A DNA stretch of 64,000 nucleotides from Candidatus Poseidoniaceae archaeon (GCA_965662895.1 CBFIJH010000007.1:42346-106345), one strand, 5' to 3'; positions 1 to 64,000 are shown, counted from the stretch's first letter. Numbers and translations: made by a program. Notes: generated by a model not told the origin, from the sequence alone.

Positions 1-501
1 GGTGAAGGAAGCGATGTTGGCAACAGGGTTGTGAATCAACTGCTTGCGAGTATGGATGGCGTCGAATCCCTCGACGGTGTCATTGTTGTCGCTGCGACCA
101 ATCGTCCGGAAATGATCGACCCCGCTCTGCTAAGAAGCGGACGATTTGAACGTGTTCTTCACGTTCCTCCGCCCGATGCACCTGCTCGCGAGGCTATTTT
201 TGAGATTCATTCGAGTGGCATGCCGTTATCGAAGTTCTCCATCAAAGGTCTTCTTTCGAGTATGGAAGGTTTCACTGGAGCCGATATCGAGGCAGTTTGC
301 AGGGAAGCTGCGCTCATTGCCATGCGCGAGGGCAAGAAGCGTGTCGCAAAGAAACACTTCGATGAGGCTGTAACACGTGTACGACCAACCGTTACGCCAG
401 AGATGCTCGAATACTACCAGAAAATGGAGACACGGTTGACGTCTGGCTTGTCAAACATCAAGCGCACGCGTGACTACAGTTACGGCATGGAAACAATGTG
501 A
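1..501 (+). CDS. cdc48: CDC48/VCP family AAA+ ATPase, C-terminal part (5' truncated by window)
   Basis: Frame open from base 1. RVVNQLLASMDG, VVAATNRPEMIDPALLRSGRF (second region of homology) and GFTGADIEAVCREAA are typical of the D2 domain. Confidence 0.9.
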   Translation, partial: GEGSDVGNRVVNQLLASMDGVESLDGVIVVAATNRPEMIDPALLRSGRFERVLHVPPPDAPAREAIFEIHSSGMPLSKFSIKGLLSSMEGFTGADIEAVCREAALIAMREGKKRVAKKHFDEAVTRVRPTVTPEMLEYYQKMETRLTSGLSNIKRTRDYSYGMETM

Positions 502-553
502 GCACGGAAACGGTCAAGTTCTTCCTTTGCCTAGGATTTTCAAGGCGAGTCGA

Positions 554-796
554 ATGACATCCAGTTTCGGTCAGGAAATGCTTGGACGAACAGTCCAAGA
601 CAAGAAAGGTAAGGAGCTTGGAAAACTTACCGATCTTGTTGTTGATGTTTCAAACGGTGGAATTTCTGAACTTCTTGTCAAATGCTCAGAAAACATCGAT
701 ACGAGTCGTCTTCCATTTCAGATGAAAGACGGTGCAGTTGCAATTCCTTCCAACGAGGTGGCCTCGTTTGGGCACGTGATTTCGCTCAAAATCTGA
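554..796 (+). CDS. PRC-barrel domain protein
   Basis: 80 aa, EMLGRTVQDKKGKELGKLTDLVVDVSNGGISELLV matches the PRC-barrel pattern. Start moved to ATG 554. Confidence 0.8.
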   Translation: MTSSFGQEMLGRTVQDKKGKELGKLTDLVVDVSNGGISELLVKCSENIDTSRLPFQMKDGAVAIPSNEVASFGHVISLKI

Positions 797-882
797 TGAG
801 CATTTTCGCAACAGAGTTGGACAACCTTCTAAACCGATGTGAAACCGTGTGTGTATGAACGGTGTACTAGGGAGGTGTGGAG

Positions 883-2499
883 ATGGCGGCCGAACGTAAC
901 AGAAATTTCAGGCGAATTGGGCTTCAACTCGCATTCTGGGCCGTTCTTGGAATCCTCCTCTTTACCATTCTTCAAAATTTCATCAACATTAGTCAAACCA
1001 ATCAATTGTCAGCATACGATGACGATTGGAACGACATGTCTGCGTTTCGCGAAGATATCAATGCCATGGGAGTTGAAACAAAATCTCTGGTAAGCAGCCC
1101 GCTTCTATTGGCCGACATTGAAGATCCACGAAATACCACGTTTGTCATCGCAGGTGTTGAACGAGATACGCTTTCACTTCCACAATTCGATGAAGATGGA
1201 TTCATCACAATCGCCACTGAGGATGGTTATTCACCCTCAGAGGTTGATGCAATTGTTGAGTTTGTTGATAATGGTGGTACAGTCATTGTTCTGGAAGACT
1301 TTGGTTATGCTGGAAGCATCGGAGAAGCTTACGGTGTTCGCTATTCTGGATACCAGTTGTACGATACAAACTATGTCGCTGAATTGGATTATAACTACAT
1401 CTGGATGTGTGTGCAGGCAAGTCCCTGCGGTATGAACGGAACGGTACTTGACCCCACAACAATAGAAGAACACGAACGCTGGTCTTCTGAGGTTGGCGCT
1501 CATCCATGTTCCGAGCTTGACGGCCAATCCATGACCCTTGGGGAAGCAGGGGTCTGTTCGCACCACTGGGTTCGAAGCGCAGGTGAACTGGGACGTATTG
1601 AGTACAATGCAACCTACACAATGCTGCTCAACAACGTCACTGGTCTTGAAATCGTTCCTGGAGTCCGTGGCGCCCTCAATGATGTGAATATCCGTTCTGT
1701 AACAAGCAATCAGGCTACCGTTGACGTCAATGGCGATGGTGAACTTTGGGTGAGCAACGAACAAACAAGTGAAACACCTGATCTGTGGGGGCAATTCAAC
1801 CTCTCGATTGAAGCGTGCGCCTCCACAAATTGCGATCCGGATGAAGGGGGACGCGTCTTCTTTGTCGCAGATGGTAGCGCACTGATAAACGCAATCTACG
1901 ATTTTGAAGGATTCAATGCAGGAAAATACGGTGAAACAGGTAAACTCATTCCGGCAAACGACAACCGAAAGTGGGCCCTCGACGTTATCGCAGAATCCTT
2001 GATGAGCACGCTTGAAGGCGAAGAGGGCCAACCAGCAGAAAACGCCCTAGTGATATTTGACGAAAGCCGCCACCCACAGAACGCCTTACTTGCAGATTCT
2101 TACAACACGGTTTACTTCCTCTTGGTCTATTTCACCGGTGAAGGGCTTGCAATGCTTGCACTGTTTGTTGTTCTCTTTATCACGTTTGAAGCAGTTCTTC
2201 TCAAAAAGCGAGACCCGGAGCCATGGCGTCATGTTTTCAGCATCATCTATTACGGATTTGGGGATGCAAATCGTTACACCTATTATGCCAAAACGGAGAA
2301 AATACGGCAGGTATTTTTGTCAAAAGTTCGTAATCAAAACGGTTTGACCGTTGAAGAATTTCATGCCATGCCTGCCAAAGAACTCGTTGGCCTTATCCAA
2401 GATCCAGTGTTGGCGAAGTTTGCCATCGAACCTGGAAAATATTCGTTGGAACAATCGGTTGCACTCGTGAAACGAATCAAAGCATGGGGGCGAAGGTGA
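883..2499 (+). CDS. DUF4350-like membrane-anchored protein
   Basis: GGAGGTG RBS at 871-877. N-terminal TM, WNDMSAFRE, GGTVIVLEDFG, GRVFFVADGSALIN, VIFDESRH, second TM near C-terminus. Confidence 0.7.
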   Translation: MAAERNRNFRRIGLQLAFWAVLGILLFTILQNFINISQTNQLSAYDDDWNDMSAFREDINAMGVETKSLVSSPLLLADIEDPRNTTFVIAGVERDTLSLPQFDEDGFITIATEDGYSPSEVDAIVEFVDNGGTVIVLEDFGYAGSIGEAYGVRYSGYQLYDTNYVAELDYNYIWMCVQASPCGMNGTVLDPTTIEEHERWSSEVGAHPCSELDGQSMTLGEAGVCSHHWVRSAGELGRIEYNATYTMLLNNVTGLEIVPGVRGALNDVNIRSVTSNQATVDVNGDGELWVSNEQTSETPDLWGQFNLSIEACASTNCDPDEGGRVFFVADGSALINAIYDFEGFNAGKYGETGKLIPANDNRKWALDVIAESLMSTLEGEEGQPAENALVIFDESRHPQNALLADSYNTVYFLLVYFTGEGLAMLALFVVLFITFEAVLLKKRDPEPWRHVFSIIYYGFGDANRYTYYAKTEKIRQVFLSKVRNQNGLTVEEFHAMPAKELVGLIQDPVLAKFAIEPGKYSLEQSVALVKRIKAWGRR

Positions 2500-2504
2500 G
2501 TCAC

Positions 2505-3758
2505 ATGTGGACGCGAAAAGCATCGTTTACTTTTACTGGTGGTATTGCACTCATTCTCATTGGGATGATGATTTCCAACAACCAAATGATGATTCTTGGT
2601 TTAACACTCATCACCTTCATTGTCGTAAATTCATGGGTTTCCGGCCATGGCGATATCGAAGTACAACGCACACTTTCTGCAGATAACTTGTACAAAGGTG
2701 ATGATTTGTACGTTGAGTTGCTTGTCACCAACCGATCGAATCGCCGAACCCAACTCTTGGATGTTTACGACAACATTCCTCACGAAATGAAGTTGCGTAG
2801 TGGATTGAATCAAATGCGGCTCAATTTGCGTCCCGGAGAGAGTGCTCGAATCCGATACGTGTTGCGTTGTCCACTTCGTGGACATTACTCGATTGGTCCT
2901 GTTTCTCTTCGAGTTCGCAACACCTTCAATCTCGGAGTTGAGGACATGTACGTTGACCATCATTCCGATATCGTCATCTTCCCTCAAATCAAAGAAGTCG
3001 AGGAAGCGTTCCTTCGCTCACGTACACCTAAAATGTACACTGGAGCAACAACGCTTCGAACACCAGGACAAGGGTCAGAATTTTATTCGCTGAGAGAATA
3101 CGTACCTGGTGATCCGTTCAAAAACATCAACTGGAAGGCCTTTGCTCGAACTGGTGACTTAATGGTCAATGAAAAATGTCGAGATGCGGTAACTGATCTT
3201 TACATCCTTCTTGATTCCAGAGACGTTGCCCGCATCGGAACCGTTCTCAAGAATCCACTCGAGATGGGAACGGTAAGCGCTGCAAGTCTTGCAGCATTTT
3301 TCCTCAAGCGACGAGATAGCGTCGCTCTCGGAATCTATGGCGACGGTCTCGCTTATTTGCCACCCGATACCGGTGACAAGCAGTATTTCAAAATCCTAAG
3401 TTCACTTGCTGGCGTAAAGCCAGAGGGAAGTATGCCACTGCAAGCCGTTACCAATTCGCTCAGTGGACGTTTCAGCCGAGGTAGTCCGGTGTTTGTTATT
3501 TCATCCTGTGAAGGGGATGGAACGGTTCCTGCAGCAGTACGTGATCTTGTTGGTCGAGGTCATGAAGTAACTGTCCTATCGCCATCAAGCATTGATTTTG
3601 AACGACTTGTTTCTCGGATACCGCGTATGTCCTACGAAGTCCTGAAGTTGGAACGACAAAACCGTTTGACGACGCTTGCAGGTTCTGGAGCGCAGGTCAT
3701 TGATTGGATGCCAGATATGGATCTATCACAAGCGATTATGCAGGTAAGGGGGTATTAG
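2505..3758 (+). CDS. DUF58 domain protein (MoxR-associated, VWA-like)
   Basis: CPLRGHYSIGP, GQGSEFYSLREYVPGDPFKNINWKAFAR, ILLDSR, RRDSVAL. AGGTGA RBS before ATG 2505. Confidence 0.9.
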   Translation: MWTRKASFTFTGGIALILIGMMISNNQMMILGLTLITFIVVNSWVSGHGDIEVQRTLSADNLYKGDDLYVELLVTNRSNRRTQLLDVYDNIPHEMKLRSGLNQMRLNLRPGESARIRYVLRCPLRGHYSIGPVSLRVRNTFNLGVEDMYVDHHSDIVIFPQIKEVEEAFLRSRTPKMYTGATTLRTPGQGSEFYSLREYVPGDPFKNINWKAFARTGDLMVNEKCRDAVTDLYILLDSRDVARIGTVLKNPLEMGTVSAASLAAFFLKRRDSVALGIYGDGLAYLPPDTGDKQYFKILSSLAGVKPEGSMPLQAVTNSLSGRFSRGSPVFVISSCEGDGTVPAAVRDLVGRGHEVTVLSPSSIDFERLVSRIPRMSYEVLKLERQNRLTTLAGSGAQVIDWMPDMDLSQAIMQVRGY

Positions 3759-4961
3759 ATGGCTGGTGAAGTTGATCCACAAAGCGATGTTTCCCTCATG
3801 GGAGGACGCACCCGAACTCTGCACCTCAAAACATTGCGCAAGCAATGGCAAATCATCACGCTCCAAGTCGTCTCAACGATTGCACTGGTCTGGATGTATT
3901 TGGAAGTCGTCTCCACCTATGTTGTTGGAAGTATTGACCACACCATGTTGTTTGAATCATTGGAAACAGCCGTCGGTGAGGTGCCAATTGGAGATTGGTT
4001 AATCGGTTCAGGCCGCACGGGACTCGCTCGATTCTATGTTCCTATCGTGTTGGGACTTGGACTTGGTGGTTCAATGGCGCTTCTTGCTTTCCAATCACCA
4101 CGCGTTCAACAACGAATCAAACTTGGATTTATCGTTACACTCATGCTTCTCCTGATTGGACGACTCGTCCTTACGTGGATTCCTTCAATGCTCTTTTCAT
4201 TGGACCTACGTGCACCGACAGAGAGCGAACTGAAGACTCTTGAATGGCCGCTTTTGATGATTCTTTCATTGATGATTTTGTTCATCTATCTGTTGCCCGT
4301 CATCATGGGAACCCGTGGAATTTGGGGCCTCTCACGCCGCTCCATCGGATGGGCGATTGGATTCACCTTGCTCTTCTTGGGTATCCATGCTATCCTGACC
4401 TTCCCTCTCATCAAATCACAACTCGGAGATTGGGGCTCGAATTTGATATCGTTGGAATCACAAGTGAGTGATCCGACCGTCGGCCTTTTTGGATTCGACT
4501 TAGTGACTCCTGAACAATTTTCACTCATCTTGATTGCAGTGCTGATTATGGTGTTTCAAGAATCAGGATTCGGTGTCATCCGCTATCTCGAGTACGCGTA
4601 TCGCCTTCCAGAGTCTTGCAAGAGAGATCCTGAATACGTACGACAAATGGACAACGTCCTCAACGGTCATCTCCGTCACACAGCTGGTTTTCTAACCATC
4701 ACAGGCATCGTGACGACGGTTGCACTCGGCTTCCATAGTGTCCTTCTCGAGGTGGTTCGAACCTCAACAGGCAGTCAATGGGCGGCGCAAGTATCCGAGT
4801 CGATTGAACTGTCGTTGACGTATGGGTTGGTCATTTCTGCACTTCTTTTCCTCAGTCTTATTGCTCTACTGAGGTTCTTTGTTCCTTGGCAGAGGGTATG
4901 GGGTCTTATCGAATCCTTTAGCAACAATGCACCCGAACCTGTGAAAGAAAAAGAATTCTAA
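3759..4961 (+). CDS. Multi-pass membrane protein, unknown function
   Basis: 400 aa with about 8 hydrophobic segments. ATG directly follows the DUF58 stop codon. Confidence 0.75.
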   Translation: MAGEVDPQSDVSLMGGRTRTLHLKTLRKQWQIITLQVVSTIALVWMYLEVVSTYVVGSIDHTMLFESLETAVGEVPIGDWLIGSGRTGLARFYVPIVLGLGLGGSMALLAFQSPRVQQRIKLGFIVTLMLLLIGRLVLTWIPSMLFSLDLRAPTESELKTLEWPLLMILSLMILFIYLLPVIMGTRGIWGLSRRSIGWAIGFTLLFLGIHAILTFPLIKSQLGDWGSNLISLESQVSDPTVGLFGFDLVTPEQFSLILIAVLIMVFQESGFGVIRYLEYAYRLPESCKRDPEYVRQMDNVLNGHLRHTAGFLTITGIVTTVALGFHSVLLEVVRTSTGSQWAAQVSESIELSLTYGLVISALLFLSLIALLRFFVPWQRVWGLIESFSNNAPEPVKEKEF

Positions 4962-5198
4962 TCACGCTCGTGTTCGAATCGACTGAATCGTTCTTCCGAA
5001 CAACTCGTTGAGAATCAACATACTCAATACGAGTCCAATTGACGAAAGCCATTGATACAATGTTGAATCGATGTTTGACCAAGCATACTGATTGAGAAAA
5101 ACAAATCCTATGATGGACAAAAGGAAGACCAACTTTTCAAGAAAAATTGGGTAAGAGGAACCTTTCGATTCATTGCGCATGAGAAGTGTTTCAACCAT
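4962..5198 (-). CDS. Small two-TM membrane protein
   Basis: 78 aa, two hydrophobic helices. GAGGTGG RBS overlaps the upstream gene's stop. Confidence 0.65.
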   Translation of the reverse strand: MVETLLMRNESKGSSYPIFLEKLVFLLSIIGFVFLNQYAWSNIDSTLYQWLSSIGLVLSMLILNELFGRTIQSIRTRA

Positions 5199-5207
5199 GC
5201 TTCCACC

Positions 5208-8200
5208 TCAGAAATCCAATTCAGAAAGTTGGTCATGCAAGGCTTCGAGTCGGGGGTCTGGTTTTGCTTCTTCTGCGTCAGGCACCCGTAATTGACGTTC
5301 CGCATCCAATCGAGCCAACTCGGCTTCAAGGTCGGCACGATCTTCTTGCATTGGCGTGGCTTCGACTTGTTCGCCTTCTGTTTCAAGAGGTTCTGAATCA
5401 GAGGGTGCTGGCATCGCTTCCCATTCCTCAGAAAGTTCTGAAACAGTTGGTTCTGAATCCAGCGACACGCTTTCCTCGACCACCAAGGTAGGTTGAATGG
5501 TTTCCATCATATCATCCATGACTGGGGTCCGTTGACCGACGGGTATTGAAGTGCGTTCAAACGGTAAGAAACCGTCTCGTTGGAAATCCCACATCGCTCC
5601 ACGTGGTATTCCCCGAGTTAATCCAGAGGCATCGATTTGCGTCAACAGTTCTTCAAGAACCTGTGCTGTCTGTTCAAGCGCAATTGCTTCGCCAGCATCG
5701 CGTTGGTCAGCTTCGAGATAAATGTCATCGAGTGCAACACGTATGAGTCGTCGCGTTTCAACAGCAACACTTGGTAACGCTTCAGGTCGCATGCAATTCA
5801 TTCGAAGCGCCTCGATTTCTTCAGGTGGAGCACCAAGGTCTCCAAGTTGATCAAGGACGTTTCGCATGCGTCGCAACATGGTAATTGAACGATCATAATC
5901 TTCCAGGATTCCCTCCAAATCGAGAATCAGGTGACCAACGGTCTCACCGAGTTGGTTTTCCAGTCGCTGTTGTACCGACCATCGTGCCAATCCTCGAACT
6001 GCGCCTGCAGTCTGTGGAACTTGGCGTTCGAGCAACGTCATCACCTCACTGCTGAGCAAATGACGAGGTGTAGCAGCAATATGGTCGACTGTGGACTGAA
6101 CGACCTGTAGGGCTCGTTCAACAGCACGATCGAGAAGGACAACCGAATAACCAAGCGTACGTGCATGTTCAAGACGCTCAAGTACGGGTCCCAAACCTCG
6201 GAAGGTCGCATCATCATTGAGCAATGCTTGAGCAAGAGGCTCTTCTGACAATCTTGCACGCAGACGTTCCGCTTCGGCAATGTCTGAAACGGCTTCTTCA
6301 TGCGCTTCAGTGAGAGCCTCAGCGCGAGCGATGAGCCCAGAAAGTTCAGTTTCTGCATTGCCTCGGCGAGCTCCAAGATTGCCAAGTTCGGTAAGCAACT
6401 CTTTCCGCTCACCCATTAACTCCCGCAGTTCAGCATGGAGTTGCATTCGCCGTGCCTCATCTTCTGCGAGACGTTGACGTTCTTCCTCAGCCCGTTGACG
6501 ACTTGACAAGGTTTCTGCTTCAATTTGGTCCAACCGTGCCTGTGCAGTTCGGATCTTTTCTTCTGAAGCATTGCTCTTTGATTGGGCGCTTGCTTGTCGT
6601 TCCCTCAGGGTTGCAACTTGTTCCTCAAGTGTTCGCAATCGTCGTTCCTCAAGCTCGATTTGTTCTCGAATTGACGACAACTGTTGTGCGTTGGACTCTA
6701 AGTCTGCACGAGTTGTTGCTTCCTGATTTGACAGCGCTTCAAGTTCATCTCGAAGTGCAGCACTGCTTTGCGTATCTCCAAGCGCCTTTGCTAATTCTGT
6801 TGCACGCTCACTGAGTTGGTGCTCCAGTTCACTCACCCTACGTAGCAAACGATCAGCACGTGCTTCAGCTTGCTCCATCCGTGTTCTTGATTCAGAAACC
6901 GTCACTTGTACTCGGTTGAGTTCGTCGTTTTTCGACTGAATGGCAACGGTTTGGTCTCCAGAAGACTGTTTGACTTCCTCGAGCCGAACCATTGCTTCAG
7001 TTCGCTCTTTTTCAGCATCCTGAAGTTGAGTGGTTAAGCTCGCATTTGCGCGCATTAATGAGTCAGCTCGACGCTCGGATTCCTCCAGCCTTCGTCGTAA
7101 TCCTGAATCAACCGCTGCAAGCGGAGCAGAGTTTGGTAGCGGTTGAGATGTTTCTTGCCCACCGACATGAATGCGTAGTTTTGCTCGAACGGCTCGAACA
7201 TCATCAAGACCAATTTCAAAACCATACATGCTCATCAATCGATGCATCATAGAAGTTCTGCGCTTTTCGGAACGAGTACGTACAGTGGACAGTTGTTCTA
7301 CAAATTGTTTGAGTGTAAATTCGGAAACATCACCGGTTGAAGCGGAAATCATCGTCCCAGAGGCCAGTCGATGCAACTTCAACACACGCTTGCTTTCCGT
7401 CAATCCAAGCATTGCTTCCTCGAACGATTGTCCGTTCGCTGCCAGTGCTACTGGAAGACCGTTGTTCAATGCAAGTGAGACCGCCTTGTCGCTGACACCT
7501 GCTTTGAGATGACCAGTAACTCGATCTTCAAGTGCTGCAGAAAGCATAGACATGACGGCATCTGAGCCGCCCTTTCCCTCTCGAAGAATGAAACCGTCAG
7601 GCAGTGATGCTTCACCCTCGGCATATGTTCCTATTTCTCCATCAAGTTTGGCGGCTACATCGGACAACAAGCGTGCATGATTCGCATCAAGCTCCGTCCA
7701 TATCGCTAACACGATGGTGCTGCTTGAGGCGATAAGTAAAGACGCATCTCCCATATTCAACGATGCGTAACCTTGACCATCTCCTCCGAGCGTCTCATGC
7801 TGTGCATTCATTGCATCCGAGAGCGAGGCAACAGTTGCAGCGAGGTCTTCAGCAGATCCTGGTAACTCACCCATGCTATCGATGACAATTCCTTGATCAG
7901 CGGCGAGACCTCCACGTACGTGCTCGTAATCAGAGAGCGCTTGAAGAACTGCAGATAAGTTTCGGGCGAAGAGGCGATCTGTCAATGCGCCTCCAGAACC
8001 GAGTCCCTGTGCATCTGCTTGGAACTCAAAGGCTTCTGGTAGAAGTTTTGCAAGCTCAGCCAAGCCATGCATTGAGCATGTTGAGGCAACCAAACGATGT
8101 TGGTTTTTCTCAGCCTCTTCAAGCGCTTCTCGAGCGTCAGCGCCGCCGAGTAGTTTGGTTGCGCTCGTCCCTTCACAAATCCAACCAACAATCCTTCCAG

Positions 8201-8339
8201 CACGAACCAATCGGTGTCCGAAGGGGGTTTTTCGTCGGCCAACCCATGTTGTGATGTACCCATGTTCAAAAGGCTGGAGTCCTCCAGATGCAACATCCAC
8301 TTCATCGTCGAATCGCTCAATATGTGGTAAATCAAACAT
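5208..8339 (-). CDS. Large protein with PATAN/DUF2226-like and Roadblock/LC7-like N-terminal domains and a long coiled coil
   Basis: 1043 aa. Roadblock-like segment GLAADQGIVIDSM...AEDLAATVASL...VLAIWTELDANHARL. E/R/A/L heptad region about aa 410-700. Acidic tail. No Walker A motif. GAGGAG RBS. Confidence 0.7.
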   Translation of the reverse strand: MFDLPHIERFDDEVDVASGGLQPFEHGYITTWVGRRKTPFGHRLVRAGRIVGWICEGTSATKLLGGADAREALEEAEKNQHRLVASTCSMHGLAELAKLLPEAFEFQADAQGLGSGGALTDRLFARNLSAVLQALSDYEHVRGGLAADQGIVIDSMGELPGSAEDLAATVASLSDAMNAQHETLGGDGQGYASLNMGDASLLIASSSTIVLAIWTELDANHARLLSDVAAKLDGEIGTYAEGEASLPDGFILREGKGGSDAVMSMLSAALEDRVTGHLKAGVSDKAVSLALNNGLPVALAANGQSFEEAMLGLTESKRVLKLHRLASGTMISASTGDVSEFTLKQFVEQLSTVRTRSEKRRTSMMHRLMSMYGFEIGLDDVRAVRAKLRIHVGGQETSQPLPNSAPLAAVDSGLRRRLEESERRADSLMRANASLTTQLQDAEKERTEAMVRLEEVKQSSGDQTVAIQSKNDELNRVQVTVSESRTRMEQAEARADRLLRRVSELEHQLSERATELAKALGDTQSSAALRDELEALSNQEATTRADLESNAQQLSSIREQIELEERRLRTLEEQVATLRERQASAQSKSNASEEKIRTAQARLDQIEAETLSSRQRAEEERQRLAEDEARRMQLHAELRELMGERKELLTELGNLGARRGNAETELSGLIARAEALTEAHEEAVSDIAEAERLRARLSEEPLAQALLNDDATFRGLGPVLERLEHARTLGYSVVLLDRAVERALQVVQSTVDHIAATPRHLLSSEVMTLLERQVPQTAGAVRGLARWSVQQRLENQLGETVGHLILDLEGILEDYDRSITMLRRMRNVLDQLGDLGAPPEEIEALRMNCMRPEALPSVAVETRRLIRVALDDIYLEADQRDAGEAIALEQTAQVLEELLTQIDASGLTRGIPRGAMWDFQRDGFLPFERTSIPVGQRTPVMDDMMETIQPTLVVEESVSLDSEPTVSELSEEWEAMPAPSDSEPLETEGEQVEATPMQEDRADLEAELARLDAERQLRVPDAEEAKPDPRLEALHDQLSELDF

Positions 8340-8680
8340 TATATCTCCTCATTTTGTTTTGAATTCCAATCGTTACGCAGCCGTTCAAGTTCGTAACGCC
8401 AGGTGCCCATTTTCCCATCTTTGCCAGAGAGGTGGACGAAAACATCGTAGTCAAACCGATCAAAAAGGGTCAATCGTCGCCCTTCACTCCAAACTTCAAA
8501 CAGCGTGCCGAGTTTGAGTTCTTCTGCAACTGCACAACATTCTGCCCATTCGCGTCGTTGTTCCCCAGCAGTCTCGGGCCATTTCTTCGTGGTCTGAACA
8601 ACACCGCCAAACTGATCCATCACGCGGACGTGATTCACACCATTGAGTTCGCAAAGTTGAGAAAACAACGTCTCCAACAT
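8339..8680 (-). CDS. Roadblock/LC7 (MglB)-like protein
   Basis: 113 aa, LETLFSQLCELNGVNHVRVMDQFGGVV...AEELKLGTL...GKMGTWRYELERL fits the Roadblock helix/strand pattern. TAATG stop/start overlap with the downstream gene. Alternative start 8713. Confidence 0.65.
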   Translation of the reverse strand: MLETLFSQLCELNGVNHVRVMDQFGGVVQTTKKWPETAGEQRREWAECCAVAEELKLGTLFEVWSEGRRLTLFDRFDYDVFVHLSGKDGKMGTWRYELERLRNDWNSKQNEEI

Positions 8681-8713
8681 CTTAGCCCAAACCTCTTCAC
8701 AGCAACGTACCAT

Positions 8714-8962
8714 TCAAGAACTTTGCCGAAACTCTTCCCCCGTAGGGGGATTTGGTGATGAAAATCAAATTTCCAACTGCAAAATTTCAATCATTGCTGC
8801 GCGGAGGCGTTAGCACCGTAGATTTTCCGCGCATTACTGGCATCGAGAAAGCCCTTACGTAAATAAAAAATCCAATTAAAAAATTTAAAATCTAATTGCA
8901 ATTTTGAAATACAATCAAAACCCAATCGGAGGCGTTTAATGGAGGTGTTGTAACCCTCGACC
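8714..8962. promoter_or_regulatory. Divergent intergenic region with a very AT-rich core and flanking repeats
   Basis: A/T-rich tract 8861-8920. CGGAGGCGTT at 8802-8811 and 8927-8936. Inverted repeats 8736-8750 and 8798-8833. Confidence 0.5.
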
Positions 8963-9958
8963 ATGGCCGAGCCTATCCAGAGTCCCTTCCAAGCACCTGC
9001 TTGCGATGTGTGCGGCAAGGATGCTGTCGTCGAACAGGCCTATTCTGGGCGTATTTTATGCGGGCATCACCTCGAAAAGTCCATTCGAAAGAAAGTTGGC
9101 AAAGAATTGCGTAAGCAACTTGTTCTGGACAAATCGCAACCGACGACGGTTTTTGTTGCGATTTCTGGTGGGAAAGATTCAGCAGTTCTTCTGACGCTTC
9201 TCGTTGATCTCATCGGGATGCGTCGAGATGTCCGTATTGTTGCTGGTTGCGTTGATGAAGGAATCGATGGCTATCGCCCACCATCTCTCCAGTGTGCCAT
9301 CGATCTTTGTGAAACTCTAGATGTTGAATTCATTTCCACCAGTTACGAAGATCTCGATTTTCACCAGATGGACGAAGTAGTCAAGCGATTACCAATGATT
9401 TCAGAGAAGAAAGATGGCGCATCGACGATGCCTTGCTCGTATTGTGGAGTTTTCCGTCGGCAAGGTATCAATGCGCTTGCTCAACAAGTCGGCGCTGATG
9501 TGGTTGCGCTCGGTCACAATTTGGATGATATGGCCCAAACAGTTCTCATGAATATGACAAATGGAGATATTGAGCGAACGTTACGTCTAGCGCCACACAC
9601 CGATGCTCCAGTCAACGGGCTGCCACCAAGGATTGTTCCTTTACGTTGGATTCCCGAGCAAGAGATTCACCTGCTTGCGATGCACAAACAACTCCCGCTT
9701 CATCATGAAGAGTGTCCTTACGCACAAGGAGCCCTACGATGGCGATACCGGGACATTGTCGCACAACTTGAGCAGGATGTACCTGGGACGCGCCACAGTT
9801 TGGTCCGGATGTCGGACAACATCAAGACCGTTGCCCGTCAAGAGGTTCCACCCGTCCAAACGCATCCAACGAAATGCGAACGGTGTGGTTCACCAACATC
9901 AGGATCAACGTGCAAAGCTTGCGACATGCGAGATCTTCTCGATGTCGCCTCAGAGTAG
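8963..9958 (+). CDS. tRNA 2-thiolation protein, TtuA/Ncs6 (TIGR00269-like) family
   Basis: N-terminal CxxC zinc finger, PP-loop SGGKDS, CSYCGVFRR, GHNLDD, CPYA, C-terminal CxxC...CxxC. Confidence 0.9.
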   Translation: MAEPIQSPFQAPACDVCGKDAVVEQAYSGRILCGHHLEKSIRKKVGKELRKQLVLDKSQPTTVFVAISGGKDSAVLLTLLVDLIGMRRDVRIVAGCVDEGIDGYRPPSLQCAIDLCETLDVEFISTSYEDLDFHQMDEVVKRLPMISEKKDGASTMPCSYCGVFRRQGINALAQQVGADVVALGHNLDDMAQTVLMNMTNGDIERTLRLAPHTDAPVNGLPPRIVPLRWIPEQEIHLLAMHKQLPLHHEECPYAQGALRWRYRDIVAQLEQDVPGTRHSLVRMSDNIKTVARQEVPPVQTHPTKCERCGSPTSGSTCKACDMRDLLDVASE

Positions 9959-10426
9959 ATTGTGTATCAATTCGTCCAAATCTTGCGGACGTTGGCAATA
10001 ATGGCATCGTAGGGTGAGAGGATCTGTTTTGGTAACTTTTAGGCGATGCGGCAAAGGTTCCCTGGAATTTTGTGTTATGCAGTTGGAGAATGTGCATCGA
10101 ACAACGTTGCGAACCTCTTCACCCAAGTTCACCGTCAATTTCTCAGCTACGGTGTATGCTCGAATAATGGCGATACTGGACTCTGGGGAGACCAATGCTA
10201 AGCGATCAAGTTCAGATTGGGTCAATTCCCGATCTTCGACCTTGATGATGTCCTTCGCTCCCATCTTTTTCGATGGGACGTTCATAACCAAAGAAACGGG
10301 GACCGATGTATCGCTTGTCAGATTCAGCAGTTCAAGCACTTTGAGAGCTTGCCCTGAAGGGATGTGGTCAATGACGGTTCCATTCTTGATTGCAGTTACT
10401 CGGCGCATGTTGTGTTCTTCCACCAT
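9950..10426 (-). CDS. pyrI: Aspartate carbamoyltransferase regulatory subunit
   Basis: AIKNGTVIDHIP, NVPSKKMGAKDIIKVE, Zn-binding CxxxxC...CxYC. Confidence 0.95.
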   Translation of the reverse strand: MVEEHNMRRVTAIKNGTVIDHIPSGQALKVLELLNLTSDTSVPVSLVMNVPSKKMGAKDIIKVEDRELTQSELDRLALVSPESSIAIIRAYTVAEKLTVNLGEEVRNVVRCTFSNCITQNSREPLPHRLKVTKTDPLTLRCHYCQRPQDLDELIHNLL

Positions 10427-11370
10427 CAGGCTTCACCTCCAGCGATTTCTGCAGGAACTTCGATATTGAGCAGTCTGCAGAGCAAAGCCATTCGGGCGAC
10501 GACACCGTTGAATGCTTGCTCAAAATATCGTGCATGGCGGGTCTTGTCGACACTTGGATGAATCTCATCCACACGTGGTAGTGGATGGAGGATGACCATC
10601 CCAGACTTTGCGTTATCAAGGTCTCGTGCATGGAGTTTGTAAGCCCCAGCAACTTTAGCGTATTCATCCTCATCAGCAAATCGTTCCTTTTGAATACGCG
10701 TCATGTAGACGACATCGGCTTGGTTAATGTTGCCAAGAAGATCCTCCGTTTCTGTTACATCAGCGCCATGTTCTCGCAAATCTTCAACGATTTCAACAGG
10801 CATGCGAAGCAGATCAGGGGATGCGAAAATCAGCCGACAGCCAAATCGAACCAATGCATGGGAAAGGCTGTGAACGGTCCGACCATAACGTAGATCGCCG
10901 GCGAGAATAACGGTTAGACCTTCGAGCGTACCATGCGATTGTTGAATCGTAAACAAATCAAGCATGGTTTGGGTTGGATGATGTCCGGCACCGTCTCCAC
11001 CATTGAGAATAGGAACGCTTGCAGCATCTTGGGCATAGCGTGCAGCACCTTGTCGGGGATGACGCATTGCGATGATATCGGTGTACCCGTCAACCATCTG
11101 AATGGTATCGAACAATGTCTCTCCCTTGACGACAGAGGAGGTCTTCACATCACCAAGATTGACGACATCTCCGCCCAAGCGCTTCATTGCAGTTTCGAAG
11201 GACATTCGTGTCCGAGTGCTGGGTTCAAAGAAGAGGTTGCCAAGAATTTTCCCTTGCAAGAGCGGAAGATAGGTTTCGCCTCGAGCAACCGGTAGCAAGC
11301 GTTCAGCATCGGCAAGAATGCTGTGTATGTCTTCATTCGTTAAGTCGTCCATCGTGATGAGTCCTTTCAT
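10426..11370 (-). CDS. pyrB: Aspartate carbamoyltransferase catalytic subunit
   Basis: FFEPSTRTRMSFE, HPTQTMLD, GDLRYGRTVHSL, RIQKERF, HPLPRVDEI. Start moved to ATG 11370. Confidence 0.97.
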   Translation of the reverse strand: MKGLITMDDLTNEDIHSILADAERLLPVARGETYLPLLQGKILGNLFFEPSTRTRMSFETAMKRLGGDVVNLGDVKTSSVVKGETLFDTIQMVDGYTDIIAMRHPRQGAARYAQDAASVPILNGGDGAGHHPTQTMLDLFTIQQSHGTLEGLTVILAGDLRYGRTVHSLSHALVRFGCRLIFASPDLLRMPVEIVEDLREHGADVTETEDLLGNINQADVVYMTRIQKERFADEDEYAKVAGAYKLHARDLDNAKSGMVILHPLPRVDEIHPSVDKTRHARYFEQAFNGVVARMALLCRLLNIEVPAEIAGGEA

Positions 11371-11478
11371 TGAATGTCCCCTTCTATGCCAACCATCCAA
11401 GCACACCCTTGAACATTGTTGCCAGCCACTATGCAAAGAGTCGGTGGTTTCATCATCCAAGCCCTTTCTGGTTGATTC

Positions 11479-13242
11479 ATGCTCTGGGGCGATGTCGATG
11501 AGGCGATACAAGCCGAGCGTTTGGTTCGAATTCAGAGAATCGAGCGATTGAGTACCATTTGCGCCTTATTTTGTCTCAGTGGAGCGGTTTGGCTGGCTTG
11601 GCCAGTACTCAAGGATGCATTTGTTGGTGATGCGAGCCTCCTTACTGGGCTTGGAATGCCAGTCCTTGTTCTACTTTGGGGCATTGTCATACAGGACCTC
11701 ATTCTCGATGATCCTCGAGCTCGCACACGAATCGGAGCGGCTTCAAGCATCATCTGGCCAGTATTTCTTGTGTTTGCCTTGCGGTCCTATTCAACAAATC
11801 CGACCGATCTTCTCGCAATGGTTCTCTTCGCAGCATTGGGTTTTGCAACGTACCAATCGTCAGCAAACACGCTCCGCGGTGGAATCGATGTTATGCGGTT
11901 CCGAGCGATGATGACGGGTCTTGGTGCACTAACAGTGCTTGGTGTGCTTGTAGGCGACCGAGCAGGTCGAACGTGGATTGTTGAGCCTGAAGATTGGGCT
12001 CACCCTATCTTGTGCCTTGTGATACTTCTTCACGTGGGATATCTTTGGATTGCGGGCGATGATATGCGAGAAGAACGGAAAGCCTTCCGCCAAGAACTCG
12101 ATATCATTGAGAATCGATTGCTCGTTTTGCGATCTGAAGGAGCCGCTGTTGATCAGGCCAGTAGCCTTGTCATGACGGCAAAGGAGGAAGGCCACATCGA
12201 CCCGTCATTCGGTATGCGTCTCCTTCGTGAGGCAACCGAAGACATAGAGCGTTCGTTATCCCTTGCTACGGACGTCGATGTTGTGCGAGGTGAAGCCCTT
12301 CTCGTCATTCAGCACGCTGAAGAATTGGCACCTCTCGCCAAGCGTCCACGTAAGTCTTACGAAATGGGAGAACGAGAAGCTTCTCTAGGTTCTCTGCGGG
12401 AAGCGGAAGGACTCTTTCGTCAAGCGAAGCGAAGAGCGCAAGAAATCGTTACCTGGTGGGAGCAAGCAGAAGAAGCCATCCAAACAGCGGACGAACTACT
12501 CACCGGCAAATCCGGCGCAACCATCGACAATTTGCGTCAAATCATTCGCGACGCACGAAAGCAACTTGACCGGGAGGCACCAAAGAAGGCATTCGAACTT
12601 GCATGTGTGATCCCGATTCAATTGCAAGCAGATGGTGATGCTCGTGAGCGTGCAGTTGAAGTTTTGAGCGATGCAGCAAAAGCACTCAAAGCAACAGATG
12701 GATTCGACACCAATGAACTTGAAAAGCGCCTTGAGCAGGCAGAATCAGCGCTCGAAGCGGGTGATACAGGTCAATCGATTGGCCTTGCAGAGGGGGTTCT
12801 TCGCGTGATTCAAATTGAACGCGAATCCATGGAGACGGTCCGTCGCGCACTCCGCCAACGCAAGAAGATCACAGAGCGATTTGAACATTTTACTGATGCC
12901 GAAGAATGGATGGCTCGATTTAAACAGGTTCAGAACGCAGCGGATGAGCGGGAATGGAGTCATGCGGCAACGTTGCTTGAACGTTTAACCATCGACCTCG
13001 ATGCACTCGGTAGCGAACAAGACGAAGCACAGGCATTGCTTGATTTCGTTCGCCAAGAATGGGCAGTCTTGCGAAACCAATGCAATGCTTCGAGCATACC
13101 GGTTTCGGATGAGGATATGAGACAAACTGAGGCGGCAGTTTCCCTCGCAGAAGAATATCTCACGAAAGGCCAGGTTGAAGCATCCCTCAAGCAACTTGGT
13201 CAAGCCGATGCTTCGATGGAACGACTTCGAAGGCGAGTTTAA
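11479..13242 (+). CDS. Membrane protein (about 6 N-terminal TMs) with long helical-repeat C-terminal region
   Basis: 587 aa. Hydrophobic aa 25-190, followed by A/E/R/L-rich helices. Confidence 0.75.
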   Translation: MLWGDVDEAIQAERLVRIQRIERLSTICALFCLSGAVWLAWPVLKDAFVGDASLLTGLGMPVLVLLWGIVIQDLILDDPRARTRIGAASSIIWPVFLVFALRSYSTNPTDLLAMVLFAALGFATYQSSANTLRGGIDVMRFRAMMTGLGALTVLGVLVGDRAGRTWIVEPEDWAHPILCLVILLHVGYLWIAGDDMREERKAFRQELDIIENRLLVLRSEGAAVDQASSLVMTAKEEGHIDPSFGMRLLREATEDIERSLSLATDVDVVRGEALLVIQHAEELAPLAKRPRKSYEMGEREASLGSLREAEGLFRQAKRRAQEIVTWWEQAEEAIQTADELLTGKSGATIDNLRQIIRDARKQLDREAPKKAFELACVIPIQLQADGDARERAVEVLSDAAKALKATDGFDTNELEKRLEQAESALEAGDTGQSIGLAEGVLRVIQIERESMETVRRALRQRKKITERFEHFTDAEEWMARFKQVQNAADEREWSHAATLLERLTIDLDALGSEQDEAQALLDFVRQEWAVLRNQCNASSIPVSDEDMRQTEAAVSLAEEYLTKGQVEASLKQLGQADASMERLRRRV

Positions 13243-15801
13243 TCAAACCAAACCACGTTGAGCAAGGTTGTCGATGTCCAATCCACTCGGTAATCCAAGG
13301 TCAACAGGCATACCTGCAATGGTTACAACAATTCCATAGAGGTGAAGATAAAGCCCATGCGGGGGTTGATTTTCTGCGTCAAATGGAATCTTTTTCCATA
13401 CTTTTGACTTCATGTAATGATTTGCAACGGATTCCTCCTTTGAGTGAACAATCCATACATTTGCTTGACTTGCATGCTTTTTCGCTGCTGTCGAACCGAG
13501 CCGAGGTGAAACGTGGACGGTGTGAAGGATCGGCCAATTACGCACCCAATCGCCTTCAGAATCGATGAGCATCGTCATCTTGGTTGGTTCGGTTGCCATA
13601 GAATCGAGCAGTCCGAGTTCATTCAGAATCCGAATCAATGACCGAACATGGGGGTGGCGAGGTTCCTTTGTTCGTAACTCTCGTCCGATTCGGACTGCAG
13701 TGTTCGGTCGATTGGCATCCAAGTGCAACAAGGCAGCAACAACTCGACCTTGCGCCCACGATGTTGACGGTAACTTTGAATCGTCTTCATGTTGTTTCAT
13801 GAACGATTCAAGCATGGAAAGTGCCTCCTCACTGCGGCCCTCCAAACGCATGCGTGCACAATCTCCGAGGAGAATGAGTCGATCTGCGGGTTTGTTGCGA
13901 TATTTTCGATTGCTTCGTGGATTTCCTTCAGAGGTACGCTTCAACAAATCGATGTTTCTACGCATTAAGGGATCAACGCCCAAGACCGGTTGCGAGGCAT
14001 CTGGAACAACACGTTTCGGGTCAAGAACAGCAGCAAACCATTGCAAACGTGCTGCCTCAATATCGCTCTTGTTAAGGAGTGCAAGGCGAGGCGCTGCTTC
14101 GGGTAGGTCGCGTTGACACAAGCTTGCAGCAGCGAGAATCAATCGGGCAACTTGGGCATCTCTCCCTGCCTGCAAAGCCAACAAGGAGACAGCATTTTCT
14201 TCGGCCTCTTCCCAACGATTCATCCCTGCATAAAGTTGCATCTTTGCATTTGTTTGTCGAAGCAAATCGAGTCCTTGTGTTGAGGCCTCAGAGGGGTTCA
14301 AAATCTCATCGTAGAATTCAATCGCTTTTGTCCACCGATCCTTTGCGATAAGTTCCGTGAAAGGTCGTTGTTTGAGATAAATCATATCCTCCATTTGTGT
14401 AAGCATTTGTCGTTGTTCACTGATGCTTGCATCAAACGAGATGTCATCAAGTTTTGAACCAACTTGCAATGAAGTCAACCAAACGAGAAGGAAACAAACT
14501 TGACCACCAGATGCTAACATCCACGTTAGTTCCTCCATCGCATCCTTTTCGACATAGGTACACAATGTTCCTTCCCAGTCACCGCAAGCAGCACCCTGGG
14601 GAAGGAAACTTGAATCCCAGAAGGTGATCATGGCAAGTGCCAAGAGAAGCATCGACTGTCCAGCAAATCCAGTGAAGCAGAAGTTCAGAACTTTTGCTTG
14701 CTGACTTCGCTCTGCTCGCAGCAAACGGCTGTCTGCGAGCCGGATACCACCTCGGCCCGATACATCTTGAACATCAAGGAACAAGATACGAGCAACTTCG
14801 TAAACGAAAAGAAAACCAACCAAGGCGACGTTCAGCAACAAGAACAGGAGAATCGAGGTAACCAACGGTACGCGTAAGCCAGGGTCGGGAATATTGGAGA
14901 ACAATTCGATGAGAAAGAACCCAAGGATACCACCTTCTTCCATGATGGTTGCTTGCTCTCGGTATTCAGGCAACGCAATGACTTGGTCAGAGTGCGTAAA
15001 CAATTCTGGAGATACGATGATTGCAATGAGGGATAACAAGGTGTTGATCGCAACAACGGGCATGGCTATGGTGTTGAGATGAACAATTCGAGCAATGACT
15101 TGCTGTCGGGCGTTTGGCGAATGATTGTGAAACGGTGATGGATTTCCTTTCGCAATTTGAGAAGATGATTGACGCAGTGCCTGCCATGATGTTCCCATGA
15201 CGCGGCCATATGCAACAATCGATGGGGAGAAGGCAACGAGAAGCGTGATGCTCAATCGGTGCGTGAATGCAATATCCCACGTGCCGAGAATTGAATACAA
15301 AAATCCAACACCAATGAACCAACATAGAGTCAGTGCGATGTAGGCTGTGTTGCGAGCACTGCTCGAAACCTGCAGTTTTGCTTTCCCGTGACCAATCGGT
15401 TTGATGATTTGCGCACCAAGAGAGGAACCGGATGAAATCACTGCTGGAAGGATGATGAGAATCAAAGCAAGTGAGATGTTTGGAGCATGAAACCCATCGC
15501 TCCATCCTTGTGCATAGATGATGTATTCAAAGAACAACAACAATGCGCCAGTAAGTGCAAAAAGATAGGTTGCAACACCAAACCGCATACCTCGACTACG
15601 AAGGAGATCACGTGCTTCACTGAAGGAATCTGTGACCGTGTGGACTTCGTATCGTTTCGGTCCGGTTTCAAACGCGACTTGCAGCCCACGCAATTGACGG
15701 GGAACAACGGTTCTCCAGAACAAGAGCGCAATCACGGCTGCAAGAAGAAGGGGAACTGTGGCAATTGAGGCAAAGCCCTCAACAATCACTGGTCCACTCA
15801 T
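13243..15801 (-). CDS. Large polytopic membrane protein with TPR-like C-terminal region
   Basis: 852 aa. About 9-10 hydrophobic segments in the N-terminal half, helical repeat-like C-terminal half. Confidence 0.75.
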   Translation of the reverse strand: MSGPVIVEGFASIATVPLLLAAVIALLFWRTVVPRQLRGLQVAFETGPKRYEVHTVTDSFSEARDLLRSRGMRFGVATYLFALTGALLLFFEYIIYAQGWSDGFHAPNISLALILIILPAVISSGSSLGAQIIKPIGHGKAKLQVSSSARNTAYIALTLCWFIGVGFLYSILGTWDIAFTHRLSITLLVAFSPSIVAYGRVMGTSWQALRQSSSQIAKGNPSPFHNHSPNARQQVIARIVHLNTIAMPVVAINTLLSLIAIIVSPELFTHSDQVIALPEYREQATIMEEGGILGFFLIELFSNIPDPGLRVPLVTSILLFLLLNVALVGFLFVYEVARILFLDVQDVSGRGGIRLADSRLLRAERSQQAKVLNFCFTGFAGQSMLLLALAMITFWDSSFLPQGAACGDWEGTLCTYVEKDAMEELTWMLASGGQVCFLLVWLTSLQVGSKLDDISFDASISEQRQMLTQMEDMIYLKQRPFTELIAKDRWTKAIEFYDEILNPSEASTQGLDLLRQTNAKMQLYAGMNRWEEAEENAVSLLALQAGRDAQVARLILAAASLCQRDLPEAAPRLALLNKSDIEAARLQWFAAVLDPKRVVPDASQPVLGVDPLMRRNIDLLKRTSEGNPRSNRKYRNKPADRLILLGDCARMRLEGRSEEALSMLESFMKQHEDDSKLPSTSWAQGRVVAALLHLDANRPNTAVRIGRELRTKEPRHPHVRSLIRILNELGLLDSMATEPTKMTMLIDSEGDWVRNWPILHTVHVSPRLGSTAAKKHASQANVWIVHSKEESVANHYMKSKVWKKIPFDAENQPPHGLYLHLYGIVVTIAGMPVDLGLPSGLDIDNLAQRGLV

Positions 15802-15857
15802 GCTTTTCCCACGTCTTGCTTCCTTTTATGCAGTGCGAAACAATGTCACTTTAGGAT

Positions 15858-17885
15858 TCACTTTTCGTTGCGAACAGGAACCAAACTTGGTTCTGCGATT
15901 TTATCATCGATTTCTTGTTTCAAATCCTTGATGAATGCATCAACAGGAATGTCTGCGATTTGATCGCCAGTACGGGAGCGCAAAGAGACACAATTGTTGT
16001 TCATTTCCCCATCACCGAGGATTATCAAGTAGGCAGGTCGCATTTTCCGATGGGTTCGAATCTTCTTTCCGATCGTGTCGTCTCCATCATCGATTTTTAC
16101 ACGAACACCGTGTTCTTGCAACTTCTCGGCGACCTGTGAAGCGTATTGCTTGTGCTTTTCCGATATGGTGAGAATGTGGACTTGTGTGGGCGACAACCAC
16201 GTGGGGAATTTCCCAGCAAAGTGTTCGATGAGGACACCACAAAAACGTTCCATGGACCCAAATGGAGCACGATGAATCATCACAGGACGATGATTCTCCC
16301 CATCGCTTCCTTTGTACCATAGATCGAACCGTTCGGGAAGATTGTAATCCACTTGTACCGTGCCTAGTTGCCACTCTCGCCCAATGACATCCTTGACAAC
16401 AAAGTCAATTTTTGGACCGTAGAATGCGGCTTCTCCTTCTTCTTCGGACCAATTGACGCCAAGTTTTGCAGCAGCTGATCGGCATGCTTCCTCTGCTCGA
16501 TCCCATTGTTTGGATTCTCCGACGTATTTGTCGCTGTTTGGGTCACGCAAACCGACGCGAACCCTGTAATCATGCATCCCAAGAACATCAAAAATTGTTT
16601 GAACCAATTCAATACAACCCATGACCTCATCAGCAATTTGGTCTTCAGTCACGAACAGATGTGCATCGTCTTGCGTGAATCCACGGACACGAGTCATCCC
16701 TGAAATTTCACCGGATTGTTCCCATCGATAAACAGTTCCAAACTCAGCCAATCGGAGTGGAAGGTCACGATAAGAACGTGCTTGAGAGGCATAGATTTTG
16801 ACGTGATGCGGGCAGTTCATTGGTTTGAGCATGTATCCGTCAATATCGCCTGAATTCATCATGTTGGAAAGTTCGGAACATGAGCACCCTTCATCAGCGA
16901 GTTTCTTCATCAGTTCGCGCTCGACCAGGGGAGGATATTGACTGTCTTGGTAATAAGGGAAATGACCGGAGGTTCGGTACAGATCGAGTTTACCAATGTG
17001 TGGCGTAAACACCTGGTCGTAGCCTTGCCGCCGCAAATGGTGGGAGATGAAATCTTGGAGTTGTTGTCGGACAATGGCGCCTCGAGGCGTCCAAAGGATG
17101 AGGCCTTGTCCGACCTCTTCGTCAACGTGGAACAATTGCAAATCCTTGCCCAATTTTCGATGGTCTCGAAGCTTGGCTTGTTCCATTTGATGAAGGGTTG
17201 CCTTGAGTGCTTCCTTGGTCGGTTCAACGATTCCATAAATCCGAACCAATTGTTCTCTGGATTGATCGCCTCGCCAGTACGCTGAGGAGACTGATGTCAA
17301 ACGACTGAACATCAATTTCGCTGTACTGGGTACGTGTGGGCCAAGGCACAGATCATACCATTCACCTTGCTTGTAGATAGTTGAACCATGTCCATCTTCG
17401 AGCTTATCATCGATGATTTCAATCTTGTATGGGTTGGATGTAAAATGCTCACGAAGGTCGTGTTCATCCAACTCAACCCGTTCCACCTTGAGATTGCGGC
17501 GAGCAAGTTCATGCATTTTCTTCTCGATTGGTTTCAAATCGCTTTCACTAATGGGTTCCATTGCAAAATCGTAGTAGAAACCTCGGTCGATGGCAGGACC
17601 GATTGTTGGTTTTGCATCAGGATAGAGTTCCATCACCGCTTGGGCAAGAAGGTGCGCAGCACTGTGACGAAGAATGTGCATACCTTCATCGCTCGCTGCG
17701 AGAATCCCCTCAAGATTGCAATCTTGATCCAACGCAGCTGAGAGATCACGCTCGACGTTATCGACTCGCGCAGCAAGACATCCGTGTTTCTTGCCAAGGG
17801 CATCAACAACGACTTCACCAGCAGTGATGCCAGCAGCATATTCGTTGACTGTACCATCCGGCAACGTGACATTGACCATCGACAT
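15858..17885 (-). CDS. thrS: Threonine--tRNA ligase, bacterial type
   Basis: TGS domain, editing domain (HSAAHLLAQA, DLCLGPH), RDHRKLG, KPMNCPHH, YRWEQSG, RVRGFTQDDAH, HRAPFGSMERF, anticodon-binding domain. Confidence 0.97.
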   Translation of the reverse strand: MSMVNVTLPDGTVNEYAAGITAGEVVVDALGKKHGCLAARVDNVERDLSAALDQDCNLEGILAASDEGMHILRHSAAHLLAQAVMELYPDAKPTIGPAIDRGFYYDFAMEPISESDLKPIEKKMHELARRNLKVERVELDEHDLREHFTSNPYKIEIIDDKLEDGHGSTIYKQGEWYDLCLGPHVPSTAKLMFSRLTSVSSAYWRGDQSREQLVRIYGIVEPTKEALKATLHQMEQAKLRDHRKLGKDLQLFHVDEEVGQGLILWTPRGAIVRQQLQDFISHHLRRQGYDQVFTPHIGKLDLYRTSGHFPYYQDSQYPPLVERELMKKLADEGCSCSELSNMMNSGDIDGYMLKPMNCPHHVKIYASQARSYRDLPLRLAEFGTVYRWEQSGEISGMTRVRGFTQDDAHLFVTEDQIADEVMGCIELVQTIFDVLGMHDYRVRVGLRDPNSDKYVGESKQWDRAEEACRSAAAKLGVNWSEEEGEAAFYGPKIDFVVKDVIGREWQLGTVQVDYNLPERFDLWYKGSDGENHRPVMIHRAPFGSMERFCGVLIEHFAGKFPTWLSPTQVHILTISEKHKQYASQVAEKLQEHGVRVKIDDGDDTIGKKIRTHRKMRPAYLIILGDGEMNNNCVSLRSRTGDQIADIPVDAFIKDLKQEIDDKIAEPSLVPVRNEK

Positions 17886-17941
17886 AAGGACGCCTCTTGT
17901 CAACGCCTCGACGGCCTTATTCATCAATGCGACGCTTGAAA

Positions 17942-18238
17942 TTACCACTCAACGATGATGTCGTCGTCCAAATCTTGACTAGGCTTTTCGAGAATAACCT
18001 GTTCTTTCACTTCCTTTGGATTCGGTTCTTTTTTGGGTGCAACAACGAAAGAATCAGCTGCTTCGATTGGGTTGAGTTTGAAACCAAACTGAGGTTTTGC
18101 GGGCTCTGCAGGTGGCGTTTCAAGTGGTTGCTTGGTCGCATTTTCTTCCTCTACAGTTTCACCCTTCCCCATATCTTTCAGGCTTTTTTGCATAATCTCC
18201 TCAAGCGTAATCTCATCCGATGTTGAACGTTTGGCCAT
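17942..18238 (-). CDS. Hypothetical acidic/Pro-rich protein
   Basis: 98-aa ATG-initiated ORF filling the gap upstream of thrS. Composition suggests disorder. Confidence 0.55.
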   Translation of the reverse strand: MAKRSTSDEITLEEIMQKSLKDMGKGETVEEENATKQPLETPPAEPAKPQFGFKLNPIEAADSFVVAPKKEPNPKEVKEQVILEKPSQDLDDDIIVEW

Positions 18239-18334
18239 GAATGGCGATAACAGGCGATAACATCAAAACATCGGTTTTTTGATTTCATACGGACAAGAGC
18301 AATGATTGAAAACAAACAGAAACGACGTTCCATC

Positions 18335-19471
18335 ATGCGAATCGGCATTGTGGTCAATCCAGACGCTGGACTTGGAGGTCGATTGGGTTTCAAAGGCAGT
18401 GATGGGCGAGCAAAAGAAGCCAGGGAAGCAGGAGCAGTTGACCGTTCTGGACCACGTATGCAACAGTGCGTGACGAAATTCACTGAATTCCAACAATCAA
18501 GCCTGAATCGCATGGGTGTTTCGCCGACCTTTGTGGCTTGGACGGGGCGAATGGGTGGTGATTGGTTGGAAGGTATTGCCTACGAGTCCTTGCAACCCTC
18601 TCCAACGGAATCGACCGCGGAGGACACAGCGGCCCTTGTTCATGATTTACTCGCAGCCAATGTGGATGCAATTCTCTATGCTGGCGGAGATGGAACAACC
18701 CGTGATATCGTCAATGCCCTCAATGGTCATGAAACCCCATTAATCGGCGTACCTGCTGGTGTTAAGATGCATTCAGGCTGTTTTGCTACAACTCCGAATG
18801 CAGCTGCTGAGGTTTTGCTCGCCTTCCTTCAAGGTGATCTCATGGTTGCCATCACGGAAGTCATGGACCTTGATGAAGAGACGTACCAGAAAGGGGAATG
18901 GAACGTGCGGATGTACGGTGAGGCATGGACACCATCAAGCCCTCGATTCATGCAAGGTGCAAAAGAACAAGTCGAACGAGCAAGTGAATCAGAAACGATT
19001 GAAGGACTAGCGAATCATATCGGAAATTTGATCGAAGCAGACCCTGAACTCATGATCATTTGGGGTAGTGGTGGAACCCTACGCCGCATGGGAGAACACC
19101 TTGGTGTTGAATTGACGCTTCTCGGTATTGACATTCAGCACAGAGGTTCAATTCATGCCGATTTGAACGAAACCTCACTGCTTGAACATCTTCGTGAGTA
19201 TGATGGACCACGTTTGCTTCTTCTTTCTCCGATGGGCGGGCAAGGGTTCCTCATTGGACGCGGCAATCTCCAACTTTCACCTGATGTGTTGAGAGTGATT
19301 GGATTGGATTCAATCCTTGGCGTTGCAACCCCGTCGAAATTGCTCGGATTGTCGAGCGTGCGTATTGATACGGGCGATGTTTCACTTGATGAGGAATTCC
19401 AACAACGTCGTTTCGTGAAATTGCTTCAAGGGTACAGGACGACGAGAGTTATTCGCGTCCTTGAAGCCTAA
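18335..19471 (+). CDS. ATP-NAD kinase-like protein (COG3199 type)
   Basis: [60 protein letters not shown]. Confidence 0.85.
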
Positions 19472-21096
19472 GGCAACGATTGTCCACTCGATGCGAGAAG
19501 GAGACCGAGGAATGGAGGGCTTGGTCTTCCTGGCCGAGATTTGAATTCAGGATGATACTGAACACCAACGTAGTATGGATGTCCCTCGAGTTCGAAAATT
19601 TCGCATCGTTGTCCACTCTCATCTTTGCCAACAAATTTGAGTCCAGCAGCCTCGATTTTCTCAACCAAATCGGGATTGATTTCGTAACGGTGTCGATGAC
19701 GTTCATCGACCGAATCAAGACCTCCATACAGTCGTTTCATTGTACAATCGTCAACTTGGAAGATGGTCGGACGTGATCCTAAACGCATTGTCCCTCCAAG
19801 ATGCGTCTTGGAAATTTCTGGCATGAAGATAACTGCAGGATTTGCTGCATCGGCATCAAACTCTGTGGAAGTTGCATCCTTGATGTTGAGAACGTTGCGA
19901 CAGAATTCAATGGCTGCGACCTGCAATCCAAGACAAATACCAAGGTAAGGGACATCGTTTTCACGAGCGTATTGAGCAGCCAGAACTTTTCCTTCAATAC
20001 CACGGTCTCCAAATCCACCAGGAACCAATATCCCATTTGCATTGCGCAACAAATTCCATGCTTCAGCGTTCTTGGTATCTTCCAAATCGCTGGCTTCAAT
20101 CCAATCGATGACCAATTTTCGGTCGACTGCAATTGCTGCGTGTTGGAGAGACTTGATGACCGAAAGATACGCATCCGAAAGGTCGGTGTATTTTCCAACC
20201 ATTGCAATGTGGACTTCTTCTGTTAATTGATCGAGGCGATGAGCCATAGCTCTCCATTCCTTGAGCAGCCCTGTCTTGTCACAATCGATGTCGAGGATGT
20301 TGCAGAAACCTTGTTCTTCAAGCATCAATGGGACGTGATAGATGTTTGGAACATCATGCGTAGAAAAGACAGCATCGGGGTGAACATGACAGAATGCAGA
20401 AAGTTTCTCACGAGTTTCATTGTTGAGAGGATTGCTTGATCGACAGACAAGGACATCAGGCGTTATCCCTAAGCCCATCAATTCTTTTACGGTGTGTTGG
20501 GTGGGCTTTGTCTTTTGTTCACCAACAGGGCCCAAGACAGGAACAAGCGATACGTGGACAAATGTCACATTGTCTCGTCCGACTCGAAATTGGAATTGAC
20601 GTAGTGCTTCAAGATAGGGTGCGCTTTCGATGTCTCCAACCGTTCCTCCGAGTTCGATGATGCAAACGTCTGGTGTTTCATCCGAACCGTCAGCAGGGCG
20701 CTGAGCAACATCCACAATCCAATCTTGGACTGCGTCTGTAATGTGCGGGATGACCTGAACCGTCTTGCCAAGATAATCGCCTCGTCGTTCAGCTTCAAGC
20801 ACTTTGGAGTAGACTTTCCCAGTTGTCAGGTTGTTATCCCGAGCGAGATTGAGGTCGAGAAAACGTTCGTAATTTCCAAGGTCAAGGTCGACTTCTCCTC
20901 CATCATCGAGAACGAAGACTTCACCATGCTCGAACGGACTCATCGTACCGGCATCACTGTTCAAGTACGGGTCAATTTTTATCGATGTGACTCGCAATCC
21001 AGCGCTTTTGAGGAGTACACCGATGCTGCTTGCAGTAACACCTTTGCCCAAGCCACTGAGCACTCCTCCGCTGACAATTACGTACTTCAAACCCAT
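19468..21096 (-). CDS. pyrG: CTP synthase
   Basis: [46 protein letters not shown], glutaminase GICLG and HPE. Confidence 0.98.
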
Positions 21097-21198
21097 CAAC
21101 GGGATTCAAAGCGGTCGCGCATACCATATGAATATTGGCTAAGAAGACCAAGTTTGTTGCATCTCTAGTTTCAAGTATCGTCACAAGAAGGGCAGCCT

Positions 21199-22158
21199 AT
21201 GCCGGGATTGGATGGGGATAGGATTCTTGTCACCGGAGCATTGGGCCAAATTGGAACTGAACTCGTCGAGGCTTTACGAGAAAAACACGGCGTTGATTCT
21301 GTCATTGCCTCAGATATTCGAAGTGATGCACACAATACTGAAAACGACAAAGGCCCGTATGTAACCCTCGACGTTTTGAATCAGGACGCAATCACCAAAC
21401 TGTGCAAATCTGAATCTGTTGATACCGTCTACCACCTTGCTGCATTGTTGTCCGCAACCGGGGAGCAAAATCCTGAGTTGTGCCGCAAAGTGAACATTGA
21501 CGGAACAGTATCCGTCCTCGAGTCTGCACGAGCATGCCAAATGCGCGTATTTACGCCTTCATCGATCGCAGTTTTCGGTCCGGATGCTCCAAAACATGCT
21601 CCCCAAGTTACAGAACTGAACCCGACAACGGTGTACGGAGAAACCAAGGTGAAAGGGGAACAGCTTGGTAGAGAATACTGGGACAAGCATGGTATCGACG
21701 TTCGTGGCATTCGTTATCCTGGTCTCATTTCATACAAAGCTCCAGCAGGCGGTGGTACGACGGATTACGCTGTGGAAATTTTCGAGGCTGCCTTGAAGGA
21801 TGGTTCTTACAACTGTTTTGTCCGTCCAGATACGCGCCTGCCGATGCTCTACATGGATGATGCAATACAAGCCACATTGATGCTGATGGATGCAGATAGC
21901 GATGCACTTGGACCATCCAAAGCCGGCTACAACATCGATTGTTACTCCTTCACAGCCCAAGAACTTGCGAATGCAATCGCACGGGAAGTGGATGGATTTA
22001 CCTGTGAATTCACTCCCGATGTGCGCCAGACATATGCGGATTCATGGCCCGATTCCATCGATGGATCTGTAGCAAAAGAAGAATGGAATTGGTCACCAAA
22101 GTTTGATCTTGACCAAATGGTCAAAGCGATGCTGAATGGTTTGTCAAATCAACAATGA
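21199..22158 (+). CDS. L-threonine 3-dehydrogenase, SDR (GalE-like) type
   Basis: GALGQIG, HLAALLSATGE, PSSIAVFG, YGETK, RYPGLIS, GGGTTDYAV, ADSWP. Confidence 0.85.
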   Translation: MPGLDGDRILVTGALGQIGTELVEALREKHGVDSVIASDIRSDAHNTENDKGPYVTLDVLNQDAITKLCKSESVDTVYHLAALLSATGEQNPELCRKVNIDGTVSVLESARACQMRVFTPSSIAVFGPDAPKHAPQVTELNPTTVYGETKVKGEQLGREYWDKHGIDVRGIRYPGLISYKAPAGGGTTDYAVEIFEAALKDGSYNCFVRPDTRLPMLYMDDAIQATLMLMDADSDALGPSKAGYNIDCYSFTAQELANAIAREVDGFTCEFTPDVRQTYADSWPDSIDGSVAKEEWNWSPKFDLDQMVKAMLNGLSNQQ

Positions 22159-22182
22159 ATTCCCATTGCATCCATTGGAAGC

Positions 22183-23739
22183 TTACTGTGAAATCCACTT
22201 GTATGTTCTTGCACCTTCATTGGCGCCTTCCTCGCCAATTTCGACAAGAGCAAATTCACCACGTGGAGAAACAACGCTGTCTTCTTGCAATCCTTTGTGG
22301 AGGTTTTCGTAGGTGAATTGGTCGATTGCAACGCGACCAGCAAGGCGTTCAAACAACTGCCATCGTGCAACAACTTCCCGCCATTGAGGAGCAACCATTC
22401 CTTCGAAAACTTTCGCTTTCGCACCCGAACCGTACCCACATAGGCCAAACAATTCACCTTCAAGTTTGGAGTTGTCTTCCAAATCGGATTCAAATGTGGA
22501 CATGAGCGCTAAGAAGATGGAGCCTGTATATTGGTTTCCAATCAAACTTGAAGCACGTTGTCCTTTCTCAATTTGTTCTTTGTGGAATTCAAGATATTCA
22601 GGCGTTTTCGAAATCGCTCGCCTGTAACCGTCCATTCCTTTTTCCCATGCAGCCATTGCTTCGAGGTCATCGGTTTCGGGTTTTTGTGGAGGTTCGCCGA
22701 TTTGTTTGATGACACCTTGCCACATTGGCGTATTCATCCGGTCATGGCGGAACACGTCAGGAAACATTCGTTTTGCTTGGAAAGCATAAGGGAGATGCAT
22801 TATGATTCGAGACCATTGTTCAGTAAATTGCGTGTCGAGTTCTGGATCCCATCGCTTTTGCTTGATGGCTCGCTGGCTGAAATTATGGAAGGCTTGACGA
22901 ACCGCTTGCTGGTAACATCGGTTTGAGAATTGACCATCAAAAACAGGTTCATCACGATGAACACTGACGGATTCTTCACCGTGTGCAAAAATACCGAGAC
23001 GGCGAACCGTTGACTCTGGAAGGTGCTTGATCATTCGATCGACAATGCCTTTCTTGAGGGACTGTCCTGTTTCTTGGGCGAGGGTCATAACGTTGGAAAT
23101 GACGGAACGGAGACTTACATTTCGTCGAGGTTTGAAGAAATCGTGAACCGGTGTCGTCGATACGCCCCAGCAATCAGGGATGACCAACAAACGAGGATTT
23201 TGTCGTATCAACAACGCTCCTCCGCCCGCTCCCTGGGTGTATTCTCCGCTTGATTCAAGGTCGTACTTGGCGTTATCCGAGAAGATGACAATCCCGATGC
23301 GGTCGTCCTTTTCGCTTGAACGAGCAGCCCAGTCAAGTGTAGTATGCAGTGCATCGACAGCACCGATGCATGCGAAAGTCATGTCGACAACATCACAATT
23401 CCGGAAACAATCCTCTCCAAAACGGTCTTGGTAGCGTTGCGTAAGCATATCAAGGATGTATGTAGCAGTCGGCTTTGCGCCATCGAGAGCGGATTCGGTT
23501 CCAAGATACATGCGGCCAATGTCACGCGGATCGATACCATTTCGGTCGATAAGTCGCATGACTGCCATGGCACCCATCGTTGCAGTATCTTCGTGGGCAT
23601 CGGGAATTGCCATTGCTTTCAAACCGAGGCCCTTGTTGAGTTTTCCATAGTCAGCGCCTCGCATTTCTGCAAAGTCTCGCATGTCCATGTAGAGTCGCGG
23701 GAAATGAATTGCTACATCGTCAATACCGACGTTAACCAT
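22183..23739 (-). CDS. Hydroxymethylglutaryl-CoA synthase (long bacterial-like form)
   Basis: VGIDD, GTESALD, catalytic FACIG, GEYTQGAG, HLPYA, GNQYTGSIF, GYGSGA. Confidence 0.9.
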   Translation of the reverse strand: MVNVGIDDVAIHFPRLYMDMRDFAEMRGADYGKLNKGLGLKAMAIPDAHEDTATMGAMAVMRLIDRNGIDPRDIGRMYLGTESALDGAKPTATYILDMLTQRYQDRFGEDCFRNCDVVDMTFACIGAVDALHTTLDWAARSSEKDDRIGIVIFSDNAKYDLESSGEYTQGAGGGALLIRQNPRLLVIPDCWGVSTTPVHDFFKPRRNVSLRSVISNVMTLAQETGQSLKKGIVDRMIKHLPESTVRRLGIFAHGEESVSVHRDEPVFDGQFSNRCYQQAVRQAFHNFSQRAIKQKRWDPELDTQFTEQWSRIIMHLPYAFQAKRMFPDVFRHDRMNTPMWQGVIKQIGEPPQKPETDDLEAMAAWEKGMDGYRRAISKTPEYLEFHKEQIEKGQRASSLIGNQYTGSIFLALMSTFESDLEDNSKLEGELFGLCGYGSGAKAKVFEGMVAPQWREVVARWQLFERLAGRVAIDQFTYENLHKGLQEDSVVSPRGEFALVEIGEEGANEGARTYKWISQ

Positions 23740-23759
23740 GCTACCCCGGAAATTCTTGA

Positions 23760-23768
23760 ATATATATA
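23760..23768 (-). promoter_or_regulatory. Putative TATA box of the HMG-CoA synthase gene (likely leaderless transcript)
   Basis: TATATATAT run 21-29 nt upstream of the ATG at 23739. Confidence 0.45.
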
Positions 23769-23799
23769 GGCTGGTTCAAAAAAGACGCACATTTTTCAA

Positions 23800-25410
23800 T
23801 TAGCGTCGATCAGGAGCAGTTCCATCGAGCGATGCTTGAACGTCGTCAGGTACGCTGATTTCCTGTTTGGCCCAAAGCACGTCATCAATCCTTAGTACAG
23901 CGATTGTCGCCTCACTCGCACTCGATAGCGCTTGGTCAACAACCCGAGCCGGCTCGACGATCTTTGAGGCGCGCATGTTCTCAGGCTGACGGGTCAAAAC
24001 ATTCAATCCGATTGAATCATCATCGCTTTGACTTTGCAATGAGACAAGTTGCAGGAGCGTGTCGATCGGATCCATACCAGCATTTTCAGCAAGAATACGC
24101 GGAATCGTCTCAAGCCCATCAGCAAAAGCCTCAATCGCCATTTGTTCCCTCCCAGGAACAGTTTCTGCATATCGTCGCAATCGACGTGCAAGAGCGATGT
24201 AGGTCGCACCTCCGCCTGGCGTAAGTTCTGGATTCTCTTTCAGTCGACAAGCAACACCCAAAGCATCAGCAAAGCAACGTTGAACCTCTCCAACCACTGT
24301 TTCGGTGCTCCCTGTTGCAACAAAGGTTGCACCACCTTCATCGGCTTCGAGAATCCAGTGGTCAACATCGCCCCAGCGTTCGCACCGACTGGAAATGAAT
24401 ACACCAATATCGGTTTTCTTCGCTTCATGGATGGATGGAATTAACTTGGCACCGCATCCCCTCGCAAGAAGTTCAAGATCGCTCTTTGCGACGCGTCGGA
24501 ACGCCTTGATACCAGCGTTGGCAAGATGCACATGCATGCTCTCATCAATACCTTCTCGGCAAGCAAGAAGGGTGACATCCAAATCAACAAGCATCTTGAC
24601 TTGTTCAAGCAAACGCTGTTCTTCAGCATCACGGAAGGATTGCAGTACGCTCGCTGAAGTAACATTGAGTTGAACATCCGTGGACAATGAACGAAGTTCG
24701 AGTCCCCCATCGACCAAAAGAATCGATCCTGCTTTCAGCGATGCAGGCATCTCAACATGTGCTCGTTTTTTTGGAAGTGCGAGACCGGTGATGAGTTTCG
24801 ATTGTTCAAGCGAAGGGCCGCTGCGTGTGATGACTTTTACTCTGGTTGGATCGGCAACAATCTTCCCATTTGATTCCATAAGAATAGCTTCAGCAGCATC
24901 GACTGCACACGCAGAAATTGTTGACTGCATCTTTTGATGCAATTTCCCAGCAAGGGATGTCATTGCAGCATGTTGAATGTCTTCATTCGTGGCTTGATAT
25001 GTCAAAGCGCTGAGGTGTTCCTTGCAGTACACTTCAGCCATCCGATATCCACGGGCAATGGTTGCTGGATGTACACCTTGTACGACGAGATGCCAGGCGT
25101 TTTGCAACCATTCAGCAGCGAGCAAGACCGTGGAAGTCGTTCCGTCGCGAACGGTTTGATCTTGCGTAGCACTGGCGGAGATTAACATGTGTGCGATTGG
25201 ATGTTCAACCTTGGCTGATTCAAGGACAGTGATTCCATCGTTCGTAACCATGCTTCGCCCTTCATCATCGACCAACAATTTGTCGAGACCTTTTGGCCCT
25301 AGGGTAGAGCGAACTGCTCCAGCGAGTGCAACTGCAGCTTGTATGTTCTTGCGAAGAGCATCACGGCCCGTCGTACGGTCCGTCTCTTCAAGAATCGGAA
25401 CATCGCTCAT
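23800..25410 (-). CDS. Group II chaperonin (thermosome) subunit, divergent paralog
   Basis: RSTLGPKGLDK, VTNDG, VEHP, DGTTS, GGGA, IPRILAENAGMDP, LRIDDV. Start 25410 or 25416. Confidence 0.9.
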   Translation of the reverse strand: MSDVPILEETDRTTGRDALRKNIQAAVALAGAVRSTLGPKGLDKLLVDDEGRSMVTNDGITVLESAKVEHPIAHMLISASATQDQTVRDGTTSTVLLAAEWLQNAWHLVVQGVHPATIARGYRMAEVYCKEHLSALTYQATNEDIQHAAMTSLAGKLHQKMQSTISACAVDAAEAILMESNGKIVADPTRVKVITRSGPSLEQSKLITGLALPKKRAHVEMPASLKAGSILLVDGGLELRSLSTDVQLNVTSASVLQSFRDAEEQRLLEQVKMLVDLDVTLLACREGIDESMHVHLANAGIKAFRRVAKSDLELLARGCGAKLIPSIHEAKKTDIGVFISSRCERWGDVDHWILEADEGGATFVATGSTETVVGEVQRCFADALGVACRLKENPELTPGGGATYIALARRLRRYAETVPGREQMAIEAFADGLETIPRILAENAGMDPIDTLLQLVSLQSQSDDDSIGLNVLTRQPENMRASKIVEPARVVDQALSSASEATIAVLRIDDVLWAKQEISVPDDVQASLDGTAPDRR

Positions 25411-25448
25411 GGCCAAACCAACGGAGGCTTACACATAAGGACAATGTT

Positions 25449-27335
25449 TCAGTCTTCTTCGTCAACGACTTCGAAGTCTGCATCGACGACATCGTCGCTT
25501 TCAACGTTGATGTCTCCATCGCCTTCACCGTTCTCGGATTCTGCCATTTCAGCGGCCGCAGCTTCGTACAACTTTGAAGAAATTGCGTGCATTGATTCTT
25601 CAACTTCCTTGACCTTGGCTTGAATTGCAGCCTCATCCATGGCTTCGTCATCGATTGGTTTTCCGTCATCATCTTGAACAAGTGCTTCGAGTTCTGAAAG
25701 CTTCTCACGTACGGGTTCAAGGTCGGAAGCATCGAGTTTGTCCTCGTTTTCATCGAGCGTTCGACGAGTCTGATAGACAATTTGATCGGCCATATTTCGC
25801 AACTCAATCTTGGCTTTTCGACGCTTATCTTCCTCTGCAAAGGATTCTGCTTCAGCAATCTTGGCTTGAATCTCTTCTTCGGAGAGGGAGGTTTGTGATT
25901 CAATCTTGATCGATTGTTCCTTTCCAGTACCCATGTCTTTGGCGCTCACGTTAACGATTCCGTTTGCATCGATATCAAAGGTGACTTCGATTTGAGGGAC
26001 GCCGCGCGGTGCGGGGGGGATATCCGTTAAGTGGAATTGGCCCAGCGTTACGTTGTCTTTAGCAAATTCGCGCTCACCCTGGAGGACGTGGATTTCAACA
26101 GCCGGCTGATTGTCGCTTGCGGTTGAATAAATCTCACTCCGACGTGCTGGAATGGTTGTGTTTCGCTCGATCATGGTCGTTGTGACGCCACCAAGCGTCT
26201 CAATACCCAAGGTGAGCGGTGTGACGTCAAGCAAGAGAATGTCAGAGACATCATCGTCTCCAGCAATGATCCCTGCTTGGAGAGCGGCACCCATGGCAAC
26301 GGCTTCATCGGGGTTGATACCCTTGTAGGGGGCTTTTCCAGTTTCTTTCTCAATCGCTGATTGAACTGCCGGTACACGTGTGGAGCCACCGACGAGAATG
26401 ACTTTGTCGACGTCACCTTTCTTGACGCCAGCATCTTTCATGGCTTGGCGAGTTGGTGCCATCGTATCCTCGATGTGCTTGGCGATGAGGTCTTCGAATC
26501 GAGCACGAGAGAGTGTAATGTCAAGGTGCTCAGGGTTTCCGTCTTTCATTGTAATGAATGGAAGATTGATTTGGGAGGACTGTGTTCCTGAGAGTTCAAT
26601 CTTCGCCTTTTCTGCGGCTTCTTTGAGTCGACTCATGGCCTGATTGTCCTTGGACAAATCGATACCAGTTTCACGCTTGAATTCGCTCACGAGCCATTCA
26701 ATGATGCGATCGTCGAAATCATCGCCACCAAGTTTGTTGTTACCGGCAGTCGCCTTAACTTCGATTTGTGGTTGTCCGTCAACATCGTAAATCTCAAGAA
26801 TCGAAACGTCAAACGTTCCGCCACCGAGGTCGTAGACGAGGATGGTTTGGTCGTCGCCCTTGTCCGCCCCGTAAGCAAGCGCAGCAGCGGTTGGTTCGTT
26901 GATGATTCGAAGAACATCCATGCCAGCGATTCGTCCAGCATCCTTTGTTGCTTTCCGTTGTGCATCGGTAAAATAGGCAGGACATGTAATGACCGCTTGC
27001 TTTACTTCATGACCCAAGTAAGCCTCTGCATCCGCCTTCAACTTCTGCAGAATAAACGCAGAGATTTCTTGTGGCGTGTACTCCGTTCCATCGATATCCG
27101 TTTTCCAATCAGTCCCCATGTGTCGCTTGACAGAAATCATGGTGCGGTCTGGGTTTGTGACGGCTTGTCGCTTTGCGGTGATTCCAATCAAACGCTCGCC
27201 ATCTTTGTTGAAAGCGACAACAGAAGGTGTTGTTCGTGCGCCTTCAGCGTTGGCAATAACAACGGGTTCGCCGTTCTCGATTGTCGCTACGCAGCTGTTG
27301 GTTGTTCCAAGGTCAATTCCGATTACTTTGCTCAT
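25449..27335 (-). CDS. dnaK: Chaperone DnaK (Hsp70)
   Basis: [65 protein letters not shown] supports start 27335. Confidence 0.98.
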
Positions 27336-27351
27336 TTTGTTCATCTCCTTT

Positions 27352-28050
27352 TCATAGAATTGGGATTCCTCCATCGTCGTCGTCATCGTCGTCATCGTCC
27401 GCTAGGTCGATGGCGATGTCGCTACTTTGGGGAATGGAATCGTCACCATCTTCCGATGGTGGTAGAGCTGCGAAGGCATCCTCTGGAGGAATCAAGCGCA
27501 GGGTGATGTCGAGAATACCGTTGTTCAGTGTGAAGTCAACAACGTCCTCGCAAGCATGTGGAAGTTCGATTCGAGCAACAGGTGCGAGTTGGGTGGATCG
27601 GTGGACCTCAACAAGCGTTCCTCCATCGATAAGATTCAATTCGACTTGATCTTGTTCAAGTTCTTTCTTTGCAAAATCAACAGTGATGGTCATGTTCCAT
27701 CCTTCAAGGTAAACATCGTCTGCCGGTAGCACCATGTCGTCTTGGTCATCACCGTCGGGTGTCTCGATTTCAACGGGAGAAGCATCAACACGAACATCAA
27801 CGCCCATGTTCTTGAACAACTCATTGAAGTCCATACCGGGTTGGAAGAAGTTTTGCAGATTGCTCAAATCGAAGTTGAAGTTGACATCGCCTTTGGCCAA
27901 TCGCTCTTCATCGATTCCCATCTTTTCGAATTGTGAGCGAAATTGCTGGAGAAGTGTGCGTAGTTGTTCTCTGGACATGTTCATGCCCATGTTGGAAAGG
28001 AGGCGCTCAAGTTGATCCAACATCTTCTCTTCCCAATCGTCACCTGCCAT
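27352..28050 (-). CDS. Hsp20/alpha-crystallin-like small heat shock protein
   Basis: RIELP...[12 protein letters not shown] alpha-crystallin motif, long N-terminal arm, poly-Asp tail ending IPI. GGTGA RBS. Confidence 0.7.
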
Positions 28051-28190
28051 CGACTTCACCACTACTTAACCTTGGGTTACATAGTTGGGATAGCAGGGTG
28101 ATATATGAACCTGACCTTTGATACACAGCGTCCGGCAATGGCGGAAAACGGCGTTCAATGAAAGCATGAGAACGGCTTCAGAATGATGCC

Positions 28191-28790
28191 TTATCTCGAT
28201 TCTTCTTCTGATTTTCTGGACGTAATAAAGGCATCAATTTTCTCGTACACCATTTGCTCATAGCCTGCAATTTTTTTGACAATCTCGTTCTCTGTTGGTC
28301 CCTTTTCCTTGAGTATTGGTACCATCGAGGACCAAACTCCCTCGCCTTTTATCCGAGAATAAATGGCAGCGGAAACGTGTGTTGCAATCATCACGTAACT
28401 CAATGTTGCACTGAATTCATGAACTGAAAGAGCTCCATCTTGCAAAGGCCCAGTTTTGATGTCTTGACTGTACAACGCAGCAATGATCAATCCGGACAGG
28501 GGTAGGAGAATCAACGCTGCGTACATGCCTCGATGCACGGATTTGGCGATGAAGGTGTGAATTCGATGCGGTGCTTCAGTCGCACCATGAAATGTGGTAA
28601 AACGTCGCATGTAGGTCAAGCGTAAGATGACAATCAACAAGAAAACTGAAGCAAAAATTGACTCGAAAATCAACAATGCTGAATCTTCCAATTGCTCGAT
28701 GTCATCGACCTGTTTGAAAATGCCGTAAGCATAAAGCGGAATAAACGTCCAATGAATCAGTTTAGCGAGGAGGGTATGTTGGGTCGCCAC
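28191..28790 (-). CDS. Cytochrome b561-like (cytochrome b/b6 domain) membrane protein
   Basis: Four TMs with heme-type His (LIHW, SVHR, VHE, THVSAA). GTG start at 28790 inferred. Confidence 0.75.
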   Translation of the reverse strand: MATQHTLLAKLIHWTFIPLYAYGIFKQVDDIEQLEDSALLIFESIFASVFLLIVILRLTYMRRFTTFHGATEAPHRIHTFIAKSVHRGMYAALILLPLSGLIIAALYSQDIKTGPLQDGALSVHEFSATLSYVMIATHVSAAIYSRIKGEGVWSSMVPILKEKGPTENEIVKKIAGYEQMVYEKIDAFITSRKSEEESR

Positions 28791-28906
28791 TACTTTTGAA
28801 ATCAAACCCTGTCGTTTATCAAAATATAGTACAGGAACAAATGAGAAAGTGTGTTCATAGAAGCGAGAGGTGCATGACCATATACTTCCATAGCAAGTCC
28901 AAAGGC

Positions 28907-29389
28907 ATGGAAGTACGACCGTTGACATTCGACGATGTTGATTCGATGTGGATCATCAACGAGCAAGGATTGCCCGGTACTGGCCAAGTTTCGAAATCCG
29001 ATCTTGGTGAGTTGCTCAACTCCTCCATCTTGTCAATCGGGGCGTTTGAAAAAGAAGACTTGACTGCATTCGTGATTTGCTTACCTCCTGGAACACGTTA
29101 TGGCAGCCTCAATTATGCATGGTTTAACAAGCGATTTGATGCTTTTCTCTATGTTGATCGAATTGCCGTATCGCAAGAACTCCGAAGTCGTGGTATTGGA
29201 ACAATGTTGTACGAACATGTCGTTTCTTACTCTATTAAGCACAACCTACCCGTCGCAGCAGAAGTCAATCTCAAGCCTCCAAACCCAGGCTCCATGAGAT
29301 TCCATTCTCGATTTAATTTTGAACAAATTGGAACACTTCAGCATGAAGACAAAGCAGTCACAATGCTGATGCGGAAGGTTGGCGATTAA
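28907..29389 (+). CDS. GNAT family N-acetyltransferase (COG3818-like)
   Basis: YGSLNYAWF, FLYVDRIAV, RSRGIGTMLY, EVNLKPPNPGSMRFH. Confidence 0.85.
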   Translation: MEVRPLTFDDVDSMWIINEQGLPGTGQVSKSDLGELLNSSILSIGAFEKEDLTAFVICLPPGTRYGSLNYAWFNKRFDAFLYVDRIAVSQELRSRGIGTMLYEHVVSYSIKHNLPVAAEVNLKPPNPGSMRFHSRFNFEQIGTLQHEDKAVTMLMRKVGD

Positions 29390-29399
29390 TCGCTTCAAT

Positions 29400-29831
29400 C
29401 TATGCTTCAGTGGGCACATCAGATGACTCATTGTCCTGGAGCCACAGGTAGCCGCCAACGACCATTGGAGTTGCAAGAACGATGTGGACAAGCATAAAGA
29501 CGAAATCAAAGCCATCCCCAAACAACGCTCCGCTGTATGAAAACAGAGTCCCGGTGATGGCGACGGTGAGACCCACGCCAATACCGAATTTTGCTAGAGC
29601 TTCCCCTTTCATCCAAAATGCACCGACAATGATGACAGGGATAATCATCATCATCATAACCCAAGTGAAGTAAACGGACTCTTGATAGGTATTGACGGCG
29701 TCTGCATTTTCAGCCATCGTTGCATTGTAGTCTTCGGTAATGCTCTCTTTTGCGAGGTCATCATCCAATGCGATGGGTAGGGTGTCAACGAAGGTAATAC
29801 TCAGGCCGTGGAAGAGAACGAAAAAGATCAA
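29400..29831 (-). CDS. Four-TM membrane protein; true start may be ATG 29869 across a homopolymer frameshift
   Basis: Four hydrophobic segments. No in-frame ATG upstream. An out-of-frame ATG would join the frame if the A6 run were A7. Confidence 0.6.
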   Translation of the reverse strand: MIFFVLFHGLSITFVDTLPIALDDDLAKESITEDYNATMAENADAVNTYQESVYFTWVMMMMIIPVIIVGAFWMKGEALAKFGIGVGLTVAITGTLFSYSGALFGDGFDFVFMLVHIVLATPMVVGGYLWLQDNESSDVPTEA

Positions 29832-30003
29832 CCATACTTTCGGATTCAGAACTTTTTTGCTGTGCTCATGTGGCTGTCTCGCTTTTGCGAATTATAGTCT
29901 CTTTCACGATATTTCAATTTGAGTCACGAACGAGGACCATTGGAGTTAGACGGAAACAGCACTTTATTGGCTTTATTGAAGGAGGGTGATTTGGAGGCAG
30001 AGA

Positions 30004-30969
30004 ATGGTTGATGCGCAGCGGAACACCACTGTCTCTGAACCTCAACCATTTGCCATGTGGTACCATGCATTGTACACCAATGGGATTCATCCCAATGCCC
30101 GCTTTCCTCGCAATCGCTACGAATTGTTGCGTGAACGCCTTGAAACATCAGAGGCCATGAACAAGATGGTTTTCAACGTCCCACAGGCGATTTCCGAGGA
30201 ACACCTTCTCCTCGCCCATGGACAAGATTACGTGCAGCGGTTTCTTGCAGGAAAACTAACGGACAAAGAACAGAAACGCATTGGGTTGACGCCTTGGACG
30301 CCAGCGATGATTGAGCGAACCCTCGTTCTCACTGGAGGAGCGTTGGAAGCGACAGAATATGCACTCGAGCATCGAACGTTTTCAGGAAACATGGCGGGTG
30401 GAACCCACCATGCTCACCGAGATTTCGGTTCGGGCTATTGTGTCTTCAACGATCTTGCAATATGTGCAGTGCATGCAATCGAAAACCTTGGCGTTGAGCG
30501 TGTAGCAATTCTTGATTTGGATGTACATCAAGGCGACGGTACGGCCACCATCTTGGCGGATGAACCACGAGTCTGCACAATTTCAGTGCACTGCTCAACG
30601 AACTTTCCCTTTCGTAAATCCAAAAGTGACTACGATCTTCCAGTCGAGCCAGGTTCAGATGACGCTACATTCCTCGAAACGGTCGAGCGAGCATTGACGA
30701 TTTGCAAGGATTTCAATCCAGAACTTCTTCTTTATCAAGCCGGAGTGGACGGTTTAGAACATGATGCTTTGGGGAAACTCAACGTTTCTCGTCAAGGAAT
30801 GCGTCGAAGAAACCATCTCGTGTTTTCAGTTGCAAAGGAGCGAAATATTCCGTTGGTTCTCTTCATGGGCGGTGGATATTCAAAACCTATCGATGCTACA
30901 CTCGACGCATTTTACGACCTCTTTCATGATGCTGCACTTTGGAGTTCGTCAGCGGACAACCAACTCTAG
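30004..30969 (+). CDS. Zn-dependent histone deacetylase family protein
   Basis: RFPRNRY, AGGTHHA, GYCVFNDLA, DLDVHQGDGT, AGVD, GGGY. Start uncertain (30004 or 30055). Confidence 0.92.
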   Translation: MVDAQRNTTVSEPQPFAMWYHALYTNGIHPNARFPRNRYELLRERLETSEAMNKMVFNVPQAISEEHLLLAHGQDYVQRFLAGKLTDKEQKRIGLTPWTPAMIERTLVLTGGALEATEYALEHRTFSGNMAGGTHHAHRDFGSGYCVFNDLAICAVHAIENLGVERVAILDLDVHQGDGTATILADEPRVCTISVHCSTNFPFRKSKSDYDLPVEPGSDDATFLETVERALTICKDFNPELLLYQAGVDGLEHDALGKLNVSRQGMRRRNHLVFSVAKERNIPLVLFMGGGYSKPIDATLDAFYDLFHDAALWSSSADNQL

Positions 30970-31022
30970 GAGTATCAATTGTTCAGAAAACCGTACCCTC
31001 AGTCAACTTCCACCTCAATTAT

Positions 31023-32186
31023 TCAATTCCAAACAAGGTTTGTTTCACGAAATTCATCGATAAGAACTTGCCCTGAATCTGTATTCTGTACAATTCGGAC
31101 ATAAATATCGCAACCGGAGCTACAGTCGGTGTTCCATGCTTCAGCCCGGCCAAATGAAATGGTTGCACCGGGCCGGATTTTTTCGCTCCCAAATCCGGGT
31201 ATGTACGAGCAAACACCATCGTAGCCATCGTAGAAGCACTCAGTTTCTGTACCATCATTGATTGTAATGAAAAACGCCAGATCGTTGATGCTTAACGAAT
31301 CCCATTTACTGGTTTCAAGCGTTAACCCGAAGAGCGATTCATCGTGTTGGAACGAGAAACTGTATTCATTTTTGAATTCATTATCGCACCAATCCGGGAT
31401 GTCGACAGCGTTGACCATGGAATACCATGTGTTATGCGCTTCTTCATTCCAATTTTCGCCAGTAAATTCAAACCGTTCTTTGCTGATCAATGCGACGCAG
31501 TCTTCACTGGTTGTATCCATCAAATCGTATTCGTAAACTTCTCCTTCACCATAATCTTCCTCAAGAACAGATTCAATGACGGATACGAACATTACGCTTC
31601 CATCAATTTTTATTTTCATCTTTGCAACCATTTTTTCATCGTATGGGAATTCCTCAGAGGTAACTGTTCGCTCATATGTCGATGAAAGTTCATCTCCTGA
31701 TTTCTCCCATGTAGCGTCGAACGGCCAGTTTTGGTAGGGGTTTTCCGCCGACCAAGATGAGGAAACCATCGTACCATTCTCGTTGAAACGCATGATTTGG
31801 CCATCATCGGTGACCCATTGCCCAACGAATTCAGCATCACCTTCACCGAAAACTCCGAGAGCATACATGATACCAACCGCGCCCGCAGTGACCAAAATTC
31901 CTACAACGGCAATGGCAATGATTTTCTTTTTCTCAAGCCCATTAGGCTCAATAAGCCCAGGTTGTGATAGCGGGCTGTTGAAAGACGGTGGAGGTAAATT
32001 GATGGTAGGAGTTTGAGGCAATACAGGTCGGGGAGGAACAGCGGGGATTTGTGGAAGGTTCTGTCCAGGAATCGATGCAGGTGGAGTTTGGTTGAAATCT
32101 GGATAATACTGTACAGTGTACTGTTTTGCCTGATCGATAGAATACCCTTGTTGAATGAGAGATTCATAGTACGCTTGCGCTTCCAT
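31023..32186 (-). CDS. Single-pass membrane protein with Pro-rich cytoplasmic arm and acidic extracellular domain
   Basis: N-terminal YYESLIQQGYS..QA..YT..YYPDF, Pro-rich linker, KKK followed by a TM helix, Cys-containing acidic C-terminal region. Confidence 0.75.
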   Translation of the reverse strand: MEAQAYYESLIQQGYSIDQAKQYTVQYYPDFNQTPPASIPGQNLPQIPAVPPRPVLPQTPTINLPPPSFNSPLSQPGLIEPNGLEKKKIIAIAVVGILVTAGAVGIMYALGVFGEGDAEFVGQWVTDDGQIMRFNENGTMVSSSWSAENPYQNWPFDATWEKSGDELSSTYERTVTSEEFPYDEKMVAKMKIKIDGSVMFVSVIESVLEEDYGEGEVYEYDLMDTTSEDCVALISKERFEFTGENWNEEAHNTWYSMVNAVDIPDWCDNEFKNEYSFSFQHDESLFGLTLETSKWDSLSINDLAFFITINDGTETECFYDGYDGVCSYIPGFGSEKIRPGATISFGRAEAWNTDCSSGCDIYVRIVQNTDSGQVLIDEFRETNLVWN

Positions 32187-32400
32187 AAGTTCCACTTGCT
32201 AACTCTCTATTTAGAATTGATTATCAGCGATCCTGAATACTGAGGTATAGGTTCTTTGAAGTTGAGAAAGAAGACAGGTCAATGAGAGCAACATCTGTCC
32301 ATGGGTAGCGTACGAACCATCCTTGCAATTGGTTGAGAATTCAAATTGGGTGGACCAAGTTTCAAGTGCTTGATTCAAAGTAATCGTATCAGTGAGAGAC

Positions 32401-32898
32401 ATGACATCGGGATTTGACGACATTGTTCAAGGAAACAGCGAATTTGTGGCGAGTTTCAGCCATGGTGATGTGCCCGGAAAACCCGCTCGTAACATGCTGT
32501 TGATCACGTGCATGGATTGTCGAATTGTACCTCATCAAGCCCTCGGTTTGACTTTTGGCGACATGAAAGTGATTCGAAATGGAGGTGGTCAAATCAATCC
32601 CGAAGTTGAGAAAGATGTCGTTGTTGCGAACAACATTCTCGAATGCGACCGGATTCTCATTATGCAGCATACTCGGTGTGGAATGGCAGCTGCTACGCTA
32701 GAGAAGGTTCGAGAAGTGGTCCATGCAAACACAGGAGCAGATGTTAGCGAATACTATCCTGACGTCATTTCGAATCAACGAGCAAGAATTGTTGAAGATG
32801 TTCAGAAACTGAAGAACAATCCAATGCTCAAGTCAGATGTGATCATTGAGGGTGCTATGTACGACGTTGATACAGGCAAAATTGATTTTATTGCTTGA
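32401..32898 (+). CDS. Beta-class carbonic anhydrase
   Basis: CMDCR, IRNGGG, HTRCG zinc ligands, YDVDTG. Confidence 0.92.
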   Translation: MTSGFDDIVQGNSEFVASFSHGDVPGKPARNMLLITCMDCRIVPHQALGLTFGDMKVIRNGGGQINPEVEKDVVVANNILECDRILIMQHTRCGMAAATLEKVREVVHANTGADVSEYYPDVISNQRARIVEDVQKLKNNPMLKSDVIIEGAMYDVDTGKIDFIA

Positions 32899-32899
32899 A

Positions 32900-33637
32900 T
32901 CATTGCGAATATCGAAGAGCGACAACATGCTCGACACGAATTTCGTCTTGTCCTTCATGGATTGTCATTTCAATCTCATGCATTTCAACGGGTGCAAAAT
33001 GGAGCGTGTTCCATTCAACAGAACCCCCATTCTCGACAATTTCTCGATTGCCCATGCATTGGCCATCGACGTTGATCACTGCCCATTCAACATCAACGTC
33101 TCTTCCGTTTAATTCCAAGATTGGGGACGGATTGCTGATGGTCGAATTGAGGGTAAAATACGATGGAGATGTACCATCATTGCCGGGTTTTGCATCAAAG
33201 AAGAGGGATTGTGGGCTACCAGTATCGTCTTCAGTCCATGATACGATTTGTTCGACAATGAGAACGATCGTTTCAGTGGTGCGAGTTCCACTTGAATCGA
33301 TTGCGAAAGCCGTCACCGTGTACATCCCATGATGTTCATAATCGAGAGCGATGACCTGTTGCTCGTTGGCTTTCACGCTCATGGCTCGTCCATCATCTGT
33401 TTCAATGCCAAATGTTTGGATCGAAACATCGGATGTCGATTTTGAGAAATCGAGTTCAAACGTTGCAGTCGATGATGAAATTCGTTCACCTTGTTCGTAG
33501 ATGGTTTCGATGACGAGGCGACGTTCATCGACATCAACATTGAGATTGGTTTGAATCTCTTCATCTGCAACAAATCCAAGACATCCAGAAAGAAAGAGGA
33601 AGCAGACCAGTCCCAAGAGGAGAGCCGGCTTTCGCAT
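32900..33637 (-). CDS. Predicted lipoprotein with PKD/Ig-like domain
   Basis: Signal peptide with lipobox LSGC. LDFSKS...YEHHGMYTVTAFAIDSSG is PKD-like. Confidence 0.7.
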   Translation of the reverse strand: MRKPALLLGLVCFLFLSGCLGFVADEEIQTNLNVDVDERRLVIETIYEQGERISSSTATFELDFSKSTSDVSIQTFGIETDDGRAMSVKANEQQVIALDYEHHGMYTVTAFAIDSSGTRTTETIVLIVEQIVSWTEDDTGSPQSLFFDAKPGNDGTSPSYFTLNSTISNPSPILELNGRDVDVEWAVINVDGQCMGNREIVENGGSVEWNTLHFAPVEMHEIEMTIHEGQDEIRVEHVVALRYSQ

Positions 33638-33647
33638 GCCATCACAT

Positions 33648-35147
33648 TCAATTGTTCCAGTTGGTAATCAAATGGTACATGGTGCGGACATGGATTCCAG
33701 TGGCACCGTTTCCGACCATTGTGTTGGTCTTCGCACCCCAGTAAGTTCCTGCGATGTCCATGTGCGCCCAGGTGATTTGGTCACCATCTTCATCGTAGTT
33801 TCGATTTGGAACGAATTGCTTGAGGAATGCTGCAGCGGTGTTTGCTCCGCCCCATCGACCAGCACCGAGATTGCGTGTATCAGCAATCTTCGAATCGGTC
33901 ATTTCCTTCTCGAAGGCAGGGAGAAGCGGCATTGGCCAGGCCAATTCGTCGACTGCATTTCCGGCTTCGTGAATCTTGGTGCGGAAGTCGTCATCGTTTG
34001 ACCACAGACCCGTTGCCTCATGACCAAGTGCGACGACACAAGCACCAGTCAGTGTTGCAAAGTCGATAATGAACTCAGGGTCGAATTCACCGGCTTTCCA
34101 AAGTCCATCAGAAAGAACGAGTCGGCCCTCGGCGTCGGTGTTGAGAACTTCAATGGTTTTTCCAGACAGTGTTGTGATAACATCGCCTGGACGTTGTGCG
34201 TTTGCTGCAGGCATGTTCTCGGCCATGCAGGTGATTCCGACGACCTTTCCGTCGTATCCAGTGGATGCGAGTGCTTGCATGGTTCCGAAAACTGTGGCAG
34301 ATCCTCCCATGTCGTATTTCATTTCATCCATGTTTGCACCAGGCTTGAGCGATATACCGCCCGTATCGAAGGTGATACCCTTTCCAACGAGAAGTGGGCA
34401 TCGACCAGGTTTCTCCTTGTTCATTTCGAAGATAACCATGCATGGTTTTCGAGATGAACCCATTCCGACAGCAACAAGACCGCCCATGCCTGCCTTGATG
34501 GCGTGTTCGTAGTTGATGATGGTCACTTCGACATTGTCGTATTGCTTGGCCCATTCCCAAGCCATGTCTGAGAATGCTTCTGGATACATGTCGTTTGGAG
34601 GACAGTTGCCGAGATCTCGTGAGAGATGAACACCTGAGGCGACTCCAGAATGAATTCGAACGAGTTCTTCGAGAGCTTCTTCTTGGCCTTCATCGCAGGT
34701 GATTCGAACGCTCCGTTCGGATTCCTTATCTTCTTCTTTCTGCATTTTATACTCGTCGTAGGAGTAGTCACGAAGCAACATACCTTCTGCAAAAGCACCC
34801 ATGTATTCAACATCAGCGCCAGCAAAGCGAACGGTGAGATCTGTACCGTGAGTTTTCTTGCGAGCAGCTACAACTGCAGCACCTGCCTTGCGGTAAGCGT
34901 GGACATCAGCATCCTCTTCCTTTCCAAGACCAACGAGCATGGCTTTTCCACCTTCACCCCCAAAGAGGGTGATTGTGGATTTTGCCTTACCTTTGAAATC
35001 TCCATCAGCAAGAACACGATTGATTTGACCCTTGAGGGCGACGTGTAGTCCTGTTGCGTGGGCATCGGGTACGATTTCAGTTCCTTCATAGAGCGGAAGA
35101 ACAAGTGTTCCGTCAATGTTATGACTTGGGCTTACGTTAATTTGCAT
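33648..35147 (-). CDS. pepA: Leucyl aminopeptidase (M17)
   Basis: GKGITFDTGGISLK, MKYDMGG, AENMP, NTDAEGRLVL, ATLTGA, HMDIAG. Confidence 0.95.
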   Translation of the reverse strand: MQINVSPSHNIDGTLVLPLYEGTEIVPDAHATGLHVALKGQINRVLADGDFKGKAKSTITLFGGEGGKAMLVGLGKEEDADVHAYRKAGAAVVAARKKTHGTDLTVRFAGADVEYMGAFAEGMLLRDYSYDEYKMQKEEDKESERSVRITCDEGQEEALEELVRIHSGVASGVHLSRDLGNCPPNDMYPEAFSDMAWEWAKQYDNVEVTIINYEHAIKAGMGGLVAVGMGSSRKPCMVIFEMNKEKPGRCPLLVGKGITFDTGGISLKPGANMDEMKYDMGGSATVFGTMQALASTGYDGKVVGITCMAENMPAANAQRPGDVITTLSGKTIEVLNTDAEGRLVLSDGLWKAGEFDPEFIIDFATLTGACVVALGHEATGLWSNDDDFRTKIHEAGNAVDELAWPMPLLPAFEKEMTDSKIADTRNLGAGRWGGANTAAAFLKQFVPNRNYDEDGDQITWAHMDIAGTYWGAKTNTMVGNGATGIHVRTMYHLITNWNN

Positions 35148-35210
35148 GGTTTCACCGGTAGATGCCAATCCCTTGAGGCACTTGAAACCTTGCGAATGAT
35201 TTTCAGCGAT

Positions 35211-36578
35211 TTATGCTAAATCTTCTTGTTCTTTTCGTAGAAGCGAAATGACCGCTAGTCCCGCAAGAATCGTGGTTGGACTGAACAACCCATAGCCGAT
35301 GAGGAAATTTCCACCCTCCTCATCCTCGATCAAAACGGCGGTAAGGTTCAGGGGTTCAGTCACCCATTTTGAAGCATCGATGACGCGTTTTTGATAATAC
35401 AATTGCCAAGAACCGTCTCCGTTGTAGGACAAGTTCGAAGCATCCAATGCTGCCATCGTTGAATTGCTTGCATTCACTGAGAACAAGGATGAAGTCCACG
35501 TAACTTGGCCATCTGAATCAACGAATTGCAAACTTGCGTTCGTTGTCGAGGCATGTCCCAGATTATCCACGTCGATGGTCACAGTCTCGTCAGAAACTTG
35601 AATCGATTGTACATCGAGTCGAGCACGCCAGTACCAAACATTGGTAATCAGATATCGCATAACATCCATTTCTTCAGCAAGCCGTTCGTTGAGTGCTTCA
35701 ACAGAGCCGGGGACAAACTGTTCATCATCGGTTTCGAACGTGAATGTTGGGAATCCCATAACGCCGTATCCATAGTCTCGACTTGTCCCACAGTTTGGAT
35801 AGAGTCCTTGATTGGCATTTTGAATTGGTATGTCCGAGATGTTTGCGTGAACTTCTTCTCGAATCCCGTGGAACAATTCCCAATCGGATGGCTGGCTTGC
35901 CCACTTACCCCACGGGTAGAGCATAATCCATACGCCCGTATGCATCGTTACGTAGAGATCCGCATCGGAGACATAGTCGTTCATGTATTGTGAATTCGCA
36001 GCAGTTTCAGATTCGCTGAAGGCAGAACTTCCTGGTTGCGTCGTGGGACATGTGTTCCAAAAATGGTCGTAATTTCGATTCAAATCGACTTGATTGATGT
36101 TCCAACGTGTGTCGATGTCGTTGCCATCGGGATTAAGCATAATCAGGATGTGAAGTTCAGTATTCTGGAGCACATCGATCACTTCTTGATTGCCTTCAGA
36201 CCAACCTTCGATGTAGAATTGTGCCGATAACCATGCAAGCGCCGTACCCAAATACTCGTTACCGTGATGTCCGCCGTCAATGTAGACGATTTCCTTCGCT
36301 TTTCCATCGGCTTTGGTCTCCATCGACCAATCTGAGATTTGAAGCACCCAGAGTGTTTTTCCAAGCTCAGAGTTTCCCGCATCGACCAGTTTGACAATGT
36401 CGGGATTGTTGTCAGCCCACCCGTTGACTTCCATTGTCAAAGCAGCCCACGTCATGTGGACATGGTTATCGATTGGCTCTCCGGGCCACGCATCATCTTC
36501 AGCAGTTGAAGCAGCGCTTGCTACTGGGCCAAGACCAGTCAATAGGAGGCAGAGGACGAGGCCGACTGCAGCACGCAT
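35211..36578 (-). CDS. Secreted, C-terminally anchored M14 zinc carboxypeptidase
   Basis: Signal peptide, HGNE, NPDG, VDLNRNY, SESET, YPWG, catalytic FTFE, C-terminal TM followed by RK. Confidence 0.9.
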   Translation of the reverse strand: MRAAVGLVLCLLLTGLGPVASAASTAEDDAWPGEPIDNHVHMTWAALTMEVNGWADNNPDIVKLVDAGNSELGKTLWVLQISDWSMETKADGKAKEIVYIDGGHHGNEYLGTALAWLSAQFYIEGWSEGNQEVIDVLQNTELHILIMLNPDGNDIDTRWNINQVDLNRNYDHFWNTCPTTQPGSSAFSESETAANSQYMNDYVSDADLYVTMHTGVWIMLYPWGKWASQPSDWELFHGIREEVHANISDIPIQNANQGLYPNCGTSRDYGYGVMGFPTFTFETDDEQFVPGSVEALNERLAEEMDVMRYLITNVWYWRARLDVQSIQVSDETVTIDVDNLGHASTTNASLQFVDSDGQVTWTSSLFSVNASNSTMAALDASNLSYNGDGSWQLYYQKRVIDASKWVTEPLNLTAVLIEDEEGGNFLIGYGLFSPTTILAGLAVISLLRKEQEDLA

Positions 36579-36623
36579 GGTCTGGCCTCTCGGCGGTGAG
36601 ACAAAAACGCTTGCTAAAGCATA

Positions 36624-37043
36624 TCACCAATCGCTGGTGAACGCATTTGGATTCTGAACCTTTTCGGATTCTCGAGTCCAGATGGATTGTCCATCAGTCC
36701 CATAGATATCCGCGAAAGGGTCGATGTCCTCCGGCTTGCGCTGTCGCTGCATGTAGGATTCAACACGCTCCTTGAGGTCGGGCTTGAACTTCCAATAGTG
36801 GATGCGCCATTCGCGTCCATCCCAGAGTGTCGTTTCTTCAGATTCTGTTGTTAACAGATCGTAATCTTGGAACATGTAGAACAAGTTACGGTCGGTCGGC
36901 TCGAGAGCATTGTCAATGATGCGGTTGTAAAATCCAAAGAAACCAAGTGCGTGTTCTGCCATACCTGCAGCGACCTCCGCATCCATTTCTGTGTCAATAT
37001 GCTGTTGTATTGCTTGTGTTAACGATTGTAGTGTCATTCCCAT
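36624..37043 (-). CDS. DUF6015-like conserved Thermoplasmatota protein
   Basis: FFGFYNRIIDNALEPTDRNLFYM...LLTTESEETTLWDGREWRIHYW, recalled as this family's motif. Confidence 0.7.
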   Translation of the reverse strand: MGMTLQSLTQAIQQHIDTEMDAEVAAGMAEHALGFFGFYNRIIDNALEPTDRNLFYMFQDYDLLTTESEETTLWDGREWRIHYWKFKPDLKERVESYMQRQRKPEDIDPFADIYGTDGQSIWTRESEKVQNPNAFTSDW

Positions 37044-37204
37044 CTTCCATCACTCCGCCCTCGGGTTTCTTCCGAGAACACTATTGTATATTGGTCGTTG
37101 ATGTATATTAACACATCGGCTGTTTTTCTTGCAATCCACGGTTCATCACTGATATTTGGCTAAATTTTGGCAACGCTTAGAAGCGGAAAGAGGACGCGGA
37201 CACC

Positions 37205-38215
37205 ATGCAGGACGAGGTGATGCCGACCTTTCTTGGGCTCGACCAAGGCCAAGGCGATGTCGACATCGCAATTCTCTCCTTGGCGTACGAATTGACAACA
37301 TCCTACGGCCAAGGGACTGCTATGGGGCCTCAGGCCTGCCTTGAAGCCTCAGCGCAAGTGGAACTCTACGATGCAGATCTGGGCGAAGATCTTCCTGCTG
37401 GGCTTTCAATTCACACCATTCAGCCTTGGAATGGCGAAGGACCAACACTGCTTCAGCAGTTGGATTCTATGGTCGATTACCTCACACCGTGGTTCAAGGG
37501 GGATTGCTTCCCGCTTTGCTTGGGTGGAGAGCACGGCATTTTGCCACCGATCATGGAAGCCGTACGGCGCCATCCTCTTGTGAACAACGATCTTTCCAAC
37601 CTGACCGTTGTCCAAATCGATGCACACGGTGATCTTCGTGAACATTTGGACGGTGAGAAGTATTCTCACGCTTGCGCTGCCGCCCGTGCTCTTGATGCAG
37701 GAATTGGGTCGCTGCTTCAGGTTGGCATCCGTGCTTACAGCAAAAAAGAACACGAACGGATGCTTACAGACGAACGAATTACCACATTCTTCGCTAAGGA
37801 CACACAATCACCGTGCCATGGATTACATCACTGGAATCAATGGCTTGAAACGCTTTCTTCAATCGAAGGGCCTGTTCATCTCACCATCGACATCGATGGT
37901 CTTGATGGAGCATTGGTTCCAGCAACAGGAACTCCAGTTCCTGGTGGGCTGACATTCTGGCAGGTGCACGAAACCATTCAAGCCTTGTTCAACGCACCTA
38001 ATGCTGTCGTGGTCAGTGCGGATGTGAACGAAATTGGTGTTCAAGAAGATTCACCCCTCACTCAATTCACAGCAGCGATGCTGGCAACAAATGTCGTCGC
38101 AGCACATGCTTCTGCACGTCGTAGGGGTGCATGGAATCCTATGGCACCAACGTCTGGACCGCAGCGTTCGGTTCATGATTCCAGTGGATTCTTCCAATCG
38201 AATGGAGGTCCGTGA
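37205..38215 (+). CDS. speB: Agmatinase / ureohydrolase family protein
   Basis: TTSYGQGTAMGP, LGGEH, DAHGD, SHAC, QVGIR, DIDGLD, TGTPVPGG. Confidence 0.88.
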   Translation: MQDEVMPTFLGLDQGQGDVDIAILSLAYELTTSYGQGTAMGPQACLEASAQVELYDADLGEDLPAGLSIHTIQPWNGEGPTLLQQLDSMVDYLTPWFKGDCFPLCLGGEHGILPPIMEAVRRHPLVNNDLSNLTVVQIDAHGDLREHLDGEKYSHACAAARALDAGIGSLLQVGIRAYSKKEHERMLTDERITTFFAKDTQSPCHGLHHWNQWLETLSSIEGPVHLTIDIDGLDGALVPATGTPVPGGLTFWQVHETIQALFNAPNAVVVSADVNEIGVQEDSPLTQFTAAMLATNVVAAHASARRRGAWNPMAPTSGPQRSVHDSSGFFQSNGGP

Positions 38216-38602
38216 ATGAGCTTAAATGCACGTGGAAAACACATCTTCGTCGATTATTCGGAATTCTTTCCATCCTCCTCATTCGATGGAAAAAAGATGC
38301 TTGAACTGATGAAACAAGCCGTTGCAAAAAGTGGGGCAAGAGAAGTCCATGCTCACGTTGAAATCTTCGACGGTTCCGTTTCCCCGCCAGGTTTTGCGGC
38401 CGTTGTTTTGCTTGACGAGAGCCACCTTAGCGCTCACTGTTATTCGGATCAAGGTCTGCTTGCCATTGACGCCTTTACGTGCGGCGGCACCGACCCGGCC
38501 TCCATCGTTGAAGATTTGAAGCAAACGTTGTACGATTTGTCTCCATCAACGGTTATGATTCAAGAGAATAGTGTTGATCGATTCCTGCTTACGGAGGTAT
38601 GA
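38216..38602 (+). CDS. SpeD/SpeH-family pyruvoyl-dependent decarboxylase proenzyme (substrate uncertain)
   Basis: GKHIFVD, PPGFAAVVLLDESHLSAH (E|S autocleavage site), DAFTCG. Confidence 0.85.
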   Translation: MSLNARGKHIFVDYSEFFPSSSFDGKKMLELMKQAVAKSGAREVHAHVEIFDGSVSPPGFAAVVLLDESHLSAHCYSDQGLLAIDAFTCGGTDPASIVEDLKQTLYDLSPSTVMIQENSVDRFLLTEV

Positions 38603-39561
38603 ACGTGAGTATACGAAGCACGATTGAATCCTACTTCCATCATTTCAATGCTGGTGAATTGGGCAAGATGTCCGCTTCGCTCTTGAAGCACATCGATTCC
38701 GGAGGCAAGGTCTTCATCACCCTCGCTGGTGCCATGAGCACCGCAGGAATTGGACAGTTGCTTGCACCCATGATTCGAAAAGGTCACGTTGCAGCAATCA
38801 GTTGCACCGGAGCAAATCTCGAGGAAGATGTGTTTCGAATGATGGCACTGCCCCATTACGAGTCCATCGAGAACTGGAGAACCCTCTCGTTGGAAGACGA
38901 GAAAGAACTTGTCAACAAAAAAATGAATCGTGTAACGGATGTTTGCATCCCTGAGGAGCAAGCGATACGTGATTTGGAATCGCATCTCATGCAAGTTTGG
39001 AAAAAGGCATTGGATGAAAAAAAACGGCAACTTCCACATCACTACTTCTTTGATGTGCTACGCTCGGAGTCCTTTCTGAATTCGTGCGAGGGCGATGTCT
39101 CTGCTTCATGGGTCCATGCAGCTTGTGAAGCGAACATACCGGTCTATGTCCCAGGATGGGAAGATTCGACCATGGGCAACATCTTCGCTGCCCGTTCCAT
39201 TGAAGAAGCGATTGATTCCGATTGCATTCTATCAGGAATTGAGTACATGAAACACCTTGCATCATGGTACGAAGCGCAAACAATACCGCTGGCATTTTTA
39301 CAAATTGGTGGTGGAATTGCTGGAGATTTTCCCATTTGCGTTGTTCCAATGCTCAATCAAGATCTTGAGCGAGACGTTCCACTCTGGTCATGGTTTGGAC
39401 AAATTTCCGAGTCGCGTCCTTCGTATGGAGGATATTCAGGAGCACCACCAAGTGAAAAAATTACGTGGGGGAAAATCGATGCATCGACGCCAATGTTCGT
39501 GGTCGAAAGCGATGCTACGATTGTGGCCCCGCTTTTGTTTGCGTACATTTTGAACCTCTGA
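38599..39561 (+). CDS. Deoxyhypusine synthase-like protein (bacterial type)
   Basis: HFNA, LAGAMSTA, CTGANLEED, NRVTDVCIPEE, PGWEDSTMGN, GGGIAGDFPICVVP, EKITWGK (catalytic Lys), SDATIVAP. Confidence 0.9.
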   Translation: MNVSIRSTIESYFHHFNAGELGKMSASLLKHIDSGGKVFITLAGAMSTAGIGQLLAPMIRKGHVAAISCTGANLEEDVFRMMALPHYESIENWRTLSLEDEKELVNKKMNRVTDVCIPEEQAIRDLESHLMQVWKKALDEKKRQLPHHYFFDVLRSESFLNSCEGDVSASWVHAACEANIPVYVPGWEDSTMGNIFAARSIEEAIDSDCILSGIEYMKHLASWYEAQTIPLAFLQIGGGIAGDFPICVVPMLNQDLERDVPLWSWFGQISESRPSYGGYSGAPPSEKITWGKIDASTPMFVVESDATIVAPLLFAYILNL

Positions 39562-39615
39562 TTGTTCAAACAACGCCCCCAAACCCTTAGAGATGAGCGG
39601 TGGCAAGAACACTAC

Positions 39616-42600
39616 ATGAGACGTCAACATGGCATCGTTCTTGTTTTGTTGTTGTTGTTGACTCCCCTCTCGTCTCTCGTCTCTGCAGAGGACGCCCCCA
39701 CAGTTTCCATCACCACCGATTGGAACGGTTCTTCTGCTTTGAACAATGAGCATGCCTATGTTCTAACCTTCGGAGATTCATCGTCCCATGACTACGACAT
39801 TTTCATCGAACACCTTCAGGGTTCAATCGATTTGAATCCATCGATTCAGACAACTTTCCTTGACAATACGCCGACGCTTACTGCACGTGTTGTTCTTGAT
39901 ACAACAATCGCTTGGAACGACTCCATTTCCATTCAAGTCACCATCAACGGTCATGATGGTGTCCCGCTGTCATCACCGGTCGTCGTGGAACGAACGTTTA
40001 CTGTTGGTTCGTGGAATCAACCGATGGCAGATCATGAAGTAACGACAACAACCGAATGGTCGCTCGAGCAAGATTACCAAACGAGTGAAGGAAACCAATC
40101 CTTCGTTTTGCTGTTTGAAGGCAATGGATGGCAACAACGGATTGGTGAAGTTCTGAATTCGTACGAGTTGGGCAATGGAACCTTGTTGACATCCGAGGTA
40201 ACAAACAATACCACGACGCAACTCAGCCTTGATTTTGACGCATTTTGGAAGAATGAAACCGTAACCTCTGGCGTCTTAACCTCGCAAGTTCTCCAAGCCC
40301 AAGGAAGTGGCGATATTGTCTTGCAACTTCAGGAAGACGGTTTGGTAACCACCATCAATGCAACCGTTGTTGATGCATTATTGAATCGATCGAACATTGA
40401 CAACGTTGTCTCAGAACGGATTCGCTTGGAAGCGTTTGGAGCCCTACTCGTCAATGGCGAGGAAGATGGTGGACAATTCGATGTTGATGGAGACATTAGT
40501 CTGTTGCTTCTTGAAACGGTGGATGTTGATGGGGTTCGTGTTCTTGAACACACTCAAATCGAGGCGACCGCAGACATGATTCTCTCGGATGATGGGTCGC
40601 AGTTTAATCTCCAACTTGATCAATTTGAAACATTGGAGCGGTGGGAAAACGGTGAGCGAACCGACCATCTCGAACTTGTTCGTGGCGATGGAACGTTTGG
40701 ATTTGAAGACGAAGAAGAGAATTCGACAATGGTTGTGAACGGAACTGTGTACAACTTCCACAATCGCATCGAGGATGGAATCACCTTGATCGATGATGTT
40801 CATGTTGATGGAACACTCTCGGGTGATGTTCAGGGGACATTTGGCGTCGTACAAACCATTGAACAAACAGGGACACAACTCAATCACACACTCGTTGAAC
40901 ACGACGTCAATGTTCTTCACAGTGAGACTTGGTTTAACGTCACAGGGCTTGGAGGTAGCAATTTCTTTGGTGGCAGCGGTGTTGGTTCTTACTACAATGA
41001 CTCCTACATCTATCAAGCCACAAATGCCGATTGGGAGAATCGGACCGTTCGGCTTGTTTGGACGGAGACTGGACCGGACGCATCGAGCGGCGATGAACGG
41101 CCTGAGCGCAGTCCAATCGAACAAGAACCAACGCCACCAGAGGTTGAAGAAGCTCTTGGCAACATTTCCGTCGGACGTGAGGCAGGATTTGCACCCGTCC
41201 CCATGGAGACGGGCGATGTTGTCCGCCTTTTGGCTCAAGACGGAATCGTCTTGACCGTCACTGCTGGGCCGGAAGCAATCGAGCCACGAGATGCCAAAAA
41301 CCTCAGTGTTATTCAGTGGACGGGTGTCTACAGCGATGGAGTATCGGGAACTGCCTTCGGCTCCATCGTTCATCAAGGCCCGTTAACAGGGCTGCTTGCA
41401 AACACAGTTCGCTCTTTTGAAATCGAGTTTGGAGATGATGGGGAAACGGCTTTGCTTAACGAATCGCAAGCGGTTGATGCCATTCTTTCACCAAGCATCG
41501 TCTCCGCTGATGACAATACGGCACCGAAGGTTCTCGACCTCTCATTGATGGAAGGATTGGTTTTTGGTGAGGGTGGCTCTTCGGCACACCTTGTTGCAAC
41601 CATTGACGATCCTGATTGGAACATTGTCAGCGTTGTTGTTGACCTTGCATCGGTCGGACTTGGAACCGTTTTCATGAACGACCGTGGCCTCAATGGAGAC
41701 CAAACCATTGGCGATAATGAATGGACAACCATGGTTTCCGTCCAAGGAACGGAAATTGGTGCGTTACCCATCAGCGTTGAAGTCATTGACGAGTGGGGTG
41801 AGAGCGACGTTTTGTCAACGAACCTCACGGTTGAGAATCAAGCACCACGAATTTTGAGCGCATCGATTGCGCCAGAGAACGTTGTCCGAGGAGATACGAC
41901 CACGGTCTCGCTCGACGTCGTTGATGATCATGGTGTCGATTCCGTCATTGTTGACCTTCGCGAATATGGCGGAAACGAAACGGCATGTTTCAAAGCAGAG
42001 CTTTGGACGTGTGAACTCACAATTCCTGATGGAATGACACCCGGTATTCGTCTGCTTAAAGTGCGCCTAACCGATGTATTTTCGGCGAGTATTCTCGTTA
42101 CGAAGACCCAATCATCCGGCCATCATTTCCAACCGAGTTCAACCGATGTTGATCTCGCAGTCACGATCAAGAACACGCCTCCGAAAATCTCTCTCGCGAC
42201 ATCGGAACCCTTGCAACGTGAAACCACAAATACTGAGCAAGCGATTGAAATCTTGGTGGAAGATCCTGATGGCATTCTCCTTGTACGTGCAGACCTTGGC
42301 GTCCTCAAACCACTTGGTCAAAACAACCGATGGGTAACCTTGTACGATAACGGCCAAGGACTGGATCGAGTTGCAAACGATGGCATTTACACGGCAACCG
42401 CTTCAGTCCGTACTTCGACTCCGCTCAGTGCGCACCAGATTTATGTCCAAGCATCGGATTCGTTTGGTGATGCAACACCACCAATTTCGTTCGTTGTTTC
42501 TGTTGGTGAGCCCGATGAGGAATCGATTGGAGAGGAAGCTGAATTCTCGGTAACAATCATTGCTGCTGTCGTAGGCATTGTCGCTCTGTTGGCCGGTTTG

Positions 42601-42663
42601 TTTGTGTTCTTCAGGCAACGTCAACCGCCAGAACAAAAGCAAGACCGCTTCGGATTTCAGTAA
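39616..42663 (+). CDS. Large secreted, C-terminally anchored acidic beta-rich surface protein
   Basis: Signal peptide, about 1015 aa rich in D/E/T/G/V, Ig-like C-terminal repeats with two DxGxxxDxxxxD loops, C-terminal TM followed by RQR. Confidence 0.8.
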   Translation: MRRQHGIVLVLLLLLTPLSSLVSAEDAPTVSITTDWNGSSALNNEHAYVLTFGDSSSHDYDIFIEHLQGSIDLNPSIQTTFLDNTPTLTARVVLDTTIAWNDSISIQVTINGHDGVPLSSPVVVERTFTVGSWNQPMADHEVTTTTEWSLEQDYQTSEGNQSFVLLFEGNGWQQRIGEVLNSYELGNGTLLTSEVTNNTTTQLSLDFDAFWKNETVTSGVLTSQVLQAQGSGDIVLQLQEDGLVTTINATVVDALLNRSNIDNVVSERIRLEAFGALLVNGEEDGGQFDVDGDISLLLLETVDVDGVRVLEHTQIEATADMILSDDGSQFNLQLDQFETLERWENGERTDHLELVRGDGTFGFEDEEENSTMVVNGTVYNFHNRIEDGITLIDDVHVDGTLSGDVQGTFGVVQTIEQTGTQLNHTLVEHDVNVLHSETWFNVTGLGGSNFFGGSGVGSYYNDSYIYQATNADWENRTVRLVWTETGPDASSGDERPERSPIEQEPTPPEVEEALGNISVGREAGFAPVPMETGDVVRLLAQDGIVLTVTAGPEAIEPRDAKNLSVIQWTGVYSDGVSGTAFGSIVHQGPLTGLLANTVRSFEIEFGDDGETALLNESQAVDAILSPSIVSADDNTAPKVLDLSLMEGLVFGEGGSSAHLVATIDDPDWNIVSVVVDLASVGLGTVFMNDRGLNGDQTIGDNEWTTMVSVQGTEIGALPISVEVIDEWGESDVLSTNLTVENQAPRILSASIAPENVVRGDTTTVSLDVVDDHGVDSVIVDLREYGGNETACFKAELWTCELTIPDGMTPGIRLLKVRLTDVFSASILVTKTQSSGHHFQPSSTDVDLAVTIKNTPPKISLATSEPLQRETTNTEQAIEILVEDPDGILLVRADLGVLKPLGQNNRWVTLYDNGQGLDRVANDGIYTATASVRTSTPLSAHQIYVQASDSFGDATPPISFVVSVGEPDEESIGEEAEFSVTIIAAVVGIVALLAGLFVFFRQRQPPEQKQDRFGFQ

Positions 42664-42686
42664 GCATACAATTGCGCCGACAATCG

Positions 42687-42692
42687 TTTATA
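42687..42692 (+). promoter_or_regulatory. Putative TATA box for tRNA-Gly
   Basis: TTTATA 29-34 nt upstream of the tRNA 5' end. Confidence 0.55.
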
Positions 42693-42720
42693 CCCCTGCT
42701 CAGTGGGTTGGTTGCTACCT

Positions 42721-42795
42721 GCGAGCGTAGTGTAGTGGTTATCACCGGGCGTTGCCAACGCCTGAACCCGGGTTCGAGTCCCGGCGCTCGCACCA
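42721..42795 (+). tRNA. tRNA-Gly(GCC), intronless, CCA encoded
   Basis: Acceptor stem GCGAGCG/CGCTCGC, anticodon arm GGGCG-TTGCCAA-CGCCT, T arm CCGGG-TTCGAGT-CCCGG, 3' ACCA. Confidence 0.97.
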
Positions 42796-42842
42796 AAATC
42801 AATTGAAAGAGCCTTTACATACTGCTTGTTCAATGGCATACT

Positions 42843-43160
42843 ATGACTGAAGCACGGGTTGTTTACGTCGGCAGAAAACCTTCCTTTGCGTACGTTAAAG
42901 CGGTTCTCATGGCGATGAGAGAGGGCGAACGCCTTGTACGACTCCAGGCACGAGGTCAAGCCATCAGTCGAGCTGTGGATGTTGCAGAGATTTGTCGCCG
43001 TCGTCATGGAATCATCGCTTCGATGTTGCCAGAAACAGTTACGATTGTTGACATGAAGACAGATTCAATCGAACTTCAAGATGATGATGGTCGCACCAAA
43101 ACCGTGAGCAGTATGTACATCGAACTGCTTGGTGAGGGCGAGATGACCGAAGAAGAGTAA
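42843..43160 (+). CDS. albA: DNA/RNA-binding protein Alba
   Basis: VYVGRKP..AYV.AV, ARGQAISRAVDVAEI, VSSMYIEL. Confidence 0.92.
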   Translation: MTEARVVYVGRKPSFAYVKAVLMAMREGERLVRLQARGQAISRAVDVAEICRRRHGIIASMLPETVTIVDMKTDSIELQDDDGRTKTVSSMYIELLGEGEMTEEE

Positions 43161-43517
43161 TCACAACTCAGACAAGCGTCGCTCAATTTCCGCAGCCGTA
43201 GCCTCAAAAACGGGAAGCGATTGACCAACCGGGTCATCAAGTCCCCAGTCCTCATCGATTCTCATCGTTGGGCAAGAGACACCACAACCCATGGAGATGA
43301 CCATATCATAATCACTTGCATTGAACAAATCGACCGATTTTGGCTCCAGTCCTTCGGTCGAGATTCCCTTTGACTCGAGGACTTTGAGGGCATTTGCTGA
43401 AACTTGGCTTGCAGGATGGGTTCCCGCACTTGCTGCTTCGTGGCCCAGATGTCGAGCAATTCCTTCTGCCATTTGAGAACGACAAGAATTCCCGACACAA
43501 ACAAACAACAAACGCAT
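43161..43517 (-). CDS. arsC: Thioredoxin-coupled arsenate reductase / LMW-PTP family
   Basis: FVCVGNSCRSQMAE, SAGT, MGCGVSCP, WGLDDP. Confidence 0.85.
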   Translation of the reverse strand: MRLLFVCVGNSCRSQMAEGIARHLGHEAASAGTHPASQVSANALKVLESKGISTEGLEPKSVDLFNASDYDMVISMGCGVSCPTMRIDEDWGLDDPVGQSLPVFEATAAEIERRLSEL

Positions 43518-43564
43518 ACTTGCACCTAAGTGATGTACCTTATCAACATTGACTCTTTAGAACA

Positions 43565-43921
43565 ATGAGAGAGGTTTCTGCGATGCGGCCGGTGATTGTT
43601 TTCTCGAGCACGTATGCTCTTCTCTTTTTTCTCCACATCGTATTTGCAGCCAACGACTTTGATCTGCTCTTTCGAATCGTTGCGCTCGTCCTGGTTGCCA
43701 TGACGTTTTTTTGTGGTCCGTTGCTTTGGTTCATTGGAAACGGAAACGAGTCAACGTTTGCATCCATCATCAAAACAGGTTTTTTCATCAGCATCCCGCT
43801 TGCGGTTGGAATCGCATATGCTTTTACTGATATGGAATTAAAGTTCGTTGGGACCTCAATTGCTTTGCTGCTCACAACGCTTACCCACCGTGGCTGGTTT
43901 CTTTTGATGAAGGCAAAATAA
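43565..43921 (+). CDS. Small four-TM membrane protein
   Basis: 118 aa, four hydrophobic segments. Start may be 43583. Confidence 0.6.
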
Positions 43922-43955
43922 ACGCATTGAAGTAGGCAGAACTTGTGGAACATCC

Positions 43956-44972
43956 ATGTCCGATTCCCCGGTTTCGATTCACAACCCAGGAAACGATGCT
44001 CCAGAAAAAGCACCAGAGGCGCCTGACCCTGCAGCACAAAAGCAAATGGAACAAGCCTACGCTCAGATGAAGCGAAAAATGGCAATGGCAGAAATTGGAA
44101 AGAAAATCAAACACAAAATCATGGTTCTTTCCGGAAAAGGTGGTGTCGGCAAGTCTACCGTCTCAACAGGTCTCGCCCTCGCTCTTGCCCAGCAAGGTCA
44201 CAAGGTTGGAATTTTGGACATTGATATTACAGGACCGAACGTACCGAAGATGATGGGGCTCGATGGTCGTAAACTCCATGTTGAGGCAGGAAGAATCCAT
44301 CCTGCACAAGGGCATCTCGGCGTCAAAGTCATTTCGATGGCGTTTCTTCTCGAAGACGAGGATACCCCTGTTGTATGGCGTGGCCCGATCAAACTCGGAG
44401 CAATCCAGCAGTTCATCGGCGATGTTGAATGGGGGAATTTGGATTACCTCATCATCGATTTCCCTCCCGGAACTTCAGACGAGCCGCTGACCGTGGCTCA
44501 ATCCTTGCCGGACATTGACGGAATGGTCATCGTTACCACGCCACAAGATGTAGCGTTGCTCGATAGTCGTAAATCGATTTCATTTGCTTCGTCCTTGAAG
44601 GTTCCAGTCCTCGGTGTTGTTGAAAACATGAGTGGATACACCATCCAAGGAAAAGGAGATCCTGGTTCAGAGATTGAAATCGCTGCACCTGCAGGCCGAA
44701 CGGTTCGAGCGACGTGCGATGACGAGGGTCGATTCAGCGTCACACTTGACATCTTCAAGGAAGGTGGAGGTCGCTCGACTGCAGAAGAATTTGGTGTACC
44801 ATTCCTTGGTGCTCTTCCGTTCGACCCAGGATTTGTTCGAGGTGGAGACGATGGTGTTCACCGAATTGTCAGCGAGCCTGAAGGGGCGTCAGCCTCTGCA
44901 TTCTCTCATGTCGTTGCTTCCATACAATCGCAACTTGACGGAGCGACTTCGTCCAACTTAGAGATCATTTGA
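43956..44972 (+). CDS. Mrp/ApbC/NBP35 family P-loop NTPase lacking the CxxC motif
   Basis: [42 protein letters not shown]. Only one Cys in the protein. Confidence 0.92.
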
Positions 44973-44980
44973 GTGATTTT

Positions 44981-45334
44981 ATGACCGATACACCGCTGGA
45001 ACTTCGCCGCCTCGAACGTCGAGATACCGACATGGAACTCACCTATGAGGACGGAACAACGTTGACCGTCACCTATGATGATCTTCGTCACGCTTGCCCT
45101 TGTGCCAAGTGTGCGCCGTTGCGCAATGAAGATGAGACAAGCATGCAACTTCGTCGCACAGTTGAAGCATTGCCAAAGCAGAAACCACTCGTTCGTACTG
45201 TCGGCAATTACGCACTCTCATTTGAATGGGAATCTGGGTGCTCGAGTGGAATTTATCGATTTGAACGGATTTGGGACTTGGCCCACCGTCGCGACCCTGA
45301 TCGAGGCCGCCCCTATGTTCACGGAGCTTGGTGA
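44981..45334 (+). CDS. DUF971 / GBBH N-terminal-like metal-binding protein
   Basis: LRHACPCAKC, VGNYALSFEW, SGIY. Confidence 0.85.
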   Translation: MTDTPLELRRLERRDTDMELTYEDGTTLTVTYDDLRHACPCAKCAPLRNEDETSMQLRRTVEALPKQKPLVRTVGNYALSFEWESGCSSGIYRFERIWDLAHRRDPDRGRPYVHGAW

Positions 45335-45410
45335 AACAACCGCATCAGGCTGAAATAAGGTGCAGGTTTCTTGAGTAAAAACGCTCACCGTTGGTTCAGG
45401 AGGCTTCTTG

Positions 45411-47507
45411 ATGGATGGTGTCTATCTCACCTGGCTCATCTCAGCTCTTGCTGTAGGTGTCTTCTTGATGCCCGTCTTCAAGCCTCCGTGGGCTCGCTTG
45501 ACTTTGAGTGGCTTTGTTGATTTCATTCGTCGTTATTGGTTGCATCTGCTCATTGCTTTGTCCATTTACAATGCGAAAGATTTCCTCGACCAAGTTGACA
45601 GAATCCTCATGGCTCGTACAGGCATCGATATGACGCCTTACATCTATGCCATCGAGGGTGACCTGGTTGTATGGTTCCAAGACGTGTTTCGAGCTACTTG
45701 GCTTGACGTCTTTATGACCCATTTCTACATTGCAGGATTCATGTTCATCACCTATTCATCCATCTTCTATGTGACATACTTCGATGATCGCTGGATGGCA
45801 GATCGTATTGCTCTATCCATCGCTTGGGTGTACCTCTTAGCGATTCCATTTTATCTCTTTTTCAATGTTCGAGTAACAGGTTTTTACATCGAAGATATGG
45901 ATGCAATCGCCTACACATTGAATCCTGAGATTGAAGATTGGTTCCGTCGCATTGATGCTTTTACAAACTGCATGCCATCGCTGCATATCGCTGTTCCATT
46001 TGCGATTTGGCTTACATTTCGCAAACACGATCATGATGGGCGATGGCGCCGTTTCCAAAACATGACCTTGGGCTACATCATTCTCACTGCATTCGCAATC
46101 ATCTATCTCGGAATCCACTGGTTTGTTGACATCATCGGAGGCATGATGGTTGCCGCATTAAGCGTACGACTGAGCGATGCCACCAACGAATCCGTTTGGA
46201 AGGTCTTCGATGAGCGAACCATCAACAGCCGTCTTGCAACGCTTTTGACCAAACCTCGGCATTCTGCGTCTATTATGTTGAACCGAATCAAAGCCTATTC
46301 CGCGCGTTTGATGAAACCAACAAGCAGAGAAACGGGTACATTCATCATCGTGATACTGATTTTGACGGGGGCTGTGATCACCTGGGATTTAACGCATAAT
46401 GAACTTCCAGCAGAAGGTGTTCAATCCGCACAAGGCGCCGTTGCATCGGAAGGATGGATGGCAACAATGGACAATCAATCAGATGAAGCCATCGTATTGA
46501 TTCATGACGTATCTGAGCCAACTTTGCTTCCAAATACAGTCGCACAGCCAACGATGGAGTTCGATTCGCCTCTCGCATTGTATGAAAACTTCCTCGTAGT
46601 TGCCAATGGAACCGAATTACGCGTTATCGATGTAGAACAACCAGAAGAAGTCCTTTTCAGAAAAGAAGTCCTTGCCATCCAATCCTTGCAAATGACTGCT
46701 TTGCAAGGAGAGATCGTTGTTCTTTACGTCGCCAATGACGCCCTGCATGGATTGGATTTGGATGGGGAGGCGGTGCTTCTTCCAACACTTCCAAGCGGTG
46801 AAACAATCGAGTTAATGTCCGTCTCTGGGATTGAGATTCTTATGGTTTCGAAAGAACAACCATCAACCCTTCATATCGGAACAATTGGAGCATCAGGTAC
46901 GCAAAACATCCCTGTGAATGCATCAACGACGGATGAACAAAATCTGGTTCTCGAAGAGCGTGGACAAGTTGTTGATGAGGCCAATGCAAGTATTGTCCAA
47001 GTGGCCTTTGATTCACAGCACATCGCCATTCGAGTGAACGTATCAGCCCTTGATCGAATGGTCCTTTTTGACCGACTGACAGGAGACCAATGGTTTGGAT
47101 TTGATCCGATTTTCCCTGTTGGAAATGTCTCGCTTGGTTACGAGTACGTCGTTTGGGAAGCAAAAGACCACTTCAATCCGTTGAGTTTTACCGACAAATA
47201 TGGTGATTGGGAGCTGCATCAATTGCATCTCCCGACAAACTATTCCGAGCAATTAACATCCGACGGCATCGATCAGTTGAACCCAATTGCTTTGCAAGAA
47301 GGCATTGCCTACATCGAAGTCGATGATGATGGAGAGATGACGATGAACGTATTGAATCGAGGAACTGAACTTGCAACCTATTCCAGTCTCATCCTCCAGT
47401 GGTCGGTGATCATCCTGATTGGCCTTACCTTCGTTTACATCTTGCAACGACAAGACGAAGACCGCTTCGTTGGGGTCAACCATGATAGCGTACTCGAGTC
47501 CGAATAA
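45411..47507 (+). CDS. PAP2-superfamily (AUR1/IPC synthase-like) membrane enzyme fused to an extracellular beta-rich domain
   Basis: NCMPSLH and YLGIHWFVDIIGG motifs in a multi-TM N-terminal domain, then a TM, about 330 aa acidic beta-rich region and a C-terminal TM. Confidence 0.8.
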   Translation: MDGVYLTWLISALAVGVFLMPVFKPPWARLTLSGFVDFIRRYWLHLLIALSIYNAKDFLDQVDRILMARTGIDMTPYIYAIEGDLVVWFQDVFRATWLDVFMTHFYIAGFMFITYSSIFYVTYFDDRWMADRIALSIAWVYLLAIPFYLFFNVRVTGFYIEDMDAIAYTLNPEIEDWFRRIDAFTNCMPSLHIAVPFAIWLTFRKHDHDGRWRRFQNMTLGYIILTAFAIIYLGIHWFVDIIGGMMVAALSVRLSDATNESVWKVFDERTINSRLATLLTKPRHSASIMLNRIKAYSARLMKPTSRETGTFIIVILILTGAVITWDLTHNELPAEGVQSAQGAVASEGWMATMDNQSDEAIVLIHDVSEPTLLPNTVAQPTMEFDSPLALYENFLVVANGTELRVIDVEQPEEVLFRKEVLAIQSLQMTALQGEIVVLYVANDALHGLDLDGEAVLLPTLPSGETIELMSVSGIEILMVSKEQPSTLHIGTIGASGTQNIPVNASTTDEQNLVLEERGQVVDEANASIVQVAFDSQHIAIRVNVSALDRMVLFDRLTGDQWFGFDPIFPVGNVSLGYEYVVWEAKDHFNPLSFTDKYGDWELHQLHLPTNYSEQLTSDGIDQLNPIALQEGIAYIEVDDDGEMTMNVLNRGTELATYSSLILQWSVIILIGLTFVYILQRQDEDRFVGVNHDSVLESE

Positions 47508-48159
47508 CTTCGAATCGTTCGAGAACGTCTTCCATTGCAACAGGGTCACCGCCCGACGTGGTCGGCGCAGGTCCCAGTTCCTTTTCGCATTGTGAATATC
47601 CTTCGAGAATCGCTTCCATGGCACCTTCTCGATGTGGGTGAGAAGCACCAAGAATTTCGAATAAAACGTGAAGGTCAATCCCGTACAGTTCTGTTTCAAA
47701 TTCAATCTTGGCCAGTCCAAAATCAATCAGGACAGCCTCTCCATCCGGCGTCATCATGATGTTGTTGGTGGATAAATCGCCATGAACGACCGCTTGCCGA
47801 TGCAGCATTCGAATACTTCGGCCAGCACAGCGAAGATGCTGCAAAACGGTTTCGTCATCGATTGAAGGGTCGTTCAACAACTCGATGAGTGGCAGACCTG
47901 GAACGTTGCTCATGACCAATTCCTGCTCATAGAGATCGCAATCGTAAAGCACGGGAATGTTGAGTCCGCATTTGTACAAACGGGCCATGAGTCGTGCTTC
48001 TGCAATCATTCGTCGCCTGCCCAGCCGGTCGTCCAAGTCAGGATGGCGCCATGAGCGCAGTCGACGCTGTTTACGAACAGCAGGAAGCCCCATCCATGAG
48101 CCACGCCACACCTCGGCCTCTGCGCCCAAGTGCAATCGCTCTTCAGCCGTGAATGCCAT
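47476..48159 (-). CDS. bud32: KEOPS complex kinase/ATPase Bud32
   Basis: GAEA, WRHPDLD, EARL, HGDLSTNN, LIDFGL, DLHVL, C-terminal RVRY. Start moved to ATG 48159. Confidence 0.92.
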   Translation of the reverse strand: MAFTAEERLHLGAEAEVWRGSWMGLPAVRKQRRLRSWRHPDLDDRLGRRRMIAEARLMARLYKCGLNIPVLYDCDLYEQELVMSNVPGLPLIELLNDPSIDDETVLQHLRCAGRSIRMLHRQAVVHGDLSTNNIMMTPDGEAVLIDFGLAKIEFETELYGIDLHVLFEILGASHPHREGAMEAILEGYSQCEKELGPAPTTSGGDPVAMEDVLERFEVIRTRVRYHG

Positions 48160-48244
48160 CAAACATCTCGAGTTGCCTCCTTTTGATAAGTTCAGCGATA
48201 TCAATGGGTTGAAATTGGAAGGCGACTTGGAGAGAATGATACGC

Positions 48245-49399
48245 ATGTCCATTTCGCTTGCTATGTGCGCAGTTGACTTTTCCTCGACCTCAATGTCGCC
48301 AGAAGATGTCGCGATTGCAGAGCGCATCGCTGAACTGAAACACGAACTTGGTGATGATTTACTTATCCTTGGTCATCACTACCAGAGAGACAGCATCGTG
48401 ATGCATGCTGATTTCCTTGGTGATTCCTTCATGCTGAGTCAAAAAGCTGCCGAATCGGATGCAAAATACATCGTCTTTTGCGGCGTTCATTTCATGGCAG
48501 AATCGGCCGACATTCTGACGTCGGACGAGCAAATTGTCATGTTACCAAATTTGCGAGCAGGATGTTCAATGGCCGATATGGCAACGCTTGTTGATGTTGA
48601 GGCGGCTTGGAAGGACATGCTCGCAGCGACCAATCTTCACGACCCGATCAACAAAAACAATCCAGCTGACCTTGCAGAGGAAGGCGAGGCCTATCTTGTC
48701 CCAGTCACGTACATGAACAGCAGTGCAGATCTGAAGGATTTTGTTGGTCGTCATGGTGGAATTGTTTGCACTTCATCCAACGCTGAAGGTGTTCTTCAAT
48801 GGGCGTTTGATCGAGCAGGGCCGAACGGTGCAGTGCTGTTCTTCCCCGATCAGCACCTTGGACGAAACACAGGCCTTCGGATGGGTATAACGGAGCAACA
48901 GATGCCGACATGGACCCCGGGTATCGGTGCAAGTTCCGATTTATCCGAGGCCCGAATTATTCTCTGGCATGGCTTCTGTTCCGTCCACAAGCGATTCAAA
49001 CCAAGTCAAATCGCTGATTTCCGAGAGCGATATCCTGAGGGGGTTGTTGTGGTTCATCCCGAGTGTCCCAAGGAGACCGTGGAGGTGGCCGATGCAAACG
49101 GTTCAACGCAATACATCATCAATTACGTGAACGATTTGCCCGATGGCGCAACCGTCGCCATTGGCACAGAAATCAACATGGTCGCTCGTCTCGCTGACGA
49201 CCATCCAGACAAACACATCGAATGCCTCGACCCTGAAATTTGTCCTTGTTCGACCATGTACATGATTCATCCAGCGTACCTCATGGATCTGTTGGAAAAA
49301 CTTGTTGAAGGTCAGGTTCACAACCAAATCACGGTTTCAAAAGACGTACAAGAAGGATCTCTTCTCGCTCTTGAGCGCATGCTCAGCATCCGTGTGTAA
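48245..49399 (+). CDS. nadA: Quinolinate synthase
   Basis: GHHYQ, FCGVHFMAE, AGCSMAD, YMNSSA, CTSSNA, PDQHLGRN, GFCSVH, HPEC, CSTM. Confidence 0.95.
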   Translation: MSISLAMCAVDFSSTSMSPEDVAIAERIAELKHELGDDLLILGHHYQRDSIVMHADFLGDSFMLSQKAAESDAKYIVFCGVHFMAESADILTSDEQIVMLPNLRAGCSMADMATLVDVEAAWKDMLAATNLHDPINKNNPADLAEEGEAYLVPVTYMNSSADLKDFVGRHGGIVCTSSNAEGVLQWAFDRAGPNGAVLFFPDQHLGRNTGLRMGITEQQMPTWTPGIGASSDLSEARIILWHGFCSVHKRFKPSQIADFRERYPEGVVVVHPECPKETVEVADANGSTQYIINYVNDLPDGATVAIGTEINMVARLADDHPDKHIECLDPEICPCSTMYMIHPAYLMDLLEKLVEGQVHNQITVSKDVQEGSLLALERMLSIRV

Positions 49400-49819
49400 T
49401 TATTCGACCAGTCGTCGTAATTCTTCCACACTTCGTACTTCAGCAAGATAGATTTGTTCGATTGCATCGTACAACTCGGTATCTCCTGCATCCTCAATCA
49501 ATTCCATCAAATCGCCGTAGACTTCGGCTGCCTTTGTTTCGGTTTTGAGTGATTCAGAGAGCATATCCAGATAAGACGAAACGTGCTCAATGGGTGTTTG
49601 ATTTCGTTCCGTTACTGCAACACCACCGAGCTTTACAATCGCCGAGCGGACGATGTTCGAATGAACCATCGATTCGTTTGCCTCAGAAGTAAAGTGGGGC
49701 TCAAGTTGCAATCTATGGATTCCTCGGATGTATGCTGCATAGTGTGCATACATGTTGATGGCTCGCAATTCCCATCCGAGCGCTTCGTTGAGTTTTGCAA
49801 TCAAATGGTCGGTTGTCAT
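49400..49819 (-). CDS. Ferritin-like (bacterioferritin-related) protein
   Basis: LNEALGWELRAINMY, ESMVH...IVKLGG, ETKAAEVY four-helix bundle pattern. Confidence 0.8.
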   Translation of the reverse strand: MTTDHLIAKLNEALGWELRAINMYAHYAAYIRGIHRLQLEPHFTSEANESMVHSNIVRSAIVKLGGVAVTERNQTPIEHVSSYLDMLSESLKTETKAAEVYGDLMELIEDAGDTELYDAIEQIYLAEVRSVEELRRLVE

Positions 49820-49852
49820 CGTGTAGATGCTTGTGATGCTTCCACTTAAACC

Positions 49853-50230
49853 TCAGGTTGAGGCAACAAATGTTTCAGAAAATTTCCAACCAAGGAATGC
49901 AACCATTGGACAAAGAAGCATTGTCATGCCAACATATCCTGCAGCAAGACCGGTTTGCTGATCTTCAATGAGTCGGATTGTTTCAACCGAGAAAGCCGAC
50001 ATGGTTGTCAATCCACCGAGCAACCCGGTTCCAAGAAGGAGTGCCAAATCTTTGGAAATTAATTGTTCAGCAAGACCAATTGCAAGTGCGCCCATCAGGA
50101 AGGAGCCAACGATGTTGACGCAGAGTGTTGCCCAAGGAAAACCGTCGTTGGAAACCCACTCCGAGGTCAAGTACCGTAGGGTTGCACCCAATCCACCGCC
50201 CAATGCGACCATCAAAACCTGTTGCAGCAT
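49853..50230 (-). CDS. crcB: Fluoride channel FluC/CrcB
   Basis: GGGLGATLRY, FPWATLCVNIVGSF, GTGLLGGLTTMSAFS.E. Confidence 0.92.
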   Translation of the reverse strand: MLQQVLMVALGGGLGATLRYLTSEWVSNDGFPWATLCVNIVGSFLMGALAIGLAEQLISKDLALLLGTGLLGGLTTMSAFSVETIRLIEDQQTGLAAGYVGMTMLLCPMVAFLGWKFSETFVAST

Positions 50231-50314
50231 GCCACCGGCTTGGTAATGAAGACCTTGAAGTTCGTGATTGATTGAAACCGAAAAGCCATCAATGGGGCGC
50301 GTTAAGAACAAGCC

Positions 50315-50935
50315 ATGCGCATCGTTTGGTTCATGACGGGAAATCCAGGGAAAGTCCGAGAAGCGAAGCATGCTCTTGAACCGCTGGGTTATGATGTGAA
50401 GCAATTACGGGTTGAGGGGGTTGAACTCATTGAACCTCAATGCGATGATTTGGAAATCGTCGCACGCTCAAAACTTGAACAGGCGAAACGCTTCCTACCC
50501 GATCCACATGATGCCCTTCTGGTTGAGGATGCAGGATTGTTCGTTGACGAACTCAGCGGCTTTCCCGGCGTTTACTCTGCGTATGCATTGGAGACGATTG
50601 GATGTGAAGGTGTCCTCAACCTGATTGATGGAAAACCATCGCGAGGTGCACAGTTTGAGGCTGTCGCAGCGCTCGTTCTCGGAGATATGACGCATGTTTC
50701 TCGAGGCGTTTGCAGAGGTTCAATCGCCTCACTTATGAGCGGAAACAAAGGTTTTGGATTCGATCCAATCTTTGTTCCAGATGACATCATTCAAGACGAT
50801 GCAATCACGACAACCAACGGCTTGACCTTTGCGGATGTCGACCTTTCAATAAAGGAGCAATTCAGTCATCGGCGAAAAGCGTTGAATGGTCTTGTCGAGT
50901 TGCTCTCAACATCCGAGACGGCATCATCGTCATAA
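50315..50935 (+). CDS. rdgB: Non-canonical purine NTP pyrophosphatase (RdgB/HAM1)
   Basis: TGNPGKVRE, VEDAGL, GFPGVYS, GFGFDPIF, K...SHRRKA. Confidence 0.93.
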   Translation: MRIVWFMTGNPGKVREAKHALEPLGYDVKQLRVEGVELIEPQCDDLEIVARSKLEQAKRFLPDPHDALLVEDAGLFVDELSGFPGVYSAYALETIGCEGVLNLIDGKPSRGAQFEAVAALVLGDMTHVSRGVCRGSIASLMSGNKGFGFDPIFVPDDIIQDDAITTTNGLTFADVDLSIKEQFSHRRKALNGLVELLSTSETASSS

Positions 50936-50964
50936 GCAGGGAGTTCTTGGGTGGAGCGATAGGC

Positions 50965-51873
50965 ATGGGATTCCTACGTAACACAATCGCATTGGCGTTT
51001 GTTGCGACCTTGCTGTTCTATTTTTTCACGCTCGGACAATTGGAAGAAAACCAACAGTGGATTGTTATTGGTACGATGGTTGTTCTCGGTCTCGTTTTCA
51101 TCCTTTCAGGATCGCCGTCGTTTGAACTTCCACAACAACCTGTATCAGAATCGTTACCGATACAGCAAGAAAGCGCTGTCGAAGGCCAAGCCGACGTCGT
51201 TTCAACGGAAGCGACAACACCCGAACCTAAGGCAACAAAGACCATGACGCTGAAGGAGCGTAAAGCAGCGAAGATTCTCGCTGCAAAGGAAGCGCAACGT
51301 GCTGCAATGGCTGCAGCAAACGGTGATGAGGACGAATCCATGGAGGTGTTGCCCATCGTTGAAGTTGAAACCGTCCACGTCGCTGACGAATACGTTGTTG
51401 AAGTCAGTCCCGAATCTGTAGAGGAAGCGGACATCCAGATGACGGTCCAAGAGCGTGCATCAAAGCACAACGAAATACGCGCCCGAATTGAAGCACGTCG
51501 CCGCTCACAAATGGCAGACATTCGCGCTTCAACCTCTCGCATGTGGGAAGAAAACGTTGTTCGAGAGGACCTCGTATCCGTGTTGCAAAACGAAGGGCAT
51601 GGCCTAACGGTCCTTGATGAACCTCTCAACCCAGATCCAGGCCACATCTACGGTGCTACATTTATCCGAATCGACGATCAACGAATTCTAAAGTATCGCT
51701 CGCAACTTGATTCTGGGTTTGAAGCCGTCATTTCGACCAAACCAGAACTTGAGCCCTTACCAACTGATCTTCCTCCTTTGATTGGTCCGGATGGAAATCC
51801 ACTTCCGCTTCCAGACCTTCCAAGTCCTTCCGGTGCGCTTGCAGCACTGAAAATGGAAATGGACGAAGACTGA
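50965..51873 (+). CDS. Two-TM membrane-anchored protein with acidic, helical and Pro-rich cytoplasmic region
   Basis: Two N-terminal hydrophobic helices, charged low-complexity remainder. Confidence 0.7.
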   Translation: MGFLRNTIALAFVATLLFYFFTLGQLEENQQWIVIGTMVVLGLVFILSGSPSFELPQQPVSESLPIQQESAVEGQADVVSTEATTPEPKATKTMTLKERKAAKILAAKEAQRAAMAAANGDEDESMEVLPIVEVETVHVADEYVVEVSPESVEEADIQMTVQERASKHNEIRARIEARRRSQMADIRASTSRMWEENVVREDLVSVLQNEGHGLTVLDEPLNPDPGHIYGATFIRIDDQRILKYRSQLDSGFEAVISTKPELEPLPTDLPPLIGPDGNPLPLPDLPSPSGALAALKMEMDED

Positions 51874-51882
51874 GGCTTGTTG

Positions 51883-52587
51883 ATGGAAGCAGTCGCTCGT
51901 TCAACGTCGAAACAACGGGCCTTCATCGGACTTCTTCTCGTTGCTCTTGCACCAACCGTTTCCGTTCTGACAAGTTTTGCACTCAAAACTGGAATTGTGG
52001 GCGGTTTTGTCTTTGTCTTCACGAAACTGTGGATGTTTGGACTACCAGCGTATTGGTATCTCAAAGTGGAAGGTGGTGAACGCTCCTACTCCATGCCAAA
52101 GAATGGAGGCTGGATGGCTGCGACACTCCTCGGTCTTGGAACCATTGTCGTGATTGGAATCGCCTATTTTGTTCTCGGTGATCGGGTCCTTCGAAGCGAA
52201 GATTTGTATGCCATTCTTGACCCATATGGTCTTACAGTGCCTTGGAAGCTTGCTCTAGGAATTGCATTTTGGATTTTTATCAATTCTGTTTTGGAAGAAT
52301 ACGTGTTTCGTTGGTTCATCACTTCAAAACTTGAACAGCTTGTTGGTGGAACCTGGCTTCCTATTCTCCTTTCTGCAGGCATCTTCACGCTCCATCACAC
52401 GATTGCTCTGTCGTTTTTTATCGATCCATTAGGAAACGCTCTAGCATCGTTGGGCGTGTTTATCGGCGGTGTCATCTTCTCATGGCTCTATGTCCAATAT
52501 CGGAGCATTTGGGTGGCTTGGGTTGCCCATGCTCTTGCAGATGTGGCAGTTTTCGCCGTTGCCTGGCATTTGATTGTTGGATTCTAA
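51883..52587 (+). CDS. CPBP family (CAAX/Abi) intramembrane glutamic protease
   Basis: LEEYVFR, FTLHH, AHALAD motifs. Confidence 0.9.
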   Translation: MEAVARSTSKQRAFIGLLLVALAPTVSVLTSFALKTGIVGGFVFVFTKLWMFGLPAYWYLKVEGGERSYSMPKNGGWMAATLLGLGTIVVIGIAYFVLGDRVLRSEDLYAILDPYGLTVPWKLALGIAFWIFINSVLEEYVFRWFITSKLEQLVGGTWLPILLSAGIFTLHHTIALSFFIDPLGNALASLGVFIGGVIFSWLYVQYRSIWVAWVAHALADVAVFAVAWHLIVGF

Positions 52588-53430
52588 TCACTTGTGCTTC
52601 CAATGAGCTTTTTCACGGTTGAGAAATGCTTTGACACCGATTTCCTTGTCTTCAGTATCGAACAATCCTGCGAAGGCTTTGGCCTCTGTTGCGACACCAT
52701 CCGTAAGTCCTTCATCGAGTGCAGAGCGAAGCGTCTGTTTTGCAACACGGAGTGTGCTGCTTGATTTGGTGGCGACAAGGGAGGCCATCTCCAATGCCTT
52801 TTGTTTCAATTCATCAGCCTCAACAACATGGTTGACAAGACCAATACGATGTGCTTCTCCCGCATCGATCATCTCACCAGTGTACACCAATTCGAGGGCT
52901 TTTCCATAACCGAGCAAGGAAACGAGCCGTTGGGTACCACCGTATCCTGGTATGAGTCCGAGGTTAATTTCAGGTGTTCCAAACTTCGATCGAGTACTCG
53001 CGATACGAATGTCACATGAGCAGGCAACTTCGAGACCGCCACCGAGAGAGAACCCATCGACCATAGCAATGGTTGGTTTGCTTAAGTTCCACAATGCTTC
53101 AATCGCATTGTTCGTGAATTTCACGGTAATTTCTTCGCTTCCAGCTCCAAGAAATTCGGTAATGTCTGCGCCTGCAACGAACGCGTTGGGTTTTGCTCGC
53201 TTCCCTTCTTCAGGCTCGAGCGGTTGTGCGCCGGTCACAACGATGCACCGGACCAATGCTTCGGATTCAGCCCATGCAACCATTTCCTTCATCGCTGAAG
53301 TCACATCAGCATTGAGTGCATTCAACTTATTTGGCCGATTGATTGTTACCAAAGCAACAACTGTTCCGTCGTCGCATGCTTCAACAGGAATCGTTTCAAT
53401 GGTCAGGACATCGTGATGAGGGGGCGTCAT
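52588..53430 (-). CDS. Enoyl-CoA hydratase/isomerase
   Basis: NRPNKLNALN, FVAGADI, LGGGLE, PEINLGLIPGYGGTQRL. Confidence 0.92.
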   Translation of the reverse strand: MTPPHHDVLTIETIPVEACDDGTVVALVTINRPNKLNALNADVTSAMKEMVAWAESEALVRCIVVTGAQPLEPEEGKRAKPNAFVAGADITEFLGAGSEEITVKFTNNAIEALWNLSKPTIAMVDGFSLGGGLEVACSCDIRIASTRSKFGTPEINLGLIPGYGGTQRLVSLLGYGKALELVYTGEMIDAGEAHRIGLVNHVVEADELKQKALEMASLVATKSSSTLRVAKQTLRSALDEGLTDGVATEAKAFAGLFDTEDKEIGVKAFLNREKAHWKHK

Positions 53431-53524
53431 GGATTTGGCACGCAAAGGGAGTTCAAGAGTCCACCGATGCATCGCTTAGGTGGTTCAAGCAAGCAATGAA
53501 AACCCCAAGATGGTTGGTCATCAT

Positions 53525-54307
53525 ATGGGCGAAAACGCACAACCCCTCGTACGCGCAGTGGACATGGGCAAGCGTTACGGAGAATTCGTAGCACTTCATC
53601 CTCTCAATGTTGAAGTTCATTCTGGAGAATTTTTCGGCGTTTTTGGACCGAACGGTGCAGGAAAATCGACGTTCATCAAACTCCTTACCGGTCAGTTGCA
53701 ACCATCGATTGGCCAGATCGAAGTGCTGGGGGTCAATGCACGAGAATCTCCTCAGAAATTGAAGGCAAACATTGGCATTGTACCCGAGTCTGAATCACCA
53801 CCTTCGTTCTTGACCCCTACCGAATTTCTTCAGTTTGTGGCTCGATTACGAGGTCTTGAGAATCTTGAGGAACAGGTTGAGTATTGGCTCGATTGGTTTG
53901 GTATGCAAGAAAAACGAGACACAATGTGCAAAGATTTGTCGAAAGGCCAGCGGCAGAAAGTCATGCTTGCCTCGGCGTTTATTCACAAACCCAAATTGCT
54001 GTTCCTTGATGAACCGTTTGCAAATCTCGATCCAATCTATCAACGAAAATGCAGAGAGTGGTTGCTGGACCATGTCGCCAAAGGAGGGACAATATTCCTC
54101 TGTTCCCACGTTCTCGAGATGGCTGAGCGCATGTGCAATCGCATGGCGATTATCAACCACGGGCGTGTCCTTGCTGCTGGAACTGTTAAAGGCCTCAAAG
54201 AATCAGAGAACGAAACGCTTGAGGACGTTTTCATCCGATTGGTTGGGCACTCCATCGAAGAAGTCGAACGTCATTCAGAGGAAGGAATCACTACCGAGGA
54301 GGAATGA
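53525..54307 (+). CDS. ABC transporter ATP-binding protein
   Basis: Walker A GPNGAGKST, signature LSKGQ, Walker B LFLDEP, H-loop CSH. Confidence 0.95.
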   Translation: MGENAQPLVRAVDMGKRYGEFVALHPLNVEVHSGEFFGVFGPNGAGKSTFIKLLTGQLQPSIGQIEVLGVNARESPQKLKANIGIVPESESPPSFLTPTEFLQFVARLRGLENLEEQVEYWLDWFGMQEKRDTMCKDLSKGQRQKVMLASAFIHKPKLLFLDEPFANLDPIYQRKCREWLLDHVAKGGTIFLCSHVLEMAERMCNRMAIINHGRVLAAGTVKGLKESENETLEDVFIRLVGHSIEEVERHSEEGITTEEE

Positions 54308-56010
54308 AGTTGTCGTCCTCCACCATCGTCTCTCGCGAGTGGGATGATGTTGTTGGAATGGAACACCCTTCGGAGACATCGCTTGGAACATCAACAGGTG
54401 GCGTTCAGCTTCTTGTACCGCAGCGTGGTTTTGCGGCTTTTTCAACGACTTTCCGTTACATGTTTCGCGAAGAGTGGAGAGAAAACATCGACTTTGCAAA
54501 GAAACGGCAAGTCGTTTTGTTCCCGCTTCTCCTGACACTCGTGACCATGGTCACAACAATCGGTTTGCAATTTCTCGTCGGTGATTCTGCAGCCCAATCC
54601 TCGAATATGGAAACAAAATCGTTCACTTGGGATCAACTTCGCTTCGGTTTGCATCTTCCATTGCTGTTCTTCAGTCTTGGAATGGGGACCTTTGCGTTTC
54701 GGGGCCGTGAAGCGATTTCCCAGCGTGATGGCAACAAGAACCACTTGATTGCAGCTCCCGCCATTCAACCGTTGCCAAATTCTATGGCACACTATGCCTT
54801 TTTTGTCAAGGAATTGGTGTATTACGCTCTCCTCATTCTTACCCCGATCATCATCGGAATGTCGTTCGGTATTTTGCTTGGTGAATTCGGAGCGATTACA
54901 ACACCGCTCAAATGGTCCTCATTACCGTGGACCTGGTTGGCGATGTTCACGACCATTGCCCAAGGTTTGGCGATTTCATTTCTCGCCTCGTCGTTGTGGA
55001 TGCGTGGACGTCCGTTTACAATTCTTGGTCCAATTGGAATCGTTTTTCTTGGTATATCTGTTGGAATCGGTTTAATCGATTTTGACCTCGGACTATGGGG
55101 GCTGGCCATTCAACGTGAACAAGCGGTTTGGATTGTTCTTGCAGCCCTGATTGGGTGTGCACTTGTCGGATTGGTTTCCGCCGTTCTTATTCTCGATGAT
55201 TTTGAGGCAAAAGTCATTGAGCACGCTGATCTCTTCGAGCCGTTTTATCGAAGATTGAACTTCCTCGGTAAAGGTGAAGTCCGTCTCTTAGTCGCTAAAG
55301 AATTCGTTGATTTACGACGTTCTGGTGCGCTCAAGAAAATGACCGTCTCCTATTCGATTCCGTTGTTGGTTCTGCTCGGTATGGCATGGCTGGTTGATTT
55401 CGCTGAAGCACCTATTCCAATCAATTTGCTTTCCTATGCCCCGTTCTTGGGCTTCTTCGGTTTCAATTTCTATTCCTGGCTGACCGCGCTCGATTCACCA
55501 GATTTCATGAACGGTTTGCCTCTAAGTGTTCCACAGTTGATTCGGGCAAAGGTGGTCGTCTATTTCCTTGCAACGTCCTGGATATCGCTCCTTTTCCTTG
55601 TCGTTATGGCTTGGCGTCTTGACGAGTGGGGCGCTTTACCAATCGGGCTGATCATTATGTTTGCGAACTCAATTTACATCGTCGCACTTACCGCATTCCT
55701 GATGGGATTGCGACCGAACAAAGCCATCTTCGATGGAGCCATCATGACCAAGTTTTGGATTGGAACAGTCTTCCCACTCTTGATGCTCTTCCTTCTCTCG
55801 TTCACACAGGGTGATACTGAATTCTATCAGAACTGGTTTAGTCAGGTTCGAGAAAACGGTCTCGATGCTGAATCTGTGACGTTTGACAGTGAACAAATGC
55901 AACAAGGATTCTGGGGCATGCTTGGCGTCTCACTTGCACTGATTGGAGCAAGTGGCTTGCTTTGGAAACTGATGGACCGCCGTTGGGGCAAATCGCCCTT
56001 CGATAACTAA
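54304..56010 (+). CDS. Probable ABC exporter permease (about 12-13 TMs)
   Basis: Polytopic membrane protein directly after the ABC ATPase. Start 54304 (ATGA overlap) or 54358. Confidence 0.7.
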   Translation: MKLSSSTIVSREWDDVVGMEHPSETSLGTSTGGVQLLVPQRGFAAFSTTFRYMFREEWRENIDFAKKRQVVLFPLLLTLVTMVTTIGLQFLVGDSAAQSSNMETKSFTWDQLRFGLHLPLLFFSLGMGTFAFRGREAISQRDGNKNHLIAAPAIQPLPNSMAHYAFFVKELVYYALLILTPIIIGMSFGILLGEFGAITTPLKWSSLPWTWLAMFTTIAQGLAISFLASSLWMRGRPFTILGPIGIVFLGISVGIGLIDFDLGLWGLAIQREQAVWIVLAALIGCALVGLVSAVLILDDFEAKVIEHADLFEPFYRRLNFLGKGEVRLLVAKEFVDLRRSGALKKMTVSYSIPLLVLLGMAWLVDFAEAPIPINLLSYAPFLGFFGFNFYSWLTALDSPDFMNGLPLSVPQLIRAKVVVYFLATSWISLLFLVVMAWRLDEWGALPIGLIIMFANSIYIVALTAFLMGLRPNKAIFDGAIMTKFWIGTVFPLLMLFLLSFTQGDTEFYQNWFSQVRENGLDAESVTFDSEQMQQGFWGMLGVSLALIGASGLLWKLMDRRWGKSPFDN

Positions 56011-56045
56011 CAACATTGATGAGGCCTCGTCACAGCGTTTCAAGC

Positions 56046-56594
56046 ATGCGTCGAGTTCTCGCAGTTTGTGGTATGCCGGGCTCTGGCAAAGGCGAGTTCG
56101 CTCAAGTCTTCATGAATGCAGGAATTCCTGTTCGTTCGATGGGCGATATGGTGCGCGAGGAAGTCGCAAAGCGAGAACTTGAGGTGGTTCCAGAAGTGTT
56201 TGGTCAAGTCGCCTCCGATCTACGCCGAGAGTTTGGTGAGGATGTTCTTGCAGTTCGTTTGACTGCGGCTGTTGATGAACTTTTGAACGAACATCCACTC
56301 GTCTTGATCGATGGTTTGCGAGGAACTGCAGAATACGACGTGTTCAAATCAACGTGGGGCGATGTCTTCCAATCGGTGGCCATCCACACCGACAAGGAAC
56401 TTCGCTTTGCTCGAATGATGGCGCGTGGACGCGATGAGGATGGCGGTATCGCCACCTTTGAAGCCCGCGACGAGCGGGAAAAAGGATGGGGCTTGGAGGA
56501 ACTGATCGATTCAGCCGACATCCTTGTCGAGAACAACGATGATTTGGTTCAATTTCAAAATCAAATTCGAACATGGTTGGCAACACTTATCTAA
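56046..56594 (+). CDS. Archaeal NMP-kinase-like P-loop protein (UPF0200 / dephospho-CoA kinase-like)
   Basis: VCGMPGSGKG, SMGDMVRE, IDGLR, RGRDED, RDEREKGWG. Confidence 0.8.
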   Translation: MRRVLAVCGMPGSGKGEFAQVFMNAGIPVRSMGDMVREEVAKRELEVVPEVFGQVASDLRREFGEDVLAVRLTAAVDELLNEHPLVLIDGLRGTAEYDVFKSTWGDVFQSVAIHTDKELRFARMMARGRDEDGGIATFEARDEREKGWGLEELIDSADILVENNDDLVQFQNQIRTWLATLI

Positions 56595-56671
56595 GCCTCT
56601 TGCCATCGTTTGGCAACCAAAGGTTATAGTCGGGCGCAACCTGTCAAGGAATGCCTCGGCGGTGATTTGTT

Positions 56672-58198
56672 ATGGCTAGAAAGAAAGGTGGGGGCAAACG
56701 AAGCCGGCAAAGAGCACAACAGCGTGCACAGTACGACGAACTTGACAAGTACCCGGTCATGCCGCCTCATGCCTTTGCGCGCATCGTTCGTGACAAGCGA
56801 ACACTCAACATCATTTACCAAATCATTGAACCTCCAATGACCAAAAAAGAACAGGAGCAACGAGAAGAAATTATGGACATTTTCATCCGTTCGCTCACCG
56901 CCAACATCGAAGAGATCGATGGAAACCCAGAGGCTTACTTGCGAACAGCGATGGACAAGGTCATCAAATCGTACGGAATGAAGATCACAAAGAAATCGAA
57001 ATCCAAGTTGTTCTATTACATTCGACGTGACCTGATTGGCTACGGTCAAATGGACGTTCTCATGAACGATGCGAACGTTGAGGATATTTCACTCGATGGA
57101 ACCGGAGTCCCAATTTTCGCTTATCACCGAAAATTCGAGTCGGTGGAGACGACCTGCGTTTGGGATACGGACGAAGCCCTCGAATCGTATGTCATCAAAC
57201 TTGCACAACGCTGTGGTAAGCACATTTCTGTTGCCGATCCGCTGCTGGACGCGACACTGATGGACGGTTCACGAATCGTCATGAAACTCGGTCGCGAAGT
57301 TTCAACGCGTGGCTCTGCTTTCTGTATTCGACGATTCAAGGACGACCCGTTCTCCCCGGCGGACATTGTAGCATTCCGAACCATGTCATCGCTCATGGTT
57401 GCATATCTGTGGATTGCTTTCCAAAACGAAGTTCCGATGTTGTTCGTCGGAGGTACCGCTTCTGGAAAGACAACGACTTTGAACGCAATGTGCATTTTCA
57501 TTCCATGGCAGATGAAGATTGTTTCAATCGAGTCCACCCGTGAAGTCAACATCCCTCAACCAAACTGGGTCCCAGGTCTGACCAGACAAGGATTTGGTGG
57601 AGAATCGAGCGAAGGTGAAATCGGAGAGTTCGAGTTGTTGAAAGCGGCGTTACGTGAACGGCCTGAATACATCATCGTGGGTGAGATTCGTGGTGCTGAG
57701 GCATACGTTCTGTTCCAAGCGATGGCAACAGGTCACTGTGCATATTCAACGGTCCACGCTGACTCTGTACCATCCCTTGTTCACCGACTGGAGAACAAGC
57801 CGATTGACATTCCTCGTGTTCTTTTGCCTGCTCTTGAAGCGTGTGCGATTCAGATTCAAACCCGTATCAATGGTCGTCGTGTCCGACGTACAAAGCAAAT
57901 CGTCGAGATTGTTGGAATTGATCCAAATTCACTGGAAATCATCACCAATGAAGTGTTCCGATGGGATGTCTCATCCGATGATTTCATCTTCAGTGGAAAA
58001 TCCTACGTTCTCGAGAAGATTATGGTCAAAATCAACTTTTCACAAGACGAGATGCGGCGTGAGCTTCGAACACGCAAGCGTATTCTTGAGTGGCTCGTTC
58101 TCAACGATATTCGAAAAGCGGACCAAGTGTCGCAAATTGTCACGGAATACTACGTCCGTCCGAATGAAGTTCTCGCTCGTGTTGACGGTCTGCGTTGA
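56672..58198 (+). CDS. Archaeal type IV pilus assembly ATPase (PilB/FlaI/TadA family)
   Basis: EDIS, DATLMDGSR, IRRF, Walker A GGTASGKTT, ALRERPEYIIVGEIRGAEA, AMATGH...STVHA. Confidence 0.93.
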   Translation: MARKKGGGKRSRQRAQQRAQYDELDKYPVMPPHAFARIVRDKRTLNIIYQIIEPPMTKKEQEQREEIMDIFIRSLTANIEEIDGNPEAYLRTAMDKVIKSYGMKITKKSKSKLFYYIRRDLIGYGQMDVLMNDANVEDISLDGTGVPIFAYHRKFESVETTCVWDTDEALESYVIKLAQRCGKHISVADPLLDATLMDGSRIVMKLGREVSTRGSAFCIRRFKDDPFSPADIVAFRTMSSLMVAYLWIAFQNEVPMLFVGGTASGKTTTLNAMCIFIPWQMKIVSIESTREVNIPQPNWVPGLTRQGFGGESSEGEIGEFELLKAALRERPEYIIVGEIRGAEAYVLFQAMATGHCAYSTVHADSVPSLVHRLENKPIDIPRVLLPALEACAIQIQTRINGRRVRRTKQIVEIVGIDPNSLEIITNEVFRWDVSSDDFIFSGKSYVLEKIMVKINFSQDEMRRELRTRKRILEWLVLNDIRKADQVSQIVTEYYVRPNEVLARVDGLR

Positions 58199-58207
58199 GG
58201 TGAAACC

Positions 58208-59227
58208 ATGGATTTAACTGCTTGGCAACGCATCTGTCACCGACTCCTCGGTGGTTTCTTCAAGAAGCGTGCTCGAGCCGACAAAGAACTCTCTGACAAC
58301 CTCGTCAAAGCATCGATTCCAATGATGCCTGAGGTGTACATGGCAACGGTGTTTGTAACGACATTCGTCATATCTGCCCTTGGTGTAGGTTTTGTTGCCC
58401 TGTTCTTCGTTCCTGAAATCGGTGTCATCGATTTGTGGGAAAGTCAAGCTGATCCTGCCAGTCAAGCACCGTGCAGGGAATGGGAATACTGGTATCCTGA
58501 CCTTATCGATGAATCAAAGCCTGGAAATGGCTGTCCGGACTACAAGACCCAGGTTTTCCCGCCGATTCTCAAGGTGCTTCTCGTTGTAATTGGAGGAATC
58601 ATCATTCCATTTGCAGCATGGAAATACAACAAGAGCGGTGCTGAACGTGAAGCGAAACGAAGAGGCGATATGATTGAGAAATATCTGCCATATGCTGCTT
58701 CTTACACTGCTGCGATGTCTGCAGCAAACGCCACGCCTGCCAAGATTTTCCGGTCGCTTGCGATGAACAAAGACATCTACGGCGACGTTGCCGACGATGC
58801 AGCGATGGTGTACAGGGACGTTACGCTCCTCGGTTATGACTTGATTACTGCCATGAAATTAAGCGTCGATCGGGCTGCATCCGTATGGTTGACCGAATTC
58901 TTCCAAGGAATGGTCGGAACGCTTACTGCCGGTGGTCAGTTGAAACTCTACTTCCTCAACCGTGCAGAGCACTACATGCGTGAAAACAGAACGCGTCTTG
59001 GCCAATTCCTTGAGTCCATTGCCTTGTTGGCTGAATCCTACATTGTTGTCGCTGTCGCAATGCCGCTGTTCTTGATTGTCATGCTTGTCATTATGTTCTG
59101 GGTTTCTGGTTCAGGTGCTGAAATGTCCGAAGGTATGCTCTATGGAATCGTTCTTGGGTTTATTCCAATGATTCACGTTGCATACGCTGTTCTTGTTTAC
59201 ACGTCCAGCAAGGAGCAAGAGATGTAG
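58208..59227 (+). CDS. Type IV pilus platform protein (T2SSF/TadC-like) 1
   Basis: IEKYLPYAASY, IFRSLA...YGDVA, GYDLITAM, EFFQG...GGQLKLY, LAESYI. Confidence 0.85.
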   Translation: MDLTAWQRICHRLLGGFFKKRARADKELSDNLVKASIPMMPEVYMATVFVTTFVISALGVGFVALFFVPEIGVIDLWESQADPASQAPCREWEYWYPDLIDESKPGNGCPDYKTQVFPPILKVLLVVIGGIIIPFAAWKYNKSGAEREAKRRGDMIEKYLPYAASYTAAMSAANATPAKIFRSLAMNKDIYGDVADDAAMVYRDVTLLGYDLITAMKLSVDRAASVWLTEFFQGMVGTLTAGGQLKLYFLNRAEHYMRENRTRLGQFLESIALLAESYIVVAVAMPLFLIVMLVIMFWVSGSGAEMSEGMLYGIVLGFIPMIHVAYAVLVYTSSKEQEM

Positions 59228-59240
59228 GGGGTGACGGTAC

Positions 59241-60797
59241 TTGGCTCGGAAAAAGAAGAACAAGATTGTCGTCAAACTCGATTTGCCGAAAGACGACTCA
59301 ACAATGACAAAGTTGTACGGTATCTTGTTCGTATCCATTCTTTTTGGGATGTCCACCGCCGTAGTTTGGGCAACAAACTCAGGTTTCATTCCGACAAGCA
59401 ATGGGGAGCCGATGTTCACCAACGTAGCCTGTGGAATTATTACGGGCGATAACGAGGCCTTCAACGGAAATACAAAGCCGACCTATGCGCAGAATCAATC
59501 CTGCTCACTGTTGCAAGACAGTCCCGATGTTGTATCATGGAGCGATGAACCCTGGGACGATATCATGTTCCGAGGGAAAAATTTCGATGTCCCTGGTGTT
59601 GATCCGCAAGCGACCGGTGGAGAGGTCGTTCTCCAACCCCTGACACTCACGTGTGAAGCGGAGGCGCGCGAACCGGTAACCTACACGGTTGCTATTCGTG
59701 ACCGGTACGGAGAAGTTCTCGATTATTATCAAGGCAATACGGGTGTTTCATCCGATGAGTGTCGCATCGATATGAATTCCATCAGTGCAGGTACACGGTA
59801 CGAAATTGCCGTTCAATCCAACTCAGAAACCGTTCCACTGGATGAATTTACGTTCAACATGGAAATCCAATATTTTGACGGTATCCCTGCAAACATGAAC
59901 AACAAATCGCTATGGATTGGTCCAGAGTATAGTGTTGGACCAGTAAGCGTCCACCCAACCATCTTCCTCAACTTCTTTGGATTGATGTTCTTTTTCTTCC
60001 TTTGGCCCGCATCGTTTTACTGGGAACGGGTCGAAAACAGAAAGAATGAGATCGAAGAGAAGTTCCCTGATTTCCTTCGAGACCTTGCAGAATATTGGAA
60101 AGGTGGTCTTTCGATGACGGTTGCAGTTCAAACATTGGCAACGTCAGAGTATGGTGCATTGAATGACGAAGTCAAAAAGATGAGCGATCAGTTGTCGTGG
60201 GGCATCAAGTTCAGTGATGTTATTCTTCAATTTGCGGAACGAGTGGGGACACCTCTTGTCAAACGTGCAATCTCACTGATATCAGAAGCTGATCGTGCAG
60301 GTGGAAAGATTTCCGATATTCTGGTAACCGCTGCCAACGACTCTCGAGAAATCAAGTTCCTTGAAGGTGAACGGAAACGAGCGATAGGGTCCTACATTGC
60401 GGTTATTTGGACCTCGTACTTCGTTTTCCTCGGTGTTATTGTTGTTCTCTCAACGGTCTTTATTCCTGCAATTGCCGATTCGAATTCTTCGGATGACGGT
60501 GGTGGCGGCCAAAACATTGGAAACATGAAGATTCGGAATGTTGACCCGTTGTTTTTCTTGACGATTTTCTATTATGGTGTGACGATGCAAGCCATCGGTA
60601 ACGGTTGCATGGCTGGTCTGATGGCGACGGGAAGATTCTCAGCTGGTTTCAAACATTCAGGGATGATGATTCTTGTTGCACTTGTTGTATTCAACCTTAT
60701 CGCGTTCTCACCCGGTCTCATTGGAATCACCGAACCACCCGGAGTGAATCCGTCTGTTGGAACCTTCGTGCCCGCACCTCTGAATCTTGGAGGGTGA
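59241..60797 (+). CDS. Type IV pilus platform protein (T2SSF/TadC-like) 2 with large extracellular insert
   Basis: IEEKFPDFLRDLAE...GLS, YGALNDEV, SWG, AGGKISDIL, AGFKH. TTG start preceded by GGGGTGA. Confidence 0.85.
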   Translation: MARKKKNKIVVKLDLPKDDSTMTKLYGILFVSILFGMSTAVVWATNSGFIPTSNGEPMFTNVACGIITGDNEAFNGNTKPTYAQNQSCSLLQDSPDVVSWSDEPWDDIMFRGKNFDVPGVDPQATGGEVVLQPLTLTCEAEAREPVTYTVAIRDRYGEVLDYYQGNTGVSSDECRIDMNSISAGTRYEIAVQSNSETVPLDEFTFNMEIQYFDGIPANMNNKSLWIGPEYSVGPVSVHPTIFLNFFGLMFFFFLWPASFYWERVENRKNEIEEKFPDFLRDLAEYWKGGLSMTVAVQTLATSEYGALNDEVKKMSDQLSWGIKFSDVILQFAERVGTPLVKRAISLISEADRAGGKISDILVTAANDSREIKFLEGERKRAIGSYIAVIWTSYFVFLGVIVVLSTVFIPAIADSNSSDDGGGGQNIGNMKIRNVDPLFFLTIFYYGVTMQAIGNGCMAGLMATGRFSAGFKHSGMMILVALVVFNLIAFSPGLIGITEPPGVNPSVGTFVPAPLNLGG

Positions 60798-60801
60798 TGC
60801 T

Positions 60802-61239
60802 GTGCGTAAGGACGAAGACGCACAGGTCCACATTCTTGAGATGTTGACGTTGTTTTGGTTGTTCTTCATGTCAGCAACCTTCCTTATTCGAGTTAATGTT
60901 CCTGATGCTCGATCGGTTGCCATTGATGCATCGCTTGAATCTGCAGGTGAGGATGCCATTACCGCATCAATGGCCTTACCTCCTGAACTCACTGGAGAAA
61001 GCCGATTGCATGAGCTGCTCTCAGAAGATTCCTACGATGATGCATGTGCCCTGTTGCAAGAGATGATTCCAGTCGGTAAGGAAGCGAATTGTTGGTTAGC
61101 ACAGAATGCGATGCCTGCAACACCTTACGGTGAGGTAGGCACGCCGAACGGAGCGACGATTACCGTGCATCAATTGCTCGTCGTCAATACGGACGTATGG
61201 ACCATCAGCCTCGATGTATGGTCTCGAGGAGGTGCTTGA
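60802..61239 (+). CDS. Pilin-like protein with class III signal peptide
   Basis: RKDEDA|QVHILE followed by a hydrophobic helix. GGAGGGTGA RBS before GTG 60802. Lies in the pilus operon. Confidence 0.7.
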   Translation: MRKDEDAQVHILEMLTLFWLFFMSATFLIRVNVPDARSVAIDASLESAGEDAITASMALPPELTGESRLHELLSEDSYDDACALLQEMIPVGKEANCWLAQNAMPATPYGEVGTPNGATITVHQLLVVNTDVWTISLDVWSRGGA

Positions 61240-61679
61240 TGATGCATCCCACACAGAAAGACGACAAAGCCCAGATGCTCCTCGCTACGGGTGTCGTCCT
61301 CATGATGTCCTTGCTTTCAATGGCGATCTTTGCCATCAAACTTGCAGGTATGTCCGTTCCGCATGATGTTGCAAGCGATGGGGTTATCCAAACCACACAG
61401 GATGTGGAATCCGTCCTCCCTGGTCTTGTTGAAGCACGAGCCGAAGTATGGTATGAGAACGGTGTATCTGCACTCGAATCCGTCACGCAAGCCATGGATT
61501 CTTCCCACGAAGATCTCCTGCATCATGGTGAAATCAGTGGAATTGAAGTCAAATTAATCAACATCACCATTACCGATCTTGGTTCAAATCAAATCCAAGT
61601 TGATGCAGAATTAGGAATCTCTGACAGTGATGCAATGTTGATGAAACCGATTCAGTTTGTTATCGAACTTTCATCATGA
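61239..61679 (+). CDS. Pilin-like protein with class III signal peptide
   Basis: KDDKA|QMLLATGVVLMMSLL. TGATG coupling with the upstream gene and GGAGGTG RBS. Confidence 0.7.
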   Translation: MMHPTQKDDKAQMLLATGVVLMMSLLSMAIFAIKLAGMSVPHDVASDGVIQTTQDVESVLPGLVEARAEVWYENGVSALESVTQAMDSSHEDLLHHGEISGIEVKLINITITDLGSNQIQVDAELGISDSDAMLMKPIQFVIELSS

Positions 61680-62330
61680 TTTGTGCTCATTCCAAGCAAG
61701 GTTGAGGAAGTGCTTGATTCGCTCAACATCGCTTCCCCATGTTGGATCAACAACAGGCCAAGAAGCAATCTTTGCACGTTCTTGAAGTCCTTCCTGAATA
61801 CGACGAATCCGATCAAAGCCTGCAAGATATCGGTCGGGTCTTCGATAGGAATGGGCATCACGAGACTTGAGCATCGCTCGATGTTTCTCCTCGGTTTCAA
61901 CTTGCATCAACAAGCCAACTGCAATGCCTCCACCTTCTCGCCAGGCACGAAGCAAACGGTCACTCGGAACAATGTGAACGCCTTCAATCAGAAGGTCAAT
62001 TCCTTCACGACGAGCACGCTCAATCGTTGCCGTAATTCCCGGTTCAACCGATTCACACGTTCGTTGCCAATCGATGACCGGTTCTCCATTTTCTCCACGG
62101 GAGAAGGATGAGCGATGCAAGGCAGGATCTTCATCAACATCGATGCAGGTACGCATGATTTCACGAATTGCATCGGTTGAAACAATTCGAGAAAATCCAG
62201 ATGCTGCTGCAATCTCACGAGCAGCTGTTGATTTTCCAACTCCAGTCGCACCAGCAAGAATCAGCAAACGAGGTGCGACTTGACTCATGGCCTTTGCAGA
62301 TTCTGCTGCAAGACCAACACGCTCGACCAT
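61674..62330 (-). CDS. 2-phosphoglycerate kinase-like P-loop kinase (COG2074 type)
   Basis: [39 protein letters not shown]. Start uncertain. Confidence 0.8.
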   Translation of the reverse strand: MVERVGLAAESAKAMSQVAPRLLILAGATGVGKSTAAREIAAASGFSRIVSTDAIREIMRTCIDVDEDPALHRSSFSRGENGEPVIDWQRTCESVEPGITATIERARREGIDLLIEGVHIVPSDRLLRAWREGGGIAVGLLMQVETEEKHRAMLKSRDAHSYRRPDRYLAGFDRIRRIQEGLQERAKIASWPVVDPTWGSDVERIKHFLNLAWNEHKS

Positions 62331-62449
62331 GATGCTTGTTGAAGCATGCACTTCATGAGTCTATTGTGTCATAAACAACGATTGAATCGTTCTTTCCAAC
62401 CAAACGAATCCACCGAATCGCTCATGAGTCATATCGATGTGGAAAGAAC

Positions 62450-63886
62450 ATGGACGAGAAGCAGATGTACATTGATGGCCAATGGTGCGCATCATCGGAT
62501 AACAACACACATGATGTTCTAAACCCAGCAACGGGCGAAACGATTGCAACAACACCGAAAGCAACCATTGACGATGTCAACCGCTGTGTTGCTGCATCAA
62601 AAGCAGCCTTTGCAGATCGAAGCTGGAGTGCGATGGACCCTGCAGAACGCGGTCGTGTTCTCAACCGAATGGCCCAAGCAACCTATGCCAACGCAAAGGC
62701 GCTCGCAGCCATTGAAAGCAGCAACAACGGGAAGACGTTCCGTGAAGCATTGTCTGAAATCCGATACGGAGCATGGACGTTCGAATACTTCGCAGGATTG
62801 ACCGATAAGATCGAAGGATCAACCATTCCAGTACCTGGCAACAGACTCAACTACACACTCCGACAACCTGTTGGTGTCACAGCACACCTCATCCCATGGA
62901 ACTTCCCATTGCAACTCGCACTACGCTCGATTGCACCTGCACTCGCAGCAGGATGCACCGTGATCGCCAAGCCAGCATCATGGACACCACTCTCGCTCAT
63001 CGCATGGCTCGAAGCCATGCATGAAGCAGAAGTCGGACTACCAGAAAACGTCGTTCAGGTCATTACAGGATCAGGCGGGCTCATCGGAGATGCACTTGCA
63101 GGCCACCCAGACATTGGTGGAATCGTTCTCACTGGTGGCGTACCTACAGGACAAGCGGTCATGGCAAAAGCCAGCGAACAACTTACACCCGTCACTCTCG
63201 AATTGGGTGGAAAAGGAGCCAACGTCGTCTTCCCTGATGCAAATCTCAAGTATTGTGCCAAAGCCATCTGCTTTGGAATCTTCATGAATGCAGGACAGAT
63301 GTGTTGGGCTGGTTCCCGACTCATCGTTCATGAGGATGTCCATGACGAATTGGTCGATGCAGTCGTTGCAGAAGTCGCCAAGTGGAAGATTGGTCCAGGA
63401 ATGAGCGAAGGTGTCCGAATTGGAAGCCTTGTTCATACAGATCACCGTGCTGATGTTCTGCGCATGCTCGAAGAAGGACTCAAGCAAGGTGGAACCGTCG
63501 TAACAGGTGGAGCAGCCGTCGAAGGCGATGGTGCCTTCATGCAACCTACCATTGTCACCGACGTTGATGCAAGCAATCCTCTGTTCCAAGAGGAACTGTT
63601 TGGACCTGTTCTTACAGTTACCAAGTTCACAGAAGAAGCTGAAGCACTCGCTCTTGCAAATGATACACCGTTTGGTCTACTCAATGGTATTTGGACCAAC
63701 GACTTGAGCCGAGCACATCGCCTTGCACGAGACGTTCAATCTGGAATGGTTTCCATCAACGAGTTCCCCATCACCTTCCCACAAACCGCATTCACGGGCT
63801 GGAAGCAATCAGGAATTGGTATTGAACAGAGCCAAGATGCACTCCGCTTCTACACTCGAGTCAAGAACGTGAACATCAAACTTTGA
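62450..63886 (+). CDS. Aldehyde dehydrogenase
   Basis: PWNFP, LELGGK, AGQMC (catalytic Cys), EELFGP, GWKQSG. Confidence 0.95.
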   Translation: MDEKQMYIDGQWCASSDNNTHDVLNPATGETIATTPKATIDDVNRCVAASKAAFADRSWSAMDPAERGRVLNRMAQATYANAKALAAIESSNNGKTFREALSEIRYGAWTFEYFAGLTDKIEGSTIPVPGNRLNYTLRQPVGVTAHLIPWNFPLQLALRSIAPALAAGCTVIAKPASWTPLSLIAWLEAMHEAEVGLPENVVQVITGSGGLIGDALAGHPDIGGIVLTGGVPTGQAVMAKASEQLTPVTLELGGKGANVVFPDANLKYCAKAICFGIFMNAGQMCWAGSRLIVHEDVHDELVDAVVAEVAKWKIGPGMSEGVRIGSLVHTDHRADVLRMLEEGLKQGGTVVTGGAAVEGDGAFMQPTIVTDVDASNPLFQEELFGPVLTVTKFTEEAEALALANDTPFGLLNGIWTNDLSRAHRLARDVQSGMVSINEFPITFPQTAFTGWKQSGIGIEQSQDALRFYTRVKNVNIKL

Positions 63887-63895
63887 GGTGAACAG

Positions 63896-64000
63896 ATGAC
63901 GGTTCAAGTCGAAAACCGTGACAATGGAATCCAAATCGTTCGATTAACGGGTGCCTCTGCAAGCAAATCCTTCTCAAGAGAATCTCTTCCAATCATCGCT
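63896..64000 (+). CDS. 5' end of a probable crotonase-family protein (truncated by window)
   Basis: GAGGTGA RBS. MTVQVENRDNGIQIVRL resembles enoyl-CoA hydratase N-termini. Only 35 codons are visible. Confidence 0.45.
   Translation, partial: MTVQVENRDNGIQIVRLTGASASKSFSRESLPIIA

Follow-up and report, generated by a model that had tools for sequence, protein, structure and literature searches.

The locus occupies positions 4962..8680 of a 64,000-nucleotide stretch of Candidatus Poseidoniaceae archaeon (GCA_965662895.1 CBFIJH010000007.1:42346-106345), the whole of which was analysed and is called the window here. Three genes lie on the minus strand. The first, at 8339..8680, encodes a small free Roadblock/LC7 protein (113 amino acids plus stop), the second, at 5208..8339, a large rod protein (1043 amino acids plus stop) and the third, at 4962..5198, a 78-amino-acid protein with two transmembrane segments (2-TM). 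The open reading frame of the small Roadblock protein (8339-8713) has its first ATG at 8713, which would give 124 amino acids; the ATG at 8680, which gives 113, is preferred because the orthologues begin at the 'ML.RLL' position. The stop of the small gene and the ATG of the large gene overlap in TAATG (8339-8343), with one base in common. The stop of the large gene (TGA, 5208-5210) continues as GGTGGA; 9 nt past the stop, at 5198, is the ATG of the 2-TM gene. The three coupled genes that the sequence-only reading had described are thus confirmed in size, strand and coupling. The operon is flanked by a divergent TtuA-like PP-loop gene and by convergent orf400, DUF58 and DUF4350 genes; no kinase or GTPase was found among its neighbour genes. 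As the operon genes are conserved across Poseidoniales, we regard them as more than chance reading frames.

Sequence profiles and the predicted structure assign the small protein to the Roadblock/LC7 fold. Among 14 orthologues, six match Pfam Robl_LC7 (PF03259), the best with E 4.8e-7; the copy in the window gives no match at E<=1. The family profile matches the Roadblock structures 7f8m (E 8.2e-10) and 7yh1 (E 1.3e-5) and MglC (7ct3, E 5.3e-6) in the PDB. The AF2 model (pLDDT 89.7) has the order α-β-β-α-β-β-β-α, with helices at residues 2-10, 38-54 and 91-112 and strands at 17-22, 27-30, 62-66, 70-75 and 80-86. Foldseek returns 81 PDB matches to this model at E<=0.001, and the top ones among the matches listed are all of Roadblock type (Roadblock 7yh1 and 7f8m, MglC, MglB and LAMTOR). 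Profile, model and fold search agree with the earlier description of the protein as Roadblock-like. A second Roadblock paralogue is present in three genomes (G003, G012 and G017).

For the 1043-residue protein, no match in Pfam or NCBIfam passes the cut-off. Its orthologues, found across the order, are 1018-1095 residues long. The protein itself consists of a head with three domains (D1, Roadblock, D3), a coil free of proline, a strongly conserved domain peculiar to the family, an acidic linker and a conserved end peptide. In the AF2 model of residues 1-410, D1 (aa 1-118; 7986..8339, minus strand) is β-rich, with strands at 26-33, 39-46, 49-56 and 62-65, a helix at 66-79, a strand at 81-87 and a helix at 90-99; D3 (aa 241-345; 7305..7619, minus strand) is modelled as β-α-β-β-β-α-β over residues 250-324. 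Between them lies D2 (aa 119-240; 7620..7985, minus strand), for which Pfam, PDB profile, Foldseek and VIA searches point to an embedded Roadblock/LC7 domain. Robl_LC7 is matched by 8 of 14 orthologues of D2 (best E 1.2e-6), with no Pfam match to this family for the window's own copy. The D2 profile matches CvnB5 (3leq, E 3.2e-4) and LAMTOR4 (E 0.04) in the PDB. With residues 125-237, Foldseek finds 3kye (E 4.3e-6) and VIA finds 9jue_D (Z 12.1, rmsd 3.1, 111 residues aligned), 7yh1_D (Z 11.8) and a third match (Z 11.6), with 110-111 residues aligned across the three. Residues of approximately 125-237 are therefore predicted, by profile and modelled structure, to adopt the Roadblock/LC7 fold, close to the limits proposed at the outset (aa 128-232), and solved Roadblock chains align over this whole segment.

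The two domains that flank D2 had been proposed to be PATAN- or DUF2226-like. The four motif stretches on which the proposal drew were located, two in D1 (HGYITT, aa 26-31; RAGRIVG, aa 46-52) and two in D3 (TGHLKA, aa 275-280; NNGLPVA, aa 292-298), and G27, G276, G294 and P296 are invariant among 18 orthologues. The identity of the domains was not established, and the PATAN-like label is unproven. PF14332 (PatA_N) has no match at E<=1 in 14 D1 or 14 D3 sequences, and at E<=1e-5 none of the 151 genomes scanned from the phylum carries it; when this genome was scanned at E<=1, the large gene was unmatched and the sole match was another ORF (E 0.16). DUF2226 (PF09987) is matched weakly by one of the 14 D1 orthologues (E 0.1), the genome scan with this family leaves the large gene unmatched, and D3 has no Pfam match. 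D1 and D3 show no detectable likeness to each other by hhalign (probability 0.4%). Language-model leads exist for D3 in the ESM-Atlas, to a cluster with PatA_N in 51% of its members (score 0.87, below the 0.9 line) and to one with DUF2226 in 47% (score 0.83). The fold searches used the model of residues 1-410, in which the Roadblock domain took up the matches and D1 and D3 were barely probed. The likeness to PATAN/DUF2226 proteins thus comprises the Atlas leads for D3, the one weak D1 match and a shared literature context: according to bioRxiv 10.1101/2021.06.11.447907, MglA and MglB homologues are regularly encoded beside PATAN proteins, and PATAN-REC regulators bind the pilus ATPase PilB1. 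What sets D1 and D3 apart from these proteins is the missing PF14332 match.

A coiled-coil rod follows the head, recognised by composition and heptad scan (aa ~411-700; 6240..7109, minus strand). It is heptad-like and proline-free, in keeping with the coil of about 300 residues noted earlier, and has Gly-containing breaks near residues 460, 521 and 652-661. The spacing from L498 to P701 (6237..6848, minus strand) is exactly 204 residues in all 18 aligned orthologues, down to 32% overall identity. The helical C-terminal domain (aa 701-940; 5520..6239, minus strand) is more strongly conserved than any other part of the protein, with a mean column identity of 70% (alignment A7) against 51% in the head. 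Its profile, searched against 1.84 billion representative proteins, gives 42 matches, ten of them proteins of 1020-1089 residues in which the domain has the same position, the others shorter pieces; no relative outside the large-protein family was found in this set, and no Pfam family. Against PDB sequences there is only a weak match to FliS (E 0.005). The remainder (5211..5519, minus strand) consists of an acidic, variable linker (aa 941-1000, net charge -19) followed by a conserved C-terminal helix and end peptide. The tail varies from 96 to 158 residues among 17 complete orthologues, all of which keep the end motif ..L..LE..LS[DE][LI][DE][LFM].

The large gene is present in 76 of 121 Poseidoniales genomes and was found only in this order. 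In all 76 the small Roadblock gene lies directly upstream on the same strand within 80 bp, as judged by comparing gene positions, with two of the 76 spanning contig breaks. Genera g11, g12, g14, g16, g20 and g21 yielded neither gene. In 237 Thermoplasmatota genomes from outside Poseidoniales, a profile of the head gives four weak matches, confined to the Roadblock part, and none over the full length. The small Roadblock gene and the large gene are neighbours in every case; they are coupled in translation and come and go as a unit, and the linkage foreseen for them holds across the order.

The coiled coil itself suggests one alternative identity for the large protein. Residues 417-705 match SMC and Rad50 models below threshold, the likeness being that of a long coiled coil to coiled-coil arms, and a chromosome or DNA-repair protein of this kind is nevertheless very improbable. 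The matches span the arms only (TIGR02168 of NCBIfam, 47 bits against a cut-off of 567), there is neither an ATPase head nor a hinge domain match, the head is a Roadblock module, and the net charge is negative in every region of the protein but residues 346-410. Walker A ([AG]xxxxGK[ST]) is absent from the window's copy and from 17 of 18 orthologues, the lone match being unconserved; the sequence-only reading had set SMC/Rad50 aside on this ground, rightly in our view. A second alternative concerns the third gene. The three proteins could form one membrane-tethered scaffold, in which the 2-TM protein is the dedicated anchor of the C-terminal end of the rod. The position of its gene, behind GGTGGA and so close to the stop of the large gene, is consistent with this, as is its presence directly downstream in 72 of the 76 genomes with the large gene. 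Two segments of the 78-residue protein, with approximate limits of aa 17-41 and 45-68, are hydrophobic. Its cytoplasmic N-terminal ..YP..LE.. (Y16, P17 and E21 are conserved in alignment A8) and the conserved end peptide on the acidic linker of the large protein are candidate docking elements. Against a dedicated anchor, the 2-TM family occurs in 102 of 121 genomes, among them 42 of the 59 that belong to one family (f3), and in small-genome genera without the pair the gene stays at the same locus in all six loci fetched, flanked by the TtuA-like gene on one side and the orf400/DUF58/DUF4350 genes on the other. As it is kept where the pair is missing, the membrane protein has a function that is independent of the pair. 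The earlier idea of a tether is weakened by this, and we consider a dedicated anchor unlikely.

Two further alternatives concern what the pair acts upon. Roadblock proteins of bacteria and eukaryotes act mostly on small GTPases, and the solved structural neighbours of the Poseidoniales domains include MglB, Ragulator-Rag and Mon1-Ccz1. The pair could accordingly act in the classical manner of MglB and regulate an NTPase encoded elsewhere, such as a GPN-loop GTPase or another P-loop protein, with the rod only localising it. The genome does encode one GPN-loop GTPase (PF03029, E 2.3e-51), but on another contig and unlinked to the operon. The Ras family (PF00071) is found in 0 of 121 Poseidoniales genomes at E<=1e-5. 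This genome (92% complete) gives nothing above cut-off for Ras, Roc, Arf or Gtr1, its best Ras match having E 0.019, so that the lack of an MglA-like GTPase noted for the window extends to the genome. The second Roadblock paralogue likewise has no GTPase neighbour in the two loci that were Pfam-scanned (L070 from G003 and L072 from G017). A regulator of the classical type is improbable on these data. Somewhat less improbable, though still doubtful, is that the pair acts on the archaellum or some other type IV filament machine, by positioning or regulating it: a PATAN-like head would contact a PilB-like ATPase (ArlI), as PATAN does in cyanobacteria, and the rod would set the site of the machine. 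The PilB1 binding and MglA/MglB neighbourhoods described above are in line with this, and the D3 lead to PatA_N and the FliS match of the C-terminal domain are weak pointers in the same direction. FliS, however, is a chaperone of bacterial flagellin, which is unrelated to archaellins, and the PATAN identity of the head flanks is not established. Across 21 genera, pair and archaellin are both present in 11 (g1-g8, g15, g17 and g19) and both missing in five (g11-g14 and g20). The pair occurs without archaellin in g9, g10 and g18 (archaellin in 0 of 8 genomes, one of them 98% complete), and archaellin without the pair in g16 (6 of 7 genomes) and g21 (3 of 3). The linkage of the pair to archaella is imperfect and, as related genomes are not independent, the overlap may reflect genome size only.

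The reading we prefer, and to which we give about an even chance, is that the products of the small and the large gene act as a Roadblock pair in a GTPase-independent scaffold. Roadblock domains dimerise in MglB, Ragulator and dynein LC7. By analogy, the free Roadblock protein would bind the large protein at its head, the embedded Roadblock domain being the most likely site. Through its coiled coil the large protein would dimerise to form a rod of fixed length, with the head as the regulated or regulating end, and the C-terminal domain and end peptide would hold a partner at a set distance. The 2-TM protein is probably co-transcribed and may be one docking site. The module is probably accessory, since streamlined Poseidoniales lost it. 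Complex prediction for the head (aa 1-410) with the small Roadblock protein gave a median score of 0.33 against 0.00 for the best of three controls, which is classed as 'weak support'. In calibration, 116 of 157 solved complexes passed the mark, as did 2 of 215 mismatched pairs, and passes at a score <=0.60 comprise only 18 of the 157 solved complexes and both of the mismatched pairs that passed. At least 65% of the contacts are shared between runs, with a partner pLDDT of at least 72. As Roadblock dimers have already been solved, the pass may reflect likeness to known structures. No interface was reported for this prediction, and the embedded and free Roadblock profiles align weakly by hhalign (probability 12%, E 0.0024). 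The pairing proposed in the sequence-only reading is weakly supported. Marine Group II (Poseidoniales), which are abundant ocean archaea, carry in these two genes a previously unstudied pair of a small Roadblock protein and a 1043-residue rod with a Roadblock domain of its own, and any scaffold formed by the pair would probably do without the small GTPase that Roadblock domains usually regulate.

Several known Roadblock systems resemble the pair in part. The actinobacterial conservon combines the CvnA kinase, the CvnB Roadblock protein, CvnC and the CvnD GTPase in one operon; the Poseidoniales locus differs in having no sensor kinase or GTPase neighbour. In Ragulator, the Roadblock heterodimers LAMTOR2/3 and LAMTOR4/5 form a scaffold that is held on the membrane by LAMTOR1, a small separate protein, and LAMTOR chains are among the fold matches of the Poseidoniales domains. 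Ragulator, however, serves Rag GTPases and has no coiled-coil rod, and the Poseidoniales 2-TM gene is independent of the pair. The Roadblock proteins of Asgard archaea (7yh1, 9jue and 9jq8 from Prometheoarchaeum; 7f8m from Thorarchaeota) form small dimers and give the top fold and profile matches of the Poseidoniales domains. The abstract of PMC10933270 discusses them alongside small GTPases, for example relatives of Rag and Rab; no such GTPase was found in Poseidoniales, where one of the two domains is fused to a coiled-coil rod. MglB/MglC of Myxococcus xanthus and Thermus thermophilus (6hjm, 3t1r, 1j3w and 7ct3) are likewise two Roadblock proteins encoded together, and both Poseidoniales Roadblock domains have them among their best matches by structure and profile. 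The MglA polarity module also works with long scaffold proteins at the cell pole. No MglA or Ras-like GTPase was found in the Poseidoniales genomes searched, and an MglB-type GAP function should not be assumed for the pair, in which, unlike MglB/MglC, one Roadblock is built into a 1043-residue rod with an order-specific C-terminal domain.

The two Roadblock-bearing genes and the gene downstream of them lie on the minus strand, co-directional and coupled, as the sequence-only reading had described. The small Roadblock ORF (8339–8713) is followed by the ORF of the large rod protein (5208–8339, 1043 aa) and by that of a 2-TM protein (4962–5198, 78 aa). The stop codon of the small gene shares one base with the ATG of the large gene (TAATG); GGTGGA stands directly after the stop of the large gene, with the ATG of the 2-TM gene 9 nt further on. 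Read from its first ATG, the small protein would have 124 aa; the ATG at 8680, which gives 113 aa, is the likely start, as orthologues of the gene begin at this 'ML.RLL' position. The leader of the small gene contains a short GC hairpin (8737–8749, minus strand) of five C, a three-base loop and five G, placed after the AT-rich intergenic region and ahead of the 8713/8680 start codons. Rfam gave no match at E ≤ 0.1 in 4800–9100. Neither Pfam nor NCBIfam gave a match above cut-off for any of the three proteins. The genome itself measures 1.86 Mb and is 92% complete.

The small protein is, by profile and predicted fold, a Roadblock domain. The copy in the window has no Pfam match at E ≤ 1; Robl_LC7 is matched by 6 of 14 orthologues taken across the order (best E 4.8e-7). 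The profile of these 14 sequences finds 7f8m (E 8.2e-10), MglC 7ct3 (E 5.3e-6) and 7yh1 (E 1.3e-5) in the PDB. The AlphaFold2 model (pLDDT 89.7, pTM 0.80) has the element order helix, two strands, helix, three strands, helix, and its best PDB matches in Foldseek are chains of Asgard Roadblocks, MglC, MglB, LAMTOR and dynein LC7. The Roadblock likeness first noticed in the sequence is thus borne out by orthologues, profile and model.

The head of the large protein (aa 1–410) is predicted to form three domains and a long helix (14-row alignment, pLDDT 77.7, pTM 0.60). The middle domain, D2 (aa ~125–237), matches 3kye at E 4.3e-6 (Foldseek, PDB) and superposes on 9jue_D with Z 12.1 (rmsd 3.1, 111 aligned), on 7yh1_D with Z 11.8 and on MglB 6hjm with Z 11.1 (VIA). 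Its segment matches Robl_LC7 in 8 of 14 orthologues (best E 1.2e-6), and the segment profile matches CvnB5 3leq at E 3.2e-4. By sequence profile and model, therefore, D2 is a Roadblock domain, and the embedded copy proposed earlier is found where it was expected. The flanking domains had been proposed as PATAN-like. The motifs on which that proposal was built are present in D1 and D3, with G27, G276, G294 and P296 invariant in the orthologue alignment; the PATAN identity itself stays at the level of a proposal. PF14332 has no match at E ≤ 1 in 14 D1 or 14 D3 sequences, none on the large gene in the genome scan and, at E ≤ 1e-5, none in 151 genomes across the phylum. DUF2226 is matched by 1 of 14 D1 sequences, at E 0.1. 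D1 and D3 show no detectable likeness to each other (hhalign probability 0.4%), and the profiles of both found nothing meaningful among PDB sequences. In the fold searches with the aa 1–410 model the hits went to the Roadblock domain, which leaves no information on D1 or D3. Word-indexed searches with the D3 and head profiles returned just pieces of orthologues. ESM-Atlas places D3 near one cluster in which 51% of the members carry PatA_N (score 0.87) and another in which 47% carry DUF2226 (score 0.83), scores that by the tool's own calibration mark leads. Elsewhere in the genome, on contig 6 (51957–52190, minus strand; locus L067), a 1142-aa open frame has a weak DUF4388/PatA_N match (E 0.16, 12 bits), which is probably due to chance.

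Beyond the head, aa ~411–700 form a proline-free, heptad-like stretch by composition and heptad scan, with Gly-containing breaks near 460, 521 and 652–661. Segment lengths were measured in 18 aligned orthologues. The distance from L498 to P701 is exactly 204 residues in all 18; P701 to E928 spans 228 residues in 16 and 227 in two, and F374 to L498 spans 122–129. The tail, counted from E928, varies between 96 and 158 residues in the 17 complete orthologues. It consists of an acidic linker of variable length followed by a conserved helix and end peptide, kept in 17 of 17. The C-terminal domain (aa 701–940) is the best conserved part of the protein (70% mean column identity versus 51% for the head) and has no Pfam family. 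A search of 1.84 billion representatives with its profile gave 42 proteins at E ≤ 0.001, of which ten are 1020–1089 aa long with the domain at the same position and the other 32 (51–737 aa) are presumed fragments. ESM-Atlas gave no usable match to aa 676–940, and a weak FliS hit among PDB sequences (E 0.005) was treated as chance. A phmmer search of the whole protein against PDB sequences returned coiled-coil noise alone.

The large gene (query aa 1–400) is present in 76 of 121 Poseidoniales genomes: in 57 of 59 genomes of family f1 plus the window's own, in both of f2 and in 16 of 59 of f3. Among genomes at least 90% complete, 41 of 56 carry it. In a sample of 237 other Thermoplasmatota genomes, the head profile gave four weak matches, to the Roadblock part alone (E 1.7e-5 to 2.7e-4). 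The small Roadblock profile matches in 78 of the 121 genomes. In every one of the 76 genomes with the large gene, the small gene lies at most 80 bp upstream on the same strand, as judged by comparing place tables by hand, with two of the 76 running across contig breaks. Genera g11, g12, g14, g16, g20 and g21, with genomes of 1.3–1.6 Mb, gave no match to either gene. The Roadblock pair is also without a further paralogue in the window's genome by the family's own profiles; a weak Robl_LC7 match at ~37955–38128 is spurious. It falls inside a 336-aa ORF (37205–38215, plus strand) with arginase/agmatinase-like metal-site motifs, which we take from these motifs to be an enzyme of that family, adjoining a 320-aa ORF (38599–39561, plus strand). 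For two other large ORFs of the window, 11479–13242 (plus strand, 587 aa) and 13243–15801 (minus strand, 852 aa), Pfam gave no family at E ≤ 0.001.

The best-supported account is that of a Roadblock pair acting independently of a GTPase; the other readings considered here rank below it. That the 2-TM protein is a dedicated membrane tether for the rod is suggested by the position of its gene, which in 72 of 76 genomes is the next one downstream of the large gene; among the exceptions, it is 1.3 kb further away in G004, G100 and G061 have no match, and in G001 the contig ends. However, the 2-TM family occurs in 102 of the 121 genomes, also in genera without the pair. All six fetched loci that lack the pair retain the 2-TM gene, after a TtuA-like gene and before convergent orf400, DUF58 and DUF4350 genes, which is the order of the window minus just the two Roadblock-bearing genes. 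The pair thus behaves as a cassette, present or absent at one fixed site, on which the membrane protein does not depend; the linkage of the small and large genes is strict, and the idea of a dedicated 2-TM tether is weakened. The convergent cluster in the window (877–4961, plus strand) encodes DUF4350 (540 aa), DUF58 (424 aa) and a 400-aa protein without a Pfam match, and keeps synteny with the 2-TM and TtuA-like genes across the order even where the Roadblock pair is missing. An SMC-like role of the large protein is very unlikely: it has no Walker A, as the sequence-only reading also noted together with the coiled coil, and its matches to SMC and Rad50 arms all stay below threshold.

The pair might instead target an unlinked NTPase, since the genome holds one GPN-loop GTPase away from the pair. 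Against this, the Ras, Roc, Arf and Gtr1 families gave nothing above cut-off in the window's genome, and at E ≤ 1e-5 Ras had no match in any of the order's 121 genomes; the lack of an MglA-like GTPase, remarked on for the window, extends to the genome and the order. A weak Roc match on contig 6 was not taken for a GTPase; it falls in a 187-aa P-loop protein that is probably of the adenylate-kinase type. Some Poseidoniales carry a second, distant free Roadblock paralogue of 119–121 aa (loci L070 4954–8899 in G003, L071 in G012 and L072 5075–5925 in G017). It adjoins a GNAT acetyltransferase in G003 and G017 and, in G003, also a 730-aa Cid1-like poly(A) polymerase/TUTase-type nucleotidyltransferase; no GTPase neighbours it in L070 or L072, the two loci scanned with Pfam, and the ORFs of L071 match theirs in size and order. 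A role of the pair at the archaellum draws on a comparison with archaellin (PF01917) across 21 genera. Both are present in 11 genera (g1–g8, g15, g17 and g19) and neither in five (g11–g14 and g20), but the pair occurs without archaellin in three (g9, g10 and g18; archaellin in 0 of 8 genomes) and archaellin without the pair in two (g16, 6 of 7 genomes, and g21, 3 of 3). The overlap is real but imperfect, and genome size and kinship confound it.

For the GTPase-independent pair, the free Roadblock had been proposed to associate with the embedded one. The head (aa 1–410) was folded with the small Roadblock, with alignments for both and three controls. The median score is 0.33 versus 0.00 for the best control, a verdict of 'weak support' in a test that 116 of 157 solved complexes pass, as do 2 of 215 mismatches. 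Passes with a score of 0.60 or under are limited to 18 of these 157 complexes and include both of the mismatches. At least 65% of contacts agree between runs and the partner pLDDT is at least 72, in a prediction without a reported interface. As Roadblock dimers are solved, the pass may stem from likeness to known structures. The prediction is consistent with binding of the small protein to the head and leaves the claim of Roadblock-to-Roadblock pairing as a suggestion. Mirror-tree style distance correlations between domains are all high (0.78–0.92); they do not discriminate because relatedness drives them.

We suggest that the rod protein would dimerise and that the free Roadblock would bind its head. 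Given its fixed length, its private C-terminal domain and its end peptide, the rod is probably a spacer or scaffold and may hold a partner. A more specific version, which we think improbable, is that a GTPase-less Roadblock heterodimer caps a fixed-length coiled-coil ruler: one end would sense or be switched via the Roadblock/PATAN-like head, and the order-specific domain and docking peptide at the other would keep a machine of the cell envelope or of motility at a defined distance. If true, archaea would have a positioning device of a new kind, with Roadblock domains as a switch without nucleotide. In the surface ocean, Poseidoniales rank with the most abundant archaea; to our knowledge they have no cultured member, and their cell biology is therefore known from genomes alone. 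Literature searches on Poseidoniales Roadblocks, DUF2226 and archaeal Roadblock/coiled-coil/MglB proteins gave nothing on this family among the matches listed. If the pair is a scaffold, it would join a small number of candidate systems for structure or positioning that are specific to this group. Streamlined lineages have lost the pair cleanly from its fixed locus, and comparing them with the others is a natural way to look for its partners. The usual reading of a Roadblock domain is that it regulates a small GTPase. In the genomes of this order that were searched there is none, and still two Roadblock domains are retained along with a rod whose length does not vary and an end domain that is private and highly conserved; a scaffold role of the pair would be an example of how Roadblock modules function with no GTPase.
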